In this document: positions 1 to 64,000 of the stretch, one piece after another
Layout of the letters: the number at the start of each line of letters is the position of its first letter
How positions within the stretch are numbered: position 1 is the first letter of the stretch
DNA from: an uncultured Gammaproteobacteria bacterium
GTDB taxonomy: Bacteria; Pseudomonadota; Gammaproteobacteria; Chromatiales; Chromatiaceae
Assembly (NCBI GenBank): GCA_963802205.1
Contig: CAWDHW010000017.1
Location: 803 to 64,802 of the forward strand
Direction of reading: 5' to 3'
DNA: 64,000 nt
Notes under the pieces: generated by a model
The model's database searches: none
Told to the model about the DNA's origin: nothing
Seen by the model: only the letters and a program-made list of their open reading frames with translations
Translations under genes and position numbers: made by a program

Positions 1-362
1 CATCCAGGGCACCGTCGCCGACGGTACCCTGACCCTGGACGAATCCTTCCGCTATGACGACGGCGAACTGGCTAGGCGCGTTTGGACCATTCGCAGCGAT
101 GGCCCCGACCACGCGGGGCCAGGCCGCCGACGTGGTCGGCGAGGCCCGCGGCCGGGCCGCCGGAAATGCCCTGAACTGGACCTACACCATGGACCTGCCG
201 GTGGGCGTCTCCACCTGGCGGGTGGTCTTCGACGACTGGATGTTCCTGCAACCCGGCGGGGGTCATGATCAACCGGGCCAAGATCTCCAAGTGGGGGCTG
301 GAGATTGGGCAGGTGACTTTGTTCTTTGCGAAGCGGGGGCTGGCAATGTGTTTGGGAAGTAA
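1..362 (+). pseudogene. DUF3833-family protein, 5' end outside window, frame-disrupted (frames 2>0>1>0)
   Basis: Frame 2 reads IQGTVADGTLTLDESFRYDDGELARRVWTIRSDGPDH. Frame 0 continues QAADVVGEARGRAAGNALNWTYTMDLPVGVSTWRVVFDDWMFLQPGG. Frame 1 continues VMINRAKISKWGLEIGQVTLFFAKRG, and frame 0 ends AGNVFGK-TAA. The joined sequence matches my recollection of DUF3833 proteins. Frame switches sit at G/C runs. Confidence 0.55.
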
Positions 363-381
363 TCGTCATTCCGGGAATACG

Positions 382-852
382 TCACACCACCCGCGCCGGC
401 CGCCCGAGCCAGCGCAGCAAAGGGCCGATGGGGGCAGCCGGCCGTAGAATTGCCCGGCCGCGTCCCAGTGGTCCTGGTGGTCGGCGACCCGTCCGTCCGG
501 GGCGAAGCGGACCTCGCTCATGCCCTCCACCCGCCAGTCTCCGATCACCCTGACCCGGGCCGTCATGCGCCACTTGAGATAGGCGGTGGGCGCGCGACCA
601 GGCGCTGTCCAGGACCTCGAACCGGGCGCCGGGGAGTTGTTCGCGGGTGTGGGCCAGCAGACGCCGCAGGGGCTCGATGCCGCGCAGGTCGTTGAAGGGG
701 TCGCGGAAGCGGACGTCCTCGGTGGCGATGGCCGCCAGGTGGGCGGCGGATGGGACCCCGTCGCGGTCGAGGTCGGTGAACAGGGCGGTCCAGGCGTCCA
801 GGGCCGACGGGGCGCCTGGGGCAAGGGGTTGGGTGGCTGTTGGGTCAGTCAT
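382..852 (-). pseudogene. NTF2/SnoaL-like protein with two compensating frameshifts
   Basis: The N-terminus (ORF 382..852 frame) reads MTDPTATQPL...IEPLRRLLAHTREQLPGARFEVLDSAWS. The middle reads well only in the 366..824 frame: APTAYLKWRMTARVRVIGDWRVEGMSEVRFAPDGRVADHQDHWDAAGQFYGRLP. The C-terminus returns to the first frame with IGPLLRWLGRPARVV. Switches fall at a cgcgcg repeat (about 600) and a C5 run (about 440). Confidence 0.55.
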
Positions 853-1615
853 GGGATGGGCCTGGGCTGGGGTCGGTGAGTCGCGCCATCAGGGGAAAGT
901 AGAGTCGATAGGGTAGCAGGCGCAACAGCCGCATCCAGGTGACGAAGCCGAAGGGGAAGGCGATCTCGAATCGGCCCCCGGCCAGCCCGGCGAGGATGCG
1001 CCGGGCGGCGTCCTCCGGGGTCAGGATGGAGGGCATGACGAAGCGGTTCTGGGCGGTGAGGCGGGTGGCGACGAAGCCGGGATTGACCAGGCGCAGGTCC
1101 ACGCCGCTGCCGCGCAGTTCCAGGCGCAGGGTCTCGGCGAGGTTGATCAGGGCCGCCTTGGTGGGGCCGTAGGCGGCGGCCTGGGGCAGGCCGCGGTAGC
1201 CGGCTACGGATGCGACCACGGCGACCTGGCCGCTGCGGCGTTCGCACATCCGCGGCAAGACTGCGCAGAGGCCGTTGACGACGCCCTGGTAGTTGACCGC
1301 CATGTGTTCTGCGAAGACCTCGGGGGCGGCCAGTCCACCCGGGACGGGCTGGTAGATCCCGGCGTTGAACACGGCGAGGTCCAGCGGGCCCTTGTTCCGC
1401 TCGATGCGCGCCACCGCGTCGGCCATGGCCCGAGCATCGGTCACGTCCAGGGGTTCAGGGTGCAGGCCGGCGTGAAGGCGGGCCAGATCGGTCAATGCCT
1501 CGGCCCCGCGGGCGGAGATGGCCACCCTGGCCCCGCGCCCGGCCAATTCCAGGGCCAGGGCCCGACCTATGCCCTGGCTGGCCCCCGTGATCCACACGGA
1601 CTTAGGCGTGGTCAT
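845..1615 (-). CDS. SDR-family oxidoreductase
   Basis: From ORF 845..1696, with the start taken at ATG 1613-1615 (MTTPKSVWITGASQGIGRALALELAGRG). Shows a TGxxxGIG Rossmann motif and a YGPTK (YxxxK) catalytic motif. ATGA overlap with the stop of the upstream gene. Confidence 0.85.
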   Translation of the reverse strand: MTTPKSVWITGASQGIGRALALELAGRGARVAISARGAEALTDLARLHAGLHPEPLDVTDARAMADAVARIERNKGPLDLAVFNAGIYQPVPGGLAAPEVFAEHMAVNYQGVVNGLCAVLPRMCERRSGQVAVVASVAGYRGLPQAAAYGPTKAALINLAETLRLELRGSGVDLRLVNPGFVATRLTAQNRFVMPSILTPEDAARRILAGLAGGRFEIAFPFGFVTWMRLLRLLPYRLYFPLMARLTDPSPGPSHD

Positions 1616-2289
1616 GGGCGCACCGAACCGCGGCAGGTGGAACACAGATAGCGGATCTCCGAACCGTCGCTCCCCTGGAAGCGCATCCCCAGCCACTGCC
1701 CCTGGTCGTCGTACCAGGAGTCGAGGCTGAGGTCGCCGGTGTAACGGTAACGCACGGCCTGGACCTTGCCGCTGGGCAGATCGAGGGCCTCGACCCCGGC
1801 CCGGGCTATGGTCACGCGGTTGACCCCGGCGGTGAGGGTGTTGAGGACCTTGTCCTGTTGCAGCACCTTGGGGTTCCAGTGGTTAGTGGGGAACAGTGGC
1901 AGGGCCTGTCGGCCGGGTCCGGCATCGGAGGTCCAGGCAAAGCCCTGGCCCGAGCGCTCCCCATCGAGGCGGAACGGCTTTCCATCGTCGTCCACCCGGA
2001 CCTCCAGCCGTTTCAGCCCGGCCTGGTCCCAGACCTCCTCGGCGTTGTAGCGGAAGCGGTAGAGGTCGACGCCGAGCAGGCGCACGTCGATGCGGGAACT
2101 GGATGCCACCCGGGTCTGGCCGTCTGCCTCCTCGCGGCGGACCTCATGGACCCCGACCTCGCTGCCCCCGCGCAGGATGCTGTAGCGCTGGGTCTGGACC
2201 TGGGTGGCGCCGGCCTGGCCGAACCCGGCCAGGGCGATGGCGACACATAGGCCGCGGGCGAAGGAGCGTCGCGGGAGGCTGGGGTACAT
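1612..2289 (-). CDS. Secreted conserved hypothetical protein (DUF6134-like)
   Basis: Intact 225-aa ORF with an N-terminal signal-like segment (RGLCVAIALAGFGQAGA) and a beta-rich body. It is translationally coupled to the SDR gene. The family name comes from memory of clusters that also contain DUF3833, NTF2 and SDR genes. Confidence 0.6.
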   Translation of the reverse strand: MYPSLPRRSFARGLCVAIALAGFGQAGATQVQTQRYSILRGGSEVGVHEVRREEADGQTRVASSSRIDVRLLGVDLYRFRYNAEEVWDQAGLKRLEVRVDDDGKPFRLDGERSGQGFAWTSDAGPGRQALPLFPTNHWNPKVLQQDKVLNTLTAGVNRVTIARAGVEALDLPSGKVQAVRYRYTGDLSLDSWYDDQGQWLGMRFQGSDGSEIRYLCSTCRGSVRP

Positions 2290-2350
2290 GGCAGGGCTCG
2301 CAGGTCAGGGGAAGGGGCTGTCCTGGATACGCCCGCAGAGCACGGGTGGA

Positions 2351-2683
2351 TCACCTGCCCCGGCGGTTCGACCGGGCGAGCCCGCATGCGTCGCCCCGGC
2401 GATCATTCGCGTTTACCTGGCGGTCGGGTGTGCCTTGCGCAACAGAGGGCAGCCCCGCGCAGATGATCGGTCTCGCGGCGTCAGGAACTCCGCCAGGGGC
2501 CGAGGTAATCCTTGGCGAAAAGGTCCCGACGATGGCCGTCAGGCCTGAGACCCCAGCCGCCAGGTAGACCATCAACGGGGGCAGATAGGATAGGCGCAGC
2601 CCTCGCCCCAGTTCCAGGACGTTGCGGTCGAACCAGTGGTAGGCACGTTTCAGCATGGGGCGTTTTCTTCCCACCGGAGCCAC
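2351..2683 (-). pseudogene. N-terminal stub of a membrane transporter (MFS/BT1-like), truncated
   Basis: The first ~60 aa (AYHWFDRNVLELGRGLRLSYLPPLMVYLAAGVSGLTAIVGTF) look like a transporter TM1. The continuation FAKDYLG is in another frame (ORF 2481..2897) and stops at once. There is no room for the remaining ~400 aa before the next gene at 2289. Confidence 0.35.
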
Positions 2684-2704
2684 AACGCAGGTAGCCGGCG
2701 TCGC

Positions 2705-3794
2705 TCAATCCCGGGCCTCGCCGCGGCCTGCGCGCCAGTGGCGGTAGACGAACAGTGCCAGGGTGACGACCGTCAGGGGCATGACGACGGTGCCCATGGC
2801 CAGGCTGAACGTCGCCAGGGCATCGTGTTCCGTGGCCTGGAGGACCAGGTAGACCGTGTAGGCGACGTAGTAGGCGAGGAACACCAGGCCCTCCCACCGA
2901 TCGATCCGGTTGCCGGTAAAGAACACCGGCAGGCAGGCCACGGCAACCGCGGTCATCACCGGCAGATCGAAGCTCAGCACCGCGGGCGCCATGGCCAGGC
3001 CCGTCGGCGCCACCAGGGCGGAAACACCCAGCACCCCCAGGAGATTGAAGATGTTGCTGCCGACCACGTTGCCGACGGCGATATCACGCTCCCCGCGGAC
3101 CGCTGCCAGGATCGAGGTCGCGACCTCCGGCAGCGAGGTCCCCGCGGCGACAATGGTCAGACCTATGACCAGCTCGCTGACGCCGAAGGCCCGGGCGAAG
3201 GCGATGGCCGCCTCGACCAGCCAATCGGCCCCCAGCACCAGCATACCAAGCCCGGCGGCGACCAGTAGGACCTGGACCGCCCAGTGCCGATCCCCAGGCG
3301 CTGCCATCCCCGGGCATGCCCTCCGCGTACTCGTCGTGCACTGACCTATCCTCCCGCCGGCTCTGGCGGATCACGAACAGGGTGTACGCGGCCAGCAGCC
3401 CCGCCAGCAGCGCCCCGTCCCAGCGGCCGATGCCGCCGTCCGCCGCCAGCCCCCAGACCAGCAGGGACGAACCGATCATAAGGGGTACCTCCTGGCGGAC
3501 AAGCTGTTGGTGCACCAGCAGCGGCACGATCAGGGCGGACGCGCCGAGGATGAAGAGCACGTTGAAGACGTTGCTGCCGACGACGTTGCCGATGGCGAGG
3601 TCCACCTGGCCGGACAGGGCGGACTGCACGGATACGGCCAGCTCCGGCGAGCTGGTGCCGAAGGCGACGACGGTGAGCCCCACCACCAGGGGCGAGATGC
3701 CGAAGGACAGCGCCAGCCGGGACGCACCGCGCACCAATGCCTCGGCGCCGACGACCAAGGCCACCAGGCCCAGAACAAACCAGAGCAACGACAT
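2705..3794 (-). pseudogene. CaCA-family Ca2+/Na+ antiporter (YrbG-like), one frameshift near 3300
   Basis: The first half comes from ORF 3084..3809 (MSLLWFVLG...GTSSPELAVSV...GNVVGSNVFNVL). The second half comes from ORF 2705..3307 (GTSLPEVATSI...GNVVGSNIFNLL). Both alpha-repeat motifs are present. Total length is 1 mod 3, and the switch is at cccgggg around 3300-3312. Confidence 0.85.
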
Positions 3795-4111
3795 GGAGAG
3801 CCCTCGCAAGGGTGTTGGAGTTGGATGGGCAGCAGGCGCCTCGCGATGGAGACCGCGCAGGCGCTAAGTCCCCTGGGGCACAGGGCAGAAGGCGGACCGG
3901 GCCGACTGCGCCCCGGGTGATCGAGCGCAACGGGCGGAAGGTGGCATCAAGGGCGACCGAAATCCAGGGGTCGCCCCCAGGACGAACCCAGCCCATCCAA
4001 GGTCAGGGCAAGATCCGCGCCCCGACCACAGGGCCCGCGCCGTCGTGGTGGCCGCCGCCCTGGCGGGTCGATCATGCCGTGCTTGGCGAGTCGGACGGAC
4101 GGCTCGGGGCC

Positions 4112-5170
4112 TCACCCAACCCAGATCTTTTCCCCGTACCCGGTCATCTCCAGATAGCCCCGCCCAACCTGAGGGCCGTCCTCTGCGACCCGCACCGCGC
4201 CCTCCCAGTAGACGGCCCCGGTGGAGCGGCGGCTGTCCAGTTCCTGGTCGTCCATCAGGGGTTGGAGCTGGAGCAGCCGGGTGCCGATGCGGACCCGCCA
4301 CGCCACCGGGTAGGCGATGCCGGTGCGCGGCGAGGTCCAGTAGCGCAGCGGCTCGAAGGCCACGGCCTCCGATGGCAACACCTGTGCACTGCCCCCGCTG
4401 GGCGGAAAGTGGCCGCGGACCAGAAGGGCTGGCCGTCCTGGCCGCGCAGTCGGAAGGCCATCAGGGCGTTGCCGTCGGCGAGATTCAGGCCGACCCAGTC
4501 CCAGCCTTGGGCCCCTTCGGGCAGGAGCTCGCTGGACCATTCGTGGTCCAACTAGGCCAGCCCCGTCACGGCCTGGGGACGGCCGTCCAGGGTCACGCGG
4601 CCGCTGACCTTGAGCTGCGGGCGGCTATAGTAATAGCTCGCGTGGCGCGGGTCCGGGGCCTTGGCGCTGAACCCGGCGAGGCCGTTGAGCAGGGGCGGGC
4701 CGTCGGGGACCAGGGACAGGGCATAAGCGAACCCCTCGCCACGGACCTCCGCCCGATAGCGGTCGTCGGTCTGTTCCAGGCGCCAGTCGCCGATCCACAG
4801 GTGCGTCTGCCCGGTCTCGAAGCCGGCGCGGCCGAACCCGACCCGGGCGGAGCGCTGGTCGTGACGCAGGCGGCCGAGGCGCGGGTCGGCGATGGCCGCA
4901 TGGGCGAGCAGCAACTGGCGCGGTGCGAAGGCGCTGGGGTTGGTCTCCCCGGTGCCCGTGTGCACGCGGAAGAAGGTCGCCGAGGCACTCGGCCGCGGGA
5001 AAGCCACCACCGATGCCCGTGCGCACGCGCAAGAAGGTGGTCTGGAAGCCCAACGGGCTGCCGTCGGGCAAGGTCAGCCAACCTGTGGCGTACCACCACT
5101 CGGTGCGGAAATTGGGGTGTGCGCCGTGATCGGCGGGAAAGGACAGGGCCAGGCCCGGGAGCACCGACGC
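4112..5170 (-). pseudogene. AttH/lipocalin-like (carotenoid 1,2-hydratase-family) protein, multiply disrupted
   Basis: Pieces lie in three frames: [22 protein letters not shown] (ORF 4625..5233), FFRVHTGTGETNPSAFAPRQLLLAHAAIADP... (ORF 4552..5010) and DHEWSSELLPEGAQGWDWVGLNL (ORF 4255..4551). The end piece ...PLRYWTSPRTGIAYPVAWRV...YWEGAV is in ORF 4112..4540. There is an in-frame TAG at 4552-4554 where W is expected. The 5' end is lost at the IS remnant. Confidence 0.75.
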
Positions 5171-5440
5171 CAAGATGACCACGGCCCTGCTCGACCGCCT
5201 CACCCACCACTGCCACATCGTGGAGACCGGCAACGATTCCTACCGCTTCCGCCACAGCAGCGCGACAGCCAAATCCAGGATCAAAGCCAGGGAGCAAACT
5301 AAACGAGGTGGGGCGAACGACGCACCCTTCTGACCGTAGTACCGTTACACTTGTCCACAGCCGCTCCCTGCGCGGAGCAGCCTCTTTCCCTGGTCAATAT
5401 TCAACCGGTACACCTGGTCGGAATTCGACCGGTATCAACA
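5163..5440 (+). mobile_element. IS21-family remnant (last ~52 codons of istB plus terminal repeat region)
   Basis: 5175..5333 encodes [46 protein letters not shown]...-TGA, a typical IstB C-terminus. Downstream direct subrepeats tcaaccggtacac and tcgaccggtatcaac (5401-5440) resemble multi-repeat IS21 ends. No istA and no istB body are present. Confidence 0.6.
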
Positions 5441-5567
5441 GCCCCCTTACGCCGCCCGTACAGGGTCCACCTCAATACCCTCATCCGGCGGGTCCGGCGA
5501 GGCTGCCAGCCCGTATCTTCCCTCGTCCCGAGCCGCGGCGCGCCTGGCCTGCTATCCTGGGCGCCCC

Positions 5568-6215
5568 ATGAACAAGACCAAGCGCACCGCCATCTTCGAG
5601 CGTCTGCGCGCCGCTAACCCGGCGCCTACCACCGAACTCGCCTATGGGAGTCCCTTCGAGCTATTGATCGCGGTCATTCTGTCCGCCCAGGCCACCGATA
5701 AGGGGGTGAACAAGGCTACGGCACTCCTCTTTCCCCTCGCCAACACCCCCGAGGCGATCCTCCAACTCGGTGAGGAGGGCCTGAAGGAGCAGATCCGCAC
5801 CCTGGGCCTCTTCAACAGCAAGGCCCTGAACATCCTGGCGACCTGTCGGATCCTGGTGGAGCGCCATGGCGGCGAGGTCCCGCGCACCCGGGCGGACCTG
5901 GAGGCACTGCCGGGTGTGGGGCGCAAGACCGCCAATGTGGTGCTCAATACCGCCTTCGGCGAGCCGACCATGGCCGTGGACACCCACATCTTCCGCGTTG
6001 CCAACCGCACCCGCATGGCTCCGGGCAAGACCCCATTGGCGGTGGAGCTGGGCCTGATCAAGTGGGTCCCCAAGTCCTTTCAGCGCGACGCCCACCACTG
6101 GCTGATCCTCCACGGGCGCTATGTCTGTACGGCACGCAAGCCCGCCTGCCCGGACTGCCTGATCCGGGATCTGTGCGAGTACCCGGACAAGACCAGCACT
6201 CCCGGTACCGTCTGA
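5568..6215 (+). CDS. nth: Endonuclease III
   Basis: 215 aa with the HhH-GPD motif (LPGVGRKTANVVL), catalytic region DTHIFRV and a C-terminal 4Fe-4S cluster motif CTARKPACPDCLIRDLC. Confidence 0.95.
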   Translation: MNKTKRTAIFERLRAANPAPTTELAYGSPFELLIAVILSAQATDKGVNKATALLFPLANTPEAILQLGEEGLKEQIRTLGLFNSKALNILATCRILVERHGGEVPRTRADLEALPGVGRKTANVVLNTAFGEPTMAVDTHIFRVANRTRMAPGKTPLAVELGLIKWVPKSFQRDAHHWLILHGRYVCTARKPACPDCLIRDLCEYPDKTSTPGTV

Positions 6216-6238
6216 ATCGCACCAGCAGCCATCACCCC

Positions 6239-6670
6239 ATGTTCAGCCAAGACCGCGACAGACTAAGACGCTACCTCGCCGCCGCCTGGGCCAAGGCTAG
6301 CGCCGGCGCGCCCCTGGAGCCCCTGGAGCACCAGATCGCCGACCTGGTGCGCGGGCACCCGGAGTACCAGTCCCTGCTGGGGGACCCGGAGGGCGCCATC
6401 GGGCGTGACTTTGCCCCGGAAGCGGGTCAGACCAACCCCTTCCTGCACCTGGGCCTGCACCTGGCCCTGTTGGAGCAGGTGGCTACCGACCGCCCGGCAG
6501 GTATTCGCGACCTCTATCAGACCCTGGTAGGACGCAGCGGCGGTGCCCATGCGGCCGAACATCTGGCCATGGAGTGTCTCGCACAGGCCCTATGGGAGGC
6601 CCAGCGCGGGCAGCGACCGCCGGACGAGGGCGCCTATCTGGAGTGTCTCACGCGCCTGACCCGGGGTTGA
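6239..6670 (+). CDS. DUF1841-family protein
   Basis: Start taken at ATG 6239 inside ORF 6062..6670. MFSQDRDRLRRYLAAAW...HPEYQSLL...NPFLHLGLHLALLEQVATDRPAGI...ECLAQALWEAQR matches the DUF1841 pattern as I recall it. Confidence 0.7.
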   Translation: MFSQDRDRLRRYLAAAWAKASAGAPLEPLEHQIADLVRGHPEYQSLLGDPEGAIGRDFAPEAGQTNPFLHLGLHLALLEQVATDRPAGIRDLYQTLVGRSGGAHAAEHLAMECLAQALWEAQRGQRPPDEGAYLECLTRLTRG

Positions 6671-6882
6671 ATCCGGCCCGAATCTACCCCCAACCGACCG
6701 CCCGTGGATCCCGATCTTCGGTGGTACCAATCCCGGCAGCCCGGAAAAAGGACTTGCGCAGCTCGTGAGATGTGCTATCTATTGCGTACCCCAGCACAAA
6801 AGTCGGGAATTATTCCGACCCGGCGGCGGGGATCGACCCACCTTGTTCGTGCCTCGACCTGACACCATTCCGGAGATCAGAG

Positions 6883-7243
6883 ATGACCAAGAAGACCAGC
6901 CTCAAGCCCGCCGTGGCCGCCGTCGGTTTCGCCCTGGTGGGCAGCCTGGCCGTCGCCAACCTGGCCAATGCCGCCGACAACCCCTTCGGCTCCAGCTCGA
7001 TGAAGAGCGGCTACATGCAACTCGCCCAAGCCACGCAAGAGGGGATGGGTGGCATGTCCGGTGACAAGGCCAAGCAAAGCGGCATGTCGGCACGGCATGT
7101 CCGGCGACAAGGCCAAGAAGGAGGGCAAGTGCGGCGAAGGCAAGTGCGGCGGTGACAAGGCCAAGAAGGAAGGCAAGTGCGGTGAGGGCAAGTGTGGCGG
7201 CGCGAAGAAACCCGCCGAGGGCAAGTGCGGCGGGGCCAAGTAG
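6883..7243 (+). pseudogene. HvfA/bufferin-like RiPP precursor: signal peptide plus 5 x EGKCG core, frameshifted as sequenced
   Basis: GGAG Shine-Dalgarno at 6872-6875. Frame 1 reads [70 protein letters not shown]. Frame 2 reads [52 protein letters not shown]. Length is 1 mod 3, and the switch falls within ggcatgtcggcacggcatgtcc (about 7075-7096). Confidence 0.75.
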
Positions 7244-7265
7244 GCCGCTCCACCCGAAGGCGACC

Positions 7266-8120
7266 GTGAGCGATCGGCAGTTTCCCGTTCACGGCGCCGG
7301 TCTCGGGCTGCGGCGCTCCTTCCTGGAGGCCGCGGTCCAATCCCCGCCGAGCGGGGTTGAGTTCTGGGAGATAGCCCCGGAGAACTGGATCGGGGTGGGC
7401 GGACGTTACGGGCGCCAGTTGCGCGCCCTGACCGAACGCTACCCCTTCGTCTGTCACGGTCTGTCGCTCTCGATCGGCGCGCCGGCACCCCTGGACGAGG
7501 AATTCGTCCTCCGCATCAAGGGGTTTCTGGATACAAACGGCATCCGCGCCTACTCGGAGCACCTGAGCTACTGCTCCGACGACGGCCATCTCTACGACCT
7601 GCTCCCCATCCCCTTCACCGAAGAGGCCGTCCACCACGTCGCCAGCCGGGTGCGGCGGGTGCAGGACCTTCTGGAAAGACGGATCGCGCTGGAGAACGTC
7701 TCCTACTACGCGGCGCCCGGTCAGGAAATGCCGGAGATCGACTTCATCAACGCCGTGCTTGAGGAGGCCGACTGCGACCTCCTGCTCGATATCAACAACA
7801 TCTATGTGAATGCCATCAACCACCGTTATGACCCGGTGGATTTCCTGGCCCGACTTCCCGCGAGGCGCATCCTCTATGCCCACATCGCCGGGCACTACGA
7901 GGAGGCGCCGGACCTGCGTGTGGACACCCACGGGGCGGATGTGATCGACCCCGTCTGGACCCTGTTGGTCGAGGCCTATGCCCGCTTCGGGGTCTTTCCG
8001 ACCCTGCTGGAGCGCGACTTCAACATCCCCCCGCTGGAGGTCCTGACGGAGGAGGTCGGGACCATCGCCCGGCTCCAGGCCGAGGCCAACCGCGTGTCGC
8101 TGCGCCTGGCCCATGGTTGA
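7266..8120 (+). CDS. DUF692/MNIO-family RiPP maturase (HvfB/MbnB/BufB-like)
   Basis: GTG 7266 within ORF 7152..8120. [10 protein letters not shown]...[10 protein letters not shown]...[11 protein letters not shown]...YSEHLSYC...ALENVSYY...[14 protein letters not shown]...HIAGH...DTHG are hallmark DUF692 TIM-barrel metal-ligand segments. Confidence 0.9.
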
Positions 8121-8910
8121 GCCGCCCTCTCTCGCCGGGGGCTCCTTCACCGAGATCCAGTTCGGTTTCGCGGCCCACATTCGTGATCCCGCGGTGCAGC
8201 CAGCCCCCACGGACGTGGAGGACAGGCGCATGGCGATCTACCGCGAGTTGGTCTTCAACAACGTCGAGTCCCTGCTCGCCGGCAACTTCCCGGTGACCCG
8301 TGAGGTCCTCGGGGAGGAACACTGGGCGGGGCTGGTGCGGGGATTCTTCATCCACCACCGTTGCACCACCCCTCTCTTTCACGAACTGGGGCAGGAGTTT
8401 CTCGCTTACCTCCAGGGGCGCGGCGAGGGGAAGGGCGATCCGCCCTTTCTTCTGGAGTTGGCCCATTACGAGTGGGTCGAGCTGGCCCTGGACATTGCCG
8501 AAGACAGCCTTGATCTTGCCGAAATCGATCCCAACGGCGACCTGCTTGCGGGCATCCCCGTGGTCTCGCCGGTCGCCTGGTCGCTCGGCTACCGCTTCCC
8601 GGTCCACCGCATCGGGCCTGACTTCAAGCCCGAGCGACCGGACCCTGAGCCCACGCGCCTGGTGGTCTACCGCACCCGCCCGGGGGACGTGGAGTTCCTG
8701 GAGGTCAACGCCGTCACCGCACGCCTGCTGGAACTCCTGGACCAGAGCACCCTTGGCTCCGGCCGGGACGCCCTGACACGGATCGCCGCCGAGTTGCGCC
8801 ACCCGAGCCCGGATCAGGTCATTGCCGGAGGGGCAGAACTATTGGCGGACCTGCGTCGGCGCCAGATCCTGGTCGGGACCCGTCTTCGGTGTAGCCCGAT
8901 GTCCGATTAA
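8113..8910 (+). CDS. DUF2063-domain RiPP maturation partner (HvfC/BufC-like)
   Basis: Overlaps the MNIO stop by 8 nt. The N-terminal segment [10 protein letters not shown]...[40 protein letters not shown] is typical of the DUF2063 proteins that follow DUF692 genes. Confidence 0.85.
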
Positions 8911-8944
8911 TTCTACGTTGCAAGTGCCATAGGCTAAGTGCTGG

Positions 8945-9160
8945 ATGTTGCAGAGTTTGCTGGTTTCCGGTCAGTACCTGTCAGCCAACCGGACATTGTT
9001 AACCTTCCAGACCGAGGCCGGCCGGCTGGTGGTCCTGAACAACGGCATCGAGTTTGCCGCCACCTATTTTGTGATGCTCCTGGCCCTGTTCTTCCTTGGC
9101 GGGGGGCGTTATTTCAGCGCAGATTTCTGGATTGCCCGTCGCTGGCGGAGCCACGCCTGA
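8945..9160 (+). pseudogene. DoxX-family membrane protein, C-terminal fragment only
   Basis: The 71-aa ORF ends NNGIEFAATYFVMLLALFFLGGGRYFSADFWIARR, like the last TM helix of DoxX. Only ~250 nt separate the neighbouring genes, so the N-terminal two-thirds are missing. GC is locally lower at 8911-9010. Confidence 0.45.
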
Positions 9161-9300
9161 GACGCCGCGACCCAGCCTGCTCTACACTCAGAATCGACCG
9201 GGGTCAGACCCCGGCCGCAACCGGCGCCTCGGGGTCCCCCAGTGCGCCACCCGATGTCACACCGCTCCGATCGGGGCGGATGAACCTGAGGAAGGGCAAT

Positions 9301-9735
9301 ATGATGACGACCTGGGTCCTTGTCGCCGACACCTACCGCGCACGCCTGTTTGGCGCCGAGCGACCGGCAAGCCCCCTGACGGAGCTGCGTGACCTTGCCT
9401 CGCCGGAGGCTCGCCTCCATGAGGGAGACCTGGTGACCGACAAGGGCGGACGCGACCGCAACCCCAAGGGTGGCGGGCATGGCCTCGGTGACGACGGCGG
9501 CCATAGGCACGAAGTCGCCGAGCGCTTCGCCCAACAGATCTGCGACTTGCTCGAAACCGCACGCATCGCGGGTCAACTCTCCAAGCTCTATGTGATCGCC
9601 GCGCCGGCCTTCCTCGGCATGCTGCGGCGGCACCAGTCACAAGCCCTCAAGCAGCTGGTAGTCGGTGAGATCGACAAGTCCCTTGCCGGGCAGGAGCCGG
9701 CAAGCATCCGCAAGCATCTACCCGCCTACTTGTAA
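9301..9735 (+). CDS. Host-attachment-protein family protein
   Basis: ATG 9301 inside ORF 8938..9735. MMTTWVLVADTYRARLF...SPEARLHEGDLVTDKGGR...RFAQQICDLLETARIAGQLSKLYVIAAPAFLGMLR...IDKSLAG fits the Host_attach family pattern. Confidence 0.7.
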   Translation: MMTTWVLVADTYRARLFGAERPASPLTELRDLASPEARLHEGDLVTDKGGRDRNPKGGGHGLGDDGGHRHEVAERFAQQICDLLETARIAGQLSKLYVIAAPAFLGMLRRHQSQALKQLVVGEIDKSLAGQEPASIRKHLPAYL

Positions 9736-9742
9736 GGCGATC

Positions 9743-9764
9743 CGGGGCCGCCGCGGCGGCCCCG
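9743..9764 (+). terminator. GC-rich hairpin after the host-attachment gene
   Basis: cggggccgcc-gc-ggcggccccg is a perfect inverted repeat 8 nt after the stop. It is followed by tctcta but no real T-tract. It lies between convergent genes. Confidence 0.3.
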
Positions 9765-9879
9765 TCTCTATCGCATCTCGCCGTCTCTCGTCCGCCATCC
9801 CGTGCCAGGGCCGCGAAGGCCATGCAGGGATCTGGAACGCTTTCCCCTTCCCGGTCGGCAGCCGCCGATTTGGGGCAGG

Positions 9880-10365
9880 TCAGTACACACCGTGGTGGCG
9901 GGTTACATATTTGTGGAGTTCCACGTACTGGGCGTTCATGCGCCGCAGGATGTCGTGGGTCGCCAGCACGATGTTGCGCATCACCTGATAGACCATGCGG
10001 GACTCCTGCTCCAGCAGGGTCTCAAAGCGGTCTCTCTGGAAACTGCACACCTGGGTCTGACCCAGGGAGCGCAGGGTCGCGGAGTGGGGCCGGCCAGTGA
10101 CGAAGCCCAACTCGCCGGCCATGTCGCCGGTCTTGAGGACATGGATGGTGGTGTAGTCGCCATTGCCAAGGTCGCGGGTCACCGCCAGGGCGCCCTCGGT
10201 GACGATGTGGAGGCTGTTGTCGGTGGCGCCTTCCTCGATCAGGACCTCCTGATCCTTGAGACGGCGGCAGGAGGTGACCGCGGTAAGCGCCCGCAATTGG
10301 TCGTCAGTGAGGCCATCGCTCAGTGGGGATTGGCGCAGGGAGATGAACTCATCGATGTCGCTCAT
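9880..10365 (-). CDS. Cyclic-nucleotide-binding domain protein
   Basis: 161 aa with the cNMP-binding signature GDMAGELGFVTGRPHSATLRS (G-E-L...R-S/T-A) within a single CAP-effector-type domain. Confidence 0.85.
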   Translation of the reverse strand: MSDIDEFISLRQSPLSDGLTDDQLRALTAVTSCRRLKDQEVLIEEGATDNSLHIVTEGALAVTRDLGNGDYTTIHVLKTGDMAGELGFVTGRPHSATLRSLGQTQVCSFQRDRFETLLEQESRMVYQVMRNIVLATHDILRRMNAQYVELHKYVTRHHGVY

Positions 10366-10546
10366 GGTGGTGTCCTATCTTTAGTTTCCAGGTGCAGCTT
10401 AATGTTATACGGCCTCTCCCGGCGATCAAGGGCCAACAGTGGCCGGTCTCGCGTGTCGCCGTTGTAGACCCGTGCGGGTTAGAACGGGTTTCTTGTGGAA
10501 TCGGGTCGCGGGGGCAATCCGCCGGGGTTCTCGATAGAATAGGGCG

Positions 10547-11459
10547 ATGGCCATGTCCCCCGATCTACATACCCACACCGTTGCGTCCGACGGGACCCTC
10601 ACCCCGACGGAGCTGGTCGCACGGGCGTCCGCGGCCGGGATCGAGGTCCTGGCGGTGACCGATCACGACACCGTAGACGGTCTGGCGGAGGCCATCTGTG
10701 GCCGCCGCAGCGGCCGGCATCACCCTGGTCCCGGGGGCCGAACTATCGGTTACCTGGGGCGGGCGCACCATCCACGTTGTCGGACTCCACCTGGACCCGG
10801 GCTGCGCCGAGTTGGGCCTGGGCCTCAAACGGATCATCGCCTTCCGGCACTGGCGCGCGACGGAGATCGGGCGACGCCTGGAGCGCCACGGCATCCCAGA
10901 CACCTACGCCGGGGCCCGCGCCCTGGCCGGTGGCGGCCTGGTGGGGCGGAGCCACTTCGCACGGGTCCTGGTGCGCCGCGGCCTGGCCCAGAGCGAGCGC
11001 GACGTCTTCAAGCACTTTTTGGTGCAGGGTAAGCCTGGTCATGTCCCTGGCGATTGGGCGACCTTGGATGAGGCCCTGGGCTGGATCCGTGCCGCCGGCG
11101 GCCAGGCGGTGATCGCCCACCCGGCCCGCTATGGCCTGAACCGGACCAGGCTGCGCCGGCTCCTCGGGGAGTTCCGCGACTTAGGCGGGGCCGCGCTCGA
11201 GGTGGTCTGCGGGAGTCACAGCAAGGACGACGCCCTGGTCTTTGCCCGCCACGCCCGCGAGATCGGCCTGCTGGCCTCCGCCGGGTCCGACTACCACGGC
11301 CCCGAGTCCCCCTGGCTGGATCTCGGCCGCTTGCCGGCGCTGCCTGACGGTTGTACCCCCGTCTGGGCCGACTGGCCGGGTGCATCGCGTCCACGGGTGG
11401 CCCCGAACCCGATGCCCGGCATTGCACTGTCGCAGGCACGCCTGCCATCGTTGGCTTAA
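10547..11459 (+). pseudogene. PHP-domain phosphoesterase (TrpH/YciV-like), one frameshift near 10695
   Basis: The N-terminus MAMSPDLHTHTVASDGTLTPTELVARASAAGIEVLAVTDHDTVDGLAEA is in ORF 10547..11032. The remainder AAAAAGITLVPGAELSV...IHVVGLH...AHPARY...SGSDYH is in ORF 10698..11459. Length is 1 mod 3. Confidence 0.85.
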
Positions 11460-11475
11460 GGAGACCAAAGGTTCC

Positions 11476-12099
11476 ATGGCGCAGTTCTTTGAGATACACC
11501 CCGCCAACCCGCAGCCCCGCCTGGTGCGCGGGGCGGTGGAGATCCTGCGTAACGGCGGGGTCATCGTCTACCCGACCGATTCCTCCTATGCGTTCGGCTT
11601 CCAGCTCGGGGCCAAGGACGCCATGGAGCGCGTCCGTCGTATCCGTGGCCTCGACGACAAGCACAACTTCACGCTGGTGTGCCGCGACCTCGCCGAGATC
11701 ACGACCTACGCGAAAATCGATAACCAGGCCTTCCGCACCCTCAAGGGTCTGACGCCTGGGCCCTATACCTTTATCTTCGAGGCGACCAAGCAGGTCCCGC
11801 GGCGCATGCTCCACCCCAAGCGCAAGGGCATCGGCATCCGCGTCCCGGACAACGCCATCTGCCGTGCCCTGCTGACCGAGCTGGACGAGCCCATCCTCAG
11901 TGCCACCCTGTTGCTGCCCGGACAGGACCACCCTATGACCGACCCGCAGGCGATGCGTGGCGCCCTCGACCGGCAGGTGGACCTGGTCATCGACGGTGGG
12001 GCTGGCGGTATGGAGCCCAGTACCGTGGTGGACATGACCGCGGAGCCCTACGCCGTGGTGCGGGCGGGGCTCGGGGACCCTTCGCCGTTCGAGTCTTGA
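11476..12099 (+). CDS. yciO: L-threonylcarbamoyladenylate synthase family protein (YciO-type)
   Basis: ATG 11476. IVYPTDSSYAFGFQLG...NFTLVCRDL...PGPYTFIF...KGIGIRVP...STVVDM match Sua5/YciO/YrdC domain motifs. Synteny with the PHP gene is the same as the E. coli yciV-yciO pair. Confidence 0.85.
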   Translation: MAQFFEIHPANPQPRLVRGAVEILRNGGVIVYPTDSSYAFGFQLGAKDAMERVRRIRGLDDKHNFTLVCRDLAEITTYAKIDNQAFRTLKGLTPGPYTFIFEATKQVPRRMLHPKRKGIGIRVPDNAICRALLTELDEPILSATLLLPGQDHPMTDPQAMRGALDRQVDLVIDGGAGGMEPSTVVDMTAEPYAVVRAGLGDPSPFES

Positions 12100-12176
12100 A
12101 GAACAATAGGTCCTATGGGTCCTATAGCATCTATCGGTCCCCCGCACAGCCCAGCACGACCAGAGGAAGACCATCC

Positions 12177-13394
12177 GTGACGACCGTAGCCGCACAACAC
12201 GCCCGCGTCCTCTCCGGCATGCGCCCTACGGGGCGCCTGCACCTGGGGCACTACCACGGGGTGCTCAAGAACTGGCTGGAGCTGCAACACGAGTACGAGT
12301 GCTTTTTCTTCGTCGCCGACTGGCACGCCCTGACCACCCATTACGAAGACCCGAGCCTGATCCCGGAGAGTACCAAGGAGATGGTGGTGGACTGGCTGGC
12401 GGCGGGGATCAACCCGGGCTCGGCGACCCTCTTCGTCCAGTCCCGCGTCCCCGAGCACGCCGAACTGCACCTGCTGCTGTCCATGATCACCCCGTTGGGC
12501 TGGCTGGAGCGGGTGCCGAGCTACAAGGACCAGCAGGAGAAGCTCAAGGAACGGGACCTCGCCACCTACGGCTTCCTCGGCTATCCGCTGCTCCAGAGCG
12601 CCGACATCCTGATCTACAAGGCCGGCATGGTCCCGGTGGGGGAGGACCAGGTCGCCCATGTCGAGATGACCCGGGAGATCGCCCGGCGCTTCAACCACGT
12701 CTACGGGCGTGAGCACGACTTCGCGACCCAGGCCGACCAGGCCGCCCGCAAGATGGGCAAGAAGAACTACAAGCTCTTCGACAAGCTTCGGCGCGCCTAC
12801 CAGGAGCAGGGCGACCACGAGGCCCTGGACGTGGCCCGCGCCCTGGTCGAGAGCCAGGGCAACATCACGATCGGCGACCGCGAGCGCCTGTTCGGCTACA
12901 TCGAGGGCGGCGGGCGCGTCATTCTGCCGGAGCCCCAGGCCCTGCTGACCAAGGCATCCAAGATGCCCGGGCTCGACGGCCAGAAGATGTCCAAGTCCTA
13001 CAACAACACCATTGCCCTGCGCGACGACCCGGCCAAGATCGAAAAGTCCCTGCGCACCATGCCGACCGACCCGGCGCGGGTGCGCCGCACCGACCCGGGC
13101 GAGCCGGAGAAGTGCCCGGTCTGGCAGTTCCACCAGGTCTATTCGGACGACTCGGTGCGCGAGTGGGTGCAGCAGGGGTGCCGTAGCGCCGGGATCGGCT
13201 GCCTCGACTGCAAGCAGCCCATCGTCGACGCGGTCCTGGCGGAGCTGGCCCCCATCCAGGAGCGGGCCCGCGAGTACGAGGCCCAGCCGGAACTGCTGCG
13301 CAATGTCATCAACGACGGCTGCGAGGCGGCCCGCGAGGTCGCCCGCGAGACCATGGACGAGGTCCGCCGCGCCATGTGTCTGGTCCATTCCTGA
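12177..13394 (+). CDS. trpS: Tryptophan--tRNA ligase (long form)
   Basis: GTG 12177 inside ORF 12096..13394. SGMRPTGRLHLGHYHG is the HIGH-type motif, and KMSKSY is the KMSKS motif. Confidence 0.9.
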   Translation: MTTVAAQHARVLSGMRPTGRLHLGHYHGVLKNWLELQHEYECFFFVADWHALTTHYEDPSLIPESTKEMVVDWLAAGINPGSATLFVQSRVPEHAELHLLLSMITPLGWLERVPSYKDQQEKLKERDLATYGFLGYPLLQSADILIYKAGMVPVGEDQVAHVEMTREIARRFNHVYGREHDFATQADQAARKMGKKNYKLFDKLRRAYQEQGDHEALDVARALVESQGNITIGDRERLFGYIEGGGRVILPEPQALLTKASKMPGLDGQKMSKSYNNTIALRDDPAKIEKSLRTMPTDPARVRRTDPGEPEKCPVWQFHQVYSDDSVREWVQQGCRSAGIGCLDCKQPIVDAVLAELAPIQERAREYEAQPELLRNVINDGCEAAREVARETMDEVRRAMCLVHS

Positions 13395-13399
13395 CCCCC

Positions 13400-14396
13400 A
13401 TGGGGGCCCAGGTCGCCAGCCTGAGCTGTACGGAGCCGTCGCCGGCCCAACGCACCCGCTTCGGTAGAATCGGGCCCCCGGCAGGGCGAGATTCCCTTCG
13501 CCGTCGTTCAAGGGTCCCCGCTGCTCAGCCTGCCCCTCGACCTCTACATCCCGCCGGATGCCCTGGAGGTCTTCCTCGACGCCTTCGAGGGTCCGCTCGA
13601 CCTGCTGCTGTATCTGATCAAGCGCCAGAACCTCGACATCCTCGAGATCCCGGTGGCTCAGATCACCGACCAGTACATGGTCTACGTGGACCTGATGAGC
13701 GTGCTTCGCCTGGAACTGGCGGCGGAGTACCTGGTCATGGCCGCCATGCTGGCGGAGATCAAGTCGCGCATGCTCCTGCCGCGCCCGCCCGGGGTCAGCG
13801 AGGATGAGGAAGACCCGCGCGCCGAACTGATTCGCCGACTGCTGGAGTACGAGCGCTTCAAGGGCGCCGCCCAGGACATCGACGCCCTGCCGCGGCTGGA
13901 ACGCGACCACCATGTCACCCAGGTGGCGGTGCCGCCGGGGCACACCCAGCGCGTCCCCCCCGCGGTGGACCTGCGCGAGGTCCTGCTGGCGCTGCGCGAT
14001 GTCCTGGCTCGGGCCGATCTCTTCACCAGCCACAGGGTGGAGCACGAGTCCCTGTCGCTGCGCGAGCGCATGTCGCTGGTGCTGGCGCGCCTGGCCGGCG
14101 GCGAGTTTCTGCTGTTCACCGACCTGTTCCCCTTCAGCGAGGGACGCGCCGGGGTGGTGGTCACCTTTCTCGCCATCCTGGAACTGACACGCAGCGCCTC
14201 CCTGGAACTGGTCCAAGGGGAGCCCTTCTCCCCCATCCATGTTCGACTGCGCCCGACCGAGCACCGCGGCGCCCCCGGGCCCGGGAGCGAGTTCGAGGAC
14301 GGCGAGACGACTGGCTCGCTGAGGGCGGGGAGGGGGCCTGGGAAGACATTCCCAACCCCGGCGCTGCGGGACGACGGCCTGGAGGAATCGCCGATG
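13400..14396 (+). pseudogene. scpA: Segregation and condensation protein A, start and stop both displaced by frame changes
   Basis: The conserved body (PLDLYIPPDALEVFLDAFEGPLDLLLYLIKRQNLDILEIPVAQITDQY...) is in frame 0 but has no ATG/GTG/TTG before GTG 13653. ATG 13400 lies in frame 2, across a C5 run at 13475-13479. Frame 0 has no stop before scpB, while TGA 14395-14397 (ATGA with the scpB start) is in frame 1. Confidence 0.7.
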
Positions 14397-15059
14397 ACCA
14401 CGCCCCCGCTGAAGCTCATCTGCGAGGGCGCCCTGCTCGCCGCCGGCGGGCCCCTGACCCTGGACCAGATCCTTGCCCTGTTCCCGGACGAGGAACGCCC
14501 GTCCCGCGAGGACATCCACGCCGCCATCGTCGCCCTGCGCCAGGACTGCGAGGGCCGTGCCCTGGAGCTGACTGAGGTCGCCGGGGGCTGGCGCCTCCAG
14601 GTCCGCCGCGAGATCGCACCCTGGGTCGGGCGCCTGTGGGACGAGCGCCCCCAGCGCTACTCCCGCGCCCTGCTGGAGACCCTGGCCCTGATTGCCTACC
14701 GCCAGCCCATCACCCGCGGCGAGATCGAGGACATCCGCGGCGTGGCCGTCAACAGCCAGATCGTCAAGACCCTGATGGAGCGCGAGTGGATCCGCGTCGT
14801 CGGCCATCGCGACGTCCCCGGGCGTCCGGCCCTGCTCGCCACCACCCGGCGCTTTCTCGACTACTTCGGTCTGCGCTCCCTGAACGACCTGCCGCCCCTG
14901 GCGGAGATCCGCGACCCCTCCTTTCTGGGCGAGGACGCAGGCGGGGCCGACGCCATCATGGGCGATCTGTTCGCCTCGCTGGCCGTTATCCCGGCCCCAG
15001 ATCCAGATCAGCCCCAGCCCCCCATTCAGCTAAGCCCACCGGAGATCGACCATGACTGA
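14394..15059 (+). CDS. scpB: Segregation and condensation protein B
   Basis: GGAGGA Shine-Dalgarno at 14381-14386, then ATG 14394. MTTPPLKLICEGALLAAGGPLTLDQI...RALLETLALIAYRQPITRGEIEDIRGV...LLATTRRFLDYFGL matches the ScpB winged-helix repeats. It forms part of the continuous ORF 13653..15059. Confidence 0.85.
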   Translation: MTTPPLKLICEGALLAAGGPLTLDQILALFPDEERPSREDIHAAIVALRQDCEGRALELTEVAGGWRLQVRREIAPWVGRLWDERPQRYSRALLETLALIAYRQPITRGEIEDIRGVAVNSQIVKTLMEREWIRVVGHRDVPGRPALLATTRRFLDYFGLRSLNDLPPLAEIRDPSFLGEDAGGADAIMGDLFASLAVIPAPDPDQPQPPIQLSPPEIDHD

Positions 15060-16017
15060 ACGACCCCGCACGCCTCGTCCCCCGAGGTCCAGGGCCGAGG
15101 GGACCCCGGGACCGAGGCGCCGCACGGCGCGGCCCGGCATCCCGGACACCGGGCCAGGGGATAGCCCTAGCGCCATTACCGGCGATCCGGGCGATCAGGT
15201 CCGCCTGCAAAAGGTCCTGGCGGAGGCCGGCATGGGCTCGCGCCGGGAGATCGAGGTCTGGATCGCCGCCGGGCGGGTGCGCGTCAACGGCCAACCCGCC
15301 GAGCTTGGTCAGCGCGTCGGCCCCATGGACCGCATCCGCGTCGATGGCGAGGATGTGCGTCGGCGCCCGGTGCGCGGGGTCGCCCTCCAGGTGATCGCCT
15401 ATAACAAACCCGAGGGGGAGATCGTCACCCGCAAGGACCCCGAGGACCGCCCCACCATCTTTCGCAGACTGCCACGCCCCCGCAACGGGCGCTGGATCAG
15501 TGTCGGGCGCCTGGACATCAACACCTCCGGGCTCATCCTGGTCACCAACGATGGCGAACTGGCCAATCGCCTCATGCACCCCTCCCGCGAGGTCGAGCGC
15601 GAATACGCCGTGCGCGTCCTTGGGCAGGTCCCGGACGAGACCCTGGTGCGCCTCACCCAGGGTGTGGACTTAGACGACGGCCCGGCGCGCTTCGACGCCA
15701 TCACTGCCTCCGGCGGCGAGGGGGCCAATCACTGGTACGACGTGGTCCTGCGCGAGGGTCGCAACCGCGAGGTGCGCCGCCTGTGGGAGGCCGTCGGCGT
15801 GCGCGTCAGCCGGCTGATCCGCACCCGCTACGGCAACGTCACCCTGGGTCCGCGCCTGTTCACCGGAAACTGGCGGCCCCTGACCGAGGAGGAGATCGCC
15901 GGACTGCTCGAACTGGCCGGGATGCCGAAGCCCCAGGCCCCAGGCCGTCGCATCGGTGGCCGGCGGGGCCGCGGGGACGCGGCGCAGGCCCCACGTGGGC
16001 CGCACGCCAAGGGATAG
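15052..16017 (+). CDS. rluB: 23S rRNA pseudouridine synthase RluB
   Basis: S4 domain (RLQKVLAEAGMGSRREIEVWIAAGRVRVNG), the RsuA/RluB catalytic motif GRLDINTSGLILVTNDG, and a basic C-terminal tail. Overlaps the scpB stop. Confidence 0.9.
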   Translation: MTERPRTPRPPRSRAEGTPGPRRRTARPGIPDTGPGDSPSAITGDPGDQVRLQKVLAEAGMGSRREIEVWIAAGRVRVNGQPAELGQRVGPMDRIRVDGEDVRRRPVRGVALQVIAYNKPEGEIVTRKDPEDRPTIFRRLPRPRNGRWISVGRLDINTSGLILVTNDGELANRLMHPSREVEREYAVRVLGQVPDETLVRLTQGVDLDDGPARFDAITASGGEGANHWYDVVLREGRNREVRRLWEAVGVRVSRLIRTRYGNVTLGPRLFTGNWRPLTEEEIAGLLELAGMPKPQAPGRRIGGRRGRGDAAQAPRGPHAKG

Positions 16018-16020
16018 TGG

Positions 16021-16038
16021 GGGCTCGGGGTTGAGCCC
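16021..16038 (+). terminator. Short hairpin after rluB
   Basis: gggctc-ggggtt-gagccc sits 4 nt after the rluB stop. No T-tract follows. Confidence 0.25.
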
Positions 16039-16287
16039 GACCGGAGGATTGGCCTGCTCCGCGCCCCCTCCGTCGGACTGCAAACTCCGACCCGGAGCCC
16101 TCGCGGCACTGGTGGTTCGGTGGGCTCCGCTGTCGCACCTGGCAGGGAACGATGGCGACAGTACCGCCTGGCGCTCGAACGCATCGCCCTGGTGTGTCCG
16201 GGTGTGAAGCGCTTTCCCATCGCATCGGCCGTTGAGGCGGTGCCGCTGCACGACGTTTGGGGCGGCCTGCTTTGATTGGCGCCGTCG

Positions 16288-16302
16288 GTGCTATAACATC
16301 AC
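16288..16302. promoter_or_regulatory. Candidate Zur box upstream of the ZnuA-like gene
   Basis: gtgctATAACATCAC is an imperfect palindrome (5 of 7 arm pairs). It contains a TATAACAT..CAC core resembling the enterobacterial znu operator as I remember it. It lies 53 nt upstream of GTG 16355, and a zur gene is in the same cluster. Confidence 0.35.
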
Positions 16303-16354
16303 ACCCTCGCCGCCCGGCGGCGCCTCCGTTACGCCCTAAAGGTACCGTACCTTC

Positions 16355-17308
16355 GTGGCTCGACCCCTGCCGAGGTCGGCCCCCCAATCCACCCAAGCCC
16401 AGGAGGGCTCCGCCACGAGACACCAGATCGCCGGTATTCTGCTACTCCTGCTCCCACTCTGCGACTCGCCCCTGGCGGGTGCAGCCCAGGGGACCGAGCC
16501 GCTACGGGTCTTTGTCAGCGTCCTGCCCCAGAAGACCTTTGTCGAAAAGGTGGGTGGGGACCGGGTCGTGGTCGAGGCCATGGTCCAGCCGGGGGATAGT
16601 CCCCACACCTATGACCCGACACCGCGCCAGGTAGCCGCCCTGGCCAGGGCGGATCTCTATGTGGCCATCGGTGGGACCTTTGAGGACGCCTGGATGGGGC
16701 GCATCCGGGGGGTCAATCCCAAGATGCAGGTGCTCGATAGCGGGGAAGGGATCGCCCTGAGGCCCATCGAGGCCCATGAGGGTGTGCAGGGGCATGACGC
16801 CGACGGGCACGAACATGGCCCCAGCGACCCCCACCTCTGGACCAGCCCGCTCCTGGTCAAGCAGATGGCCCTGCGAATCCGCGATTCCCTGAGCGGGCTC
16901 GACCCGGCCAACGCCGCCCTCTATGCCACCAACGCCGCTGCCTTCACGGCGGAGTTGGACGCCCTGGATCGGGACATCCGCGCCCGGCTCGCCGGGGTGG
17001 CCGGCAGCCGCTTTATGGTCTACCACCCGGCCTGGGGCTATTTCGCCGATACCTATGGCCTGATCCAGATCCCCATCGAGCACGAGGGTAAAGAGCCCGG
17101 GCCGCGGGCCCTGGCGGCCCTGATAGACCAGGCCCGGCGCGACGGGGTGCGGTTGATCCTCGTCCAACCCCAGTTCTCCCGCAAGGCGGCGGCCCAAGTC
17201 GCGACCGCCATCGGCGGCCGGGTAGAGGTCGTGGACAACCTGGCGGCGGACTATGCGGCGAACCTGCGCCGCGTGGCGGACGCCTTGGCCCAGACGGGTC
17301 GTCCTTGA
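16355..17308 (+). CDS. znuA: Metal (zinc) ABC transporter substrate-binding protein, ZnuA-like
   Basis: Signal-like segment IAGILLLLLPLC. SPHTYDPTP, DPHLWTSP and HPAWGYF are cluster-9 SBP metal-ligand segments. A His/Asp-rich loop (HEGVQGHDADGHEHG) is typical of ZnuA. Confidence 0.85.
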   Translation: MARPLPRSAPQSTQAQEGSATRHQIAGILLLLLPLCDSPLAGAAQGTEPLRVFVSVLPQKTFVEKVGGDRVVVEAMVQPGDSPHTYDPTPRQVAALARADLYVAIGGTFEDAWMGRIRGVNPKMQVLDSGEGIALRPIEAHEGVQGHDADGHEHGPSDPHLWTSPLLVKQMALRIRDSLSGLDPANAALYATNAAAFTAELDALDRDIRARLAGVAGSRFMVYHPAWGYFADTYGLIQIPIEHEGKEPGPRALAALIDQARRDGVRLILVQPQFSRKAAAQVATAIGGRVEVVDNLAADYAANLRRVADALAQTGRP

Positions 17309-17344
17309 GCCGATCCAGTCATCGGAATCCCTGAGGAACCCACG

Positions 17345-17902
17345 ATGCGCCACAACGAATATTCGGCCCCAACGGTCCGGCCTTGGGTATTGGCCCTGGC
17401 CCTGGTTCTGCCGATCGCCTGTGCCGGGGAGGCCGAGCACCGCTCCCACGGGGCCCATGCCCACGGCCTGGCGAGGCTCGACCTGGCGGTAGAGGGGGGG
17501 CTGGTTCTGATCGGGCTTGAGAGCCCGGCGGCCAACATCGTCGGCTTCGAGCATGCACCGGCGAACCTGGAGGAGCGCGCCACCCTGGAAGGTGCCATCG
17601 CCAGCCTCAAGGACGGAGCACGGCTGTTCCGCTTGCCGCCGGGGGCCATGTGCCACCTCGTCGAGGCAGTGGTAGAGACGCCCTTGACCGGCCAGGCAGA
17701 GGGGGAGGCGGGCGCTGAGGCCCATGCCGACATCGACGCCGAGTACCGTTTCGAGTGCGCCGAGCCGGACCGGCTGGTCCACATAGAATTGGGGCTGTTT
17801 GAGGTATTCCCGGCCACTCTGAGCCTGCAAGTCCAGTTCGTCGGGCCCAAGGGCCAGGGCGCCGCGGAGTTGACGGCGGCGAGCCCGGTGTTGCGGTTCT
17901 GA
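17345..17902 (+). CDS. DUF2796-domain periplasmic protein (ZrgA-like zinc-binding protein)
   Basis: Signal peptide followed by EHRSHGAHAHGLARLDLAVEG...GFEHAP...AHADIDAEYRFEC, matching the DUF2796 pattern. The ZrgA assignment rests on the Vibrio zrgABCDE operon. Confidence 0.75.
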   Translation: MRHNEYSAPTVRPWVLALALVLPIACAGEAEHRSHGAHAHGLARLDLAVEGGLVLIGLESPAANIVGFEHAPANLEERATLEGAIASLKDGARLFRLPPGAMCHLVEAVVETPLTGQAEGEAGAEAHADIDAEYRFECAEPDRLVHIELGLFEVFPATLSLQVQFVGPKGQGAAELTAASPVLRF

Positions 17903-17925
17903 CAGCACACAATCAGGCGGCGCGC

Positions 17926-18417
17926 ATGGATTCAGAAACTCCGGTGCTGACCCAAGCCATGGCGCGGGCGGAGGCCCTGTGCAACGGGCGCGGTGCGCGT
18001 TTGACCGACCAGCGTCGTCAGGTGCTTGAGATCGTCTGCCGTGCGGAGCGCCCGATCGGCGCATACGAAATCCTCGATGCGATGCGTGCCGATGTGCGCA
18101 AGGCAGCCCCGACGATGGTCTATCGGGCCTTGGATTTCCTTCTGGAGCAGGGCCTTATTCATCGCCTGGAGACGCTGCACGCCTTCATCGGCTGTACCCA
18201 CCCGGAACACCCGCACACCAGCCAGTTCCTGATCTGCACTGACTGCGGCGGGGTGCGCGAGCTGGAGGACGGATTCATCCAGTGCAGCCTGCACGAGGCG
18301 GCCGAACAGAGCGGCTTCGCCCCGCGGCGGCGGGTGGTGGAGGTCATCGGGACCTGCGCCAATTGTACCCGCAAGTCGGGCTCTGACCCGGTAGGCGAGC
18401 CGGGAGCGCTCAGGTGA
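17926..18417 (+). CDS. zur: Fur-family zinc uptake regulator
   Basis: Winged-helix segment (RLTDQRRQVLEIV...AYEILD...VYRALDFLLEQGLIHRL), then HAFIGC...FLICTDCG...CANC structural and sensing Cys/His sites. It is embedded among zinc-uptake genes. Confidence 0.85.
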   Translation: MDSETPVLTQAMARAEALCNGRGARLTDQRRQVLEIVCRAERPIGAYEILDAMRADVRKAAPTMVYRALDFLLEQGLIHRLETLHAFIGCTHPEHPHTSQFLICTDCGGVRELEDGFIQCSLHEAAEQSGFAPRRRVVEVIGTCANCTRKSGSDPVGEPGALR

Positions 18418-19178
18418 AGGCCGCGAGGCCTGCCTCGGACGAGGCCCCGGATCAGCCACCGGATCAGGCCCAGACCCCGGTCATCGCCATCCGCGACCTG
18501 GCCTTCCGCTGGGGACCCGAGTCCCCGGTGGTCCTGGCCCTGAATGCCCTGGACGTGGCCCCCGGGGAGCGCGTCTTTATCGAAGGGCCGAGCGGGAGCG
18601 GCAAGAGCACCCTGTTGAGCCTGTTGGCCGCGGTGGCCAGGCCCGTCAATGGGCAGGTTCGCGTCTTGGGCCAGGATCTGGAGGGGCTCGGTGCGGGAGC
18701 GCGCGACCGCTTCCGCGCCGATCACGTCGGCTACATCTTCCAGATGTTCAATCTGATCCCTTATCTCTCCATGGTGGAGAACGTCCTGCTCCCGGCGCGC
18801 TTCTCCCGGCGCCGGCGGGACCGCGCCCTGGTGCGTACCGGGTCCCTGGAGGCGGAGGCCCTGCGCCTGCTGGGGCATCTGGATATGGACGACCCCGAAC
18901 TGCGGGCACGCCCCGTCACGGCGTTGAGCGTGGGCCAACAGCAGCGGGTGGCCGCCGCCCGTGCCCTGCTTGGGTCCCCGGCGCTTCTCATCGCCGACGA
19001 GCCGACCTCGGCCCTGGACGCCGACCGCCGCGAGTCCTTCGTCCGACTGTTGTTCGAGGAATGCCGGGAGGCACGCGCGACCCTGGTCTTCGTCAGCCAC
19101 GACGCCACCCTGGAGGGTCTGTTCGACCGGACCATCCGCCTGGCCGCCATCAACCGCGCAGCAAAGCGCCGGGCCTGA
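18414..19178 (+). CDS. ABC transporter ATP-binding protein (ZrgB-like, MacB/LolD-type)
   Basis: Walker A GPSGSGKST, Q-loop, signature LSVGQQQRVAAARAL and Walker B LLIADEPTSALD. GTGA overlap with the zur stop. Confidence 0.85.
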   Translation: MKAARPASDEAPDQPPDQAQTPVIAIRDLAFRWGPESPVVLALNALDVAPGERVFIEGPSGSGKSTLLSLLAAVARPVNGQVRVLGQDLEGLGAGARDRFRADHVGYIFQMFNLIPYLSMVENVLLPARFSRRRRDRALVRTGSLEAEALRLLGHLDMDDPELRARPVTALSVGQQQRVAAARALLGSPALLIADEPTSALDADRRESFVRLLFEECREARATLVFVSHDATLEGLFDRTIRLAAINRAAKRRA

Positions 19179-19182
19179 CGCC

Positions 19183-20442
19183 ATGCCCATCCTCATGCTG
19201 GCCTGGAAGAGCCTGTGGAATCGCCGCTTCACCGCGGCCCTGACCCTGGCTTCGATTGCCATGAGCGTGGCCCTGTTGATCGGGGTAGAGCGGGTGCGCA
19301 CGCAGACCCGGGCCAGCTTCGCCAGCACCATCTCGGGGACCGACCTCATCGTCGGGGCCCGCAGCGGTGGCGTCCAACTCCTGCTCTATACGGTCTTTCG
19401 CATCGGAAATCCCACCAACAACCTGTCCTGGAAGAGCCTCCAGGACATCGCCGCCCTGCCCAAGGTCGCCTGGACGGTGCCGCTGTCCCTGGGTGACTCC
19501 CATCGCGGCTACCGCGTGCTGGGCACCACCACGGGCTTTTTCGAGCACTACCGCTTTGCCCGCGACCGGGGCCTGACCTTCACCGCGGGCGGGCCCTTCG
19601 CCGATCTCTACGACGCGGTCCTCGGGGCCGAGGTGGCGGAGCGCCTGGGCTATCGCATCGGCGACCCCATCGTGGTCGCACACGGGGCCGGCGACGTGAG
19701 CTTTGCACGCCACGACGACAAGCCCTTCCGCGTCGCCGGCATCCTTCGCCGTACCGGGACCCCGGTGGACCGCACCCTGCATGTGAGCCTCGAGGCCATC
19801 GAGGCGATTCATGCCGACTGGCAGGGCGGGGCGCCGGTCCCGGGGGCCAAGGTCTCCGCCGATGGCGCCCGCGCCCTGGACCTGACCCCCAAGGCGGTCA
19901 CCGCGGCCCTGGTGGGGCTCAGGTCCAAGGTCGCCACCTTCCAGGTCCAGCGTGCGGTCAACGATTACCGACAGGAGCCGCTGACCGCGATCCTGCCCGG
20001 GGTGGCCCTGGCCGAGCTTTGGGGTCTGATGGGGGTGGCGGAGAACGCCCTGCTGGTGGTGTCCGCCTGCGTGGTGGTGGTGGGGCTGTTCGGGATGCTC
20101 GCGGTGCTGCTCGCCGGGCTCAACGAGCGGCGCCGGGAGCTTGCCATCCTGCGCTCGGTCGGGGCCAGACCCGGACACCTCTTCGGCCTGATTATGGGTG
20201 AGGCCCTGTGCCTGACCGGGCTGGGGATCGGCGTGGGGCTCGGGCTCCTGTATCTGCTCCTGGCCCTGGCCAGGCCACTGGTGGAGGCCCGCTACGGGAT
20301 CTGGCTGGGGCTGGGCGGCCTGTCCGGCTATGAGGCCGGCTTGCTCGGCGCCGTGATCCTGGCGGGCGCCTTGGCGGGGTCCATCCCGGCCTGGCGGGCC
20401 TACCGCCTGTCGCTGGCAGATGGGCTCTCTCCGCGGGTCTGA
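19183..20442 (+). CDS. ABC transporter permease, FtsX/MacB-type (ZrgC-like)
   Basis: ATG 19183. N-terminal TM, a large periplasmic domain and a C-terminal FtsX-like 3-TM bundle (NERRRELAILRSVGARPGHLF...). Confidence 0.85.
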   Translation: MPILMLAWKSLWNRRFTAALTLASIAMSVALLIGVERVRTQTRASFASTISGTDLIVGARSGGVQLLLYTVFRIGNPTNNLSWKSLQDIAALPKVAWTVPLSLGDSHRGYRVLGTTTGFFEHYRFARDRGLTFTAGGPFADLYDAVLGAEVAERLGYRIGDPIVVAHGAGDVSFARHDDKPFRVAGILRRTGTPVDRTLHVSLEAIEAIHADWQGGAPVPGAKVSADGARALDLTPKAVTAALVGLRSKVATFQVQRAVNDYRQEPLTAILPGVALAELWGLMGVAENALLVVSACVVVVGLFGMLAVLLAGLNERRRELAILRSVGARPGHLFGLIMGEALCLTGLGIGVGLGLLYLLLALARPLVEARYGIWLGLGGLSGYEAGLLGAVILAGALAGSIPAWRAYRLSLADGLSPRV

Positions 20443-20511
20443 CGGGTCTGGGCCTCGTGCCCTACAATCGGGGACAATAGGTCCCAGTCTCAATCAGCAG
20501 TACCCATCACC

Positions 20512-21135
20512 ATGAACCCTATCGTCCAGACCGCCGCCGCCCTGATCTTAAGCATCGGCCTGCTAACCGCCTGTAGCGACGCCCCCGACTCCGAGACCGG
20601 CGACCGGGCGGCCGGGTCGGGCCAGACGACGCAGGTCGATACCGGGCCTGGAAACGCTGGCGACTTCACCGAGCTGGACTGGGAGGCCCTGATCCCTCCG
20701 GAGTGGCGCCCGGACAAGCTCATGGCGGATTACAAGGTGGACGACCTGGCGGACGACGACCCCCGCGCTCAGGAGTTGATGGAGAAGCTCCAGGGCTTGT
20801 GGCAGCAGGCCCCTGTGGTCCCTGATCTGGACGGGCAACGGGTCCGGCTGCCGGGATTCGTGGTTCCGCTGGAGGCGGATGCACAGACCATGGCGGAGTT
20901 CCTGCTGGTGCCCTACTACGGGGCCTGCATCCATGTCCCCCCGCCGCCGGCCAATCAGACGGTGCATGTGGTCACCGCCAAGGGTGGGGAATACCACGGC
21001 GGGCTCTTCGATACCGTCTGGGTCAATGGAACCCTCAAGGTCGAACGCCTTTCCAGCGAGTTGGGCGACGCCGGCTACCGGATCGACGCGGTCCTGGTGG
21101 AGCCCTACGAGGGAGAACCTGGGGTCGGGCTGTGA
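20512..21135 (+). CDS. DUF3299-domain lipoprotein (ZrgD-like)
   Basis: Lipobox LLTAC. The segment FLLVPYYGACIHVPPPPANQTVHV...VWVNGTL is the DUF3299 signature. Confidence 0.8.
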   Translation: MNPIVQTAAALILSIGLLTACSDAPDSETGDRAAGSGQTTQVDTGPGNAGDFTELDWEALIPPEWRPDKLMADYKVDDLADDDPRAQELMEKLQGLWQQAPVVPDLDGQRVRLPGFVVPLEADAQTMAEFLLVPYYGACIHVPPPPANQTVHVVTAKGGEYHGGLFDTVWVNGTLKVERLSSELGDAGYRIDAVLVEPYEGEPGVGL

Positions 21136-21485
21136 CCCAGGGGTTCGGCGCCCGACTGGCGTCCTGGGCACGGCTCTCCCTGGTCTTGGCCACGGGCGTC
21201 GGGTATGGCGGCCAGGTCTGCGCCGCCGGGCCCTCCACCTCCTGCCACATCCACCCGCCCCAGCGGTCGGCGGGGGAGGAAACCCCGGCCGCCATCGTAG
21301 GCCCCTTCTCCCTGCTCGCGGACTGCCAGGCCGCTCGGGCGAGTCTCTTTGGCGAACTGGGTCGTTGCCACTGCACCACTGGATTCAGCCAAGGCTGGGC
21401 GAGCACGGGTGGTCAGGCTCCGGCATCGGGGCCTGACTCTGCACCCGCGGCACCTGGGCCCCGGCGGGATGGTGCCTTGCCCTAG
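21132..21485 (+). CDS. Small secreted Cys-containing hypothetical protein (occupies the zrgE position)
   Basis: GTG overlaps the upstream stop. Signal-like N-terminus LASWARLSLVLATGVGYG and 4 Cys. No family recognised; called on coupling and position only. Confidence 0.35.
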   Translation: MTQGFGARLASWARLSLVLATGVGYGGQVCAAGPSTSCHIHPPQRSAGEETPAAIVGPFSLLADCQAARASLFGELGRCHCTTGFSQGWASTGGQAPASGPDSAPAAPGPRRDGALP

Positions 21486-21548
21486 GCCCCCATGGGGGCT
21501 GCCTGCGGCCGCGATTGGCCCTCTCGGCTGCGCGTTTTCTGGTTGCGG

Positions 21549-22244
21549 TCAGGCTGGTCCTGGGGGACGGCGGTCGGCCAGCCCGGTCAGGTCCCACAAG
21601 GCCGCGACCTCGGTGCGTAGGGCGGCGACCTGCACCTCCAGGGTGGCGATGCGCTCATCCCGCGCATCTTGGCGGGCGGAGACGGGTTGCACGGCCGGGT
21701 CTTTGCCGGAGACAAGCGCCTCCTGCTGAGGAATGCCGCACAGGAGGTGGGCGAAGCGATCCTCCCGTTTGCCCGGGAGGCGGGTGACCAGTGGGTCGCT
21801 GCGCTCGCCGAGGCGCCGCACCACTTCCGCCACCGCCGGCAGATCCGCGAACTCCGCCATGCGTCCAGTGTTGGTGCGCAACTCCCCGAGGGTCTGGGGC
21901 CCACGCAGCATCAGCGTGCACAGCACGGCCTGCTCCTGGCGGTCGAGGTGAAAGTGCGACGCCATCTTGTGGTCGTAGCGCTCGGTGCGCCCGGCGAAGC
22001 TGGCGTAGACCAGGTTTCGGTCGCGCAGGGTGTTTACCACATGCCCGACCTCACCGACCTCCAGGTTCATGACCGGATCGCGGCTGGTCTTTTGGTTGCA
22101 GGCCAGGACCAGGGCATTGAGGGTCAAGGGGTATTGGTCGGGGGTGGTGCGCTGCTTCTCCATGAGGCCGGCCAGGATACGGGCCTCGATCGGGGAAAGT
22201 TGGGGCTCGGTGTCTTTGTGGATGGTTTCGGTCTCTGTGGTCAT
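21549..22244 (-). CDS. yceH: YceH-family (DUF480) protein
   Basis: LSPIEARILAGLMEKQRTTPDQYPLTLNALVLACNQKTSRDPVMNL...LRGPQTLGELRTNTGRM matches the tandem winged-helix YceH pattern, with a C-terminal coiled segment. Confidence 0.85.
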   Translation of the reverse strand: MTTETETIHKDTEPQLSPIEARILAGLMEKQRTTPDQYPLTLNALVLACNQKTSRDPVMNLEVGEVGHVVNTLRDRNLVYASFAGRTERYDHKMASHFHLDRQEQAVLCTLMLRGPQTLGELRTNTGRMAEFADLPAVAEVVRRLGERSDPLVTRLPGKREDRFAHLLCGIPQQEALVSGKDPAVQPVSARQDARDERIATLEVQVAALRTEVAALWDLTGLADRRPPGPA

Positions 22245-22515
22245 CTCTGCGGCTCCTGCTCGGGACGAAACCCCAGGGCGACCTCGCCTTGCTATCGGGG
22301 CTTGGGACTGGACGCCAATCCTACCAAGAAGTCCGCAGCGGCAGGACCTGAGTCCGGCCCTATGCCGGGCGGGGCACGCGCCCCGTCCGGAACGTCTTGA
22401 TGTTTCCGCGAAGCCATCGAATAGCCTGAAACACCGAATCTTCAGGACGGTGTTGCAAACCCCTGCCCGTTGAGGGGTTCACCGATGGCTGATGCGGTCC
22501 CGTCTCTGGGCGCAA

Positions 22516-24162
22516 TCAGGTTCGATGCCGCAGAAAATACTCCAGCAGGGTTTGGGTGGAGCTGTCGTGGGGACAACTCACACGACCGTCTTCGATCTCT
22601 CTGAGGATGACCGAGGCGAGCTGTTTGCCCAGCTCCACGCCCCACTGATCGTAGGAGTTGACCCCCCAGACCACGCCCTGGACGAAGATGCGGTGCTCGT
22701 ACATGGCCACCAGTGCCCCCAGGGTGCGCGGCGTGAGGCGCTCCATCAGAATACTGTTGGTGGGGCGGTTGCCGGGAAAGGTGCGGTGGGGTGCCAGTTC
22801 CGCGGCGCGCTCCGGGCTTATGCCCTCCGCCTCCATCTCGGCCAGCGCCTCCCCCTCGGTCCGCCCGCGCATTAGGGCCTCGGTCTGAGCGAAGAAGTTG
22901 GCCATGAGCTTGGCGTGGTGATCCCCCACGGGATTTTGACTGTGGATGGGGGCGATGAAATCCGAGGGGATCATCTGGGTTCCCTGGTGGATGAGCTGGT
23001 AGAAGGCGTGCTGGCCGTCGGTGCCAGGCTCGCCCCAGACCACCGGACCCGTGGTGTATTCCACCGCTACCCCGTCGCGGGTGACGCGCTTGCCGTTGCT
23101 CTCCATGTCCCCCTGTTGCAGATAGGCGGCGAGCCGGCCCAGGTACTGGTCGTAGGGCAGCACGGCATGGGTACGGGCACCGGCGAAGTTGGCATACCAG
23201 ACCCCGATGAGGGCGAGGATGGCGGGTAGGTTTTCGTTCAACGCGGCGCTGCGGAAGTGCTCGTCCATGTCGTGGGCACCGGCGAGGAGTTCGCAGAAGT
23301 TCTCGTAACCGATGGCGAGCGCGATGGGCAGCCCGATGGCGGACCACAGCGAGTAGCGCCCGCCGACCCAGTCCCAGAAGCCGAACATGTGGTTGGTGTC
23401 GATGCCGAAGGCGGCCACGCGCGCGGCGCTGGTGGACACCGCAACGAAGTGGTCGGAGACCGCCGCCGTGTCGCGCAGGGCCGCGATCAGCCAGTCGCGG
23501 GCGCTGTGGGCGTTGGTCATGGTCTCCTGGGTGGTGAAGGTCTTGGAGGCGACCACGAACAGGGTGGTGGCAGGGTTAAGGTGGCGGATGGTCTCCGCCA
23601 GGTGGGTGCCGTCCACGTTGGAGACGAAGTGGACCCGTAACTCCGGCGACTGATAGGGCTTGAGGGCCTCGCACACCATGAGCGGCCCCAGGTTGGACCC
23701 GCCGATGCCGATGTTGACCACGTCAGTGATGCGTTCCCCGGTGTAGCCGCGCCACTCGCCACTGCGCACCTGGCGTGTGAAGGCCTCCATCTGCGCCAGG
23801 ACGGCATTGATCTGGGGCATCACGTCATGGCCATCGACGAAGATGGGCCGGTTGGAGCGGTTGCGCAGGGCCACATGCAGGACGGCTCGATCCTCGGTGT
23901 TGTTGATGTGGTCGCCGGCAAACATGCGCCGGATCCAGCCCTGGAGGTCCACCGCTCCGGCCAGCTCGAATAGCAGTCCGAGGGTTTCCTGGGTGATGAG
24001 GTTCTTGGAGTAATCGACATGGAGCCCCGCCGCGTTCAGAGTCATCTCAAGGGGGCGGCGGGGATCCTGCTCGAACAGGTGGCGCAGGTGGACTTTGCCC
24101 ATCTCCTGCCAGTGCTGTTCCAGGGCGCGCCAGGCGGCGGTGTGGTTGACGAGCGGGGTCAT
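22516..24162 (-). CDS. pgi: Glucose-6-phosphate isomerase
   Basis: 548 aa containing [24 protein letters not shown] and [18 protein letters not shown], which are PGI signatures. Confidence 0.95.
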
Positions 24163-24244
24163 CGCGTACTCCTTAAGGGCTTGAGTTGTTCACGTCGCCG
24201 GTCGCGTGAGGCGGCCTCCGGCAGCGGGGCGAATGGGGTCGGAT

Positions 24245-25717
24245 CTAGCCGTCCAGGCCGTTGCGCCAGTCCTGGTCCTCGCGGTCGAACAGGCGGTTGG
24301 CCTCCGCCGGTCCCCAGGTCCCGGCTGGGTAGGTGTGGATGTAGTCGCGCTCCGTGGCCCAGAGCTTGAGTACGGGGTCCACCACCCGCCAGGCCCAATT
24401 CACCTCATCGTAACGCAGGAATAGGGCGTGGTCGCCCTCGATGACGTCGAGGATCAGGGCCTCGTAGGCGTCGATCTGATCCGGGGCCAGGTTGCACGAG
24501 CTGGCGTCGAGGCGTTCGGTCTGGGTGCGTAGCTCCAGACCCGGCTGCTTGACCTGGATCTCCAGGCGCATGCACTCGCTGGGCTGAATGTTGAGCAAGA
24601 TCCAGTTGGGTCTGAGGGACTCGATGGCGGTATAGCGGAAGAGCTGCTGCGGCGGGTGCTTGAAGCGGATGGCGATCAGCGACTGGGTGCGTTCCATGCG
24701 CTTTCCGGTACGCAGGTAGAAGGGGACACCACGCCAGCGCCAGTTGTCGATGTAGAGCTTCAGTGCAGCGTAGGTCTCGGTGCTGCTGTTATGCCCGACC
24801 CCGGGCTCTTCGAGGTAGCCAGGCAGTTTGTCGGGTCCGACTTGCCCGCCGCGGTACTGGGCGCGGAAGGCATGGGCATGGACCGCCTCCCGCGGAATGG
24901 GGCGGATGGAGCGCAGGACCTTGACCTTCTCGTCACGCAGGGCTTCGGAGTCCAGACACGGCGGTGGCTCCATGGCCACCAGGGTCAGAACCTGCAACAG
25001 GTGGCTCTGAATCATGTCGCGCATGGCCCCGACCCCGTCGTAGAAACCCGCACGCTCCTCGATCCCTCGTGCCTCACTGTGGGAGATCTGCACATGATCG
25101 ATGTAGTTGCGATTCCAAAGGGGCTCCAGCAACAGGTTGGCAAAGCGGAAGACCAGGATGTTCTGGACCATGCTCTTGCCAAGGTAGTGGTCGATACGGT
25201 AGATCTGGTCCTCCCGGAAGTGGCGGTGCAGGCGCTCGTCCAGGATCTCCGCGCTTTCCAGGTCGTAGCCGAAGGGCTTTTCCACTACCAGGCGGGACCA
25301 CCCTGCCTGTTCCGCTTGCAGACCCTGGGTGGCCAGGTGCTGGGCCACGATGCCATAGTGGCCTGGGGCTATGGCGAGGTAGAAGATGCGGTTGGTGGGC
25401 AGTTCGGGAGTACTCAGGCGTTCGGCGAGGCGTGCGAAGCCAGATGGGTCCTCCAGATCGCCACTGACGAAGCCCAGGCGCTCGCCAAGGCGCTCCGCCA
25501 CCGATGGGTCCAGATTCGCCCCGATGCGCTGGGTCAGCGTGGCACTGACCTCCTGGCGCCAGTCGGCGTCGGACCAATCGCGCCGGCCGAAGCCCAGGAT
25601 GCGCGTCTGGGGTGCCAGCCTGGCCGCCCTTTCGAGCTGGTAGAGGGCCGGTAACAGTTTGATTTTGGCGAGATTTCCCGTCGCGCCGAAGATCACGAGG
25701 GTACAGGCTTCGTTCAT
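24245..25717 (-). CDS. zwf: Glucose-6-phosphate 1-dehydrogenase
   Basis: 490 aa with NADP motif [12 protein letters not shown] and active-site segment RIDHYLGK. Confidence 0.95.
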
Positions 25718-25825
25718 CGGGAGCTATCTCCGGCGGATTGCCAGTGCAAAATTGTGATAATTTGGTCACCCCGCCCGCGCGAAGTCGCGCCGGCTCAATT
25801 CCCAGCGCGATGTCCAGAGGCAGCC

Positions 25826-27418
25826 ATGGAGCCGTCCACGCCTTCCCCGCGGCCCCCCCACCAGGCCAGGTTCGGGGCCCAGTCTCGGTCCCAGACTCGG
25901 CTGAGCCCCCGTCAGGGCCCCCAGGCCAGCGGCAGCGGGCTCAGTATCCTCATGGCCAGCAGCGAGGCCCACCCGCTGATCAAGACCGGCGGCCTGGCCG
26001 ACGTGGCCGCCAGCCTCCCGGCGGCCCTGGTCGAACTGGGGCACGACGCCAGGCTGATTATCCCAGCCTATCCGAAGGCGGTAAAACAGGTTCGCGAACT
26101 CAAGACGCTGTGCGAGATCCGGGTCCCCGGCGGCCATGAGGGGGTCCGCATTCTCGGCGGCCATCTTCCGGACACCTGGCTCCCGGTCTTTCTGGTGGAG
26201 GCCCCGGACCACTTCTGCCGCGAGGGGAGCCCCTACACCGACCTGTCCGGGCGCGATTGGGGCGACAACGCCGAGCGTTTTCTGCTCTTCAGCAGGGTGG
26301 TGGCGCGCATCGCACTCGGCCTGCCGGCTTTGGGCTGGCGCCCCCAGATTCTGCACTGCAACGATTGGCAGACGGGCCTGGCCCCGGCCCTGCTGAGCGA
26401 TCATGCCGATCGCCCGGCAACGATCTTTACGGTCCACAACCTCGCCTATCAGGGGCTGTTCGACCGTGCCACGTTCGACCGCCTGGGCCTGCCCCCGGGG
26501 CTGTGGGCGGTCAACGGGCTGGAGTTCCATCAACGCCTGTCCTTCATCAAGGGCGGCCTGGTATTCTCGGATCTGGTCAATACCGTCAGCCCGACCTATG
26601 CCGAAGAGGTGCGGCTGCCGCGCTACGGCTGTGGGCTCGATGGGTTGCTGCGCCAGCTCGGCGGGCGCTTTCGGGGGATCCTCAACGGCATCGACTACCA
26701 TGCCTGGGACCCCGCGACCGATTCCTCGATTCCCCAGCCCTATACCCCGGACAGCCTTCACCTCAAGGTGGAGAACAAGCTCGAACTCCAGCGCGAGTTT
26801 CGCCTGCCGCGCAGCGAGCGGGCGCCCCTGTTCGGCTACATCGGGCGCCTGGTGGAGCAGAAGGGGGTGGACATGATCCTGGATATGCTCCCGCGACTGA
26901 TGGATCGCCCGGATGTGCAGGTGATCCTCCAGAGTGCCGGGGACCTGCGCCTGGAGCGGGTGTTGCGGGATCTCGCCGCCGCCAATCCGGAGCGCATCGC
27001 CGTGCATACGGCCTACGACGAGGCCAGGGCACACCGCATCGAGGCCGGCTGCGACGCCTTCCTGATGCCCTCTCGCTTCGAGCCCTGCGGGCTCAATCAG
27101 ATGTACAGCCTGCGTTACGGGACCCTGCCGGTAGTTCACCGCACCGGGGGACTGGCGGACACCGTGGTCCATGCCTCGCCAGAGGCCCTGGCGGACGGCA
27201 GCGCCACCGGCTTTCTGTTCGACCAACCGACGGCGGAGTCCCTGTGGGGCGCGGTGCAGCAGGCGCTCGCCCTGTACCGGGACCAGCCGGACCTGTGGCG
27301 CGCCATGGCCCTGACGGGGATGGCCCAGGACTTTAGTTGGGAGCACAGTGCAGGGGAGTACGAGAATCTCTATCAGGAGGCCCTGGACCGGCGGCAGCAG
27401 GAGGCGCCGGCGGCCTGA
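25826..27418 (+). CDS. glgA: Glycogen synthase
   Basis: SEAHPLIKTGGLADV (KTGGL motif), HCNDWQTGL and PSRFEPCGLNQMY. The start is uncertain: ATG 25826, or ATG 25952 (MASSEAHPL), within ORF 25754..27418. Confidence 0.9.
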   Translation: MEPSTPSPRPPHQARFGAQSRSQTRLSPRQGPQASGSGLSILMASSEAHPLIKTGGLADVAASLPAALVELGHDARLIIPAYPKAVKQVRELKTLCEIRVPGGHEGVRILGGHLPDTWLPVFLVEAPDHFCREGSPYTDLSGRDWGDNAERFLLFSRVVARIALGLPALGWRPQILHCNDWQTGLAPALLSDHADRPATIFTVHNLAYQGLFDRATFDRLGLPPGLWAVNGLEFHQRLSFIKGGLVFSDLVNTVSPTYAEEVRLPRYGCGLDGLLRQLGGRFRGILNGIDYHAWDPATDSSIPQPYTPDSLHLKVENKLELQREFRLPRSERAPLFGYIGRLVEQKGVDMILDMLPRLMDRPDVQVILQSAGDLRLERVLRDLAAANPERIAVHTAYDEARAHRIEAGCDAFLMPSRFEPCGLNQMYSLRYGTLPVVHRTGGLADTVVHASPEALADGSATGFLFDQPTAESLWGAVQQALALYRDQPDLWRAMALTGMAQDFSWEHSAGEYENLYQEALDRRQQEAPAA

Positions 27419-27571
27419 TTGGGCCATGACGCTGGTAAAGAAGGTTGAGGAGTGGGGTCAGGCACTGAGTTCCGCCGCTGCCAATTCCCCTAAGCCCCCT
27501 TCTTCATGGGGGGCTCGTCAATTCACTTCCCTTGCAGCATTCGTTGCGTGCATGGCGGGTGTCAGTACCGC

Positions 27572-28312
27572 TCACCACCCGCGCCGGAAGACAAGGTCGT
27601 GGACGACGTGGCCCAAACGCTGGCCGCGGCGCTCGAACTTGGTCTCTGGACGTTCCGCCGGGCGCTCGCAATAGCCCCCGGCGGGGGCCGCGTTGACGAA
27701 GATGGGCGCGGCTTGCGTCATGACGGCGAGCATCTGCTCGGCGTAGGGGGTCCAGTCGGTGGCGGCATGGAAGGTGCCGCCGGGGCGCAGGACACGGGCC
27801 AGGGAGGCGACGAAGGCGGGGTTTAAGATCCGCCGTTTGTGGTGGCGCTGTTTGGGCCATGGGTCCGGGAAGAAGAGGTAGACCCCATCCAGGCTGGCGG
27901 CGGGGAGGCCCTTGGCCAGTAGCTCCACAGCGTCCTGGCGCAAGACCCGGACGTTATCCAGCTTGCGCCGGTCCAACTCAAGCAGGAGGTGGCCGACCCC
28001 AGGGCGGTGGACCTCGACCCCCAGGTAGCGCCGCTCCGGGTGGGCCTCGGCCATGGTGGCCAGGGTCTCGCCGTTGCCGAAGCCGATCTCCAGGTAGACC
28101 GGGGCGTTGGGGCCAAACAAGGCCTGCGGATCGAGCAGGGTCCCTGGGGTCCAGTCCAGCCCCAGGCGCGCCCAAAGCTCAGTAAAGGCGCGGTCCTGGG
28201 CCTGGGTCAGCCGCCCCTCGCGCAGGACAAAGCTGCGGATGGGGCGGTGCGGGTGGGCCGGGGGGGTGCCTGGACCGACAACGGGCTCGATCGGCTGGTC
28301 GTGGGGGTTCAC
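27572..28312 (-). CDS. trmB: tRNA (guanine-N7)-methyltransferase
   Basis: YLEIGFGNGE is the SAM motif, with FFPDPWPKQRHHKRR and a C-terminal ..TKFERRG segment, which are TrmB hallmarks. Confidence 0.9.
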   Translation of the reverse strand: MNPHDQPIEPVVGPGTPPAHPHRPIRSFVLREGRLTQAQDRAFTELWARLGLDWTPGTLLDPQALFGPNAPVYLEIGFGNGETLATMAEAHPERRYLGVEVHRPGVGHLLLELDRRKLDNVRVLRQDAVELLAKGLPAASLDGVYLFFPDPWPKQRHHKRRILNPAFVASLARVLRPGGTFHAATDWTPYAEQMLAVMTQAAPIFVNAAPAGGYCERPAERPETKFERRGQRLGHVVHDLVFRRGW

Positions 28313-28418
28313 TGGATGTGTACCTGCGGTGTGACGGTAAGTAGGACAGGATTTGGTGATGTCTCGGGATTGACCCTGTCCCGTTACCGTCGCCTGACCA
28401 GCGCATCTAAGTCAGGCG

Positions 28419-29216
28419 CTAAAAGAAGAGCCCATCCAGCGGCGACGAGGCCGAGGCGAAGCGCTTGGCTGGCATGCGCCCGGCACGGTAGGCCTCGCGC
28501 CCGGCCTCAACGGCCTTGCGCATGGCGCTCGCCATGAGGATCGGATCCTGGGCCGCCGCGATGGCGGTGTTCATCAGCACCCCGTCGCAACCGAGTTCCA
28601 TGGCCACGGCGGCATCCGAGGCAGTACCCACACCCGCATCCACCAGGATCGGGACCTTGGCGTTTTCGACGATGGTGCGGATGTTGAGCCGATTGCGGAT
28701 ACCGAGTCCGGAGCCGATGGGTGCGGCGAGCGGCATCACTGCCACACAACCCAGTTCTTCCAGGCGCTTGGCGATAATGGGGTCATCGTTCGTGTAGACC
28801 ATGACGTCGAAGCCGTCCTTGACCAGTTCCTCCGCTGCCTTGAGGGTGGCGATCACGTCCGGGAACAGGGTCTTCTCGTCCCCCAGGACCTCCAGCTTGC
28901 ACAGGTTGTGACCGTCCAGCAGCTCCCGGGCCAGGCGGCAGGTACGCACCGCCGTGGCGGCGTCGAAACAACCGGCGGTGTTGGGCAGGATCGTATAGCG
29001 CTCCGGAGGCAGGACATCGAGGATATTCGGCTCGTTAAGGTTCTGGCCGATGTTGGTGCGGCGCACGGCGATGGTGACGATCTCGGCCCCGCTTGCCTCG
29101 ATGGCCAGGCGGGTCTGTTCCATGTCCTTGTACTTGCCGGTACCGACCAGCAGGCGCGAGCCGTACTCCTGGCCGGCAACGATGAGGCGGTCTTGGGTGT
29201 GGGTCTCTGGGTTCAT
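28419..29216 (-). CDS. thiG: Thiazole synthase
   Basis: 265 aa with [15 protein letters not shown] (Schiff-base region), KLEVLGD and PIGSGLGI. Confidence 0.95.
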
Positions 29217-29354
29217 AGGGCTCAGGCCTTCGCGATGGGCTGCAAGGGTGGCAGGATAGCCGATTTATTGGTCTGACCGCCGCGGCCCGGCACGGGTCCC
29301 GGTCCGGTCGTTCGCCTCTTAACCTCGTGACTTGACGTCACTACCTCAGGAGGC

Positions 29355-29555
29355 TCAACCACCGCCCACGGCATGGATAATCTCCACCCGGTCCCCAGGG
29401 ATCAGGGGGTGTTCGGGGTAGCGGCTGCGAGGGACCAGCTCCTCATTCACCTCGACCGCCAGGCGTCGCCCGGCGAGATCAAGGCCATCTATGAGCACGG
29501 CCAGGGTGCAGGGTTCCGCCACTTGAGTGGGGCTGCCGTTGATAAAAATCTGCAT
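29355..29555 (-). CDS. thiS: Sulfur carrier protein ThiS
   Basis: 66 aa ending in the ...HAVGGG C-terminal Gly-Gly. Lies directly upstream of thiG. Confidence 0.85.
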   Translation of the reverse strand: MQIFINGSPTQVAEPCTLAVLIDGLDLAGRRLAVEVNEELVPRSRYPEHPLIPGDRVEIIHAVGGG

Positions 29556-29658
29556 GGCGCTGGCGAAATCGGGGACCGTCTTGGTGGGGGACGAATTCTA
29601 CACTAGACTGCCGCAGCTATTGGGATGGCACCAAGATGACAACAGAGGTGACGCCGCC

Positions 29659-31479
29659 TTGACGCAATGGTCCGAGGATCTGATACCCATAGAACGTGCC
29701 CGCACCCTGGACGGGCTCTTCTACCAGCGCGTGCGCCGCTCACCGGGGCGGGTCGCCTACCGCTACTTCGACCGGGGGACCGACGTCTGGTGCGAGCTGA
29801 CCTGGGCCGAGGTCGGCGACTTGGTGGCACGCTGGCGGGCCGCCCTGGCCCGTGAGGCGGTGTACCCTGGCGACCGGGTGGGGATACTCCTGCGCAACTG
29901 CCCGGAGTGGGTGATCTTCGACCAGGCAGCCCTCTCCCTGGGGCTGGTGACGGTCCCGCTCTATACGGACGACCGCGCCGACAGCGCGGCCTACATCATC
30001 CAGGACGCGGCCATCAAGGTACTCCTTGTCCAGGACGGCAACCGCTGGGGGCGCATCAGCGAGGCCCTGGGCGAGTCGCCCTACCCGGTGCGTGTGGTCC
30101 TGATGGACGCCGGGCGCGATGGCGAGCGTCTGACCGGCAATGACGAGCGTGTGGTCGTCGCGGCGGACTGGGTGCCCCCCAAGGCCCCGGACCTGGAACA
30201 GCGTGAGGGTGACCCACAAGCCCTGGCCACAATCGTCTACACCTCCGGGACCACGGGCCGCCCCAAGGGGGTCATGCTCAGTCACCGAAACCTGCTGTTC
30301 AATGCCCATGCCAGTCTGACCATGGTGGACTGCTACCAGGAGGACCTGTTCCTGTCCTTTCTGCCACTGTCCCACACCCTGGAGCGCACCGCCGGCTACT
30401 ACCTGCCGATGCTGGCAGGTTGCGCGGTCGCGTACGCCCGTTCCATCGCTCAGCTCGCCGACGACCTGCGCCAGGTCCGCCCCACCGGGATGTTCGCGGT
30501 GCCGCGGGTGTTCGAGCGCGTTTATCAGCGCATCATGGACCAGGTCAAGGGCCGCCCGGCCCCGATCCGCTGGATGTTCCGCCTGGCGGTGCGCACCGGC
30601 TGGCTCAATTTCGAGCGCAACCAGAGGCGCCGCGGTTGGCACCCCCTGCTCCTGTTGTGGCCTTTGCTGCGCAAGAAGGTGGCCAGGCCGGTGCTGGACC
30701 GTCTCGGTGGCCGCCTGCGCATCACCGTCAGCGGGGGGGCACCGCTGCCGCGGGAGGTCGCCCACCTGTTTATCGGGCTGGGGCTGCCCCTGGTCCAGGG
30801 CTACGGCCTGACGGAGACCAGCCCGGTGGTGGCCGTCAACACCTTAGAAGACAACGATCCGGATAGCGTGGGGATACCGTTGCGCGGCCTGGAGTTACGC
30901 ATCGCAGCCGAGGACGAACTCCTGGTGCGGGGTCCGAGCGTCATGCTCGGCTACTGGAATAACCACGCCGCCACCGCCAAGATGATCGACGCCGACGGTT
31001 GGCTGCACACCGGGGACCAGGCCCGCATCAGCAATGGCCACGTCTATATCACGGGGCGGATCAAGGACATCCTTGTCCTGTCCAACGGTGAAAAGGTGCC
31101 CCCGGCGGATATGGAGATGGCCATCTCGCTGGACCCGTTGTTCGAGCAGGTCCTGGTCGTGGGGGAAGGGCGCTCGTTTCTCAGCGCCCTGGTGGTCTTG
31201 TCCGCGGACCTCTGGGTGGGGCTGGCTCAGGAGTATGGGCTTGACCCGGAACGCCCGGAGAGCCTCGACGACCCGCGCCTGCACAAGGATATGTTGCGGC
31301 GCATCCGTGACGTCCTGCGCGACTTCCCGGGCTACGCCAAGATCCGCAGGGTGGGCTTGAGCCTGGAGCCCTGGTCGGTGGAGAACGGGCTCATGACCCC
31401 GACCCTCAAGGTCAAACGCGGCGAGGTCCTGAGCCGCTTTGCCGGCGATGTGGAGCGGATTTACGCAGGGGATGGGTGA
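29659..31479 (+). CDS. AMP-dependent long-chain acyl-CoA ligase-like protein
   Basis: AMP-binding motif IVYTSGTTGRPKGVMLSH, plus QGYGLTETSP, GWLHTGD and TPTLKVKR. Start set at in-frame TTG 29659, because the earlier ATG would overlap thiS on the opposite strand. The start is uncertain. Confidence 0.85.
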   Translation: MTQWSEDLIPIERARTLDGLFYQRVRRSPGRVAYRYFDRGTDVWCELTWAEVGDLVARWRAALAREAVYPGDRVGILLRNCPEWVIFDQAALSLGLVTVPLYTDDRADSAAYIIQDAAIKVLLVQDGNRWGRISEALGESPYPVRVVLMDAGRDGERLTGNDERVVVAADWVPPKAPDLEQREGDPQALATIVYTSGTTGRPKGVMLSHRNLLFNAHASLTMVDCYQEDLFLSFLPLSHTLERTAGYYLPMLAGCAVAYARSIAQLADDLRQVRPTGMFAVPRVFERVYQRIMDQVKGRPAPIRWMFRLAVRTGWLNFERNQRRRGWHPLLLLWPLLRKKVARPVLDRLGGRLRITVSGGAPLPREVAHLFIGLGLPLVQGYGLTETSPVVAVNTLEDNDPDSVGIPLRGLELRIAAEDELLVRGPSVMLGYWNNHAATAKMIDADGWLHTGDQARISNGHVYITGRIKDILVLSNGEKVPPADMEMAISLDPLFEQVLVVGEGRSFLSALVVLSADLWVGLAQEYGLDPERPESLDDPRLHKDMLRRIRDVLRDFPGYAKIRRVGLSLEPWSVENGLMTPTLKVKRGEVLSRFAGDVERIYAGDG

Positions 31480-31604
31480 TTGGGCATGCGTGCGGCGACT
31501 CCATGGACGGAAAAGGTAGATCCGCGTCGGGAACGGCGACCGGGACGCATGCGCTCCCAGGCCCTTGCGTCGGCCACAGCCCCTGGGTAATATGCCGCCC
31601 TCTC

Positions 31605-31678
31605 GCGGGTGTAGTTCAATGGTAGAACAGAAGCTTCCCAAGCTTCTAGCGTGGGTTCGATTCCCATCACCCGCTCCA
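31605..31678 (+). tRNA. tRNA-Gly (anticodon CCC)
   Basis: GCGGGTG acceptor pairs with CACCCGC. D-arm is GTTCAATGGTAGAAC. Anticodon stem is GAAGC/GCTTC with loop TTCCCAA. T-arm is GTGGGTTCGATTCCCAT, followed by an encoded TCCA 3' end. Confidence 0.9.
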
Positions 31679-31843
31679 ATTTTCCCTCCCCGACCGCCCT
31701 TCCAGCCGCTCCCCGGCCTTTCCCCTCATCGCTCCCCAACCCGGGGTGACACACCGGGGCACGGGTAGGTCTGTCCGGGGGCCCGCTTCGGGTCCTTCTG
31801 ACTCGGCCTGGGCCAGGGTGATCGCCCCGCCCAAGGAGTCGCC

Positions 31844-33199
31844 TTGCCCAAGCGCCCCCAAGTCCGTTCCGTCCTGGCCGGCAGCGCCCTGGGGGTGGGG
31901 CTCCTTCTGGCCCTGGTGATCGCGGCGCGGGTGGACCCGTGGTTCTGGTGGGCCGACCAGAGGGCACGGGTTCTCGCCGCGACTGGCCTGGACCTGACCA
32001 GCCGCGACGGCCCCAAGCTGACCCTCTTCCCACGACTTGGGGTGACCCTGGACGGGGTCGCCCTGGGCGATCCGGCCCCCAGCAGTTCGCCGGTGGCGAC
32101 CTGCGCCCGGGTCGAGGTCCGACCCCGCTTGCTCCCTCTGCTCCTGGGGCGCCTGGAGCTGGACCTGATCCGGCTCGATGGGCTGCGCCTGGACCTGACC
32201 GGCGTCGGCCATGGGCTCGACCATTTGGCGGGGCTGCCCTGCCCCGACTCGGAGCTGACCTCTGGCCAACCAGTCTCGGGGGCGCCCGATGTCGCCCAGG
32301 CCACGAATCCGAACGCCAGCCTGGTCCGGCCAGCCGCGCCGCTGCTTCGCGACGCCAGGGTCGAAGTGGCCGATGTGGCCATCGCCTGGGGAGATCCTGC
32401 CAACGGGCGGCTCGCCGGGCTGTGCCTGGCCCAGGTCAGCCTTCAGGTCCGCGGCAGTGGCGGCGACCTGTACCTGGACCACAGGGTTGCGGAGTTCTAC
32501 GGTGGTGGTCTGGCCGGGACCCTGCACCTCGACCTGCGGGGGCAGGACCCGCTGATCGACCTCGATGGGGCCGCCCGCGGCTTTCAGGCCGAACCCCTGT
32601 TGAGCGACCTCACCGGCGTCGCGGCCCTGAGCGGGCGAGGCGACCTCACCTTCAAGCTCGCCACGGCGGGGCGCGGCCGCGACGCCCTGGTTCGCGGCCT
32701 GGGCGGAAGTCTGGCCCTTGTGCTACGCGATGGCGCTCTGAGGGGCCTGGACTTGTCCCCCCTGGTCGCTGCGGCCCGGGCGGATCCCCAGGTCGGGCAG
32801 CCCCCGCCCTTCACCAGCTTCACCGAGTTGCGCGCCAGCGCGGCCCTGACCAATGGGTTCCTGCGCAGCGATGATCTGGTTGCAGTCGGGCCCTGGATGC
32901 GGCTCACCGGCAGCGGGACCCTGAACCTGGTCGATGGCCTCCTGGACTGGCGTTTAACCCCTGTCCTGGCTGCCCCGCCCCAGGGCGGCGGTGTTAAGGA
33001 ATTGGAAGGCGTCCCCATCCCGGTCTACCTCGGTGGCACCCTGAGCGACCCGGCCTGGCGGGTGGACGTCGCCGCCGTCCTGCGCGAGGTCGCCCGCCGT
33101 CGCCCGGAGGGCCGCGGCGGCGACGTCATCGAGCGGCTGGAGCGGCGCACCGGGGTCAAGGGACTCGACGGAATCCTGCGCGGGCTCCTGGGTCGCTGA
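31844..33199 (+). CDS. AsmA-family outer-membrane biogenesis protein
   Basis: AAGGAG Shine-Dalgarno, then TTG 31844. N-terminal TM ([19 protein letters not shown]), repeated beta-rich segments and a C-terminal AsmA-like region ([20 protein letters not shown]). Confidence 0.7.
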
Positions 33200-33212
33200 C
33201 CGGCACGCCGCG

Positions 33213-34328
33213 ATGGATCCTCATCGGCTCGCCCCCCTGGTGCTGGACTGGTTCGAGCGCCACGGGCGCAAGGACCTGCCCTGGCAGCGCGACTTAGGCC
33301 CCTATCGGGTCTGGGTCTCAGAGGTCATGCTCCAGCAGACCCAAGTGGCGGTGGTCATCCCTTACTTCGAGCGCTTCATGGCGCAGTTGCCGACCGTGGC
33401 GGCGCTGGCGACGGCGCCCCTGGACCAGGTCCTGCACCTGTGGTCCGGGCTCGGCTACTACGCACGGGCGCGCCATCTCCACCGCGCCGCCGGCCTGGTG
33501 CTGACCCGGTACGGCGGGGAGCTGCCGCAGGACCTGGCCGAGCTGGAGGCCCTGCCTGGCATCGGCCGCTCCACCGCCGGGGCCATCCTGTCCCTGGCCT
33601 TGGGCCAGCGCCAGGTCATTCTGGATGGTAACGTCAAGCGCGTCCTGGCTAGGGTCTTCGCCGTCCCGGGCTGGCCGGGGAGTGGGCCCATCCTCGCCCG
33701 CCTGTGGGACTTGGCCGGGGCCTGCACCCCGGCGGTGGGGGTGGCGGCTTACAACCAGGCGATGATGGACCTGGGGGCGACCCTGTGCACCAGGGCCGCT
33801 CCGGCCTGTGGGCGCTGCCCGCTCGCGGCAGGTTGTGCCGCCCTGGGCCTGGGTGACCCAATCGCCTTTCCGGCGCCCAAGCCGCGGCGGGAGGTCCCGG
33901 TACGCGAGGTGTCCTTGCTGGTCCTGCACAATCCGGTGGGAGAGGTCCTGCTGGAACGCCGCCCCCCCGCCGGGGTCTGGGGCGGGTTGTGGAGCCTGCC
34001 GGAGTGCGCAACGGGTTCCGATCCAGGGGAATGGTGCCGCCAACACCTGGGGCTCGTCCCGGCTCGTGTTGAAAAGCTTAAGCCCCGCCGCCACTCCTTT
34101 AGCCACTTCCGGCTGGACATCCGACCCCTGCGCGTCGCCCTGGACCGGCACCCCGCGCAGGTCGCCGACGCCGACCGGTACACCTGGTGGGACCCGCGAC
34201 GCCCGGCGCATCTAGGGCTTCCGGCACCGGTGGCGCGAATCCTCTCCGAATTGGGTCGAGTGCCTGGCGCACTGGAACCGCATTCTGAAACCATCCCCAA
34301 AGACCCTACCCCTGGAGCACAACCGTGA
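33213..34328 (+). CDS. mutY: A/G-specific adenine DNA glycosylase
   Basis: DLPWQRD...[15 protein letters not shown], the HhH motif [13 protein letters not shown], a 4Fe-4S motif [17 protein letters not shown], and a C-terminal NUDIX-like domain. Confidence 0.9.
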
Positions 34329-34603
34329 CCCACATGGTCCACTGCATCAAGCTGAACCGCGAGTCCGAGGGCCTTGCCCGCCCGCCCTATCCCGGTGACC
34401 TCGGCCGGCGCATCCACGAGCAGGTCTCCAAGCAGGCCTGGGCCGACTGGCTGCGCCACCAGACCATGCTGATCAACGAAAACCGCCTGAGCCCGATGGA
34501 CCCCAAGGCGCGCAAATTCCTGGAGGGTCAGATGGAACAATACTTCTTTGGCCAGGGGGCCGAGTTGCCGCCGGACTATGTCCCCCCCACACATCCGCGC
34601 TAA
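34325..34603 (+). CDS. yggX: Oxidative-damage protection protein (Fe(II)-trafficking, YggX family)
   Basis: GTG 34325. [55 protein letters not shown] matches the YggX pattern. Located directly after mutY, as in enterics. Confidence 0.85.
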
Positions 34604-34606
34604 CCC

Positions 34607-34630
34607 GCCTGCCTTGAGGGGACGGCAGGC
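34607..34630 (+). terminator. Hairpin after yggX
   Basis: gcctgcc-(10-nt loop)-ggcaggc begins 4 nt after the stop. No T-tract. Confidence 0.3.
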
Positions 34631-34974
34631 AATGGCGCGAGTTGTCGGTCGTTGTTCAAAATCGAGGGCAGCCGCACACGACACAGGTCCTGTTTAGCCA
34701 CAGCTCTTCGAGCGCGACCGGTACATCCGGGGCGCCCGCCTGGGAGCCAAAATTGCGGTCCAACCGGATAAGCAGGGAAGAGTCTTGGTTAGGGCCGCTT
34801 CGTCTCGGGCCAGGGCTCGCGGCCTTTCGGGTGCAGGATGGCCCCATGGTACACTTCGGGGCCCGCGGCTCCCGCCCCGGCAACCTCATCCGGTTCAGCA
34901 TTGCGCGACCGAGCCCCGGCATCGGTCCCCCAGCACCGGATTCACGGTCCCTTCGAAGGAACCCCCAGATCCCC

Positions 34975-36222
34975 ATGTACCACCCCCTGTCCCTCTTCAT
35001 CGGGCTGCGCTATACCCGGGCCAAACGGCGCAACCACTTCATCTCCTTTATCTCGCTGATCTCCATGCTGGGGATCACCCTGGGTCTGGTGGCCCTGATC
35101 GTAGTCCTGTCGGTGATGAACGGGTTCCACAAGGAGATTACGTCGCGCATCCTCGGCATGGCTTCCGACGCGACCCTCTCCGATCCCTACGGCGGCATGG
35201 CGGATTGGCGCGAGACCCTGGAACGGGTGCGGGCCCAACCCCAGGTCGTTGGGGCGGCCCCCTATGTCGAGGTCCAGGCCATGCTGGCCAATGGTTCCCA
35301 GGTCAGCGGGGCCCTATTGCGCGGCATCATCCCGGCGGAGGAGGACCAGGTGGCCACGTTGCGCAAGGACATGGTCTCGGGCTCGGTGGACGACCTGCGC
35401 GACGGGGAGTTCAACATCATCCTCGGCCAGGAGCTGGCCACGGTCCTGGGGGTCGCGGTGGGGGACAAGGTCACCGTGGTGACGCCCCAGGTCAATTCGA
35501 CCCCGGCGGGGATGATGCCGCGGCTCAAGCGCTTCACCGTCACCGGCACCTTCTCCGTGGGGATGCAGGACTATGACCGCGGCGCGGCCTTCCTGAGCCT
35601 GGGGGACGCGGCCAAGCTGACGCGGCTGGGGGAGGGGATCTCCGGGCTGCGGCTTAAGTTCGCCGACCAATTCCAGGCACCGCGCCTGTCCAAGGAGGTC
35701 GCCCTGGCCCTGGGCGGTCCCTATCTGGTCACCAACTGGACCCAGCACCACAAGAACTTCTTCGCCGCCCTGGCCACCGAGAAGCGGATGATGACGATTA
35801 TCCTGTTCCTGATCGTGGCGGTGGCGGCCTTCAATATCGTCTCGACCCTGGTGATGGTAGTCACCGACAAGCGTTCGGATATCGCCGTCTTGCGCACCCT
35901 GGGGGCCTCACCGGGGCGGATCATGGCCATCTTCATGGTTCAGGGGACCAGCATCGGGGTGGTGGGGACCCTGCTCGGGGTGGTCGGCGGGGTCCTGCTG
36001 GGGTGGAATGTGGAGCCTGTAGTCGCCTGGATCGAGCGGGTCTTCGGCGTCCACTTCCTCGACCCCAGCATCTACTACATCAGCGCCTTACCCTCCGATG
36101 TGCAACTGAGCGACGTTACGGCCGTTGGCATCGGGGCCTTCTGCATGTCGGTGGTCGCCACCCTCTACCCGGCGTGGCGCGCCGCACGCACCGACCCGGC
36201 GGAGGCCCTGCGCTATGAGTGA
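34975..36222 (+). CDS. lolC: Lipoprotein-releasing ABC transporter permease (LolC/E family)
   Basis: ATG 34975. The N-terminus [33 protein letters not shown] is typical of LolC/E. Also has a periplasmic MacB-like domain and an FtsX C-terminal bundle. Only one permease gene precedes lolD. Confidence 0.9.
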
Positions 36223-36919
36223 TACCACCCTTGCGGCCATCCCTGTGCTGGAGGCGCGCGGTCTGACCAAGACCTTCCGTCAGGGGCCGCTGACGGTCCC
36301 AGTCCTGCATGAGGTGAACTTCGCCGTCCCTGCGGGGGCGCGGGTCGCAGTGATCGGGGCCTCCGGCTCTGGCAAGAGCACTCTGTTGCACTGTCTGGGC
36401 GGGCTGGACAAGCCCACCGCAGGCAGCGTGCACTGGGTCGGGCAGGATGTGGCATCCCTGGGGGAAGGCCAGCGGGGGCAACTGCGCAACCGCAGCCTGG
36501 GCTTCGTCTACCAATTCCACCACCTGCTTCAGGAGTTCACCGCCATGGAGAACGTGGCCATGCCGCTGCTCATTGGCGGCATGGCCCCGCACCAGGCGAG
36601 GGAGCGGGCGGAGGCGCTGCTCGAACGGGTGGGCCTGGGCCACCGCATGGTGCACAAACCCTCGGAACTGTCCGGGGGCGAGCGCCAGCGCGCCGCCATC
36701 GCCCGCGCCCTGGTGACCGATCCGGCCTGCGTCCTGGCGGACGAGCCAACGGGCAACCTCGACCGCCATACCGCTGGGATGGTCTACGAGTTGATGCTGG
36801 AACTAAACGCCGAGATCGGCACCAGCCTGGTCATCGTTACCCACGACCCGCAACTGGCCGCGCGGCTGGATCGCGTCTGGCGGCTGGATGACGGGGTCCT
36901 GACCACGGCCTCGGGTTAG
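36215..36919 (+). CDS. lolD: Lipoprotein-releasing system ATP-binding protein
   Basis: Walker [10 protein letters not shown], signature [15 protein letters not shown], Walker [12 protein letters not shown]. Overlaps the permease stop. Confidence 0.9.
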
Positions 36920-37006
36920 GTCAAAGACCCGCTGGAATCCCTTGGGTCCAGGCCCGGCCGCTCCGATTCTTCTTAGTACCGAACCCTTTCCGAGGCATAG
37001 ACCCCC

Positions 37007-37660
37007 ATGCAGGCGTCCCCGAACCCAGGCCCCGATGCCTTCCGTGCACGCGCCATGGATATGGGTCTGTCCGAGGCCGACCTGAACGTCGACCCGATAC
37101 GCCAGTTTCAGCAGTGGTACGAGGCGGCTATCGGCACTGGTATCCCGGAGCCCAATGCCATGAGCCTGGCGACCGTGGCTGCCGACGGTCAGCCCTCGCT
37201 GCGCACCGTCCTGCTCAAGCTCTATGACGAGCGCGGCTTCGTCTTCTTCACCAACTACGAGAGCCGCAAGGCGACCGAGATGGCAGGCAACCCGCGGGTG
37301 GCCTGCCTGTTCCCCTGGGTCGCACTGGCGCGTCAGGTGAGTATCGTCGGCCAGGTGGAGAAGGTCTCGCTGCCCGAGTCCCTGCGCTATTTCACCAGCC
37401 GTCCCCGCGGCAGCCAGATCGGTGCCTGGGCCTCACACCAGAGCCAGGTCATCACCTCCCGGTCCCTGCTGGAGATGAAGGTGGACGAGATGCGTCGCCG
37501 CTTCGCTGATGGCGAGATCCCCTTGCCGGGCTTCTGGGGGGGTTACCGGGTGGTGCCCCAGAGCATCGAGTTCTGGCAGGGGCGGGAGAGTCGCCTGCAT
37601 GATCGCTTCCGCTATTGCCGCCAGGGGGATGGCTGGACACTGGTCCGGTTGGCGCCCTGA
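37007..37660 (+). CDS. pdxH: Pyridoxamine 5'-phosphate oxidase
   Basis: RTVLLK..D.RGFVFFTNYESRKA, then IEFWQGRESRLHDRFRY and the ...RLAP C-terminus, which are PdxH signatures. Confidence 0.95.
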   Translation: MQASPNPGPDAFRARAMDMGLSEADLNVDPIRQFQQWYEAAIGTGIPEPNAMSLATVAADGQPSLRTVLLKLYDERGFVFFTNYESRKATEMAGNPRVACLFPWVALARQVSIVGQVEKVSLPESLRYFTSRPRGSQIGAWASHQSQVITSRSLLEMKVDEMRRRFADGEIPLPGFWGGYRVVPQSIEFWQGRESRLHDRFRYCRQGDGWTLVRLAP

Positions 37661-37753
37661 TACCGGGGTGGACCCGCGTTTTGCGCCAGTGCCCGCGCCC
37701 GCCGGGACTATAATCCCGTTCCTCAACTCAGCCCCTTTCGCGGAGTCGTCCAG

Positions 37754-38467
37754 ATGTACAGCCTCTCAGGAAAAGTCGCCGTCGTCACCGGGGCCGCCGG
37801 CAACCTCGGCCGGGCCCTGGTCCAGGTCTTCGCCGCGGCCGGGGCGAAGGTCGCCCTGGTGGACCGCGGCGAGGCGGCCCTGACCGCCGCTCAGGCGGAC
37901 CTCCCGGCGGGGGTCGAATCCGCGGTCTTTGCCGTGGATCTGCTTGAGGCTAAGGCGGTGGCGGCCCTGGCCGACCAAATCGTCCAACACTTCGGAGGAG
38001 TGGACATCCTTGCCAATATCGCCGGGGGCTTCACCATGGGGCCGCCCCTGCACGAGACCTCGGACGACGACTGGGACTTCATGCTCGATCTCAATACCCG
38101 CAGCGTCTTCCACACCTGCCGGGCACTGGTTCCGGCCATGCTCAGGCGCGGCGGCGGGCGCATCGTCAACGTCTCCGCCCGCGCTGCCACCGAGGGCAAA
38201 GCCAATATGATCCCCTACTGTGCCTCCAAGGCGGCGGTCATCACCCTCACCCAAGGCCTGGCGGCGGAGCTCAAGGACGCGGGGATCACTGTCAATTGCG
38301 TGCTGCCTGGAACCCTGGACACTCCGCAGAATCGAGCCGCCATGCCGGATCAGGACTTCGGTCGCTGGGTCCCGCCCGCGGCCTTGGCAGACGTCATCGC
38401 GTTTCTCGCCTCGGACGCGGCACGCTGTGTGACCGGTGCGGCCATCCCGGTCTACGGCCGCAGTTGA
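37754..38467 (+). CDS. SDR-family oxidoreductase
   Basis: VTGAAGNLG Rossmann motif, NIAGG, and YCASKAA (YxxxK). Confidence 0.85.
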   Translation: MYSLSGKVAVVTGAAGNLGRALVQVFAAAGAKVALVDRGEAALTAAQADLPAGVESAVFAVDLLEAKAVAALADQIVQHFGGVDILANIAGGFTMGPPLHETSDDDWDFMLDLNTRSVFHTCRALVPAMLRRGGGRIVNVSARAATEGKANMIPYCASKAAVITLTQGLAAELKDAGITVNCVLPGTLDTPQNRAAMPDQDFGRWVPPAALADVIAFLASDAARCVTGAAIPVYGRS

Positions 38468-38503
38468 ACACCCAAGGCTCGATCAGGCCGCGGGCCCTGT
38501 GTT

Positions 38504-38893
38504 GTGCCGCCCTGCTGGCCGGGGCACTCGGTCGGCCCGGTCCTGGCCCAGGGCCTGCTGGACGAAGCGACCGTCCAGACCCTGGTCCAGGCAGTTGAAG
38601 CGGCGGTGGAGATCGATCTCTATAACGCCCGCTGCCGCAGTGACCAGTCCGGCCGCCGCACCGAGAACCTCAACAAGCTCCTGGCGGGGCGCTTCCGCAT
38701 CACCGTGATTGGGGTTCAGGACAAATTCTTCCCCGAGCACTCCTACCGCAAGGCCCAGGAGCGCATCCAAAACGACTTCCTGGAGCGCCTCAAGGCCGCT
38801 GGCGGTTGTTCGGAGGCCAGGGCCGGCGGGCTGCGCGAGGCCCTGGAGGCCCGCCAGCAGGAGACTCAGGGGGCCGTCGAGGCCCTGCCCTGA
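38504..38893 (+). CDS. Hypothetical protein; the signal peptide may lie upstream in another frame
   Basis: 129-aa ORF with no family recognised. Frame 1 from TTG 38463 encodes a signal-like IRPRALCCAALLAGALG. It would join PVLAQGLLDEATV across a C3 run at about 38532. Confidence 0.4.
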   Translation: MPPCWPGHSVGPVLAQGLLDEATVQTLVQAVEAAVEIDLYNARCRSDQSGRRTENLNKLLAGRFRITVIGVQDKFFPEHSYRKAQERIQNDFLERLKAAGGCSEARAGGLREALEARQQETQGAVEALP

Positions 38894-39014
38894 TGGGGTG
38901 ATTTTCTGGTCTGGACGGGAGGATGGTGCAGGATGGATAAGCGCATAGCCCATCCACCATTGCGCTGAGCCATCGTGTGTCCAATGGCGCGGCGCTAGGG
39001 GCGGCCAGGCAGGG

Positions 39015-39176
39015 TCAGGTGGCCGGCTGATCGTCGCCGGCCGGCGGGGGAGGGGCCTCTTGATCGTGCGGTTGACTGTCGTCGGTTCCTGTCTTGCGCT
39101 TGAGCTTTTCTTCCTTCTTTTGCTTCTTGGCGAGGTCCCTCTGGCGCTTTTCGAATGCATAGTTGGGTTTTGCCAT
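39015..39176 (-). CDS. Small Lys/Glu-rich hypothetical protein (53 aa)
   Basis: Not in the supplied track because it is under 60 aa. It reads MAKPNYAFEKRQRDLAKKQKKEEKLKRKTGTDDSQPHDQEAPPPPAGDDQPAT-TGA. The N-terminal motif resembles small conserved proteobacterial ORFs I have seen; this is unverified. Confidence 0.35.
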   Translation of the reverse strand: MAKPNYAFEKRQRDLAKKQKKEEKLKRKTGTDDSQPHDQEAPPPPAGDDQPAT

Positions 39177-39643
39177 TTGACATCTCTTCAAGTCGGTTGG
39201 GGGGCAAGCGAGCGGGTTGGTCGCTCTGCGCTGCCCGGACTCTAGGCCGATCCGGCGGAACCGGCAAGCCTCAGCGCCGCCGGTGTCCTCAGGGCTTGAC
39301 CTGGCCCTGCCTGTTTTCGTTCCACCCGAGGACTTCGGGTAAGCCGTGCCAGGGTAGTGCAGTCCCCCACAGTGTGTCGTCTGACGGTCGCCAAAGACCT
39401 GTGCAAAGCTGGCCCCGGTTGCCCAAATTTCTCGCTTATGCGACCATAAACGATTTTATGACTAGGCTTGGCCGCTGTGCGATCAGTGCCTATCTCCATT
39501 CCACCAGGCGGTACAGCGATGCATGCAACCGGCGACACCCAGGCCGTCCAGGTCCGGGTTATTGACCGGACCCGGGGTGTCCACAGTGGCTAGGCCAGGG
39601 CGCGCCACGACAAGTCCGGTCCGGCCGCCAGGGCGGCGGGGTC

Positions 39644-41998
39644 TTGGGCGGGCTGTTCGGCTGGCTGATCCGCTGGGGCCTGCTTCTGGGGCTGGTGGTG
39701 GGGCTCGGGCTGGTCCTCTACGGGACGCACCTCGATCGGGTGGTGCGTGTCAAGTTCGAGGGCAAGCGCTGGGCCCTGCCGGCCCGGGTCTATGCCCGGC
39801 CCCTGGAGCTCTATGTCGGGCGCAAACTGAGCGACGAAGTCCTCAAGGGCGAACTCGACCGTCTGGACTATCGCCCTCTGAACCCGCCGGCCAAGCCCGG
39901 GACCTATGCCCGGCAGGCAGGCCGCTTCCTCATCCACACCAGGCCCTTCCGCTTCTGGGACGGCGAGGAGCCGGAACGGACGCTGGAACTGGTTATCGCC
40001 GATGGGAAGATCCAATCCCTGACGGACGCTGGCGGCGGGCCGGCCCCGATCCTGCTGCGGCTGGACCCGGCCCTGGTCGCCAGCATCTATCCGGCCCACA
40101 ACGAGGACCGGGTGCTGTTGCGCCGCCAGGACATCCCCGATCTGCTGGTCAAGGCCCTGGTGGCGGTGGAGGACCGCAATTTCTTCGAGCACGCTGGGGT
40201 GGACCCCAAGGCTATCGGGCGGGCCATGCTCCAGAACGCCCGCGCCGGTTCCGTGGTGCAGGGCGGCAGCACCCTGACCCAGCAGTTGGTCAAGAATTTT
40301 TATCTCAGTCAGGAGCGCACGCTGGTGCGCAAGCTCAATGAGGCCCTGATGGCCGTCCTGCTGGACCTGCGCTACCCCAAGGACGCGATCCTCGAGGCCT
40401 ATGCCAACGAGATCTACCTCGGGCAGGACGGCAGTCGCGCCATCCATGGTTTCGGCCTGGCGAGTCAGTTCTACTTCGACCGCCCGGTGGACCAGCTCGG
40501 GGTCCCGGAGGTCGCCCTGCTCATTGCCCTGGTCAAAGGGCCTTCCTTGTATGACCCGCGGCGCCACCCGGAGCGCGCCCTGGAGCGGCGCAACCTGGTC
40601 ATCGACCTGATGCTTGAAGGTCAGGTGCTCACCGCCGAGCAGGCGGAGGCGGCCAAGCGCACCCCCCTGGGGGTGCGCGACGGCGGGGGACGGCCGAGCG
40701 GGGACTTCCCGTCCTTCCTGCAACTGGTGCGCCGCCAGTTGCAGCGCGACTACGCCGAGGCGGATCTGCAATCGGAGGGCCTGGGCATCTTCACCACCCT
40801 CGACCCCCTGGTGCAGGCCCAGGCCGAGAAGGCGGTGCGCGAGCGCCTGCCCAAGCTGGAGAAGTCCAAGGGGATGAAAGTCGGGACCCTCGAGTCGGCC
40901 GCGGTGGTCACCAGTGTCGCCGGGGGCGAGGTCCTGGCGGTGGTGGGTGGGCGCGAGGCCAGCTATGCCGGCTTCAATCGGGCCCTGGATGCAGACCGCT
41001 CCATCGGCTCCCTGATCAAGCCCGTGGTCTATCTCGCCGCCCTGTCCCAACCCGACCGCTATAGCCTCACCTCGGGGGTCGCCGATGCCCCGGTCAGCCT
41101 CAAGGTCGGCAATAGCTTCTGGCAGCCACACAACTATGACGGCAAGCCGCATGGCACAGTCCCGCTGTACAAGGCCCTGGCCAAGTCCTACAACCTGGCC
41201 ACGGTCAACGTCGGGCTCGCCGTCGGGGTCAAGCGGATTGCGGAGTTGCTGCAACAGCTCGGGGTGACGCGCAAGATCCAGGTGGTTCCGTCGCTCCTGC
41301 TCGGGGCCACCGCGCTGTCCCCGCTGGAGGTCGCCCAGGTCTATCAGACCATCGCCGCAGGGGGCTTCCGCGCGCCCCTGCGGGCCATCCGGGAGGTGAT
41401 CGATGCCAAGGGGCGTCCGCTGAACCGCTACCCGTTGGCCGTGGAGCAGGTCGCCCCGAGCAGCGCGGTCTTCCTCACCACCTGGGCCATGCAGCAGGTG
41501 GTCAAGCAGGGGACCGCCACGGCCCTGATGAAGGTCCTGCCGGCCGGGATGACGGTGGCGGGTAAGACCGGCACCACCGACGAGTTGCGCGACAGTTGGT
41601 TCGCCGGGTTTAGCGGCGACAAGGTCGCGGTGGTCTGGGTTGGGCGCGATGACAACAAACCCGCGGGATTCCCCGGCGGCGCCGGGGCCCTGCCGGTGTG
41701 GGGTGATATGATGGCCGTACTTGACAACCAGCCACTTGGGGACGTTCCCCCGGAGGGCGTGACCATGGGTGGCTGCGGCAACGGTGCCGTCCCGTACATC
41801 CGCGCCGGCGGTGGGCCGAACTGTGGGGGTGGTGGCGGGGGTGGTGGTGGCGGCGGCGGGGGGCGAGCCGGAGGCGATGCCGACGATGGCGATTCAGACC
41901 CGGACCCCGGTGCCAAACCTCAGCCGCATCACAGCGAACCCTCGCCCAAGTCGCCGACCCCGGGCCCAAAGGCCGGTGGCAATCCCTTCCTCGATTAG
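39644..41998 (+). CDS. mrcB: Penicillin-binding protein 1B
   Basis: TTG 39644. TM helix, UB2H-like segment, glycosyltransferase motifs (EDRNFFEHAGVD, GGSTLTQQL, RKLNEA) and transpeptidase motifs (SIGSLIKP, SYN, KTGTT). Ends in a Gly12/acidic/Pro-rich tail. Confidence 0.9.
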   Translation: MGGLFGWLIRWGLLLGLVVGLGLVLYGTHLDRVVRVKFEGKRWALPARVYARPLELYVGRKLSDEVLKGELDRLDYRPLNPPAKPGTYARQAGRFLIHTRPFRFWDGEEPERTLELVIADGKIQSLTDAGGGPAPILLRLDPALVASIYPAHNEDRVLLRRQDIPDLLVKALVAVEDRNFFEHAGVDPKAIGRAMLQNARAGSVVQGGSTLTQQLVKNFYLSQERTLVRKLNEALMAVLLDLRYPKDAILEAYANEIYLGQDGSRAIHGFGLASQFYFDRPVDQLGVPEVALLIALVKGPSLYDPRRHPERALERRNLVIDLMLEGQVLTAEQAEAAKRTPLGVRDGGGRPSGDFPSFLQLVRRQLQRDYAEADLQSEGLGIFTTLDPLVQAQAEKAVRERLPKLEKSKGMKVGTLESAAVVTSVAGGEVLAVVGGREASYAGFNRALDADRSIGSLIKPVVYLAALSQPDRYSLTSGVADAPVSLKVGNSFWQPHNYDGKPHGTVPLYKALAKSYNLATVNVGLAVGVKRIAELLQQLGVTRKIQVVPSLLLGATALSPLEVAQVYQTIAAGGFRAPLRAIREVIDAKGRPLNRYPLAVEQVAPSSAVFLTTWAMQQVVKQGTATALMKVLPAGMTVAGKTGTTDELRDSWFAGFSGDKVAVVWVGRDDNKPAGFPGGAGALPVWGDMMAVLDNQPLGDVPPEGVTMGGCGNGAVPYIRAGGGPNCGGGGGGGGGGGGGRAGGDADDGDSDPDPGAKPQPHHSEPSPKSPTPGPKAGGNPFLD

Positions 41999-42008
41999 TG
42001 CAGCCGTT

Positions 42009-42777
42009 ATGATCCAGAGACTCATTCTGCTCACCCTCGCCCTCACCGCCGGTCTGGCGGCCTGCGCCACACCGCAGCGTCAGGGGCCGCCGGCCCCGGT
42101 CGTGAATGCCAGCGAGCCCAAGCCCGTGTCGGCACCCGTGGTGGCGCCCGTGGTGGCTGCCCAAGCCCCCGGGCCCCAAGCCAGTGCAACTCTACGCCTA
42201 TCGCCCACCGAGCGAGGCGGCCAGGATTGCCGAGGCGCCGCCCCCCGAGGCATTGAACGCCGAGCCAAAGGGTGCGGCGGAAAGGGCTGGGGTCGCACCC
42301 AAGGCACCCGCACCGCAGGCGCCCAAGGTCCCGGTGCCCGTGGCCAAGACACCCGAGGTCAATTCAGGGACCGAGCCGGCCCGGGCGCCCCAGCCCAAGG
42401 CCCTGCCTGCGGCGCCCCCAGCCCCAGAGGTCGCCGAGGCCCCGGCCGTCGCGGCGCCGGGTACCCCGGTGGAAGTCCTGCGGTCTCAGGCCGAGCGGCA
42501 GCGCCAGGCAGCCGACTTTGCCGGCGCCGCGGCGACCCTCGAGCGCGCGGTGGGTCTCAAGCCGCAGGATGCCCAGTTGTGGAACCGCCTGGCCCGGGTG
42601 CGCATGGAGCAGGGACTGCACTCCCAGGCGGCCAACCTGGCGGCCAAGTCCAACACCCTGGCGGGCGATCAGCCAGCCCTGAAGCAGGACAATTGGTCCG
42701 TCATTGCCACTGCCCGGCGCCAGGCCGGAGACGCCGCCGGCGCCGCGGACGCGGAGCGCCGGGCCCGCGGGCCCTGA
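42009..42777 (+). pseudogene. Pro/Ala-rich TPR-like lipoprotein, one frameshift near 42170
   Basis: Frame 0 carries the lipobox (MIQRLILLTLALTAGLAAC...APVVAAQAPGP). Frame 1 (ORF 42106..42777) carries KPVQLYAYRPP...AATLERAVGLKPQDAQLWNRLARVRMEQGLHSQAANLAAKS. Length is 1 mod 3. Confidence 0.55.
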
Positions 42778-42786
42778 GGCGCGACG

Positions 42787-44791
42787 GTGACGGGTGGGGG
42801 CCAGGCCCCGGATCGGACCGGCCGCCACGACCCGGAGGTTGCCGATTTGTTTTCCCCCGACGGGCCCCTGGCGCGGGGCCTGTCCGGGTTCGGTTACCGC
42901 CCCCAGCAACAGGCCATGGCGGTGGCGGTGGCCGCGACCCTGGAAGCGGGTGGGACCTTGGTGTGCGAGGCCGGGACCGGGGTCGGCAAGACCTTCGGGT
43001 ATCTGGCCCCGGCCCTGCTCTCCGGGCGCAAGGTCTTGGTCTCCACCGGGACACGCAACCTTCAGGATCAGCTTTTTCACCGCGACCTCCCCCTGATGCG
43101 GGAGGTTCTGGGCATCCCAGCCCGCATCGCCCTGCTCAAGGGCCGCGCCAACTACCTGTGTCGTCAGCGCCTGGCCAACGCCTTGGACGATGAGGGCCGT
43201 CTCGATGCGCAACGCGATCCGGTCCTGCGGGTCCAGCTCAACCGGGTGCGCGATTGGGGTGCTACGACCCGCAGCGGCGATATTGCCGAGCTGCCGATGC
43301 CCGACGATGCGGCCGTCTGGCCCCTGGTCACCTCCACCAGCGATAACTGCCTGGGGCAGGACTGCCCGGAGTGGGACCAGTGTCTCTTGCTCAAGGCACG
43401 CCGCAAGGCACAGGAGGCGGACCTGGTGGTGGTCAATCATCACCTGCTGTGCGCCGATCTCGCGCTGAAGGACCAGGGGTTCGGCGAGGTCCTGCCCGGG
43501 GCGGATGCCTTCATCATCGACGAGGCGCACCAACTGCCCGAGGTCGCCGGGGCCTTCTTTGGAACTTCGCTGGGGTCGCGCCAGCTCTCGGATCTGGTGC
43601 GGGACCTGGAGCTTGAGTTCCGCCGCGAGGCCCGCGACATGCCGGAGTTGCCGCGCCTGGCCGCGGCCCTGCGCCATGCCGTCGCCGAACTGCGTCTGAC
43701 CCTGGGTGAGGCGGATCGGCGCGGCCCCTGGCGGGAACTGACCGAACGCCCGGCGGCGGTCGCTGCCCTGGGGGACCTTGGCGCCCGCCTTGCGGCCCTG
43801 GAGTCGGCCCTGGACCTGATCCGCGGGCGCGGCAAGGGGCTGGACGCCTGCCTGGCGCGCTGCACCGAGTGCGGGGAGCGCCTCGATGAGCTCACCGGAC
43901 CCGAGGCGGCGGAGGCAATCCGCTGGTTCGAGACCCTGGGGCGGGGCTTTCGCCTGCACCGCACCCCGCTGGAGGTGGCCGGGGTCTTTCAGGCCTATAT
44001 GCAGCGCCATCGCTCGGCCTGGGTCTTTACCTCGGCGACCCTGGCTGTGGGGGAGGGGTTCGACCACTTCAACGGCCAGATCGGGCTGGCGGACCCCCAT
44101 TGCGCACGCTGGGAGAGCCCCTTCGACTATCCCCATCAGGCGCTTTGGTTTGTCCCGAGGGGGATGCCGGACCCCTCAGACCCGGTCTATACGCAACGGG
44201 TGGCGGAGTTGGCGGAGGAGATTCTGGGGTTGAGCCGCGGGCGGGCCTTCCTGCTCTTTACCAGTCACCGCGCCCTACGCGAGACCGCCGCCTGGCTCGG
44301 TCCGCGTCTGGCCTACCCGTTGCTGGTGCAGGGCAGTGCTCCCCGCGGTGAGTTGCTGGAGCGCTTCCGGCGCCTGGGCGATGCCGTGCTGCTTGGTACG
44401 GCGAGCTTCTGGGAGGGCGTGGACGTGCGCGGGGAGGCACTTTCCTGTGTCATCATCGACAAGCTGCCCGTTCGCCTCCCCGGGCGATCCGGTCCTCCAG
44501 GCCCGCATCGATGCCTTGCGCCGTGCCGGGGGCAATCCTTTCCACGATTTCCAGTTGCCCCAGGCGGTCATAGCCCTCAAGCAGGGGGCGGGTCGGTTGA
44601 TCCGCGATGCCCAGGATCGCGGCGTCCTGGTGGTGTGCGACCCCCGGCTCCTGTCCCGTCCCTATGGGCATGCCTTTCTCGACAGCCTGCCGCCCATGGC
44701 CAGGACCCGCGACATCGCCGATGTGGAGCGTTTCTTCGGGCCCGGCGAGGGCGAGGGTGATGCAGCGCGGCAGATGTCGTCATCCGGGTGA
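42787..44791 (+). pseudogene. ATP-dependent DNA helicase, DinG/YoaA family, one frameshift near 44470
   Basis: EAGTGVGKT (Walker A), Fe-S Cys cluster (C..C..C..C around NYLCRQR/DNCLGQDCPEWDQC) and DEAH (IIDEAHQL). The C-terminus VIIDKLPFASPGDPVLQARIDAL...GRLIRD is in ORF 44336..44791, across an extra c in ctgcccgttc. Length is 1 mod 3. Confidence 0.85.
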
Positions 44792-45089
44792 CCGCGCCTG
44801 TGTCGGGACAATCTCGGGCCAATATCGGCCAGCGGCGATCAGTGGCTCTTGCAGGGCTGCGTTGCAGCCCTGCAACATTTCATGTGCTGGCGAACAGCCA
44901 ATTGTGCTGGAGTCAGGAGCCGGTTTCCCAACAACAAAGTGGCCGGGTCCTGTTCCCGCCGGAGGATTTCTTGGAGCCGATACAGACTGTGGCCCCGAAT
45001 CGGTTGCCGAGGGCGATGCGGCCGGAGCAGGGGCGCGATGGGATAGCCTACGGTGTGCAGGGGTACGGCAGGTCCGCCCCAGGCTCCCC

Positions 45090-45767
45090 ATGAAACTCCT
45101 GGCCATCGACACCTCCGGCGAGACCTGCTCCGCCGCCCTCCTTTACGGGGACGATCTCAGGCAATTGCTGGAATTCGCACCGCGCCGTCATGGCGAGCTC
45201 ATCCTGGATATGATGAACCGGCTCCTGGCGGACGCCGGGCTCAACCTTGGCGCCCTCGATGCCCTGGCCTTCGGGCGCGGCCCGGGGTCCTTCACCGGGG
45301 TTCGTATCGCCACGGCTGTGGTGCAGGGGGCGGCCTTCGGGGCCGGACTCGGGGTGGTTGGGGTTTCGACCCTGGCGGCCCTGGCCCAGGGGCATTATCG
45401 GGACAGCGGTCACCTCCGCGTCCTGTCGGCGCTGGACGCGCGCATGGGCGAGGTCTACTGGGGGGCCTATGAGGTCTCCGACGAGGGCCTTGCGGAGCCA
45501 CTGGGGCAAGAACTTGTGGTCCCGCCTCAGGCGGTGGAGGCGCCCGCCGGCGGCAGTTGGCACGGGGTGGGGAGTGGGTTCGCGGCCTATGCGGAGGATC
45601 TGAGGCTCGCCCTCGGGGCGTCATTGGTGGCGGTGGTCCCGGAGCGGGTCTGCGAGGCGAGGGACATCGCCGTGCTTGCACAAGATGCGTGGCGGCGCGG
45701 GCTGGCGGTGGCCCCGGAACTGGCCCTGCCGGTCTATCTGCGGGATCGAGTCACGCTCAGCCCATGA
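45090..45767 (+). CDS. tsaB: tRNA t6A biosynthesis protein TsaB
   Basis: ATG 45090. MKLLAIDTSGETCSAAL...FGRGPGSFTGVRIATAVVQG is the TsaB/YeaZ signature. Confidence 0.9.
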   Translation: MKLLAIDTSGETCSAALLYGDDLRQLLEFAPRRHGELILDMMNRLLADAGLNLGALDALAFGRGPGSFTGVRIATAVVQGAAFGAGLGVVGVSTLAALAQGHYRDSGHLRVLSALDARMGEVYWGAYEVSDEGLAEPLGQELVVPPQAVEAPAGGSWHGVGSGFAAYAEDLRLALGASLVAVVPERVCEARDIAVLAQDAWRRGLAVAPELALPVYLRDRVTLSP

Positions 45768-45871
45768 ATACGATAAGAACCAGGTGTCTGCAAACACAGG
45801 CGCATGGCGACTAGGCTGGGCGTCTGACCAGGGGTCGCCATCAAACGGAGTGCCCGGATTCCGCCCGGGCC

Positions 45872-46207
45872 TCAGCCTAGGGTGCCGTGGTGGTGGTGAT
45901 CGGTGCCGGCGGGGTCGTGTCGGCAGTGGCGCCGCATGCAGCCAAGGACGTAGTGCACCAGGGTGGCACTCACGATGACAAAGACCAGGGCCGTGCCGAT
46001 GGCGCCCTCCGTCGGGTCGGCCCCGGCAAACCCGAACATGAGCCAGGTGAGGAAGGCGACGATGGCGGCGATGAACAGGGCCATGACGAAGGGCCAGGGC
46101 GATTGAGTGCAATGCGGACAGAGCTTCATGGATGCATGTCCCAGGTTCTGGTTGTTGAGCTGTGAGCCCCGGGGTTTGTGATGTCTTGCCGCTTTGATTC
46201 GCTCCAT
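45872..46207 (-). CDS. Small membrane protein with CPHC and C-terminal His-rich motifs
   Basis: The ORF has two predicted TM helices (FVMALFIAAIVAFLTWLMFGF and AIGTALVFVIVSATLVHYVL), an N-terminal CPHC and a C-terminal CMRRHCRHDPAGTDHHHHG. An alternative start is ATG 46129 (MKLCPHC). No family recognised. Confidence 0.45.
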   Translation of the reverse strand: MERIKAARHHKPRGSQLNNQNLGHASMKLCPHCTQSPWPFVMALFIAAIVAFLTWLMFGFAGADPTEGAIGTALVFVIVSATLVHYVLGCMRRHCRHDPAGTDHHHHGTLG

Positions 46208-46451
46208 CCGCGGGGGTGGGCGGTGTGCAGGCGGTGCGGTAGGGCCGAGGTGCGACCTCCCCGGTCATTTTGCTAATAATAGTCCCAGCCAGGCCGCCGC
46301 GGGCAGGGCATTTTTGCCCAGGCCGGCGGTTGGGATAGCGGGCGCGGCCATAGCCACCGGAAAGCCCGTTTAGAGTCGGGCCCGCGCCTGACCCCGGGCC
46401 ATTTTCTAGGCTAGCATAGGCACCCCTTCAGTAACCCTCAGGAGTTCGACC

Positions 46452-47357
46452 ATGCCCGCAGCCGCAGACCTCAACCAGCGCTTCGCCCGTCCCGGCGAGG
46501 TAGAATTCAAGGTGGCGGGCCACGGCGCCCTGGTGGCGGAGCTGACCCACGCCCAGGGCCAGGCGTCCATCGCCTTGCAAGGGGCCCAGGTTCTGACCTG
46601 GATCCCCAAGGGCCAGGCCCCGGTGGTCTGGCTGTCGAGCGATGCGCGCTTCCAGGCGAGCAAGTCCCTGCGCGGCGGGGCTCCGGTGTGCTGGCCTTGG
46701 TTCGGCGCCCACAGCCAGGACCCGTCCAAGCCCGCCCACGGCTTTGCCCGCAACCTCGACTGGGAGGTCCTGGAGACCTCCGCGACCCAGGCCGGGACCC
46801 GCATCGTGCTCGGTTTCACCCCCGGCCAGGCCCAGCACGCCCTATGGCCCCACCAGGCCAGCCTGACCCTGGCGGTGACCCTGGGCGAGACCCTGAGCCT
46901 GGTCCTGACCACCCGCAATACCGGGGCCGAGCCCATCACCATCACCCAGGCCCTGCACACCTATTTCCACGTCGGCGACATCGCAGGCGCCCGGGTGGAG
47001 GGGCTCTCCGGGTGCGAGTACATCGACAAGGCCGTCAGCGGCGACCCTTGCATCCGCCAGGAGGGTCCCATCGCCATCGACCGCGAGGTCAACCGCATCT
47101 ACCTGGGCTGCCCCGGGTCCGTGGCCATCGTCGATGAGTCCCTCAAGCGCCGCATTCGCATCGACAAGTCCGGCAGCGCGAGCTATGTGGTCTGGAACCC
47201 CTGGGCGGAGACCGGGGCCAAATTCGGCGACATGGGCCAGGACGGCTACCGCCAGATGCTCTGTGTGGAGACCACCAACGCCTGGACCGACACCGTCACC
47301 ATCCCCGCGGGCAAGGACTATGCGCTGACCTCGGAGTATCGGGTCGAGGCCCTCTAG
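46452..47357 (+). CDS. D-hexose-6-phosphate mutarotase (aldose 1-epimerase family, YeaD-like)
   Basis: GGAPVCWPWFG, HGFAR and ALHTYF motifs, followed by a ..VVWNPW.. segment. Confidence 0.85.
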   Translation: MPAAADLNQRFARPGEVEFKVAGHGALVAELTHAQGQASIALQGAQVLTWIPKGQAPVVWLSSDARFQASKSLRGGAPVCWPWFGAHSQDPSKPAHGFARNLDWEVLETSATQAGTRIVLGFTPGQAQHALWPHQASLTLAVTLGETLSLVLTTRNTGAEPITITQALHTYFHVGDIAGARVEGLSGCEYIDKAVSGDPCIRQEGPIAIDREVNRIYLGCPGSVAIVDESLKRRIRIDKSGSASYVVWNPWAETGAKFGDMGQDGYRQMLCVETTNAWTDTVTIPAGKDYALTSEYRVEAL

Positions 47358-47474
47358 GACCCTGGGGGCGCCGCCCGAGCAGGGGAGTGCTCCTACGCCC
47401 CTGCACTACCCACCATCCCTGGCGGTCGCGGCGAGGCGGCGCTCCCTCAAGTTGGAGACTGGGCAGGAATTCGT

Positions 47475-47562
47475 TGTAGGTCGGGCCGAGGAACGAGGCC
47501 CAACGACAAGGCCAATGTAACCCTCTGATTGTTTGGTCTCCTGCGTCGGCCAAACCTACGGG
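47475..47562. repeat. Degenerate inverted pair of REP-like elements
   Basis: tgtaggtcgggccgaggaacgaggcccaac (47475-47504) and tcggccaaacctac (reverse orientation, about 47547-47560) share the TGTAGGTCGG head found at 50311 and 58595. Confidence 0.3.
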
Positions 47563-47660
47563 AAACCGCGAGTTCGCCCGTCAAAGACGAGTATTTTCAC
47601 AACCTCTGAGGCGTCGCCTCGCTGGCCAAGCCAGCACAGTGCGCCTAGCGGGCTCACCGG

Positions 47661-48218
47661 ATGAGCCAGCCCCCGTTAGACTCCGGCATCAGTCCCCATC
47701 CATCGAGGTCCAGATCCCACGTGATCGAACGTATCTTGTACGTCCTCAGTGCCCGGCTTCCCTGCCGACTCATCGACGGTGAGCAGGGCGAGCCCTACCT
47801 GGAGCGCTACTATCTCTTCGGCGTCCTCGGCTGGCATGCCTACCTCCATCGTTTCGTGGATTCCGACCCGGATCGCGGCCTGCATGACCACCCCTGGGGG
47901 CGGGCGCTGAGCCTGGTCCTGTCCGGGGGCTACGACGAGGTCCGCCCCTGCGCCGGGGACCCGGGTCAGACCTGCACCCGGTCCCTGCGCCCTGGCCGCC
48001 TCAATCGGCTGCGTGGCAGCGACTTCCACCGTGTCGTCCTGCGCCAGGGCCGCCCGGCCTGGACCCTGTTCCTGCACGGCCCCAGGGTCAAGGGGTGGGG
48101 CTTCGTCCAGCACGGCGAGTACCGCGCCATGGCCAGGGACGGCGGGGAGTTCCGCCATCGCGACTGGTGGAAGCAGGCCCCCAAGGGGAGGGAGGCGCGG
48201 GCGCAACGGCCCCTTTGA
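47661..48218 (+). CDS. Conserved hypothetical protein (LHDHPW motif)
   Basis: 185-aa ORF containing YLERYYLF...YLHRFVDSDPDRGLHDHPWGRALSLVLSGGY...FHRV...WTLFLHGPR. It resembles a widespread uncharacterised family; the name is not recalled with certainty. Confidence 0.55.
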   Translation: MSQPPLDSGISPHPSRSRSHVIERILYVLSARLPCRLIDGEQGEPYLERYYLFGVLGWHAYLHRFVDSDPDRGLHDHPWGRALSLVLSGGYDEVRPCAGDPGQTCTRSLRPGRLNRLRGSDFHRVVLRQGRPAWTLFLHGPRVKGWGFVQHGEYRAMARDGGEFRHRDWWKQAPKGREARAQRPL

Positions 48219-48228
48219 CCTGAATCAA
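48215..48228. promoter_or_regulatory. FNR/DNR-type box upstream of norC
   Basis: TTGAC-ctga-ATCAA has one mismatch to TTGAT-N4-ATCAA. Its centre lies about 70 nt upstream of norC ATG 48292. Confidence 0.5.
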
Positions 48229-48291
48229 GGCCGGCGTCGGGCCCGCAATCTGTAATGCCGCCGCGCATTCACAGCCCGAGGACGTCTATCT

Positions 48292-50164
<1,873 letters not shown>

Positions 50165-50173
50165 GCCCCAATT

Positions 50174-50199
50174 GCGGCCGGCCCTCCCGGGCCGGCCGC
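50174..50199 (+). terminator. Strong GC hairpin after norB
   Basis: gcggccggccc-tccc-gggccggccgc is an 11-bp perfect stem starting 10 nt after the norB stop. No T-tract. Confidence 0.45.
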
Positions 50200-50310
50200 G
50201 GGTGCGGTGGGTCGCCCTGGCCTGCCGCATCCAACCCCCGGCGTTGTGTCGTGGGCCGTCGTCGGATCGTATTCCCGCTCTATTTTCCCTTTGGCTCTGT
50301 CTGCGTTGGG

Positions 50311-50386
50311 TGTAGGTCGGACTTTAGTCCGACCGGGCATCGCCGTATCCACCGAACACCACCGTCGGGCTGAAGCCCGACCTACA
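50311..50386. repeat. Inverted pair of REP-like palindromic elements
   Basis: tgtaggtcggactttagtccgacc (50311-50334) and gtcgggctgaagcccgacctaca (50364-50386, opposite orientation). The same unit occurs at 58595-58618. Confidence 0.7.
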
Positions 50387-50492
50387 CCTCCGGGGCGGCC
50401 TGCGGCGCAAGGGCCCAACACCAAACGCAGACATAGCCTTCCCTTTTCCCTTCTGCCGTGGTCGGCCGGATTGCGTTGGCGGCCTGGCCGAT

Positions 50493-51296
50493 TCACTTGA
50501 CCAGGCGCTCCGCCAGGTGCTCCGGTATGTCGATGGCGCCGGCAAAGTCTGCTCCCTGGACCTGGGCATTGGGGAAGCGCGCGTCGGTCAGGCGGGCGCC
50601 GCGAAAGCTGGACCCGGCGAGGTGGGCGCCATTGAGGAGGGAACCACCGAGGTCTGCCCCGGAGAGGTCGGCCCCCTCCAGGGCGGCACCGGTCAGGACC
50701 ACCTGGCGCAGGCTTGCCCCGGTCAGCCGGCTGTCGATGAGGACGCCCCGGAAGATGAAGGCGCGGTCCAGGTGGCTGCCGGTGAAGTCCGCCCCCTCGG
50801 CCAGCAGGTCCTTCATGTGGGCCTCCGAGAAGTCAGCCCCCCGGGCGCGGGTCTCGATGAGATTGGCGCCGAAGAGGTTGGCCTTGGCGAACTGAGCGCC
50901 GTCGACGAGGGCGCGGTCCAGGGTGGCGTGGAAGAGGTTGGCCCCCTGCAGGGCGGCGCCGCTGAGGTCGGCCTCGGCGAGGTTCGCCCACTGGAGGTTG
51001 GCGCCCTGGGCCCTGGCCCCCACCAGCCTGGCCCCGGAGAGGTTGGCGTTCTCCAGCCGGACCCCGTCCAGTTGGGTGCCGCTGAGGTCGAGCCCTGCCA
51101 GAGTGGCTCCGGCAAGGTCACAATGGCGCAGATCCGTGCGCGCGCGCGGGGTGGCGCAGTCCCCCTGGGGCAGGGTCTCTTCCGGGTGGGCGGGTGTGGC
51201 CATGGCCAGGCTGAGGACCATGAAGGCCGCGGTTTGGGTGCGCGACGGGGGAGGGGGCGGCGTCATGATCAGTCTCCAGGGGGTGGCCTCAGTCAT
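50493..51296 (-). CDS. Pentapeptide-repeat protein with signal peptide
   Basis: After a signal-like N-terminus, about 40 tandem A(D/N)LxG-type pentapeptides (ADLSGAALQGANLFHATLDRA...ANLFGANLIETRARGADFSEAHM...). Confidence 0.85.
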   Translation of the reverse strand: MTEATPWRLIMTPPPPPSRTQTAAFMVLSLAMATPAHPEETLPQGDCATPRARTDLRHCDLAGATLAGLDLSGTQLDGVRLENANLSGARLVGARAQGANLQWANLAEADLSGAALQGANLFHATLDRALVDGAQFAKANLFGANLIETRARGADFSEAHMKDLLAEGADFTGSHLDRAFIFRGVLIDSRLTGASLRQVVLTGAALEGADLSGADLGGSLLNGAHLAGSSFRGARLTDARFPNAQVQGADFAGAIDIPEHLAERLVK

Positions 51297-52026
51297 CGAC
51301 CGCAGCGAGGTAGGCGAGGATGTCCCCGAGTTCCTCCGGGGTAAAGTCCTTCAGGACGTCGTCCTCGGGCTCCTCCGGATCGTGGATGCGAATCCCCGTG
51401 CGGAACTTGTCGATCTGCCGCAGCAGGTAGGGGCTGTATTGCCCGGCGAGCTGGGGGATCTGCTTTTCCGCATCGCCCCAGCCCTCCGCGCCGTGGCAAC
51501 TGCGGCACTCCTTGTTGTAGCGCTTGCGTCCGGCCTCGGTGTCGCCGGGGTGGACGGGGATCTGCACCATCCTCTGCAAGGCCATCATGCGCTCGTAGGC
51601 GTCGAAGCGGGGGTCGGTCTCCGCCATGGGCTCCAACCGGGTCGGCAGGGAGATGGCGGTGAGGTAGGCGGCGATGTCGCGGATCTCCAGGTCGCTCAAC
51701 TGGCGCTCATGGACATGCTCCAGCATCGGCAGATTGGGCCGGGTGTTCTGCTGGAAGAGCTTGACCTGCTGGTAGATGTAAGCGATCGGGAGGCCAGCGA
51801 TACGGGGGTACTGCCCCTCCTTGCCGCCCTGGCCGACGTCACCATGGCAGCCGGCGCAGACGCCGTTGATGTCCTTACCCGTGAGCAGATCCGGCTCCCC
51901 TGGTGGCAGGTCAAACCCGGCCGCCCCGAGGGGGAGACAGACCAGGGCGGCCAGCCAGGCGGCGCGGGCCGCGGGCCACGGGCGCCGGGGTATATGCCAG
52001 CAGACAGAGGCAGGATCACTGAACAT
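51289..52026 (-). CDS. Dihaem c-type cytochrome (c4-like)
   Basis: Two CxxCH motifs (CAGCHG and CRSCHG), each followed by a ...PxLAGQ/IAGL... segment. Start taken at ATG 52024-52026 (MFSDPASV...), ahead of the signal-like LAALVCLPLGAAG. Overlaps the pentapeptide gene start. Confidence 0.8.
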   Translation of the reverse strand: MFSDPASVCWHIPRRPWPAARAAWLAALVCLPLGAAGFDLPPGEPDLLTGKDINGVCAGCHGDVGQGGKEGQYPRIAGLPIAYIYQQVKLFQQNTRPNLPMLEHVHERQLSDLEIRDIAAYLTAISLPTRLEPMAETDPRFDAYERMMALQRMVQIPVHPGDTEAGRKRYNKECRSCHGAEGWGDAEKQIPQLAGQYSPYLLRQIDKFRTGIRIHDPEEPEDDVLKDFTPEELGDILAYLAAVDD

Positions 52027-52076
52027 TTTGGCTCCCACCCGACGGGGCAGTCGGGTGACCGAAGCGATTGGGCTGA

Positions 52077-54110
<2,034 letters not shown>

Positions 54111-54174
54111 AGCCTCTGCCGGGGCTGGCCCTGTGGGCACAGCCCCGGCATGGTTGCCTAACTCGGAGCCTTCT

Positions 54175-54525
54175 ATGTCTTGGATGCGGATGGCCTTGTT
54201 GGGGTTGATCCCCTTGCTGGTCTTTACCGCCGTGGGTTCGGCCCTGGCCCAAGGCACCGGGCCAGGGCAGGTCAGTCCGGAACGACAAGCCGAGTTGCGC
54301 AACCTGCTGGTGCAGGACTGCGGCTCTTGTCACGGCCTGACCCTGCGCGGTGGGCTCGGGCCCGCCCTGCTCCCGTCCGATCTCGTCGGCAAGCCGCCTG
54401 CCTATCTGCAGGCAACCATTCTCTACGGTCGTCCCGGGACCCCTATGCCCCCCTGGCGGCCCTTTTTGAGCGACGCGGACTCGGCCTGGCTGGCCGAGAC
54501 CCTGCTACAGGGTTTGAACCCATGA
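54175..54525 (+). CDS. nirC: Monohaem cytochrome c55X (NirC)
   Basis: ATG 54175. Signal peptide, CGSCHG, and a MPPW region carrying the Met ligand. Located between nirS and nirF. Confidence 0.8.
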   Translation: MSWMRMALLGLIPLLVFTAVGSALAQGTGPGQVSPERQAELRNLLVQDCGSCHGLTLRGGLGPALLPSDLVGKPPAYLQATILYGRPGTPMPPWRPFLSDADSAWLAETLLQGLNP

Positions 54526-55706
54526 GTACACGACTGCTGGTCTGTCTGCTTGCCTTGAGCTCCGCTGCGGTCTGGGCCGCCGAGCCCCTGCGCGGGACCG
54601 GCGATCTCGGCCTTGTGGTCGAGCGCGCCCGCGGCAGCGTGCAAGTCATCGAGACCAGCACCGACACGGCCTTAGGAAGGGTTGAGGGGCTGGGCGACCT
54701 GTCCCACGCCTCCGCCGTCTTCTCCCGCGACGGGCGATATGCTTATGTCTTTGGCCGCGATGGCGGTCTGTCCAAGGTGGATCTGCTCACCCGCACCCTG
54801 GCCGGCAGGGTGGTGCAGGGCGGCAACAGTATCGGTGGGGCCATCTCCCAGGACGGGCGCCTGGTGGCTGTTTCCAACTACGAGCCGGGCGGGGTGCGCG
54901 TCTTCGATGCCGCGACTCTGGCACAGGTGGCGGACATCCCGGCGACCATTACAGATGGCCCCGATGGGAGCAAGGCGTCCAAGGTCATAGGCCTGGTGGA
55001 CGCCCCCGGGCAGCGCTTCGTATTCAGCCTGTGGGACTCAGGCGAGATCTGGGTCGCGGACCTGACCGATCCGACCAAGCCCCAGGTCCGTCGCTTCAAG
55101 GACATCGGCCGCCAGCCTTACGACGCCCTCATCACCCCCGATGGGCGCTACTACATCGCCGGGCTCTTCGGCGAGGACGGCATGGCCTTGCTCGACCTCT
55201 GGGACCTGGACGCCGGGGTGCGACGCATCCTCCCCAAGTACGGTCAGGGCAGCGAAAGGCTCCCCGTCTACAAGATGCCGCACCTGGACGGCTGGGCCAT
55301 CGCCGGGGACCGTGCCTTCGTACCCGCCGTCGGGGCTCATCAGGTCCTGGTCATCGACACCAACACCTGGGCCGAGGTTGGACGGATCGAGGTCTTGGGC
55401 CAGCCGGTCTTCGTCCGGGTTCGCCCCGACGGGCGCCAGGTATGGGTCAACTTCGCCCTGCCGGACAACGGCTCTGTCCAGGTGATCGATACCAAGGACC
55501 TCAAGATCGTTCAGACCCTGACCCCTGGGCCCGGGGTCCTGCACATGGAGTTCGAGCCCAAGGGCGAGGCGGTCTGGGTCTCGGTACGCGATGCCGACCG
55601 GGTGGATGTGTACGACACCGCGACCTTCGCCCGTACCGCGACCCTGCCGGCGGACAAGCCGAGCGGGATCTTCCTCACCGACCGCGCCAACCGGATCGGG
55701 CTATGA
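54522..55706 (+). CDS. nirF: Haem d1 biosynthesis protein NirF
   Basis: Signal peptide and a cd1-like beta-propeller without a haem c domain. Has the repeated ..DGRY/DGR.. blade pattern. ATGA-type coupling to nirC and nirD. Confidence 0.9.
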   Translation: MSTRLLVCLLALSSAAVWAAEPLRGTGDLGLVVERARGSVQVIETSTDTALGRVEGLGDLSHASAVFSRDGRYAYVFGRDGGLSKVDLLTRTLAGRVVQGGNSIGGAISQDGRLVAVSNYEPGGVRVFDAATLAQVADIPATITDGPDGSKASKVIGLVDAPGQRFVFSLWDSGEIWVADLTDPTKPQVRRFKDIGRQPYDALITPDGRYYIAGLFGEDGMALLDLWDLDAGVRRILPKYGQGSERLPVYKMPHLDGWAIAGDRAFVPAVGAHQVLVIDTNTWAEVGRIEVLGQPVFVRVRPDGRQVWVNFALPDNGSVQVIDTKDLKIVQTLTPGPGVLHMEFEPKGEAVWVSVRDADRVDVYDTATFARTATLPADKPSGIFLTDRANRIGL

Positions 55707-56173
55707 ACAGCGAGTCCTTGTTGCTGGACGCCATCGACCGGCGGCTGCTCAACGACTTCCAGCAGGGGTTTCCGCTGTCCGCGCGGCCCTATGCCGAGGT
55801 CGGGGCCAGCTTGGGGATCGGCGAGGCCGAAGTCCTGGCCCGCTTGACGCGCCTGCGCGCCGCCGGCGCCGTGAGCCGGGTCGGCCCCGTGCTGGCACCT
55901 AAGCGGGTCGGGGTCAGCACCCTTGCCGCCATGGCGGTGCCCCCCGGGCGCCTGGAGGCGGTGGCCGAACTGGTCAGCGCCTATCCGGAGGTCAATCACA
56001 ACTACGAGCGTAGCCACAGGGTCAACCTGTGGTTCGTACTCACCGCGCCGAACACGGCCCGCCTCAACGAGGTCCTGGCCGAGATCGCCCTGTACACAGG
56101 CATCGAGGTCCTGGACCTGCCGATGCTAGAGGAATACCACATTGACCTGGGGTTCCCACTGACATGGTCATGA
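55703..56173 (+). CDS. nirD: Siroheme decarboxylase subunit NirD (AsnC/Lrp-like)
   Basis: LDAIDRRLLNDFQQGFPLSARPYAEVGASLGIGEAEVLARLTRLRAAGAVSRVGPV...NHNYER. Confidence 0.8.
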   Translation: MNSESLLLDAIDRRLLNDFQQGFPLSARPYAEVGASLGIGEAEVLARLTRLRAAGAVSRVGPVLAPKRVGVSTLAAMAVPPGRLEAVAELVSAYPEVNHNYERSHRVNLWFVLTAPNTARLNEVLAEIALYTGIEVLDLPMLEEYHIDLGFPLTWS

Positions 56174-56784
56174 GCCACCCAATGCCTCCGGATGCCGTGG
56201 ACGCGGCCCTCCTGAACGCCATCGCCGGGGGTCTGCCTCTGGACCCCCGGCCCTACGCGGCGGTTGGGCGTCAGCTTGGCATGACCGAGGCCGAGGTCTG
56301 CGAGCGCTTGGGCCGGCTCCTGGCCGACGGGACCATCCGCCGTCTTGGGGTGGTGGTGCGCCATCAGGAGCTGGGCTACAGGGCCAACGCCATGGTGGTC
56401 TGGGCCCTGCCGGAGGAGCGGGTGACGGAGCTAGGGGAACGCATTGGCGGCTTGCCCTTCGTGACCTTGAGCTACCGACGGCCGCCGCGTTCAGGCTGGC
56501 CATATAACCTCTTCACGATGATCCACGGGCGCGACCGTGCCGCCGTTCTGGCCCAGGTGGACCGCATCAAGGAATTGTGTGGTCTCATGGCCGTGGACAG
56601 CGCCGTGCTCTTCAGCGGGCGTCGCTTCAAGCAGCGCGGGGCGCGCTACGGCGGGGCCCCCGCCGGGTCCGCGGAGGCCTTCGCCCCCAAACCTGATGCG
56701 CCTGCCGCACCAAGGCCGGCCTCGGTCGGGGCCATGTCCACTACGTCGTGCCGGCGCGACCTGCGCACCGATCTTTGCCCCTGA
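56164..56784 (+). CDS. nirL: Siroheme decarboxylase subunit NirL-like (AsnC/Lrp-like), with an unusual Ala/Pro-rich tail
   Basis: AVDAALLNAIAGGLPLDPRPYAAVGRQLGMTEAEVCERLGRLLADGTIRRLGVVV...VTLSYRR...NLFTMIHG. After FKQRGARY come about 45 non-conserved residues. Assignment as L rather than G or H rests on gene order only. Confidence 0.7.
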   Translation: MVMSHPMPPDAVDAALLNAIAGGLPLDPRPYAAVGRQLGMTEAEVCERLGRLLADGTIRRLGVVVRHQELGYRANAMVVWALPEERVTELGERIGGLPFVTLSYRRPPRSGWPYNLFTMIHGRDRAAVLAQVDRIKELCGLMAVDSAVLFSGRRFKQRGARYGGAPAGSAEAFAPKPDAPAAPRPASVGAMSTTSCRRDLRTDLCP

Positions 56785-57109
56785 TGGGGATGGTTTGTTG
56801 CCCTTTCCCTCAGCCGGGGGATGGTGCGCCTGCGGTTGGGTGACCTTCCCAACACCGTCGCTTTGATGCGTCGGCCACTCCAGCGCACCAGTCCCGCCAC
56901 TGGCCAGCCACGCCGGGCGCAAGGCCCAGGCCCCTCGGTCGCGGACGTCAGCCTACATCTCCTCCCAAGCCTCCGACCGGAGAAACAGAATCCGCGGTTC
57001 GCCGATCCCGATAGAATTGTCGGCAAGCGCCGAGGGTCCAGTCGCGTTTGGCATCCTGTCGCCGAACCGGTCCCTCGCCATCCGAGCCAACATCCACGGG
57101 AGCCGCAAC

Positions 57110-57910
57110 ATGAGCCTACTCCGGACGAGCCTTTTGGTGACCGCCGCTGTGGCGATCATCGTGACCACCGTCGTTCTGATGTCGCCGCGGGAGGAACCGC
57201 CGGTACCGGCGGCCCCCGGGGAGATGGCCAAAGAAGGGGGTGCCAAGGCACTGCCAGAAAAGGGCGCGGCGCCCGTCGCCTCAGCGGGGCACGAGAATAA
57301 GTCGGCACCCTCGACGACGGCGAAGGCAGTCCCGCCGCACCAGCTCCCGGCGCCGTCGGATCTCCCACCCCCGGCAGGACAAGCCAATGTTCCAGCTACG
57401 GGCCCTGCGGCTGGCGCCGGCCAGTCGGGAGGGTCGGCCCCACGTGAGACTGCCGCAGCGACGGATGCACCCGGTCCGGTGGGACAAAACTATGTGGTCA
57501 AGCGCGGCGACACACCGGCCAGCATCGCACGAGAGCACCTGGGCGACGCCTCGCGCTGGACTGAGATCGCGCGCGTCAACCCCGGGTTGGAGGCCAAGGC
57601 CCTCAAGATCGGTCAGACCCTGAGGCTTCCGGAGGGCGTCGCCGCCCAAGCCGCGGGGGCGCCGGTTGCGACGACGGCCAAGAAGCCAACCGCGGCTCCC
57701 GGGGTGCCGGCGGCACCCGGCGAACCGTTGGCCGTCCACCGTGTCGGCCCGGGTGACACCCTGTACAAGCTGGCGCGCAAGTACTACGGCGATTCGAGCC
57801 ATTGGAAGCTGATCCAGGACGCCAATCCCACCGTGGTGGGTGGCGGCGTGAGTGCCATGCGTCTGGGCTCCGAATTGATCATTCCCGCCCCACCGGGCGC
57901 GGGTCGTTGA
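57110..57910 (+). CDS. LysM-domain peptidoglycan-binding protein
   Basis: ATG 57110. TM anchor, a Pro/Ala-rich linker and two LysM repeats (YVVKRGDTPASIAREHLGD..RWTEIARVNP and HRVGPGDTLYKLARKYYGDSSHWKLIQDANP). Confidence 0.8.
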   Translation: MSLLRTSLLVTAAVAIIVTTVVLMSPREEPPVPAAPGEMAKEGGAKALPEKGAAPVASAGHENKSAPSTTAKAVPPHQLPAPSDLPPPAGQANVPATGPAAGAGQSGGSAPRETAAATDAPGPVGQNYVVKRGDTPASIAREHLGDASRWTEIARVNPGLEAKALKIGQTLRLPEGVAAQAAGAPVATTAKKPTAAPGVPAAPGEPLAVHRVGPGDTLYKLARKYYGDSSHWKLIQDANPTVVGGGVSAMRLGSELIIPAPPGAGR

Positions 57911-57999
57911 CCCAGCCCAGGCCCTGTCCCTCCAGCGCGCCTGCGGTCACCGTGCCCCGGGCTCCGCGATCTGTCCTGTCTCGGCTATCGGAGGCCGCC

Positions 58000-58590
58000 A
58001 TGTCCCCGTCCACTGTCCTGAAGCGCGATGCCCGGTACACTTGGGCGGATTACCGATCCTGGCCCGAGGATGAGCGTTGGGAGCTGATCGATGGGGTCGC
58101 CTATAGCATGTCGGCGGCGCCTTCGATTCGACACCAGGATGTTGTTCTTGGCCTCTCGAGCCGGCTCGAAATGCAGCTTAGGGGAAGACCCTGTCGGCCC
58201 TTCATCGCACCAACGGCCGTCAAACTGTCCGAGCACGACGTGGTTGAGCCGGACATCCTGGTGGTGTGTGACCCGTGCAAGATCACGCCGAGCCACATCG
58301 AGGGGCCTCCTGAACTGATCGTCGAGGTTCTCTCCCCCGGGACCTCGGCCAAGGACCTGCGCCCGAAGAAGGCCCTCTACGAGCGCGCTGGGGTATCCGA
58401 GTACCTGGTGGTCGATCCGCTGGAGCATTACGCCATCCGCTTTCTGCTCGGCGCCGACGGCTACGACAAGGGCACCGTCTTTGCCTGCGACGAGGTCCTG
58501 ACCTTCGCCACCCTGGCCGATGTCGAGGTCCCGCTGTGGGAGGTCTTCGGCCTCCCGGGGCCGGTGGAGCCAGATCCCGCCGCCGCGTGA
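58000..58590 (+). CDS. Uma2-family (DUF820) restriction-endonuclease-fold protein
   Basis: ATG 58000. WELIDGVAY.MSAAPSIRHQ...EPDILVV...PELIVEVLSPGT...D...K...Y...GV.EYLVVDP carries the PD-(D/E)xK pattern of Uma2. Confidence 0.85.
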   Translation: MSPSTVLKRDARYTWADYRSWPEDERWELIDGVAYSMSAAPSIRHQDVVLGLSSRLEMQLRGRPCRPFIAPTAVKLSEHDVVEPDILVVCDPCKITPSHIEGPPELIVEVLSPGTSAKDLRPKKALYERAGVSEYLVVDPLEHYAIRFLLGADGYDKGTVFACDEVLTFATLADVEVPLWEVFGLPGPVEPDPAAA

Positions 58591-58594
58591 CGGG

Positions 58595-58618
58595 TGTAGG
58601 TCGGGCTTCAGCCCGACC
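58595..58618. repeat. REP-like palindromic element
   Basis: tgtaggtcgggcttcagcccgacc sits 5 nt after the Uma2 stop. It belongs to the same family as the 50311-50386 pair. Confidence 0.6.
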
Positions 58619-58840
58619 GGGACTCTGACCACGCCACGCCCTCTCCCCAAGTCCTCCGAAGCGTCGTCCCTGCCGGGATGGCGGGACTTGAGGCTAGGGA
58701 TGGCAATGCCGCCCTATGCACCCGCTCGCAGAACCAGGTCCACCGCCCCGAATCCGACACGGCCGGCCGGGCCCTCGCGTCTCTGCTGCACCCGGATGTG
58801 CTAACCTTTGTCATCCGAACCGTCATACGAAGTGCGATAC

Positions 58841-59158
58841 ATGGGTGCTATCAGCCTGCGCCTACCGGACGACCTGGAACGTAAACTGGCCACCGAGGCC
58901 GAACTGGCCGGACGACCACGCTCCGAAGTGATCCGCGATGCCCTCGCCCAGTTCATTGCCCAGCGGGAGCGGGCGCGGTTCATCGCGGAGTTGGCCGCCG
59001 AGGCCAGGGTCGGATATGGCGATCCTGAATTGCGCCGTGAGGCCCTCGATATGGCGGAAGAGGCCGTGGCCTTGGGCAACGAGGCCCTCGATCTGGCGGA
59101 GGGCCGGAAGCCTGGCGAGTCCTGGCCCGAGGAACTTGGCGAGAAGTGGTGGAAGTGA
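58841..59158 (+). CDS. Ribbon-helix-helix (CopG-type) antitoxin
   Basis: ATG 58841. MGAISLRLPDDLERKLATEAELAGRPRSEVIRDALAQFI is an RHH fold motif. The stop overlaps the toxin start (ATGA at 59156-59160). Confidence 0.75.
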   Translation: MGAISLRLPDDLERKLATEAELAGRPRSEVIRDALAQFIAQRERARFIAELAAEARVGYGDPELRREALDMAEEAVALGNEALDLAEGRKPGESWPEELGEKWWK

Positions 59159-59499
59159 TGCGCCGAGGCGAGGTCTGGGTCGCCAACCTGAACCCACCTC
59201 GGGGGCGCGAGATCGGCAAGGTGCGACCGGTGGTGGTCATGCAGAGTGATGATTTGGATGCCGCTGTGACGCCCATGGTGGTCTGCCTGCCGCTGACCAC
59301 CCAGGTCTACTCAGGCTTCTCGCGCTGGCGGGTGACGCTGGCGGCCCGCGACCGTTTGCTCAAGCCCTGCCAGGTGGTGACCGACCAGCCCCGAACCCTG
59401 GACCGCGCCCGTTTCGGTGAGGGGCCCCTGACGACTCTGACGACGGATGAGTTGGCAGCGGTTGAGCTCAGCCTCAAGGCGGTGCTGGGGATGTGGTGA
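59158..59499 (+). CDS. mazF: PemK/MazF-family type II toxin (mRNA interferase)
   Basis: MRRGEVWVANLNPPRGREIGKVRPVVVMQSD...VVCLPLTT...VVTDQPRTLDRARF matches the MazF/PemK SH3-like fold pattern. Confidence 0.85.
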   Translation: MRRGEVWVANLNPPRGREIGKVRPVVVMQSDDLDAAVTPMVVCLPLTTQVYSGFSRWRVTLAARDRLLKPCQVVTDQPRTLDRARFGEGPLTTLTTDELAAVELSLKAVLGMW

Positions 59500-59802
59500 T
59501 CCTGGGACCGTGGGCTCCCCGCCCGCCGCGCAGCCTGGCGCCCGCCCTGGCATGGGGATGCGTCTTCCGATCTGGCGAGCGGCCTTTTGCGCTTGGGTAT
59601 CCCCGGCTCCAGCGCAGGGCGTTGCGATGACTGCCCGAAATGGGTCTACAGCAGGATACCCCGGTGTTGTCGCTCACGTTACTCCGCCAGCTTTTCCCAG
59701 AATAATCCGCGCCGGATCTGCCGGATTCCGCCACCGCTGTTGTCGAGGCTTGTGAGCCTTGACTATGCCAACACCCCTTGGGTCCTCGTTACGGCAGCAA
59801 CC

Positions 59803-59841
59803 GGCCATTATGTGTCGCCCCCAGTTATGTGTAGTACCCGG
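59803..59841. repeat. RIT left terminal inverted repeat
   Basis: GGCCATTATGTGTCGCCCCCAGTTATGTGTAGTACCCGG contains the subrepeat TTATGTG twice. Confidence 0.8.
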
Positions 59842-59900
59842 TCGCGACCGCGCATGCCGCCTGGAAGGCGAGCCTGCGATGCGGGCGCGACTCTCCATAA

Positions 59901-60920
59901 TCAGAGCGTCTTGAGGAACTGCAGCAACGCATCGGGAGCTTGGTACCGGGGCGTCTGCGCGTCGGGCTCCTGGAGTCGCGCAAGGGCGCTTTCCTTCATC
60001 GCCAGGTCCGCCTCGACGTACATGTGCGTAGTCGAGGGGCTTTCATGCCCGAGCCACAAAGCGATGACGCTAATGTCCACTCCCGCCTGCAGCAGGTGCA
60101 TCGCGGTCGTATGCCTGATGCAATGGGGAGAGATCTGGCGTTTGGCTAGACCAGCATGCTGCGTCGCGGCCGTCTGTACGGCCAGGGTCAGTCGCTTGGT
60201 CACATTGGATCGGGTCATCGCGTGACCATCGCGGTTCGGCAGCAATGCGCAACTGGCGACCAGCTGGGGATTTATCCGCAGCCAACCACGGATTTCCTGC
60301 ACCGTTGATCGCCACAGCGGCACCGCACGCTGCTTGCGTCCCTTGCCGTGTAGGCGAAGACAGGCGGGCATCATCCAGCACCACATCCGCCACGGTCACG
60401 GCGGTGATCTCCGAGACGCGCGCACCGGTGTTGTAGAGCAAGACCCAGAGGAGATGATCGCGCTGGCTGACCCAGGTATGGCCCGGCGCGCCGATCACCG
60501 CCAACATTTCCTCACGCGACAGAAACCCGAGCATGGGTGGCTCGAAGCGCTTCATCGGGATCCCGAGTGCCTGCTCGATGCTGTGCAGGGAGGACAGATC
60601 GCGATGGGAGGCGAACTTCAGGAAGGCCCGCAGGGCGGCCAGCCGCGCGTTGCGGCTGCGTACCGTGTTGTGCCGTTCCAGTTCCAAGTGATCCAGGAAC
60701 GCCAGGACCAATTCCTCCGTGAAGTCTGCCATCGCCATCTTCGGCCGGCGCTTTGGCCAAGTGCGCCTCGGCAAAGGCCAGGAACAGCATGAATGCGTCT
60801 CGGTAGGACGCCACCGTCCGCGGGCTGAGCGCACGCTGCGCAATGAGATACTCGGTGAGAACGCCTGCACCAGGGCGCAGAACGAGGGGGCGGAGGGTAG
60901 GGCTCGTGCGGTGTTATCAT
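59901..60920 (-). pseudogene. Tyrosine recombinase RitC-like, about 4 frame changes
   Basis: Conserved pieces sit in three frames: ALPSAPSFCALVQAF / LTEYLIAQRALSPRTVASYRDAFMLFLAF / FTEELVLAFLDHLELERHNTVRSRNARLAALRAFL...YNTGARVSEI. The C-terminal piece is LRLHGKGRKQRAVPLW...HCIRHTTAMHLLQAGVDISVIALWLGHESPSTTHMYV. The catalytic R..H-x-x-R..Y is recognisable. Confidence 0.7.
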
Positions 60921-61888
60921 TTTGCACCTCCCGCCCCAAAGCAAACTGCTCAAACTGGCCGGCGGCCACCGTCATGAGTTCGGGGACAGCGGTGAGGTAC
61001 CAATAGGTATTGGAGATCTTGACGTGCCCCATGTAGGTGGACAGCGCCAGCATCGCCTGATCAACCGTGGTTCCTTGCGTCTGCCAGAGCAGTACGCGCC
61101 GGACGGCGAAGGTATGACGCAAGTCGTGGATACGTGGTTGATCATGACCACCGCGACTGACCCACCCCAAGCGCTGGCGTAGCGCCACGAACACGCGCGC
61201 GACTTGCCGCAGGCTCAGCCCCGTACCCTTGCTGGAGACGAAGAACGGCATCTCGGGCGTGACCGCGACGTGGAGATTGCGCTGGTGTCGATAACACCGC
61301 AATGCGTCGAGCGTACTCGGCTGCAAGGGCAGTTGCCGCGATTTGGCGGATTTCGTCCGGCGAATCGTCAGCAGACCGAGTTTGAGGTCGAACGTCGGTC
61401 TCCAGCAGATGGACCGCCTCGGAGACGCGCAGTCCGGCCGCGGCGATGAGCCCAAACAGGGTTTCGTAGGTCGCTGGACGCAGGCCCCAGGGCGGCCCGA
61501 GGGCCCGTGCCGCCGCCAGCAGGTCCACAATCTCCTGCTCGCGATAGATGTGCGGCGTCAGCCGTTCTTGGATGGGGCCGAAGACCGACTCGTCCGGCAC
61601 TTCGGTGCGCGGCTCGAAACTGCGCGGATAGCGGGTGAACGGCCGCAGCAACTTCAGCCGGCGCGCCCAGGTGGTCGGGTCGTCCCGCGCCCATTTATCT
61701 TGCCGCGCCCACTGTGCCATGAGCGCCACGGTCAGCGGTCCGTGATCGTCCACCGTGTCGACATAGCGGGCGAAGTTCATCAGGGTGCGCCCGCTGGCGA
61801 TCAGTTCGAAACCCAGGCGGCGCCGCACGCTCAGCGAGGAAATTGCTGACCATCGCCTGGGCGAGTACATCGTGGCGGAGGTGTTCAT
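60917..61888 (-). pseudogene. Tyrosine recombinase RitB-like, about 2 frame changes
   Basis: The N-terminus is in ORF 61142..61888 (...GLRVSEAVHLLETDV). The catalytic part is in ORF 60070..61530 (LKLGLLTIRRTKSAKSRQLPL...IHDLRHTFAVRRV...LSTYMGHVKISNTYWYL). The natural TGA (60917-60919) is reached only in a third frame. Confidence 0.7.
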
Positions 61889-63132
61889 GTCGCACTCCCG
61901 GGCCAGGGCAGCGCGACGGCACCCAGGCGGTGGCTGTCGACCTTGGCGTAGATCAGTGCCGTGTTGAGTGATCGGTGCCGCAAGACATCTGCTATCTCCT
62001 TGATTGAGCTTCCTGATTCAACCAAATGACGAGCCAGCGCATGGCGTAGCGCATGACTGCGCCCATGGGTGAGACCGATGCGCCGGTAGGCATCGCGGAT
62101 GAGCCGGCGGACCGCGTCCGGACCGATGGGCATATCATGCGGCGCCAAGCGACGGACGAAGACCGCCGGGTTGGCGCTCGTCGGACGCTCATCGCGCAAA
62201 TACGCGGCGAGCGCCTCGCCGGTGGCGGGCGGCAACGGCAAGATGTCTTCGCGGCGCGACTTGGTGTGCCGCAACCGGAGCGTGCCGGCCTGCCAATCGA
62301 TATCGGCCAGCGCCAGCTGGGCGATTTCGCTGGCGCGCAATCCCAAGTCGAGCGCGCGACGGACCATGGCGTAGCCACGTCGGGGCGAGCGCAGATCTGG
62401 GGTGAACGAGGCCAGCAACCGCGCGATCTCCTCATCCGAGAGGGAGCGCGGCAGCGAGGCCAAGCCCCAGTGGGCCGGGGAGGCGACCACGCCAACGAGC
62501 GCGCCGACCTGATCCCCGCACGTGGCCCGGTACCGCAAGTAGGCGCGTAGCGCCGAGGTCACCGCGCTGGCATGGGCGGCGCTACCGGCGACGTTCCAAC
62601 TCACTGGCGAGAAATTGACGCACATCCGCTGGCTGCAGCCTGGAGATCACCACCGGCTGGTCGACGAAATGCGCCTCCAGTAGACACCGCACGACACGTA
62701 CGCGATCCTGGCGCGTCCCCTCGGCCAAGCCTCGCACACGGTGCATGTAGTCATCGAAACCGCAGAGTTCTGCTTCGATCGGCCCGGTCTTGGTCGCCGG
62801 CTCTGCAATGACGCCCTGTTCGCGCAGAACGCGAGCAGCAGCGCACAGCTTGCGTTGAGCTGGCACCGGTCAGGGGAGACCGGCTCCGGGTAGTTGCAAC
62901 GGTATTCGTCGAGGAGGCGGCAGACAACGCGTTCGTCCAGTTCCGCAATCGTGCACCGACTCTCGCTCATCCACTGCGCAAAGTGTGCGAGGCTCGACAG
63001 ATGTCTGCGGCGGGTTGTTGCCGCGTAACCGCCGGCCTTCAGACGGTCGGCGTACGCATCGATGTAAGGGGCAAGCTGGCTGTCGAGCAGCCAACTCTTG
63101 AGGACAGGCGATAGGGTGAGGATCGGGTCCAT
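61885..63132 (-). pseudogene. Tyrosine recombinase RitA-like, 2 frame changes
   Basis: The N-terminus MDPILTLSPVLKSWLL...LDEYRCNYPEPVSP is in ORF 62647..63174. The middle GVIAEPATKTGPIEAELCGFDDYMHRVRGLAEGTRQDRVRVVRCLL is in ORF 62582..62866. The catalytic C-terminus GLRASEIAQL...LRLRHTKSRREDILPL...SHALRHALARHL...LRHRSLNTALIYAKV is in ORF 61885..62625. Confidence 0.7.
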
Positions 63133-63248
63133 AGCAGTCTCCGCAGGTGGGTTGTCCACCAAAGAAGACCGCACGAATTATGGATAGCTCAGTGCCTGCC
63201 TCCATCCTTGAAGCCCTCGATCTAGCTGGCTCTATCCCTCCTCAGGAC

Positions 63249-63286
63249 CCGGTGCTACACATAACTGGGGGCGGCACATAATGGCC
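63249..63286. repeat. RIT right terminal inverted repeat
   Basis: Its reverse complement, GGCCATTATGTGCCGCCCCCAGTTATGTGTAGCACCGG, differs from the left IR by 2 substitutions and 1 indel. Confidence 0.8.
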
Positions 63287-63312
63287 GTTATGTTGAGCTA
63301 CACATAACGGCC
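63283..63312. repeat. Palindrome carrying the IR subrepeat, abutting the right IR
   Basis: ggccgttatgt-tgagcta-cacataacggcc repeats the GGCC.TTATGT unit of the IRs in both orientations. Confidence 0.6.
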
Positions 63313-63723
63313 ATAAGCCGCCGTCCCTCTCTGACAGAGGTGCCGCCAAGCGTCACGTCAACTCGCCACAGCTGCCATTTGGCGATGCTGGCTCGGTGAC
63401 TCTGCCTCACAGCTACTTCTTACGCTCGCCACACCACCGAACTTGTCGATCGCCGATGACTGGTTCAATCGCGCCCGTATGAATCCCTACAACACCCAAA
63501 GCAGTCGTTACTGGCTAGGAAACTGGCTTCCGCAGGCGGTTATTGCAAGATGGCTGAGGTAAGTGGTAGCGTTGCCCTAAATGCCAGATCTAACAAGATC
63601 AACATACGTTTACCCCAGATGGATTCGACTGGAGCATTTGATGTGAGTTACCAAGCACACCCAAGTACCATCTAGGCGTCTTTGTCGCGCTGACCCACAA
63701 CCAAGAACCACAGGGAATCAAGC

Positions 63724-64000
63724 ATGAAGCAGACTGAGACGACAACTCAGATCGCACACAATTGGCACTTTGCCCGCGATTTCCCCCAACTGCCCCCCCA
63801 ACCTCATTGAGCGTCCCCACCTTCTCGAGACTATTGTCGAAATACTAAGTAGCGACACCCCCATCGTCTTTCTTGAAGGCGAGGAAGGCGACGGCGCTAC
63901 CACCACTCTCGCGCAGTTCTGCCACAAGTATCCGGAACACAGCTTCTCGCTTTTTATCAAGCCTGCCAGCCGCTTTGCCTATAGCCTCGACTATCTCCGA
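63724..64000 (+). pseudogene. 5' part of a P-loop NTPase-like gene (runs off the window), frame change at a C7 run
   Basis: ATG 63724 gives MKQTETTTQIAHNWHFARDFPQLPP, then stops. From 63800 the next frame reads NLIERPHLLETIVEILSSDTPIVFLEGEEGDGATTTLAQFCHKYPEHSFSLFIKPASRFAYSLDYLR and is open to the window end. The layout resembles the N-terminus of STAND/AAA NTPases, with a Walker-A-like GEEGDGATT. The region is low in GC. Confidence 0.35.

Follow-up and report, generated by a model that had tools for sequence, protein, structure and literature searches.

The EGKCG-containing gene cluster studied here raises two questions: whether it represents a new kind of copper-peptide system, and whether its precursor gene is usable as assembled. 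We addressed both within the window, i.e., the whole stretch of 64,000 nt that was analysed, and by comparison with related contigs. The locus is very probably a chromosomal operon of hvfA, hvfB and hvfC that ends in a dead stub of hvfX (Table 1) and belongs to the EGKCG (Lys-Cys) branch of the captophorins, the copper-binding peptides made by MNIOs (types: oxazolin, fontiphorin and gonophorin). Gene sets of this kind are well studied and very widespread, the present one is an ordinary example, and the argument for novelty made in an earlier, sequence-only reading of this DNA is not supported. As assembled, hvfA is a pseudogene, and the window cannot make the secreted peptide.

Table 1. Features of the hvf locus and their positions in the window (nt).
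Feature	Coordinates	Strand	Remarks
Conserved upstream block	6753..6825	+	Candidate promoter and conserved GTCGGGAATTA element
hvfA, 5' part (frame 1)	6883..7079	+	Signal peptide, NPF..GYM box, first 10-residue unit; ORF translation
Frame-shifting 13-nt insertion CGGCATGTCGGCA	7080..7092	+	Absent from conspecific contigs; DNA alignment
hvfA, 3' part (frame 2)	7093..7243	+	GMSGDKAKK, then five EGKCG motifs; stop codon 7241-7243
hvfB, MNIO (DUF692) maturase	7266..8120	+	PF05114, NF003818
hvfC, DUF2063/RRE partner (PME1 type)	8113..8910	+	PF09836, PF22106, NF050145
hvfX (DoxX-type) relic	8945..9160	+	Homology only over the last ~50 residues (9002-9151); ~450 nt missing

The elements previously read in the precursor were all found in translation: a signal-peptide-like N-terminus (MTKKTSLKPAVAAVGFALVGSLAVANLANA, followed by AD), an NPF...GYM segment and GMSGDKAK units. 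The signal peptide was assigned by eye, based on a KK n-region, a hydrophobic core and a cleavage site between ANA and AD. Likewise, each of the five cysteines of the HvfA core lies within an EGKCG motif in the translated, frame-corrected sequence. The 361 nt from 6883 to 7243, which had been taken for one gene, do not constitute a single ORF, as the halves are in different frames. The frame-1 ORF containing the signal peptide, the NPF box and the first repeat runs to 7155 and ends in an Arg-rich nonsense tail, and the Cys core is located in the +1 frame (ORF 7049-7243). Because of this arrangement, the HvfA peptide given in the sequence-only reading is a frame-corrected reconstruction; the correction was merely hinted at there, and the disruption of the assembled gene was missed. 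A continuous ORF joining the Sec signal peptide to the Cys core was not found in the window and was found in conspecific contigs.

We assessed the identity of the encoded proteins with DUF692, DUF2063, DoxX and HvfA/BufA-type profiles, and the HvfA-family domain, HvfB and HvfC all exceeded the curated cutoffs. The frame-corrected HvfA was matched by NF050137 (KCGExKCG_twice) in three stretches (52.3 bits, cutoff 19.5, E = 3.3e-14). The HvfA equivalog model, NF050188, aligned to the repeat region alone and yielded 19.4 bits against a cutoff of 95; as it falls below this cutoff, the precursor is regarded as a family member and not as an ortholog of oxazolin itself. HvfB scored 439.9 bits with NF003818 (HvfB family; cutoff 360, E = 3.4e-132) and 349.6 bits with PF05114 (1.3e-104, profile positions 1-262 of 263). 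HvfC scored 318 bits with NF050145 (cutoff 142, E = 4.5e-95) and was also matched, over a DUF2063 N-domain and an NGO1945-type C-domain, by PF09836 (2.5e-27) and PF22106 (7.1e-31), and by the solved structure 3DEE (NGO1945, 8e-11). The precursor lies directly upstream of this MNIO and DUF2063/PME1 pair (hvfA stop 7243, hvfB start 7266), and the 8-nt overlap reported between hvfB and hvfC is correct.

The solved structure nearest to HvfB was 3BWW (8e-77), with the HGLS, EHLS, ALEN, DINN, HIAGH, VDTHG and ERDF blocks kept in the alignment. Site-3 ligands of HvfB have been assigned to N175/D242/H244 (bioRxiv 10.64898/2026.07.17.739211), and a catalytic Asp and the RR and F residues underlying Lys-Cys specificity have been described for FonB (PMC13097082). 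Iron-ligand, catalytic and specificity residues were found in the window protein, where DINN, VDTHG, ERDF and LRRS are present and aligned to 3BWW. Its RR (residues 16-17) and D-F (ERDFN) are the counterparts of residues that mapping in FonB identified as determinants of Lys-Cys substrates and as the catalytic base (PMC13097082).

The sequence-only reading had named HvfABC and the bufferin operons as examples of this architecture. Its family assignment is right: the operon is of the HvfABC type, with all four parts matching dedicated NCBIfam models (the HvfX part below its cutoff). A bufferin operon (BufABC[D]) would share the A-B-C-DoxX architecture and the Sec-exported precursor, MNIOs of both groups belong to one large sequence cluster (PMC12452194), and the BufB model score was strong (NF050167, 269.5 bits). 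However, this score is below the cutoff of 310, whereas the HvfB score of 439.9 bits is above its cutoff of 360. The precursor also has no match to DUF2282 or any other Pfam family and contains EGKCG repeats, not Buf1/Buf2 folds, and we consider a bufferin operon highly improbable. Methanobactin (MbnABC) was tried as a further candidate and rejected: the MbnB model TIGR04159 gave 36.3 bits (cutoff 325), and the precursor bears a signal peptide, not a leader.

A GTDB scan with HvfB yielded nothing closer than 80% identity among the matches listed. For HvfB homologues in other genomes, again among the matches listed, an EGKCG-type ORF was found beside hvfB in 69 of 80 loci and an HvfC match in 79 of 80. 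An NPF..GY box was present in 55 of the 69 adjoining precursors, the number of motifs per precursor ranged from 2 to 15 (median 6), and the Met fraction was equal to or higher than that of the window in 25 of 55, all among the matches listed. The Met-containing spacer and the five motifs, which had been named as distinguishing features, are typical of the family by these same counts. The EGKCG family comprises ~2,000 non-redundant members (PMC12452194). As about half of the Pseudomonadota reference genomes contain MNIO-PME1 loci (PMC13097082), the free-living host, also named as distinctive, is unremarkable. The family has been characterised in experiments, NCBIfam and Pfam include curated models of it, and thousands of genomes encode it; the locus has little significance beyond its correct annotation.

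We compared the locus with four groups of known systems. The oxazolin locus HvfABCX of nontypeable Haemophilus influenzae (PMC11252979) also has a Sec-signal precursor with paired 10-residue motifs, an HvfB-family MNIO, an HvfC protein (DUF2063/RRE) and an HvfX-type DoxX gene. In the window, however, hvfX lies downstream and is a ~50-residue relic, whereas the H. influenzae DoxX tag (NTHI1440) immediately precedes hvfA (NTHI1441). The window hvfA differs in being frameshifted, in having an N-region with an NPF..GYM box and without a Cys pair, in containing a Cys-free GMS/GDKAK spacer, and in encoding five cysteines, not six, with the last motif unpaired. Fontiphorin (FonABC, Fontimonas thermophila) and gonophorin (Neisseria gonorrhoeae) resemble it in their EGKCG 5-mer repeats and MNIO and PME1 pair (PMC13097082) but differ in motif number and spacing. 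Equivalents of FonB R15/R16 and D249/F250 are kept in the window HvfB, and its product would be expected, like theirs, to be a multi-5-thiooxazole Cu(I) binder. The Buf_EGKCG/oxazolin type 1 gene clusters (PMC12452194) contain a precursor, MNIO, DUF2063 and optional DoxX in varied combinations; the repeat has 17 residues in that paper versus 16 (48 nt) in the window, and a precursor of 115 aa is among the shorter ones in a range of 31-506 residues. The bufferins BufA1/BufA2 with BufBC(D) of Caulobacter vibrioides (PMC11626156) share a Sec-exported precursor, an MNIO with a DUF2063 partner, conversion of Cys to thiooxazole and copper sequestration, but their precursors have DUF2282 or a 6/12-Cys fold, which is lacking in the window, where the BufB model is below its cutoff.

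The oxazolone/thioamide chemistry cited in the sequence-only reading is outdated, as later work reassigned the modification in HvfA to 5-thiooxazole (bioRxiv 10.64898/2026.06.05.730506 and 10.64898/2026.07.17.739211) and the class is now named captophorins. The six EGKCG cysteines of HvfA are all targets of HvfBC, and the modified peptide binds Cu(I) (PMC11252979). The formation of 5-thiooxazole needs a mixed-valent diiron cofactor that is formed only with HvfC (bioRxiv 10.64898/2026.07.17.739211; 10.64898/2026.06.05.730506; PMC13097082). By homology, we infer modification, export and copper binding for the window locus as well. As in the characterised homologues, HvfA would be synthesised with a signal peptide for Sec export. 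HvfB, a diiron MNIO complexed with and activated by the RRE-containing HvfC, would oxidise each EGKCG cysteine to 5-thiooxazole while the peptide is still in the cytoplasm. The modified peptide would then be exported, with the signal peptide cut off between ANA and AD, and its thiooxazoles would capture Cu(I) either periplasmically or extracellularly, most likely sequestering excess copper.

The DoxX fragment noted at the end of the locus proved to be the last quarter of HvfX. It scored 57.9 bits with NF050144, below the cutoff of 80, and covered only profile positions 118-164 of 165; in tblastn searches with full-length HvfX proteins (~197-201 aa), only residues ~150-197 matched. A full-length HvfX (~165-200 aa, multi-pass) was not found at 8945-9160, and no other copy was found in the 64-kb window. 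The relic is also present in the conspecific contig L081, with the ATG lost and an R-to-C change in the GGGRY motif, and the same change was observed in four further contigs (L101, L103, L104 and L107). In sister lineages (L089 and L090), the stub is gone entirely. The relic is thus lineage-wide, and hvfX was lost in this lineage. No repeat or mobile-element signature was found at the junction between hvfC and the relic. In Caulobacter, DoxX is dispensable for both the copper phenotype and the modification (PMC11626156), and the natural loss of hvfX fits this dispensability. The hvfB and hvfC genes are intact and under purifying selection, with dN/dS values versus L081 of 0.21 (hvfB) and 0.31 (hvfC); this points to an operon that is functional in the species. 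Retention of hvfABC under such selection after the loss of hvfX lends natural-history support to the dispensability of DoxX in captophorin maturation and function.

At the species level, hvfA is an intact gene encoding 105 or 115 aa, with a Cys-free GMS/GDKAK spacer of variable repeat number. Intact precursors of these two lengths (P0001, 115 aa; P0006, 105 aa) are encoded by nine metagenome contigs of the same species (DNA ~97% identical), and the 5' part of the window gene is identical or near-identical to both. P0001 was read on 12 contigs. The exact truncated frame-1 product (P0010) was detected on one contig only among ~15 billion catalogued proteins. The 13-nt insertion has no counterpart in L081-L088, eight contigs that are ~97% identical and come from at least seven samples, and another contig (L108) has neither the insertion nor one 30-nt unit. 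The frameshift is private to the window assembly. A programmed +1 ribosomal frameshift was rejected, as hvfA simply reads in frame in the conspecifics and there is no arrangement of a stop codon or SD stimulator. The insertion sits within a tandem array with a 48-nt period, and, being a partial duplicate of the CGGCATGTC that follows, it cannot be placed exactly within 7080-7101. Three hvfA length alleles (0, +30 and +43 nt) were observed in near-identical backgrounds.

Regarding the origin of the insertion, we lean towards an assembly or consensus error, because a PHP gene 3.6 kb away has a second private frameshift with clustered mismatches (the gene is intact, 301 aa, in four conspecific contigs) and a CrtC-like gene is the third split gene in the window. 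Against an artefact, the comparison of the window with conspecifics over ~7 kb revealed no scatter of in-gene homopolymer indels, as would be seen in a generally error-prone assembly. A real strain-specific null mutation is a serious contender, although we rate it lower than an error. It could form part of reductive decay in the strain, with hvfX being lost first, lineage-wide, and hvfA then being knocked out by strand slippage that added 13 nt to the tandem-repeat spacer, on the way to the complete loss observed in a relative. We find this course of events possible but somewhat doubtful. The position of the insertion inside the array, the three length alleles and the contigs without even an hvfX stub are compatible with it, as are an IS21 IstB fragment and the two other split genes nearby. 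Decay in the clade is plausible given the close relative L099, from which hvfA and hvfB have been deleted and in which hvfC persists solely as a fused relic flanked by DUF1841 and Host_attach. However, hvfB and hvfC of the window are intact (dN/dS 0.2-0.3), the frameshifted product is restricted to a single contig, and the private frameshift of the neighbouring PHP gene, with its clustered mismatches, resembles a consensus error.

An entirely speculative and very improbable scenario is that the frame-2 ORF (7049-7243) is translated alone, yielding a non-exported cytoplasmic Cys-core peptide that would still be modified by HvfBC. This ORF has a GTG start with an SD-like string (AGAGGGG) 5-11 nt upstream, and HvfBC is able to modify HvfA fragments without the signal peptide and N-terminal region (PMC11252979). 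Yet the SD-like string consists of QEGMG codons shared by all intact alleles, the precursor of the conspecifics is a single continuous chain that is exported, and a signal-less member would be without precedent.

The block upstream of hvfA is kept between the window lineage and two more distant contigs (L091/L092, HvfC 69% identical), whereas the flanking intergenic DNA has diverged. The putative promoter within it consists of TTGCGC (6754-6759), a 16-nt spacer and TGcTATCTA with the -10 at 6776-6781; as a consensus promoter scan yielded nothing at its own threshold, this promoter is a candidate only. A Shine-Dalgarno sequence (GGAGA) is located at 6872-6876. The terminator scan returned only chance-level terminator-like sites, all of them within the hvfX relic, and neither a copper-responsive regulator nor another copper gene adjoins the operon.

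In a further reading, which we regard as unlikely, the GMS/GDKAK spacer of this clade, which has no Cys and is polymorphic in repeat number, would provide a second Cu(I) site based on thioethers or serve as a linker of tunable length. The spacer evolves by slippage and is apparently traded against thiooxazole sites. If this reading is true, the window, its hvfX-less relatives and the operon-deleted L099 would constitute a natural series showing the stepwise loss of a captophorin system under relaxed copper stress. As a slippage hotspot giving rise to length alleles and, in the window, to a frameshift, the spacer calls for caution in automated RiPP precursor calling, and the intact 115-aa allele is preferable to the window sequence for cloning of the system. 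Examples of spacer slippage include MGGMSG, GMSGMSGMSGMSGD in L089, and P0005, which has 8 Met and only 3 Cys.

The locus adds one more member to a well-known, curated family; its precursor frameshift is private to the window and possibly artefactual, and its hvfX relic is lineage-wide. It comprised four co-directional elements on the forward strand at 6883–9160. The start of hvfA was preceded by GGAGA at 6872–6876. The sequence-only reading, whose interpretation was partly supported, had placed one precursor gene at 6883–7243, and its observation was partly confirmed: these 361 nt do not form one ORF, as the halves lie in different frames, and the frame holding the signal peptide runs on as an Arg-rich nonsense tail to a stop at 7155. 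All parts of the peptide it described are present, but as a frame-corrected reconstruction rather than a single ORF, and the secreted product cannot be made from the window as assembled. The 8 nt overlap it reported between hvfB and hvfC was found.

Features of the locus and the broken genes around it
Feature	Position	Strand	Description
CrtC-like lipocalin-domain gene	4552–5233	-	Split over two frames, break at about 5010
IS21-family IstB ATPase remnant	5175–5333	+	52-aa ORF holding the final 29 residues of IstB (PF01695 positions 208–236 of 238)
hvfA, 5' part	ATG at 6883	+	MTKKTSLKPAVAAVGFALVGSLAVANLANA: signal peptide before the cleavage mark, then 39 residues
hvfA, Cys-rich core	7049–7243 (ORF)	+	49 residues; +1 frame relative to the signal-peptide part
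hvfB	7266–8120	+	MNIO maturase
hvfC	8113–8910	+	DUF2063 partner
hvfX stub	8945–9160	+	71-codon ORF; partial match to the HvfX family
PHP-domain (TrpH/YciV-like) gene	10547–11459	+	Frameshifted, break at about 10695
ScpA/ScpB	13653–15059	+	Single ORF; ScpA profile positions 35–246 over residues 1–200, ScpB over residues 253–421

Family membership was assessed via Pfam and the curated NCBIfam models, the latter being more specific. In Pfam, the hvfB product matched PF05114 (MbnB_TglH_ChrH) over its full length (1.3e-104), and the hvfC product matched PF09836 (DUF2063, renamed HvfC_N) and PF22106 (NGO1945_C, renamed HvfC_C). The NCBIfam models bore out the earlier call of an HvfABC-type copper-peptide operon: scores exceeded the cutoffs for the HvfB-family MNIO maturase (NF003818, 439.9 bits, cutoff 360), the HvfC family (NF050145, 318 bits, cutoff 142) and, with the frame-corrected precursor, the HvfA-family domain KCGExKCG_twice (NF050137, 52.3 bits, cutoff 19.5). 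The H. influenzae HvfA equivalog model gave the precursor 19.4 bits, against a cutoff of 95. What had been read as a DoxX fragment matched only the C-terminal portion of the HvfX family model (NF050144, positions 118–164 of 165; 57.9 bits, below the cutoff of 80). Scores for the bufferin maturase (BufB, 269.5 bits, cutoff 310), MbnB (36 bits, cutoff 325), ApyH and ChrH models were all below cutoff.

The nearest solved structures were 3BWW, a Histophilus somni MNIO, for the hvfB product (8e-77) and 3DEE, NGO1945, for the hvfC product (8e-11); both are structural references in the Hvf and captophorin literature (bioRxiv 10.64898/2026.07.17.739211; PMC13097082). Alignment with 3BWW showed that HvfB of the window keeps the HGLS, EHLS, ALEN, DINN, HIAGH, VDTHG and ERDF blocks, which include the equivalents of HvfB N175/D242/H244 and of R15/R16 and D249/F250 in FonB, the MNIO of the fontiphorin system. 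The FonB residues have been linked to catalysis and Lys-Cys substrate selectivity (PMC13097082).

In nontypeable H. influenzae, each of the six EGKCG cysteines in HvfA is modified by HvfBC, and the resulting peptide binds Cu(I) (PMC11252979). The oxazolone/thioamide chemistry quoted in the sequence-only reading is the original assignment and is outdated; two groups have reassigned the modification as 5-thiooxazole, and captophorins is now the class name covering bufferin, oxazolin, fontiphorin and gonophorin (PMC13097082; bioRxiv 10.64898/2026.06.05.730506; 10.64898/2026.07.17.739211). More than 24,000 MNIO-PME1 loci (PME1 being the DUF2063 partner) are known, about half of the reference genomes of Pseudomonadota carry such loci, and EGKCG is the commonest repeat motif (PMC13097082). 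About 2,000 non-redundant members make up the Buf_EGKCG/oxazolin precursor family, whose BGCs contain precursor, MNIO, DUF2063 and DoxX genes 'in various combinations' (PMC12452194). Gene identities, catalytic-residue conservation, operon structure and selection were observed here; by analogy with characterised homologues, cytoplasmic HvfB-HvfC would convert the Cys of each EGKCG motif to a 5-thiooxazole, the peptide would be exported by Sec and its signal peptide cleaved between ANA and AD, and the five thiooxazoles would bind Cu(I), most likely sequestering excess copper.

A search of the public protein collection with the frame-corrected precursor returned a protein identical to the truncated frame-1 product that the window encodes (P0010), on one NCBI/ENA contig only, and two intact conspecific precursors, P0001 (115 aa, 12 contigs) and P0006 (105 aa). 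Of the contigs with P0001, eight (drawn from at least seven samples) were ~97% identical to the window in DNA, and the sole hvfA indel separating them from it was a 13 nt insertion (CGGCATGTCGGCA) present only in the window. The hvfA of the conspecific contig L108 was otherwise that of the window, minus 43 nt (a single 30 nt unit together with these 13 nt). The frameshift is thus confined to the window assembly, and the species carries in-frame hvfA length alleles.

We somewhat favour an artefact of assembly or consensus: neither hvfB nor hvfC is disrupted, the PHP-domain gene 3.6 kb downstream of hvfA is likewise frameshifted in the window only, and the CrtC-like gene is split too. The N-terminal 48 aa of the PHP protein lie in ORF 10547–11032 and the remainder in ORF 10698–11459, where four conspecific contigs have an intact 301-aa ORF; at the break, GCCATCTGTGGCC in the window replaces conspecific GCTG-CCGCGGCC, with clustered mismatches and one extra base. 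The CrtC-like ORFs 4625–5233 and 4552–5010 cover profile positions 1–30 and 21–160, respectively. A real mutation in hvfA is only a little less probable, given that the insertion site is a repeat hotspot (inside a tandem array with a period of 48 nt), that the other coding regions compared (~7 kb) have no scattered homopolymer indels, and that the locus is demonstrably decayed in relatives. Elsewhere in the window, the N-terminus of ScpA appears to be missing, with scpA and scpB in one frame; either a further indel or a natural fusion could account for this.

We compared the locus with 80 loci fetched via HvfB similarity alone, among the matches listed. An HvfX match lay near the operon in 45 of them; full-length HvfX in related loci has about 196–202 aa, of which the stub covers only residues ~150–197. 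A second hvfX copy was not found within the 64 kb window. The stub also occurs in conspecific contigs, and differs between the window and one of these, L081, at four positions (three nonsynonymous, one synonymous). The L081 stub lacks the ATG and has GGGCY in place of the conserved GGGRY motif; the stubs of L101, L103, L104 and L107 share this GGGCY. The DNA separating hvfC from the homologous portion of the relic differs at ~16 of 50 positions (8925–8975 against 2944–2994 of L081), compared with 1–3% in the flanks; this AT-rich stretch has no repeat elsewhere in the window. The stub is wholly absent from sister lineages with nth-DUF1841-hvfABC-Host_attach synteny (L089/L090, HvfC 89% identical; L091/L092, 69%). 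In a close relative, metagenome contig Ga0105090_10102625 (L099, 1–1790), hvfA and hvfB are deleted and hvfC is a fused relic (residues ~30–48 joined to ~172–261) between the same flanking genes (DUF1841 92% and Host_attach 93% identical). By contrast, dN/dS between the window and L081 was 0.21 for hvfB and 0.31 for hvfC, indicating that the species keeps hvfABC even though it lacks hvfX. This fits the published finding that in Caulobacter neither the modification nor the copper phenotype requires DoxX (BufD1) (PMC11626156).

The setting is core chromosomal. On the upstream side are nth (endonuclease III), a DUF1841 gene, the IstB C-terminal fragment (an insertion-sequence remnant just upstream of nth) and the split CrtC-like gene; downstream follow a Host_attach/baeRF12 gene, a cNMP-binding protein (reverse strand), the PHP gene, a Sua5/YrdC-type gene, trpS and scpAB, and further on pgi, zwf, glgA and PBP1b. 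Among the neighbouring genes examined, no copper gene or regulator adjoined the operon. A ~70 nt block upstream of hvfA (6753–6825) is conserved to relatives with 69% HvfC identity, whereas flanking intergenic DNA is not. Within it are TTGCGC-16 nt-TGcTATCTA and a short GGAAT-T-ATTCC inverted repeat, GTCGGGAATTA. The block is a candidate promoter or operator, but a consensus promoter scan made no call there.

The Met-rich spacer and motif number, proposed as distinguishing features, proved common in the family. An EGKCG-type ORF lay just upstream of hvfB in 69 of the 80 loci, with 2–15 motifs per precursor (median six). The (E/D)NPF..(S)GY(M) box followed the signal peptide in 55 of these 69, most of the other 14 being cut by contig ends. 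Median Met fraction after the box was 4.1%, and 25 of the 55 reached at least the 4.3% of the window; strongly Met-rich spacers occur elsewhere (23 residues in L060; MKK/MKH spacers in L036 and L055). The closest 121 catalogued precursors had the box in 91% and at least the window's Met fraction in 40. The clade-specific feature is instead the Cys-free GMS/GDKAK spacer, which differs in its number of units from one close relative to another (P0001–P0007, P0009, L089). Near-identical strains, including L108, have alleles of 0, +30 and +43 nt at 7040–7110, and variation is wider across the clade, up to GMSGMSGMSGMSGD; the P0005 precursor has eight Met and only three Cys.

In six related precursors (L034, L038, L041, L044, L059, L061), which retain the signal peptide and NPF..GYM box, blocks of EGKCG repeats are separated by an EF-hand-like DADGDGK..DKNGDG insert. 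In described fusions, by contrast, the EF-hands are C-terminal to a short EGKCG domain after a predicted transmembrane helix (PMC12452194). In some related genomes hvfABC occurs twice, as separate loci on different contigs: L001 and L002 in the same MAG, and L007 and L009 in Lamprobacter modestohalophilus. The precursors of L001, L002 and L003 are near-identical.

Follow-up and report, generated by a model that had tools for sequence, protein, structure and literature searches.

Gene content of the hvf locus

The window analysed here, 64,000 nt of contig CAWDHW010000017.1 (assembly GCA_963802205.1, genome G000), harbours a Chromatiaceae hvfA-hvfB-hvfC cluster of ordinary composition, in which the precursor gene is accompanied by genes for an MNIO maturase and its partner. 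Gene identities at the locus are based on NCBIfam profile scans with the family cut-offs, and all features described below are on the forward (+) strand. Two neighbours are located upstream: nth, coding for endonuclease III (5568..6215; TIGR01083, 271 bits versus a cut-off of 211.7), and a DUF1841 gene (6239..6670; PF08897 is recorded for the conspecific gene), the latter with a dN/dS of 0.14 against L161, the longest conspecific contig (4.26 kb). Synteny on the nth side is identical in L161-L165 and in G001, a genome of the same genus. An IS21 (IstB) remnant and a block of broken genes begin where the homology to conspecifics ends, at 5441 (window 5163-5440 compared with L164:1-195 and L165:1-186); at the same place upstream of nth the conspecific contigs carry the 3' end of a tRNA gene and a T-rich stretch. 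This suggests that an insertion or rearrangement specific to the strain took place upstream of nth, at a site flanked by a tRNA gene.

The precursor gene hvfA starts at ATG 6883, and its 5' part is read in frame 1. The gene opens with a Sec-type signal peptide (6883..6972, MTKKTSLKPAVAAVGFALVGSLAVANLANA), which was assigned by eye from its K-rich n-region, hydrophobic core and ANA-A site and is near-identical in all close alleles. The adjoining NPF..GYMQLA segment (6973..7026, frame 1; full stretch ADNPFGSSSMKSGYMQLA) is kept in relatives across the family and, judging from PMC11252979, may serve in recognition by HvfC. It is followed by a Met-rich linker of strain-variable length (7027..7092, frame 1), for which the alignment of alleles contains in-frame variants of -30, +9 and +18 nt and others; by a frame-changing, extra partial repeat copy of 13 nt (7080..7093); and by the core with five EGKCG motifs, in frame 2 (7094..7243, with the stop codon TAG at 7241-7243). 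The core scores 61.5 bits and the intact conspecific protein P0003 51 bits on NF050137, the HvfA-family domain profile (cut-off 19.5). On NF050188, the H. influenzae HvfA equivalog, the core and the intact alleles reach 17.5-24.5 bits, below the cut-off of 95. By its NF050137 match, hvfA is assigned to the described HvfA/oxazolin (Buf_EGKCG) family. The linker (window 7027-7092; residues 13-77 of P0003) additionally gives a weak match to TIGR02953, 'pentapeptide MXKDX repeat protein' (17.7 bits, below the cut-off of 41).

Both partner genes are intact: hvfB, encoding the MNIO-type maturase (7266..8120; NF003818, 439.9 bits versus a cut-off of 360, covering profile positions 1-264 of 264; dN/dS 0.21), and hvfC, encoding the RRE-containing partner (DUF2063) (8113..8910; NF050145, 318 bits versus 142, positions 1-237 of 237; dN/dS 0.30). 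The nearest HvfB relatives come from Thiohalocapsa, Lamprobacter and Halochromatium, at 74-80% identity. Downstream, only the 3' third of hvfX (DoxX) is left (8945..9160; NF050144, 57.9 bits, below the cut-off of 80). The genome has a single hvfA locus.

The precursor is split between two reading frames

The split itself is present in the sequence: frame 1 carries the signal peptide, the NPF..GYM segment and the Met-rich linker, and past the junction it runs on as RHVRRQGQ.. as far as TGA 7153-7155, the longer ORF 6772..7155 being this same frame merely begun at an upstream GTG. Frame 2, from 7094, reads GMSGDKAKK and then the five EGKCG motifs up to TAG 7241-7243. Our translations thus agree with the preliminary description, which had placed the leader in frame 1 and all five motifs in frame 2. 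The 13-nt partial copy that it had located between two full repeat units was likewise recovered: two GGCATGTCCGGYGACAAGGCCAAG units flank a segment that can be written as GGCATGTCGGCAC (7081-7093) or, given a one-base ambiguity, as CGGCATGTCGGCA (7080-7092), and the junction interval is bordered by CAAAGC and GGCATGTCCGGCGAC. The extra copy has TCGG, versus TCCGG in the flanking units. The 13-mer occurs once genome-wide, no donor for it was found elsewhere in the genome, and no single clean event could be derived that turns any known allele into the 13-nt copy. The core has a periodicity of 48 nt (Tandem Repeats Finder).

Translation across the junction yields a continuous precursor of 119 aa, the length proposed earlier, which matches an intact protein of 115 aa from end to end at 96% identity (E = 2.8e-59). 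With a match of this extent, the split is not a chance pattern. Since frame 2 is free of stops from about 7004 onwards, the full product would result from a shift at any point within about 90 nt. As assembled, the frame-1 signal peptide and the frame-2 motifs are on separate polypeptides; in all conspecific alleles they are joined. It had also been stated that the core would be neither exported nor even translated. The export part stands, as the frame-2 product has no signal peptide, but the translation part goes too far, since GTG 7049, with AGGGG about 5 nt 5' of it, opens frame 2.

This start codon could mean that the frame-2 ORF (64 aa) is translated on its own, as a leaderless cytoplasmic EGKCG peptide that is still modified by HvfBC. 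The ORF scores 58 bits on NF050137, and HvfA truncations devoid of the signal and the entire N-terminal region were still HvfBC-modified in E. coli (PMC11252979). However, the start and the SD-like motif coincide with the QEGMGG codons of the normal frame and are also found in intact alleles, no relative encodes a leaderless form, and the frameshift would have to be real in the first place. We consider an independent leaderless product scarcely credible.

Alleles of conspecific strains

A search for relatives, in which the junction-spanning translation served as query, found intact full-length proteins of 102-124 aa, among them P0003 (115 aa, 96% identity to the query), P0004 (121 aa, 89%), P0008 (105 aa, 88%), P0006 (118 aa, 84%), P0005 (116 aa, 83%), P0007 (124 aa, 83%) and P0009 (119 aa, 78%). 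P0003 is encoded on 12 contigs, which are short-read contigs, from at least 10 samples, with 96.6-97.4% DNA identity to the window and with the same gene order as there (nth, DUF1841, hvfA, hvfB, hvfC); the contig coding for the intact 105-aa P0008 reaches 98.2%. One Logan contig of the P0003 cluster encodes a protein, P0122, in which the stop codon is replaced (..GGAKY..) and which reads on to 154 aa; this may be a variant or a contig error.

Compared with L161, the 13-nt segment at 7080-7092 is the sole coding indel in 4.3 kb: there is none in nth, DUF1841, hvfB, hvfC or the next gene. The DNA alignment of eight alleles shows that the junction CAAAG^CGGCATGTCC is length-variable in other lineages too. 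At or near it, L176 has an in-frame insertion of 9 nt and L174 one of 18 nt, one whole 30-nt unit is absent from L171 (the window's closest relative), and more in-frame insertions are found directly upstream. These in-frame insertions and deletions among lineages identify the linker as a true length-variable tract. More than 20 contigs together carry at least 11 different intact alleles, 102-124 aa long and in frame without exception; the window allele is the only out-of-frame one among those compared. The comparison with orthologous precursors that the preliminary description had recommended sets a split window allele against uniformly single-frame, intact alleles. The truncated product of the window is a singleton in the protein collection, a search of JGI metagenome contigs with the 22-nt junction returned only two matches, both at unrelated loci, and the collections searched held no second assembly of the same strain (exact HvfB and HvfC look-ups included).

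As a by-product, this survey reveals that the HvfA segment between the recognition region and the EGKCG core is hypervariable in length among near-identical strains, with the core itself invariant. The core DNA is identical among conspecific strains (window 7094-7243 versus L161, L163, L166 and L171), and amid flank divergence of 2-3% such identity could be due to strong constraint, or the repeats could evolve in concert.

The allele survey bears on whether the cell makes use of the split, either by on/off expression through changes of repeat length or by a +1 ribosomal shift in the linker. The lesion does sit in a tandem repeat of strain-variable length, and a shift anywhere in the roughly 90 nt over which frame 2 is open would serve, but every other allele is single-frame. 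For a phase-variable contingency locus the repeat units are of the wrong size: at 9 and 30 nt they are multiples of 3, by which the length changes and the frame does not, and no off allele was found elsewhere. Nor does the site resemble a programmed +1 frameshift of the prfB type, as it has no homopolymer, in-frame stop or known slippery motif, frame 1 is open to 7155 with no stop until 7153, and the shift is conserved in no orthologue. We regard such use of the split as highly improbable, and phase variation, +1 recoding and an independent leaderless product, even when taken jointly, as very unlikely. The same low credence is given to the bolder proposition that the 13-nt allele is real and the Met-rich linker a mutational switch; strains would then alternate between exporting a copper-binding peptide and making none, or else would retain a leaderless cytoplasmic EGKCG peptide, started at GTG 7049 and still open to modification by HvfBC.

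A real frame change could instead be a very recent mutation private to this strain, a complex 13-nt insertion that inactivated hvfA and left no exported HvfA beside intact hvfB and hvfC. Indels do cluster in the linker, the locus is the only one of its kind in the genome, the flanking genes are free of signs of poor consensus, and a real structural change is found 1.4 kb upstream, where the IS21 remnant takes the place of the conspecific tRNA gene end. On the other side, slippage by 9 or 30 nt would yield copies that are perfect and in frame, and the one seen here is neither; the allele is absent from every other assembly searched; and the downstream part is undecayed, with 0 differences in 150 nt of core against L161, versus 2-3% in the flanking genes. 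The unchanged core, together with the dN/dS values of 0.21 and 0.30 for hvfB and hvfC, implies that the frame change is either very recent or not real. On balance, and with the assembly data considered below, we think a private mutation unlikely; were it nevertheless to apply, the gene would be an ordinary, recently inactivated family member.

The hvfX remnant

The truncation of the DoxX gene, which the preliminary description had raised as a sign of recent inactivation of the locus, was confirmed as such (only positions 118-164 of the 165-position profile are matched). Its interpretation was not, because relatives with intact hvfA are truncated as well. The remnant is common to the window and to L161, where hvfA is intact, and its divergence of 7.2% exceeds that of the surroundings. 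In G001, about 25 codons of hvfX are left (C49:95303-95509), adjoining an intact hvfA of 117 aa, and full-length hvfX was found in none of the five genomes of the genus, all of which keep hvfABC. These comparisons show the truncation to be old and genus-wide. Occurring together with intact hvfA in conspecifics and across the genus, it says nothing on recent inactivation, and the argument from hvfX for a decaying locus, and with it for a private mutation, fails. DoxX/HvfX is considered non-biosynthetic (PMC11252979), and genus-wide conservation of hvfABC but not hvfX fits the published view that DoxX is dispensable for biosynthesis (PMC11252979).

Frame changes in conserved genes and Met-rich repeat arrays

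Genome G000 consists of 35 contigs of at least 31 kb each, contains no N and has a GC content of 66.4%; its contig statistics and error pattern suggest that it was assembled from long reads. Within the genus, counts of frame splits gave no clear contrast, with as many in G001 and G002 as in G000. The complete relative G008 was therefore taken as yardstick, and ORFs from 1.2 Mb of it served as queries. By this measure, 8 genes out of 269 conserved ones have their parts in different frames in G000, versus 4 of 399 in the reverse direction. Counts of in-frame stops were too noisy to serve as a sign of real decay, the rates from antisense and stop-to-stop ORFs being alike in the two directions.

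Among the split genes are tgt (C34:45102), queA (C34:22012-22030), gatA (C19:46178-46207), mpl (C9:15958) and nadA (C20:79703), with one single-base indel each. In gatA, the first 53 profile positions fall in another frame. No AsnRS was found above the cut-off in the genome, which makes GatCAB indispensable, so that the gatA frameshift must be an error. The splits in tgt and queA, two genes of one pathway, could instead represent a real loss of queuosine modification. Both being out of frame is what real loss would give, and the pair accordingly counts in favour of a private mutation in hvfA.

The repeat class to which the linker belongs was far more affected. The unit GGCATGTCCGG has 25 occurrences in the genome, and three secreted Met-rich (GMSGMGG)n genes, of 30-40 units each, share GGCATG-NNN units with the hvfA linker; their products are presumably Met-rich copper-binding proteins. 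Similar (GMSGMGG)n arrays are present in 19 of 61 related genomes. One frame switch was detected in the array at C5:33950-34800, three in that at C3:39800-40950 (L221) and three within that at C10:152100-153450. Every switch stems from the miscalling of one or two bases at a short G/C run, e.g., GGGCGGG to GGCGGG, GGGCGGG to GGGGG, or AGC to AGTC, and beyond it the repeats continue perfectly in the new frame, which is unlike real decay.

G000 thus has 7 switches in 2.6 kb of repeats (about 2.7 per kb), whereas its ordinary conserved coding sequence has about 1 per 40 kb. As controls, ten arrays from nine relatives of 60-540 contigs (623 units, 5.7 kb) contained 0. This imbalance weighs against the private mutation. 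A second few-contig genome of the genus, G002 (30 contigs), has 5 switches in one array, e.g., ATGTCGGATG for the expected ATGTCCGGCATG, an undercall in a C/G run of the same kind as the TCGG in the extra copy of the window. G002 also carries a second hvfA-like gene (L012:1320-1611, on C9), in which the start and the EGKCG core are in one frame and the NPFGLNELDSGYMQLA segment is in another, bracketed by two compensating shifts; the last motif of this paralogue reads EGECSG.

Origin of the frame change

We consider a long-read assembly artefact to be the best explanation of the frame change in hvfA, with a probability of roughly three in four. The strain would possess its own in-frame length variant of the hypervariable linker, in which the long-read consensus would have miscalled one or two bases of a short GC-rich tandem repeat and so produced a 13-nt copy, a length that is not a multiple of three. 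Such an unseen in-frame allele is likely, given that hardly any lineage lacks an allele of its own. Beyond that, one or two bases have to be miscalled within about 30 nt, and in this repeat class the assembly errs about once per 370 nt. The family assignment, the intact conspecific alleles, the in-frame polymorphism at the site and the many miscalls in the repeat class are all observed directly; the sequencing technology and the true allele of this strain are what we infer.

Four points are at odds with an artefact. The difference amounts to 13 nt and not 1 nt, so that an unseen in-frame allele has to be assumed in addition to a miscall. The neighbours nth, DUF1841, hvfB and hvfC are indel-free against L161, and local quality is not generally poor. 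Some of the frameshifted conserved genes (tgt, queA) could be real losses, in which case the genome would contain real pseudogenes. Finally, structurally decayed genes and the IS21 remnant occupy the first 5.4 kb of the window. The earlier account had left three explanations side by side. The consensus error has emerged as the best supported of them, slipped-strand inactivation is unlikely and has lost its DoxX argument, and phase-variable expression finds no support in the alleles.

The caution extends beyond this gene. In few-contig (long-read type) genomes of the group, spurious frame changes abound in the short GC-rich tandem repeats coding for Met/Gly/Ser-rich copper-binding segments. When a metallophore or Met-rich gene appears broken in an assembly of this type, support from reads is needed before it is classed as a pseudogene or as a phase-variable locus.

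Comparison with known systems

The gene family, the operon and variable repeat number are already in print. HvfABC and oxazolin were described from the hvfABCX operon of nontypeable Haemophilus influenzae (PMC11252979), the Buf_EGKCG/oxazolin family figures in the MNIO survey (PMC12452194), and fontiphorin (FonA/FonBC of Fontimonas thermophila) and gonophorin are EGKCG peptides with 5-thiooxazoles (PMC12668002). The modification has been reassigned from oxazolone/thioamide to 5-thiooxazole (PMC12668002; bioRxiv 10.64898/2026.06.05.730506), and conversion of Cys to 5-thiooxazole as well as Cu(I) binding are known for homologues (PMC11252979, PMC12668002, 10.64898/2026.06.05.730506). By analogy with these homologues, HvfC would bind the precursor, with the conserved NPF..GYM region as the probable contact, HvfB would oxidise the five EGKCG cysteines to 5-thiooxazoles, the product would be exported by Sec with cleavage of the signal peptide, and the mature peptide would sequester Cu(I). 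One speculation, prompted by the other Met-rich secreted repeat proteins of the genome, is that the thioethers of the variable, Met-rich GMSGDKAK linker could serve as additional copper ligands.

Like H. influenzae HvfA, the window precursor has a Sec signal, a C-terminal run of EGKCG motifs and adjacent genes for HvfB and HvfC that score above the NCBIfam equivalog cut-offs. It differs in having five instead of six motif cysteines, no N-terminal disulfide pair, a Met-rich GMSGDKAK linker and, as assembled, leader and core in different frames; moreover, unlike the H. influenzae operon, the whole genus of the window has lost hvfX. With fontiphorin and gonophorin it shares the EGKCG repeats, the MNIO and PME1-type partner and a presumed Cu-sequestering role, but repeat number and linker are different, and the window system is known from sequence alone. 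From the Buf_EGKCG family of the MNIO survey (PMC12452194) it differs in nothing of substance: the precursors there have a signal peptide and repeated EGKCG, the listed RiPP/MNIO/DUF2063/DoxX combinations cover clusters devoid of DoxX, and the window gene is a member.

The frame change, for its part, resembles the gene-fragmenting indels of long-read assemblies (PMC12007338; PMC8442456), which are frameshifts at short G/C runs and tandem repeats, in that it occurs in a few-contig assembly and is absent from short-read relatives. Unlike typical indels of this kind, it differs by a net 13 nt from the known alleles, so that a real length variant must underlie the miscall.

Follow-up and report, generated by a model that had tools for sequence, protein, structure and literature searches.

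Three tyrosine-recombinase genes that lie between inverted repeats towards the right end of the 64,000-nt stretch of DNA analysed here (the window) raise the question of whether this locus is a recombinase-in-trio (RIT) element and whether it could still move. RIT elements were reportedly described by Van Houdt et al. in 2009 and by Ricker et al. in 2013, and also by Van Houdt et al. in 2012 (PMC3414803); their archetype is Rmet_1271-1273 of Cupriavidus metallidurans CH34. The locus is an ordinary inactive member of this already described family. With good confidence, positions 59802-63313 can be read as a coding-incapable RIT element of the known ~3.5-kb family, the two-core mechanism proposed below for the family being part of that reading.

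Membership in the RIT family

A sequence-only reading of the window had assigned positions 59803-63312 to a RIT element, and both the assignment and the coordinates were borne out by the gene order, the gene overlaps, the repeats and a palindrome that recurs elsewhere. Pfam analysis located three PF00589 integrase catalytic domains on the minus strand, where the three recombinase genes that had been claimed survive only as remnants, and tblastn with the trio of the related locus L001 mapped A, B and C consecutively onto the window. Conservation of the RitA/B/C order in other genomes, proposed earlier as a check, was seen in 10/10 genome loci that reach all three genes, from a total of 12; L002 ends inside ritB, with ritA-ritB still in order, and ritA of L009 leaves the contig end. 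The genes overlap by 4-8 bp in all 10 genome loci spanning the trio, and also on plasmids, and intact trios are present in L016 and L020-L025. The unit spans 3512 nt in the window and 3466-3493 nt, repeat to repeat, in its relatives.

The frame-corrected RitB is 58.6% identical to a locus on Aromatoleum aromaticum EbN1 plasmid 2, 48.3% to a locus on a Mesorhizobium MAFF303099 plasmid and 46.6% to Sphingobium herbicidovorans plasmid loci. All three organisms are named as hosts in RIT papers, EbN1 plasmid 2 by Van Houdt et al. (PMC3414803). RIT elements have, like the window locus, three overlapping tyrosine-recombinase genes (ritA-ritB-ritC) without cargo in ~3.5 kb, a RitA with two core-binding domains, and terminal inverted repeats of ~30-40 bp with an overlapping palindrome; the match of the window ends to the inverted repeats and overlapping palindrome described by Van Houdt et al. 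supports the RIT identity. RIT elements also often border accessory DNA. Two sequential core-binding domains in RitA were described by Smyshlyaev et al. (PMC8138268), and Pfam finds Phage_int_SAM_1 twice, together with Phage_integrase, in the frame-corrected RitA of the window; the SAM_1 stretches also occur twice in RitA of L016. RitC is known to carry an extra conserved C-terminal helix (PMC8138268), and beyond its catalytic Tyr another ~37 residues remain in the frame-corrected RitC, which contains SAM_1 and Phage_integrase domains (Pfam) and has kept its R…HxxR…H…Y residues. The catalytic R…HxxR…Y is present in all three frame-corrected proteins, which are untranslatable from the window sequence as it stands.

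The generic Pfam label Phage_integrase, and database names such as 'XerC/XerD', would by themselves also suit three integrase genes with no relation to one another, or the remains of a prophage or integron, flanked by a chance palindrome. The comparative data refute such an origin, whose probability is practically nil. The A-B-C order, short overlaps, 3466-3493-nt length and ends with repeat plus palindrome are seen again and again, in dozens of contexts unrelated to one another; together with sub-repeated inverted repeats and the abutting palindrome, order and overlaps are found in genomes of Alpha-, Beta- and Gammaproteobacteria, on plasmids and in metagenomes. The inverted-repeat match is far above chance, and the DNA inside the repeats contains no attI, cassettes, phage genes or cargo, nor any ORF with homology other than the three recombinase genes. 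The locus also fails to fit the neighbouring classes of element. Between the window repeats, the four conserved genes of GInt and SE elements, including GinC/Tfp and GinD/Srap, and their cargo were not found. A Tn554-like assignment fails at a locus with no TnpC-like ORF, no resistance cargo and three recombinases rather than TnpA plus TnpB. An integron fails likewise, there being no cassette array at the locus and three genes homologous to Rit subfamilies instead of a single IntI. Megablast against PLSDB returned no plasmid match for the element, and a scan of the element showed no sigma-70 promoter and a single terminator-like match, below chance.

Decay of the three recombinase genes

The three genes, with their frame-breaking indels, are as follows.

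61885..63132, minus strand: ritA pseudogene, indels of -1 at 62835 and +1 at 62588
60914..61888, minus strand: ritB pseudogene, indels of +8 at 61867, +4 at 61830, +1 at 61392 and -1 at 60918
59901..60920, minus strand: ritC pseudogene, indels of -1 at 60918, -1 at 60859, +1 at 60741 and +1 at 60368

The earlier reading had implied an intact mobile unit, which did not hold: compared with an intact copy at 97.7% identity, all three genes are inactivated, by nine indels that break the reading frame. The intact copy lies on the metagenome contig L016, is 97.66% identical over 3549 nt and has a trio whose proteins measure 415, 320 and 339 aa; all nine indels of a length other than a multiple of three are specific to the window in that comparison. 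The ritC indels were derived from alignment to intact L016 and to L001. None of the three genes is open, each being spread over two or three reading frames, and with nine such indels RitA, RitB and RitC cannot be made from the window copy. The pseudogene trio is a difference from the RIT elements described before. In ritA the two indels shift ~82 codons into a wrong frame that contains a stop at 62647; over its C-terminal 246 aa, the product matches the intact protein P0001 (415 aa) at 99% identity. The +8 and +4 insertions in ritB scramble ~10 N-terminal residues, and the -1 at 60918 in ritC also takes away the ritB stop frame.

Two ATGA start/stop overlaps had been claimed. The letters are present on the minus strand at both 61888-61885 and 60920-60917, but only the ritA/ritB overlap at 61885-61888 is genuine. 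The ritB/ritC overlap is ATGTATAA in intact L016, and the window is short of one T there; the ATGA at 60917-60920 thus arises from a 1-nt deletion in the ancestral ATGTATAA overlap. Programmed frameshifting was ruled out as an account of the broken frames, since the nine indels lie at unrelated sites and are all missing from the intact relative.

The dN/dS of the window copy against L016 is 0.25 and there is no in-frame stop, which indicates that the decay is recent, with indels high relative to neutral substitutions. These same two observations count against decay as an explanation, as do the run-length indels: six of the seven 1-nt indels are length changes in short base runs (1-3 nt), a pattern that assembly errors left uncorrected in a multi-copy repeat could also produce. 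The element might accordingly be intact and active, its nine indels being errors of assembly or polishing that gather in a multi-copy repeat, for example where ambiguous short-read mapping left a long-read consensus uncorrected. The retained catalytic residues also fit such errors, as do a frame break at a C7 run (63793-63799) in the next gene and a possible split of the Na_Ca_ex gene at 2705-3863. We nevertheless regard this explanation as improbable. The 8-nt (TACTCGCC) and 4-nt (GCGT) insertions are atypical of consensus errors, Pfam coverage is full-length in ~40 other genes over 60 kb of the window, with no comparable breakage seen among them, and the related element L019 also has a split ritB, which shows that RIT copies do decay in nature. 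On the preferred reading, that of genuine decay, the window locus is an inactive selfish element of little consequence for the source genome and should be annotated as three pseudogenes, not as three integrases.

Element ends, palindrome and flanking DNA

The features outside the genes are listed from left to right.

59755..59801, plus strand: ritC-side flank, one copy of a ~48-nt repeat (…ACTATGCCA…GTCCTCGTTACGGCAGCAAC); target DNA, outside the element
59802..59807, unstranded: core CGGCCA of the ritC-side junction, read from the sequence; direct repeat of the core at 63308-63313
59803..59841, plus strand: ritC-side terminal inverted repeat, outer motif ATTATGTGTCG at 59807-59817, inner motif GTTATGTGTAG at 59824-59834
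59891..59901, minus strand: third end-motif copy ATTATGGAGAG, in opposite orientation to the motifs of the terminal repeat; it overlaps the stop codon of ritC
63177..63187, plus strand: third end-motif copy ATTATGGATAG, upstream of the ritA start, mirroring the copy at 59891-59901
63248..63286, minus strand: ritA-side terminal inverted repeat, inner motif at 63255-63265, outer motif at 63272-63282
63282..63287, unstranded: core TGGCCG between repeat tip and palindrome arm, read from the sequence
63283..63312, unstranded: terminal palindrome 'Pal' GGCCGTTATGTTGAGCTACACATAACGGCC, 30 nt, with two inverted GTTATGT(G/T)-type arms, abutting the ritA-side repeat
63308..63326, plus strand: outer core CGGCCA (63308-63313), then the target-type half-site 'X' ATAAGCCGCCGTCC, with A1, C6, G8 and C10

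The inverted repeats exist as had been described, but the figures given for them (38/39, two substitutions and one indel) did not hold; ungapped, they agree at 36/39 positions with three substitutions, and repeat finding extends them to 42 nt at 93% complementarity. A chance palindrome, which would have undone the earlier interpretation, is contradicted by the shuffles, 0/100 of which gave such a match. The subrepeat TTATGTG, said to stand twice in each repeat, occurs five times in the 64-kb window, every time in the element ends (chance expectation 1.23; 0/100 shuffles reached 5). A motif at the position of the 59891-59901 copy is found also in L001, L003, L009-L012, L016 and L020. The ends, palindrome and junction cores of the window copy are as good as those of intact copies.

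The palindrome had been taken to be built from the same unit as the repeats, and it does belong with them, recurring beside the repeats in relatives. As single-stranded DNA, positions 63268-63330 fold at -21.3 kcal/mol (z = -7.2). Core and flanking arms together make a dif-like CATAA-N6-TTATG site, GGCACATAATGGCCGTTATGTTGAG, at 63273-63297; the 6-bp core TGGCCG/CGGCCA stands in this geometry at junctions across the compared loci, and the far junction reads CATAAT-GGCC-G in 20/20 complete related elements. In 57 unique RIT-linked flanks the X half-site has A1 in 57, C6 in 46, G8 in 56 and C10 in 57, and that of the window agrees at all four positions (A-N4-C-N-G-N-C). In L007 and L011, the two datable insertions, X was supplied by the target genes.

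Judged by the comparison of ~150 related loci on which these conclusions about palindrome and junctions are based, the palindrome is a conserved and apparently movable part of RIT elements. An alternative, which we consider unlikely, is that it lies outside the mobile unit as a pre-existing REP-like host repeat (X-Pal-X') beside which RIT elements insert. About half of the metagenome palindromes stand alone, and among ~58 solo palindromes in metagenome contigs 26/58 have an X half-site on both sides, an arrangement that would also fit a palindromic host repeat serving as landing site; moreover, X always adjoins the palindrome, and the other window flank is a host repeat. Against this, deletion of trio plus palindrome exactly restores an IS66 transposase ORF in L011 and an integrase ORF in L007, and these ORFs are restored only when the palindrome is removed along with the trio. 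From one RIT lineage to the next, the palindrome arms change together with the repeat motifs (TTATGTG, TTATGCA, TTATGCG, TCATGCG, CTTATGC). Identical copies in one genome, furthermore, carry the palindrome on either side: in the complete genome of Methylomicrobium sp. wino1 it is ritA-side in three of five identical copies and ritC-side in two. In one other family it is found on one side, on both sides or flipped. Exact ORF restoration was obtained in these two cases only, with no convincing case in eight further complete metagenome elements, whose insertions are probably intergenic or their contigs chimeric, chimerism being possible wherever metagenome contigs built from short reads span a 3.5-kb repeat.

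The nearest genome-derived relative of the window element has only 78% DNA identity, in contrast to the 97.7% of the intact metagenome copy, and at ~97.7% identity the window lineage has at least three different flanks (window, L016 and L018). The flank repeat on the ritC side, with a single occurrence in the window, agrees at 39/48 positions with a copy at L016:195-243 that is unoccupied, and resembles the flank of L016's own RIT element. Homology of 34-50 nt between the window and L016 beyond the ritC-side repeat suggested a second palindrome, degenerate in sequence, or an element that extends further at this end; this was ruled out because the flank repeat occurs unoccupied in L016.

A border between core-like high-GC DNA and a low-GC island had been placed at the element. 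The GC drop is there, from 0.676 (55000-59802) through 0.643 (element) to 0.541 (63313-64000), and the left side is core-like, with housekeeping genes and a nor/nir denitrification cluster followed by Uma2 and an RHH-MazF pair; the putative low-GC island is visible over 688 nt only. The element appears to mark a junction of core DNA (the nor/nir cluster) and accessory DNA.

Candidate mechanism and related systems

RIT elements are widespread; the conserved core, movable palindrome and target half-site make their movement open to defined experiments. Excision of element plus palindrome probably proceeds by recombination between two directly repeated cores, which in the window would be those at 59802-59807 and 63308-63313. 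At every junction the core TGGCCG/CGGCCA appears to be flanked, dif-style, by recombinase-binding arms (CATAA-N6-TTATG). Re-integration could then use either of the two cores flanking the palindrome, which would leave the palindrome on one side of the trio or the other. The target would be a GGCC-like core adjoining the half-site A-N4-C-N-G-N-C, presumably, in the window, at the end of the ~48-nt repeat. The rare core TGGTCG occupies the outer junction in L003 and, in L007, the internal junction between repeat and palindrome, a distribution that would follow if an element keeps a junction core when it excises and re-integrates. The two junction cores of L007 differ (CACCCA is target-derived, CGGCCA element-derived), which would be expected if recombination does not strictly depend on core homology. 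None of ~120 palindrome loci showed a circular junction (repeat-palindrome-repeat), which counts against this mechanism, as does the failure of Nielsen et al. (PMC5737581) to detect circular RIT intermediates by read mapping.

Systems with which RIT elements share single features help to place this proposal. XerC/XerD-dif chromosome dimer resolution and the integrative elements that exploit it (IMEX) likewise involve Xer-like 'simple' tyrosine recombinases and the junction geometry CATAA-6 nt-TTATG. By eye, window positions 63273-63297 share 18/26 positions with the E. coli dif sequence, GGTGCGCATAATGTATATTATGTTAAAT (PMC3025954), with mismatches mostly in the spacer. RIT elements differ from both in encoding their own three recombinases, in the core TGGCCG, in having multiple arm copies per end plus a palindrome, and in inserting at many sites rather than at chromosomal dif. 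Tn554, strand-biased circularizing integrative elements (SE) and GInt islands (PMC10214605, PMC5385486) also keep several tyrosine recombinases together and show no target-site duplication, and their junction ('coupling') bases appear to travel, as does the TGGTCG common to L003 and L007. Tn554, however, has two recombinases plus TnpC, and SE and GInt carry cargo besides their four genes, not all of which code for recombinases; RIT elements have three recombinases, with neither non-recombinase proteins nor cargo, and the recombinase subfamilies differ. The heteroduplex coupling sequences of Tn916/CTnDOT recall the unlike junction cores of L007, but elements of that type are large and conjugative, use a single integrase together with Xis, belong to another recombinase clade and lack a palindrome.

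We tentatively propose, at a confidence somewhat short of even, that RIT is a self-contained dif-like site-specific integrating unit with an invariant 6-bp core (TGGCCG in the clade of the window), a palindrome with a second inverted core, and a near-invariant target half-site often drawn from short host repeats. The second, inverted core supplied by the palindrome would enable the element to open on either side of it, and the three half-site classes (repeat tip, palindrome arm and target X) could match the three recombinases. To our knowledge this mechanism is unpublished, Ricker et al. 2013, the main RIT paper, being outside the comparison, and we know of no laboratory reproduction of RIT transposition. 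The dead, perfect-ended window copy would be a natural non-autonomous substrate. With ends that appear intact, it might be mobilised in trans, and we infer that any movement would require recombinases from an intact copy present in the same cell. The predicted empty site of the window element is GTTACGGCAGCAACCGGCCATAAGCCGCCGTCCC. As a search sequence for further copies of this element, GGCCATTATGTGYCGCCCCCAGTTATGTGTAG can be used.

Family membership and ends of the element

The assignment of the window element to the recombinase-in-trio (RIT) family is secure, because the gene order ritA-ritB-ritC, the gene overlaps, matches to plasmids of RIT hosts and two core-binding stretches in the frame-corrected RitA all agree. 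Two core-binding domains are a described feature of the RitA subgroup (PMC8138268). A tblastn search with the frame-corrected RitB matched 493 plasmid records, including those of Aromatoleum aromaticum EbN1 (plasmid 2, 58.6% identity), Sphingobium herbicidovorans (plasmids, 46.6%) and Mesorhizobium MAFF303099 (48.3%), all named RIT hosts (PMC3414803, PMC5737581). A genome scan yielded 12 loci from Alpha-, Beta- and Gammaproteobacteria; the ritA-ritB-ritC order with short overlaps recurs in all loci spanning the region, which disposes of the objection that the three genes are unrelated integrases without conserved order. Readings of the locus as GInt/SE, Tn554 or an integron were rejected, as it lacks the architecture of each. 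The EbN1 plasmid 2 locus (125221-130037) has an ISAzo6 (IS1634-like) inserted between ritA-ritB and ritC, and another ISAzo6 and an additional integrase gene border the element; the locus exemplifies the RIT 'complex combinations' of Van Houdt et al.

The boundaries 59803-63312 proposed by the sequence-only reading are correct, and the extra palindrome that it described adjoins the ritA-side arm.

Features of the element ends
59803-59841, ritC-side repeat arm, GGCCATTATGTGTCGCCCCCAGTTATGTGTAGTACCCGG
63248-63286, ritA-side repeat arm, inverse of GGCCATTATGTGTCGCCCCCAGTTATGTGTAGTACCCGG
63283-63312, palindrome, GGCCGTTATGTTGAGCTACACATAACGGCC
59802-59807, 63282-63287 and 63308-63313, 6-bp cores
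63313-63326, target-type half-site X, ATAAGCCGCCGTCC

Both inverted arms are present, with 36 of 39 positions identical and three substitutions, not the two substitutions and one indel claimed earlier. The pair stretches to 42 nt at 93% complementarity in a repeat search, and 0 of 100 shuffles gave any arm match. The 64-kb window has five copies of TTATGTG (chance expectation 1.23), two in each arm, as had been read, and one in the palindrome; none lies outside the ends. The folding energy of the single-stranded segment 63268-63330 is -21.3 kcal/mol (z = -7.2). The shuffles and the conservation in relatives indicate that ends and palindrome are non-random, contrary to the objection that the repeats are a chance palindrome.

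Disruption of the recombinase genes

Three Phage_integrase catalytic domains on the minus strand bear out the three tyrosine-recombinase genes read there, and the ORF list shows every gene of the trio split across two or three frames. In a protein search, the 246-aa C-terminal part of RitA, which is the longest piece still open, is 99% identical to an intact 415-aa RitA, P0001. The metagenome contig L016 carries the gene for P0001 as part of an unbroken trio encoding 415, 320 and 339 aa. The window element is 97.66% identical to that of L016 over 3549 nt, with 62 substitutions and nine indels of a length not divisible by three.

Frame-breaking indels in the alignment to L016 (genes on the minus strand)
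ritA: -1 at 62835; +1 at 62588
ritB: +8 at 61867; +4 at 61830; +1 at 61392
ritB/ritC overlap: -1 at 60918
ritC: -1 at 60859; +1 at 60741; +1 at 60368

These positions likewise stand out against a more distant intact element, L001 (78% identical). The window RitA runs into an out-of-frame stretch and a stop at 62647, RitB has a scrambled N-terminal region and a frame shift at 61392, and RitC loses its frame from the second codon on. The minus strand does carry ATGA at 61885-61888 and 60917-60920, the two overlaps reported earlier, but the latter is only a remnant, because one T was lost from an ancestral ATGTATAA overlap. The frame-corrected RitA, RitB and RitC all retain the R…HxxR…H…Y residues and the expected domains. 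Relative to L016, dN/dS is 0.25 and in-frame stops number zero, and the inactivation of the trio is therefore recent. A general sequencing problem is unlikely, since Pfam coverage is full-length in about 40 further genes of the window; that the trio is intact and the indels are residual assembly errors confined to a multi-copy repeat is improbable. The window element is a real RIT that belongs to a known family and became inactive recently, and it is therefore ordinary for the genome.

A RIT relative from an NCBI metagenome assembly (L019:3331-4293), whose RitA is 84% identical to that of the window, has a ritB broken into pieces of 237 and 82 aa. As another decayed copy, it indicates that RIT pseudogenisation is not unique to the window.

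Cores, palindrome and target sites

An 11-nt motif, TTATG-N3-AG, occurs in three copies per RIT end in the window and its relatives: two direct copies in each terminal repeat, spaced 17 nt, and an inverted third copy about 70 nt further inward, beside the stop codon of ritC or upstream of the start of ritA. Two further copies lie in the palindrome. The motif is lineage-specific, with repeats and palindrome co-varying (TTATGTG, TTATGCA, TTATGCG, CTTATGC). Repeat tip and palindrome arm join as CATAA-TGGCCG-TTATG, the same CATAA-6 nt-TTATG geometry as that of E. coli dif, CATAA-TGTATA-TTATG (PMC3025954), and the window junction (63273-63297, GGCACATAATGGCCGTTATGTTGAG) has both arms in common with dif.

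Methylomicrobium sp. wino1, whose genome is complete, holds five identical RIT copies, with the palindrome on the ritA side in L003, L004 and L006 and on the ritC side in L005 and L007. In another family with identical RitA (L020-L026), its position varies between the ritA side and both sides (L021, L025), and L023 has it flipped. In L003 the rare core TGGTCG occupies the outer junction on the ritC side, in L007 the internal one between repeat and palindrome, the remaining copies having TGGCCG throughout; this would fit excision from a site of the L003 type and then re-integration via the other core. The palindrome may travel with the element, on either side, a tentative reading based on sequence comparison.

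A metagenome scan with the pattern GGCCGTTATG-N8-12-CATAACGGCC gave at least 120 loci. Among the matches listed, about 60 palindromes adjoin a repeat tip on one side, none does so on both, and 58 with scorable flanks are solo. The far junction is CATAAT-GGCC-G followed by variable DNA in 20/20 complete elements among these matches, with a repeat-to-repeat length of 3466-3493 nt. The outer palindrome flank is constrained to a half-site, X (A-N4-C-N-G-N-C), with A1 in 57/57, C6 in 46/57, G8 in 56/57 and C10 in 57/57 unique flanks among the matches listed. Five solo palindromes (L081, L094, L113, L123, L128) have a different conserved sequence, ATTG(G/T)ACTAA(A/C)CCGCT…, on one side in place of the RIT repeat; it could mark the terminus of some other kind of element with the same palindrome and core.

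With trio and palindrome removed, L011 regains an IS66 transposase ORF (…AVRPLAVGRKNWLFVGS…) and L007 an integrase ORF (…ERKVASSTQNQAMNALVFLY…), and there is no target duplication at either insertion. X belongs to the interrupted gene in L007 and L011 (AAAATCAGGC, AAGAACTGGC) and is therefore target DNA. On the ritC side, homology between window and L016 continues about 35-50 nt past the repeat tip. A second copy of this ~48-nt flank, 39/48 identical to that of the window, lies at L016:195-243 without an adjoining element and is followed by CGACCC and the X-like AGACCTGTCACTC. This makes the flank a short repeat of the host that serves as target; that it is part of the element was rejected, as it also stands alone in L016. 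The stretch L016:195-260 resembles a vacant RIT target; an occupied one lies 1.7 kb away.

Judged by its sequence, the window element fits the family pattern of cores and X half-site. Its outer CGGCCA cores at 59802 and 63308 are direct repeats, and recombination between them would excise trio and palindrome, leaving …GGCAGCAAC-CGGCCA-TAAGCCGCC…. Dif-like cores, a movable palindrome, a conserved target half-site and host-repeat targets could together constitute the RIT mechanism, a proposal drawn purely from comparing sequences that we hold at slightly under even chances; it may exceed published knowledge and is directly testable.

Genomic surroundings

Genes left of the element
Housekeeping genes: ScpAB, RluB, MutY, PBP1B, Pgi, Zwf, class I (Trp/Tyr-type) tRNA synthetase
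48256-56784 (about 48-57 kb), norCB/nirS/nirF/nirDL denitrification cluster
57.8-58.6 kb, Uma2-family nuclease gene
58808-59158 and 59146-59499, overlapping RHH antitoxin/MazF (PemK) toxin pair

The denitrification cluster comprises a norC-like cytochrome c, norB (COX1 family), a pentapeptide-repeat protein, a di-haem cytochrome c, nirS (cytochrome cd1), a nirF-like gene and nirD/L-like siroheme decarboxylase regulators; the Uma2 and RHH-MazF genes (57757-59499) adjoin the RIT element on its left, between it and the nir genes. At 13425-15056, ScpA and ScpB domains share one stop-free frame and may represent a fusion, or neighbouring genes without an in-frame stop between them.

Right of the element, GC drops to 0.541, with 688 nt of the putative low-GC island visible, and a weak STAND-NTPase-like reading frame begins that is broken at a C7 run. 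Here an ATG ORF extends from 63726 to about 63810, and a second frame from 63800 (NLIERPHLLETIVEIL…GEEGDGATT…) weakly matches nSTAND_NTPase5 (E = 0.0037); the two would fuse if the C7 run (63793-63799) were C6. A frameshift or phase variation in a STAND NTPase gene could explain the stretch 63726-64000, as could a homopolymer error.

In YrbG-type proteins, both Na_Ca_ex domains are normally on one chain. At 2705-3863 on the minus strand, two such domains are encoded in separate but overlapping frames, at 3087-3863 and 2708-3370. A second gene of the window may be frameshifted here, which bears on assembly quality.
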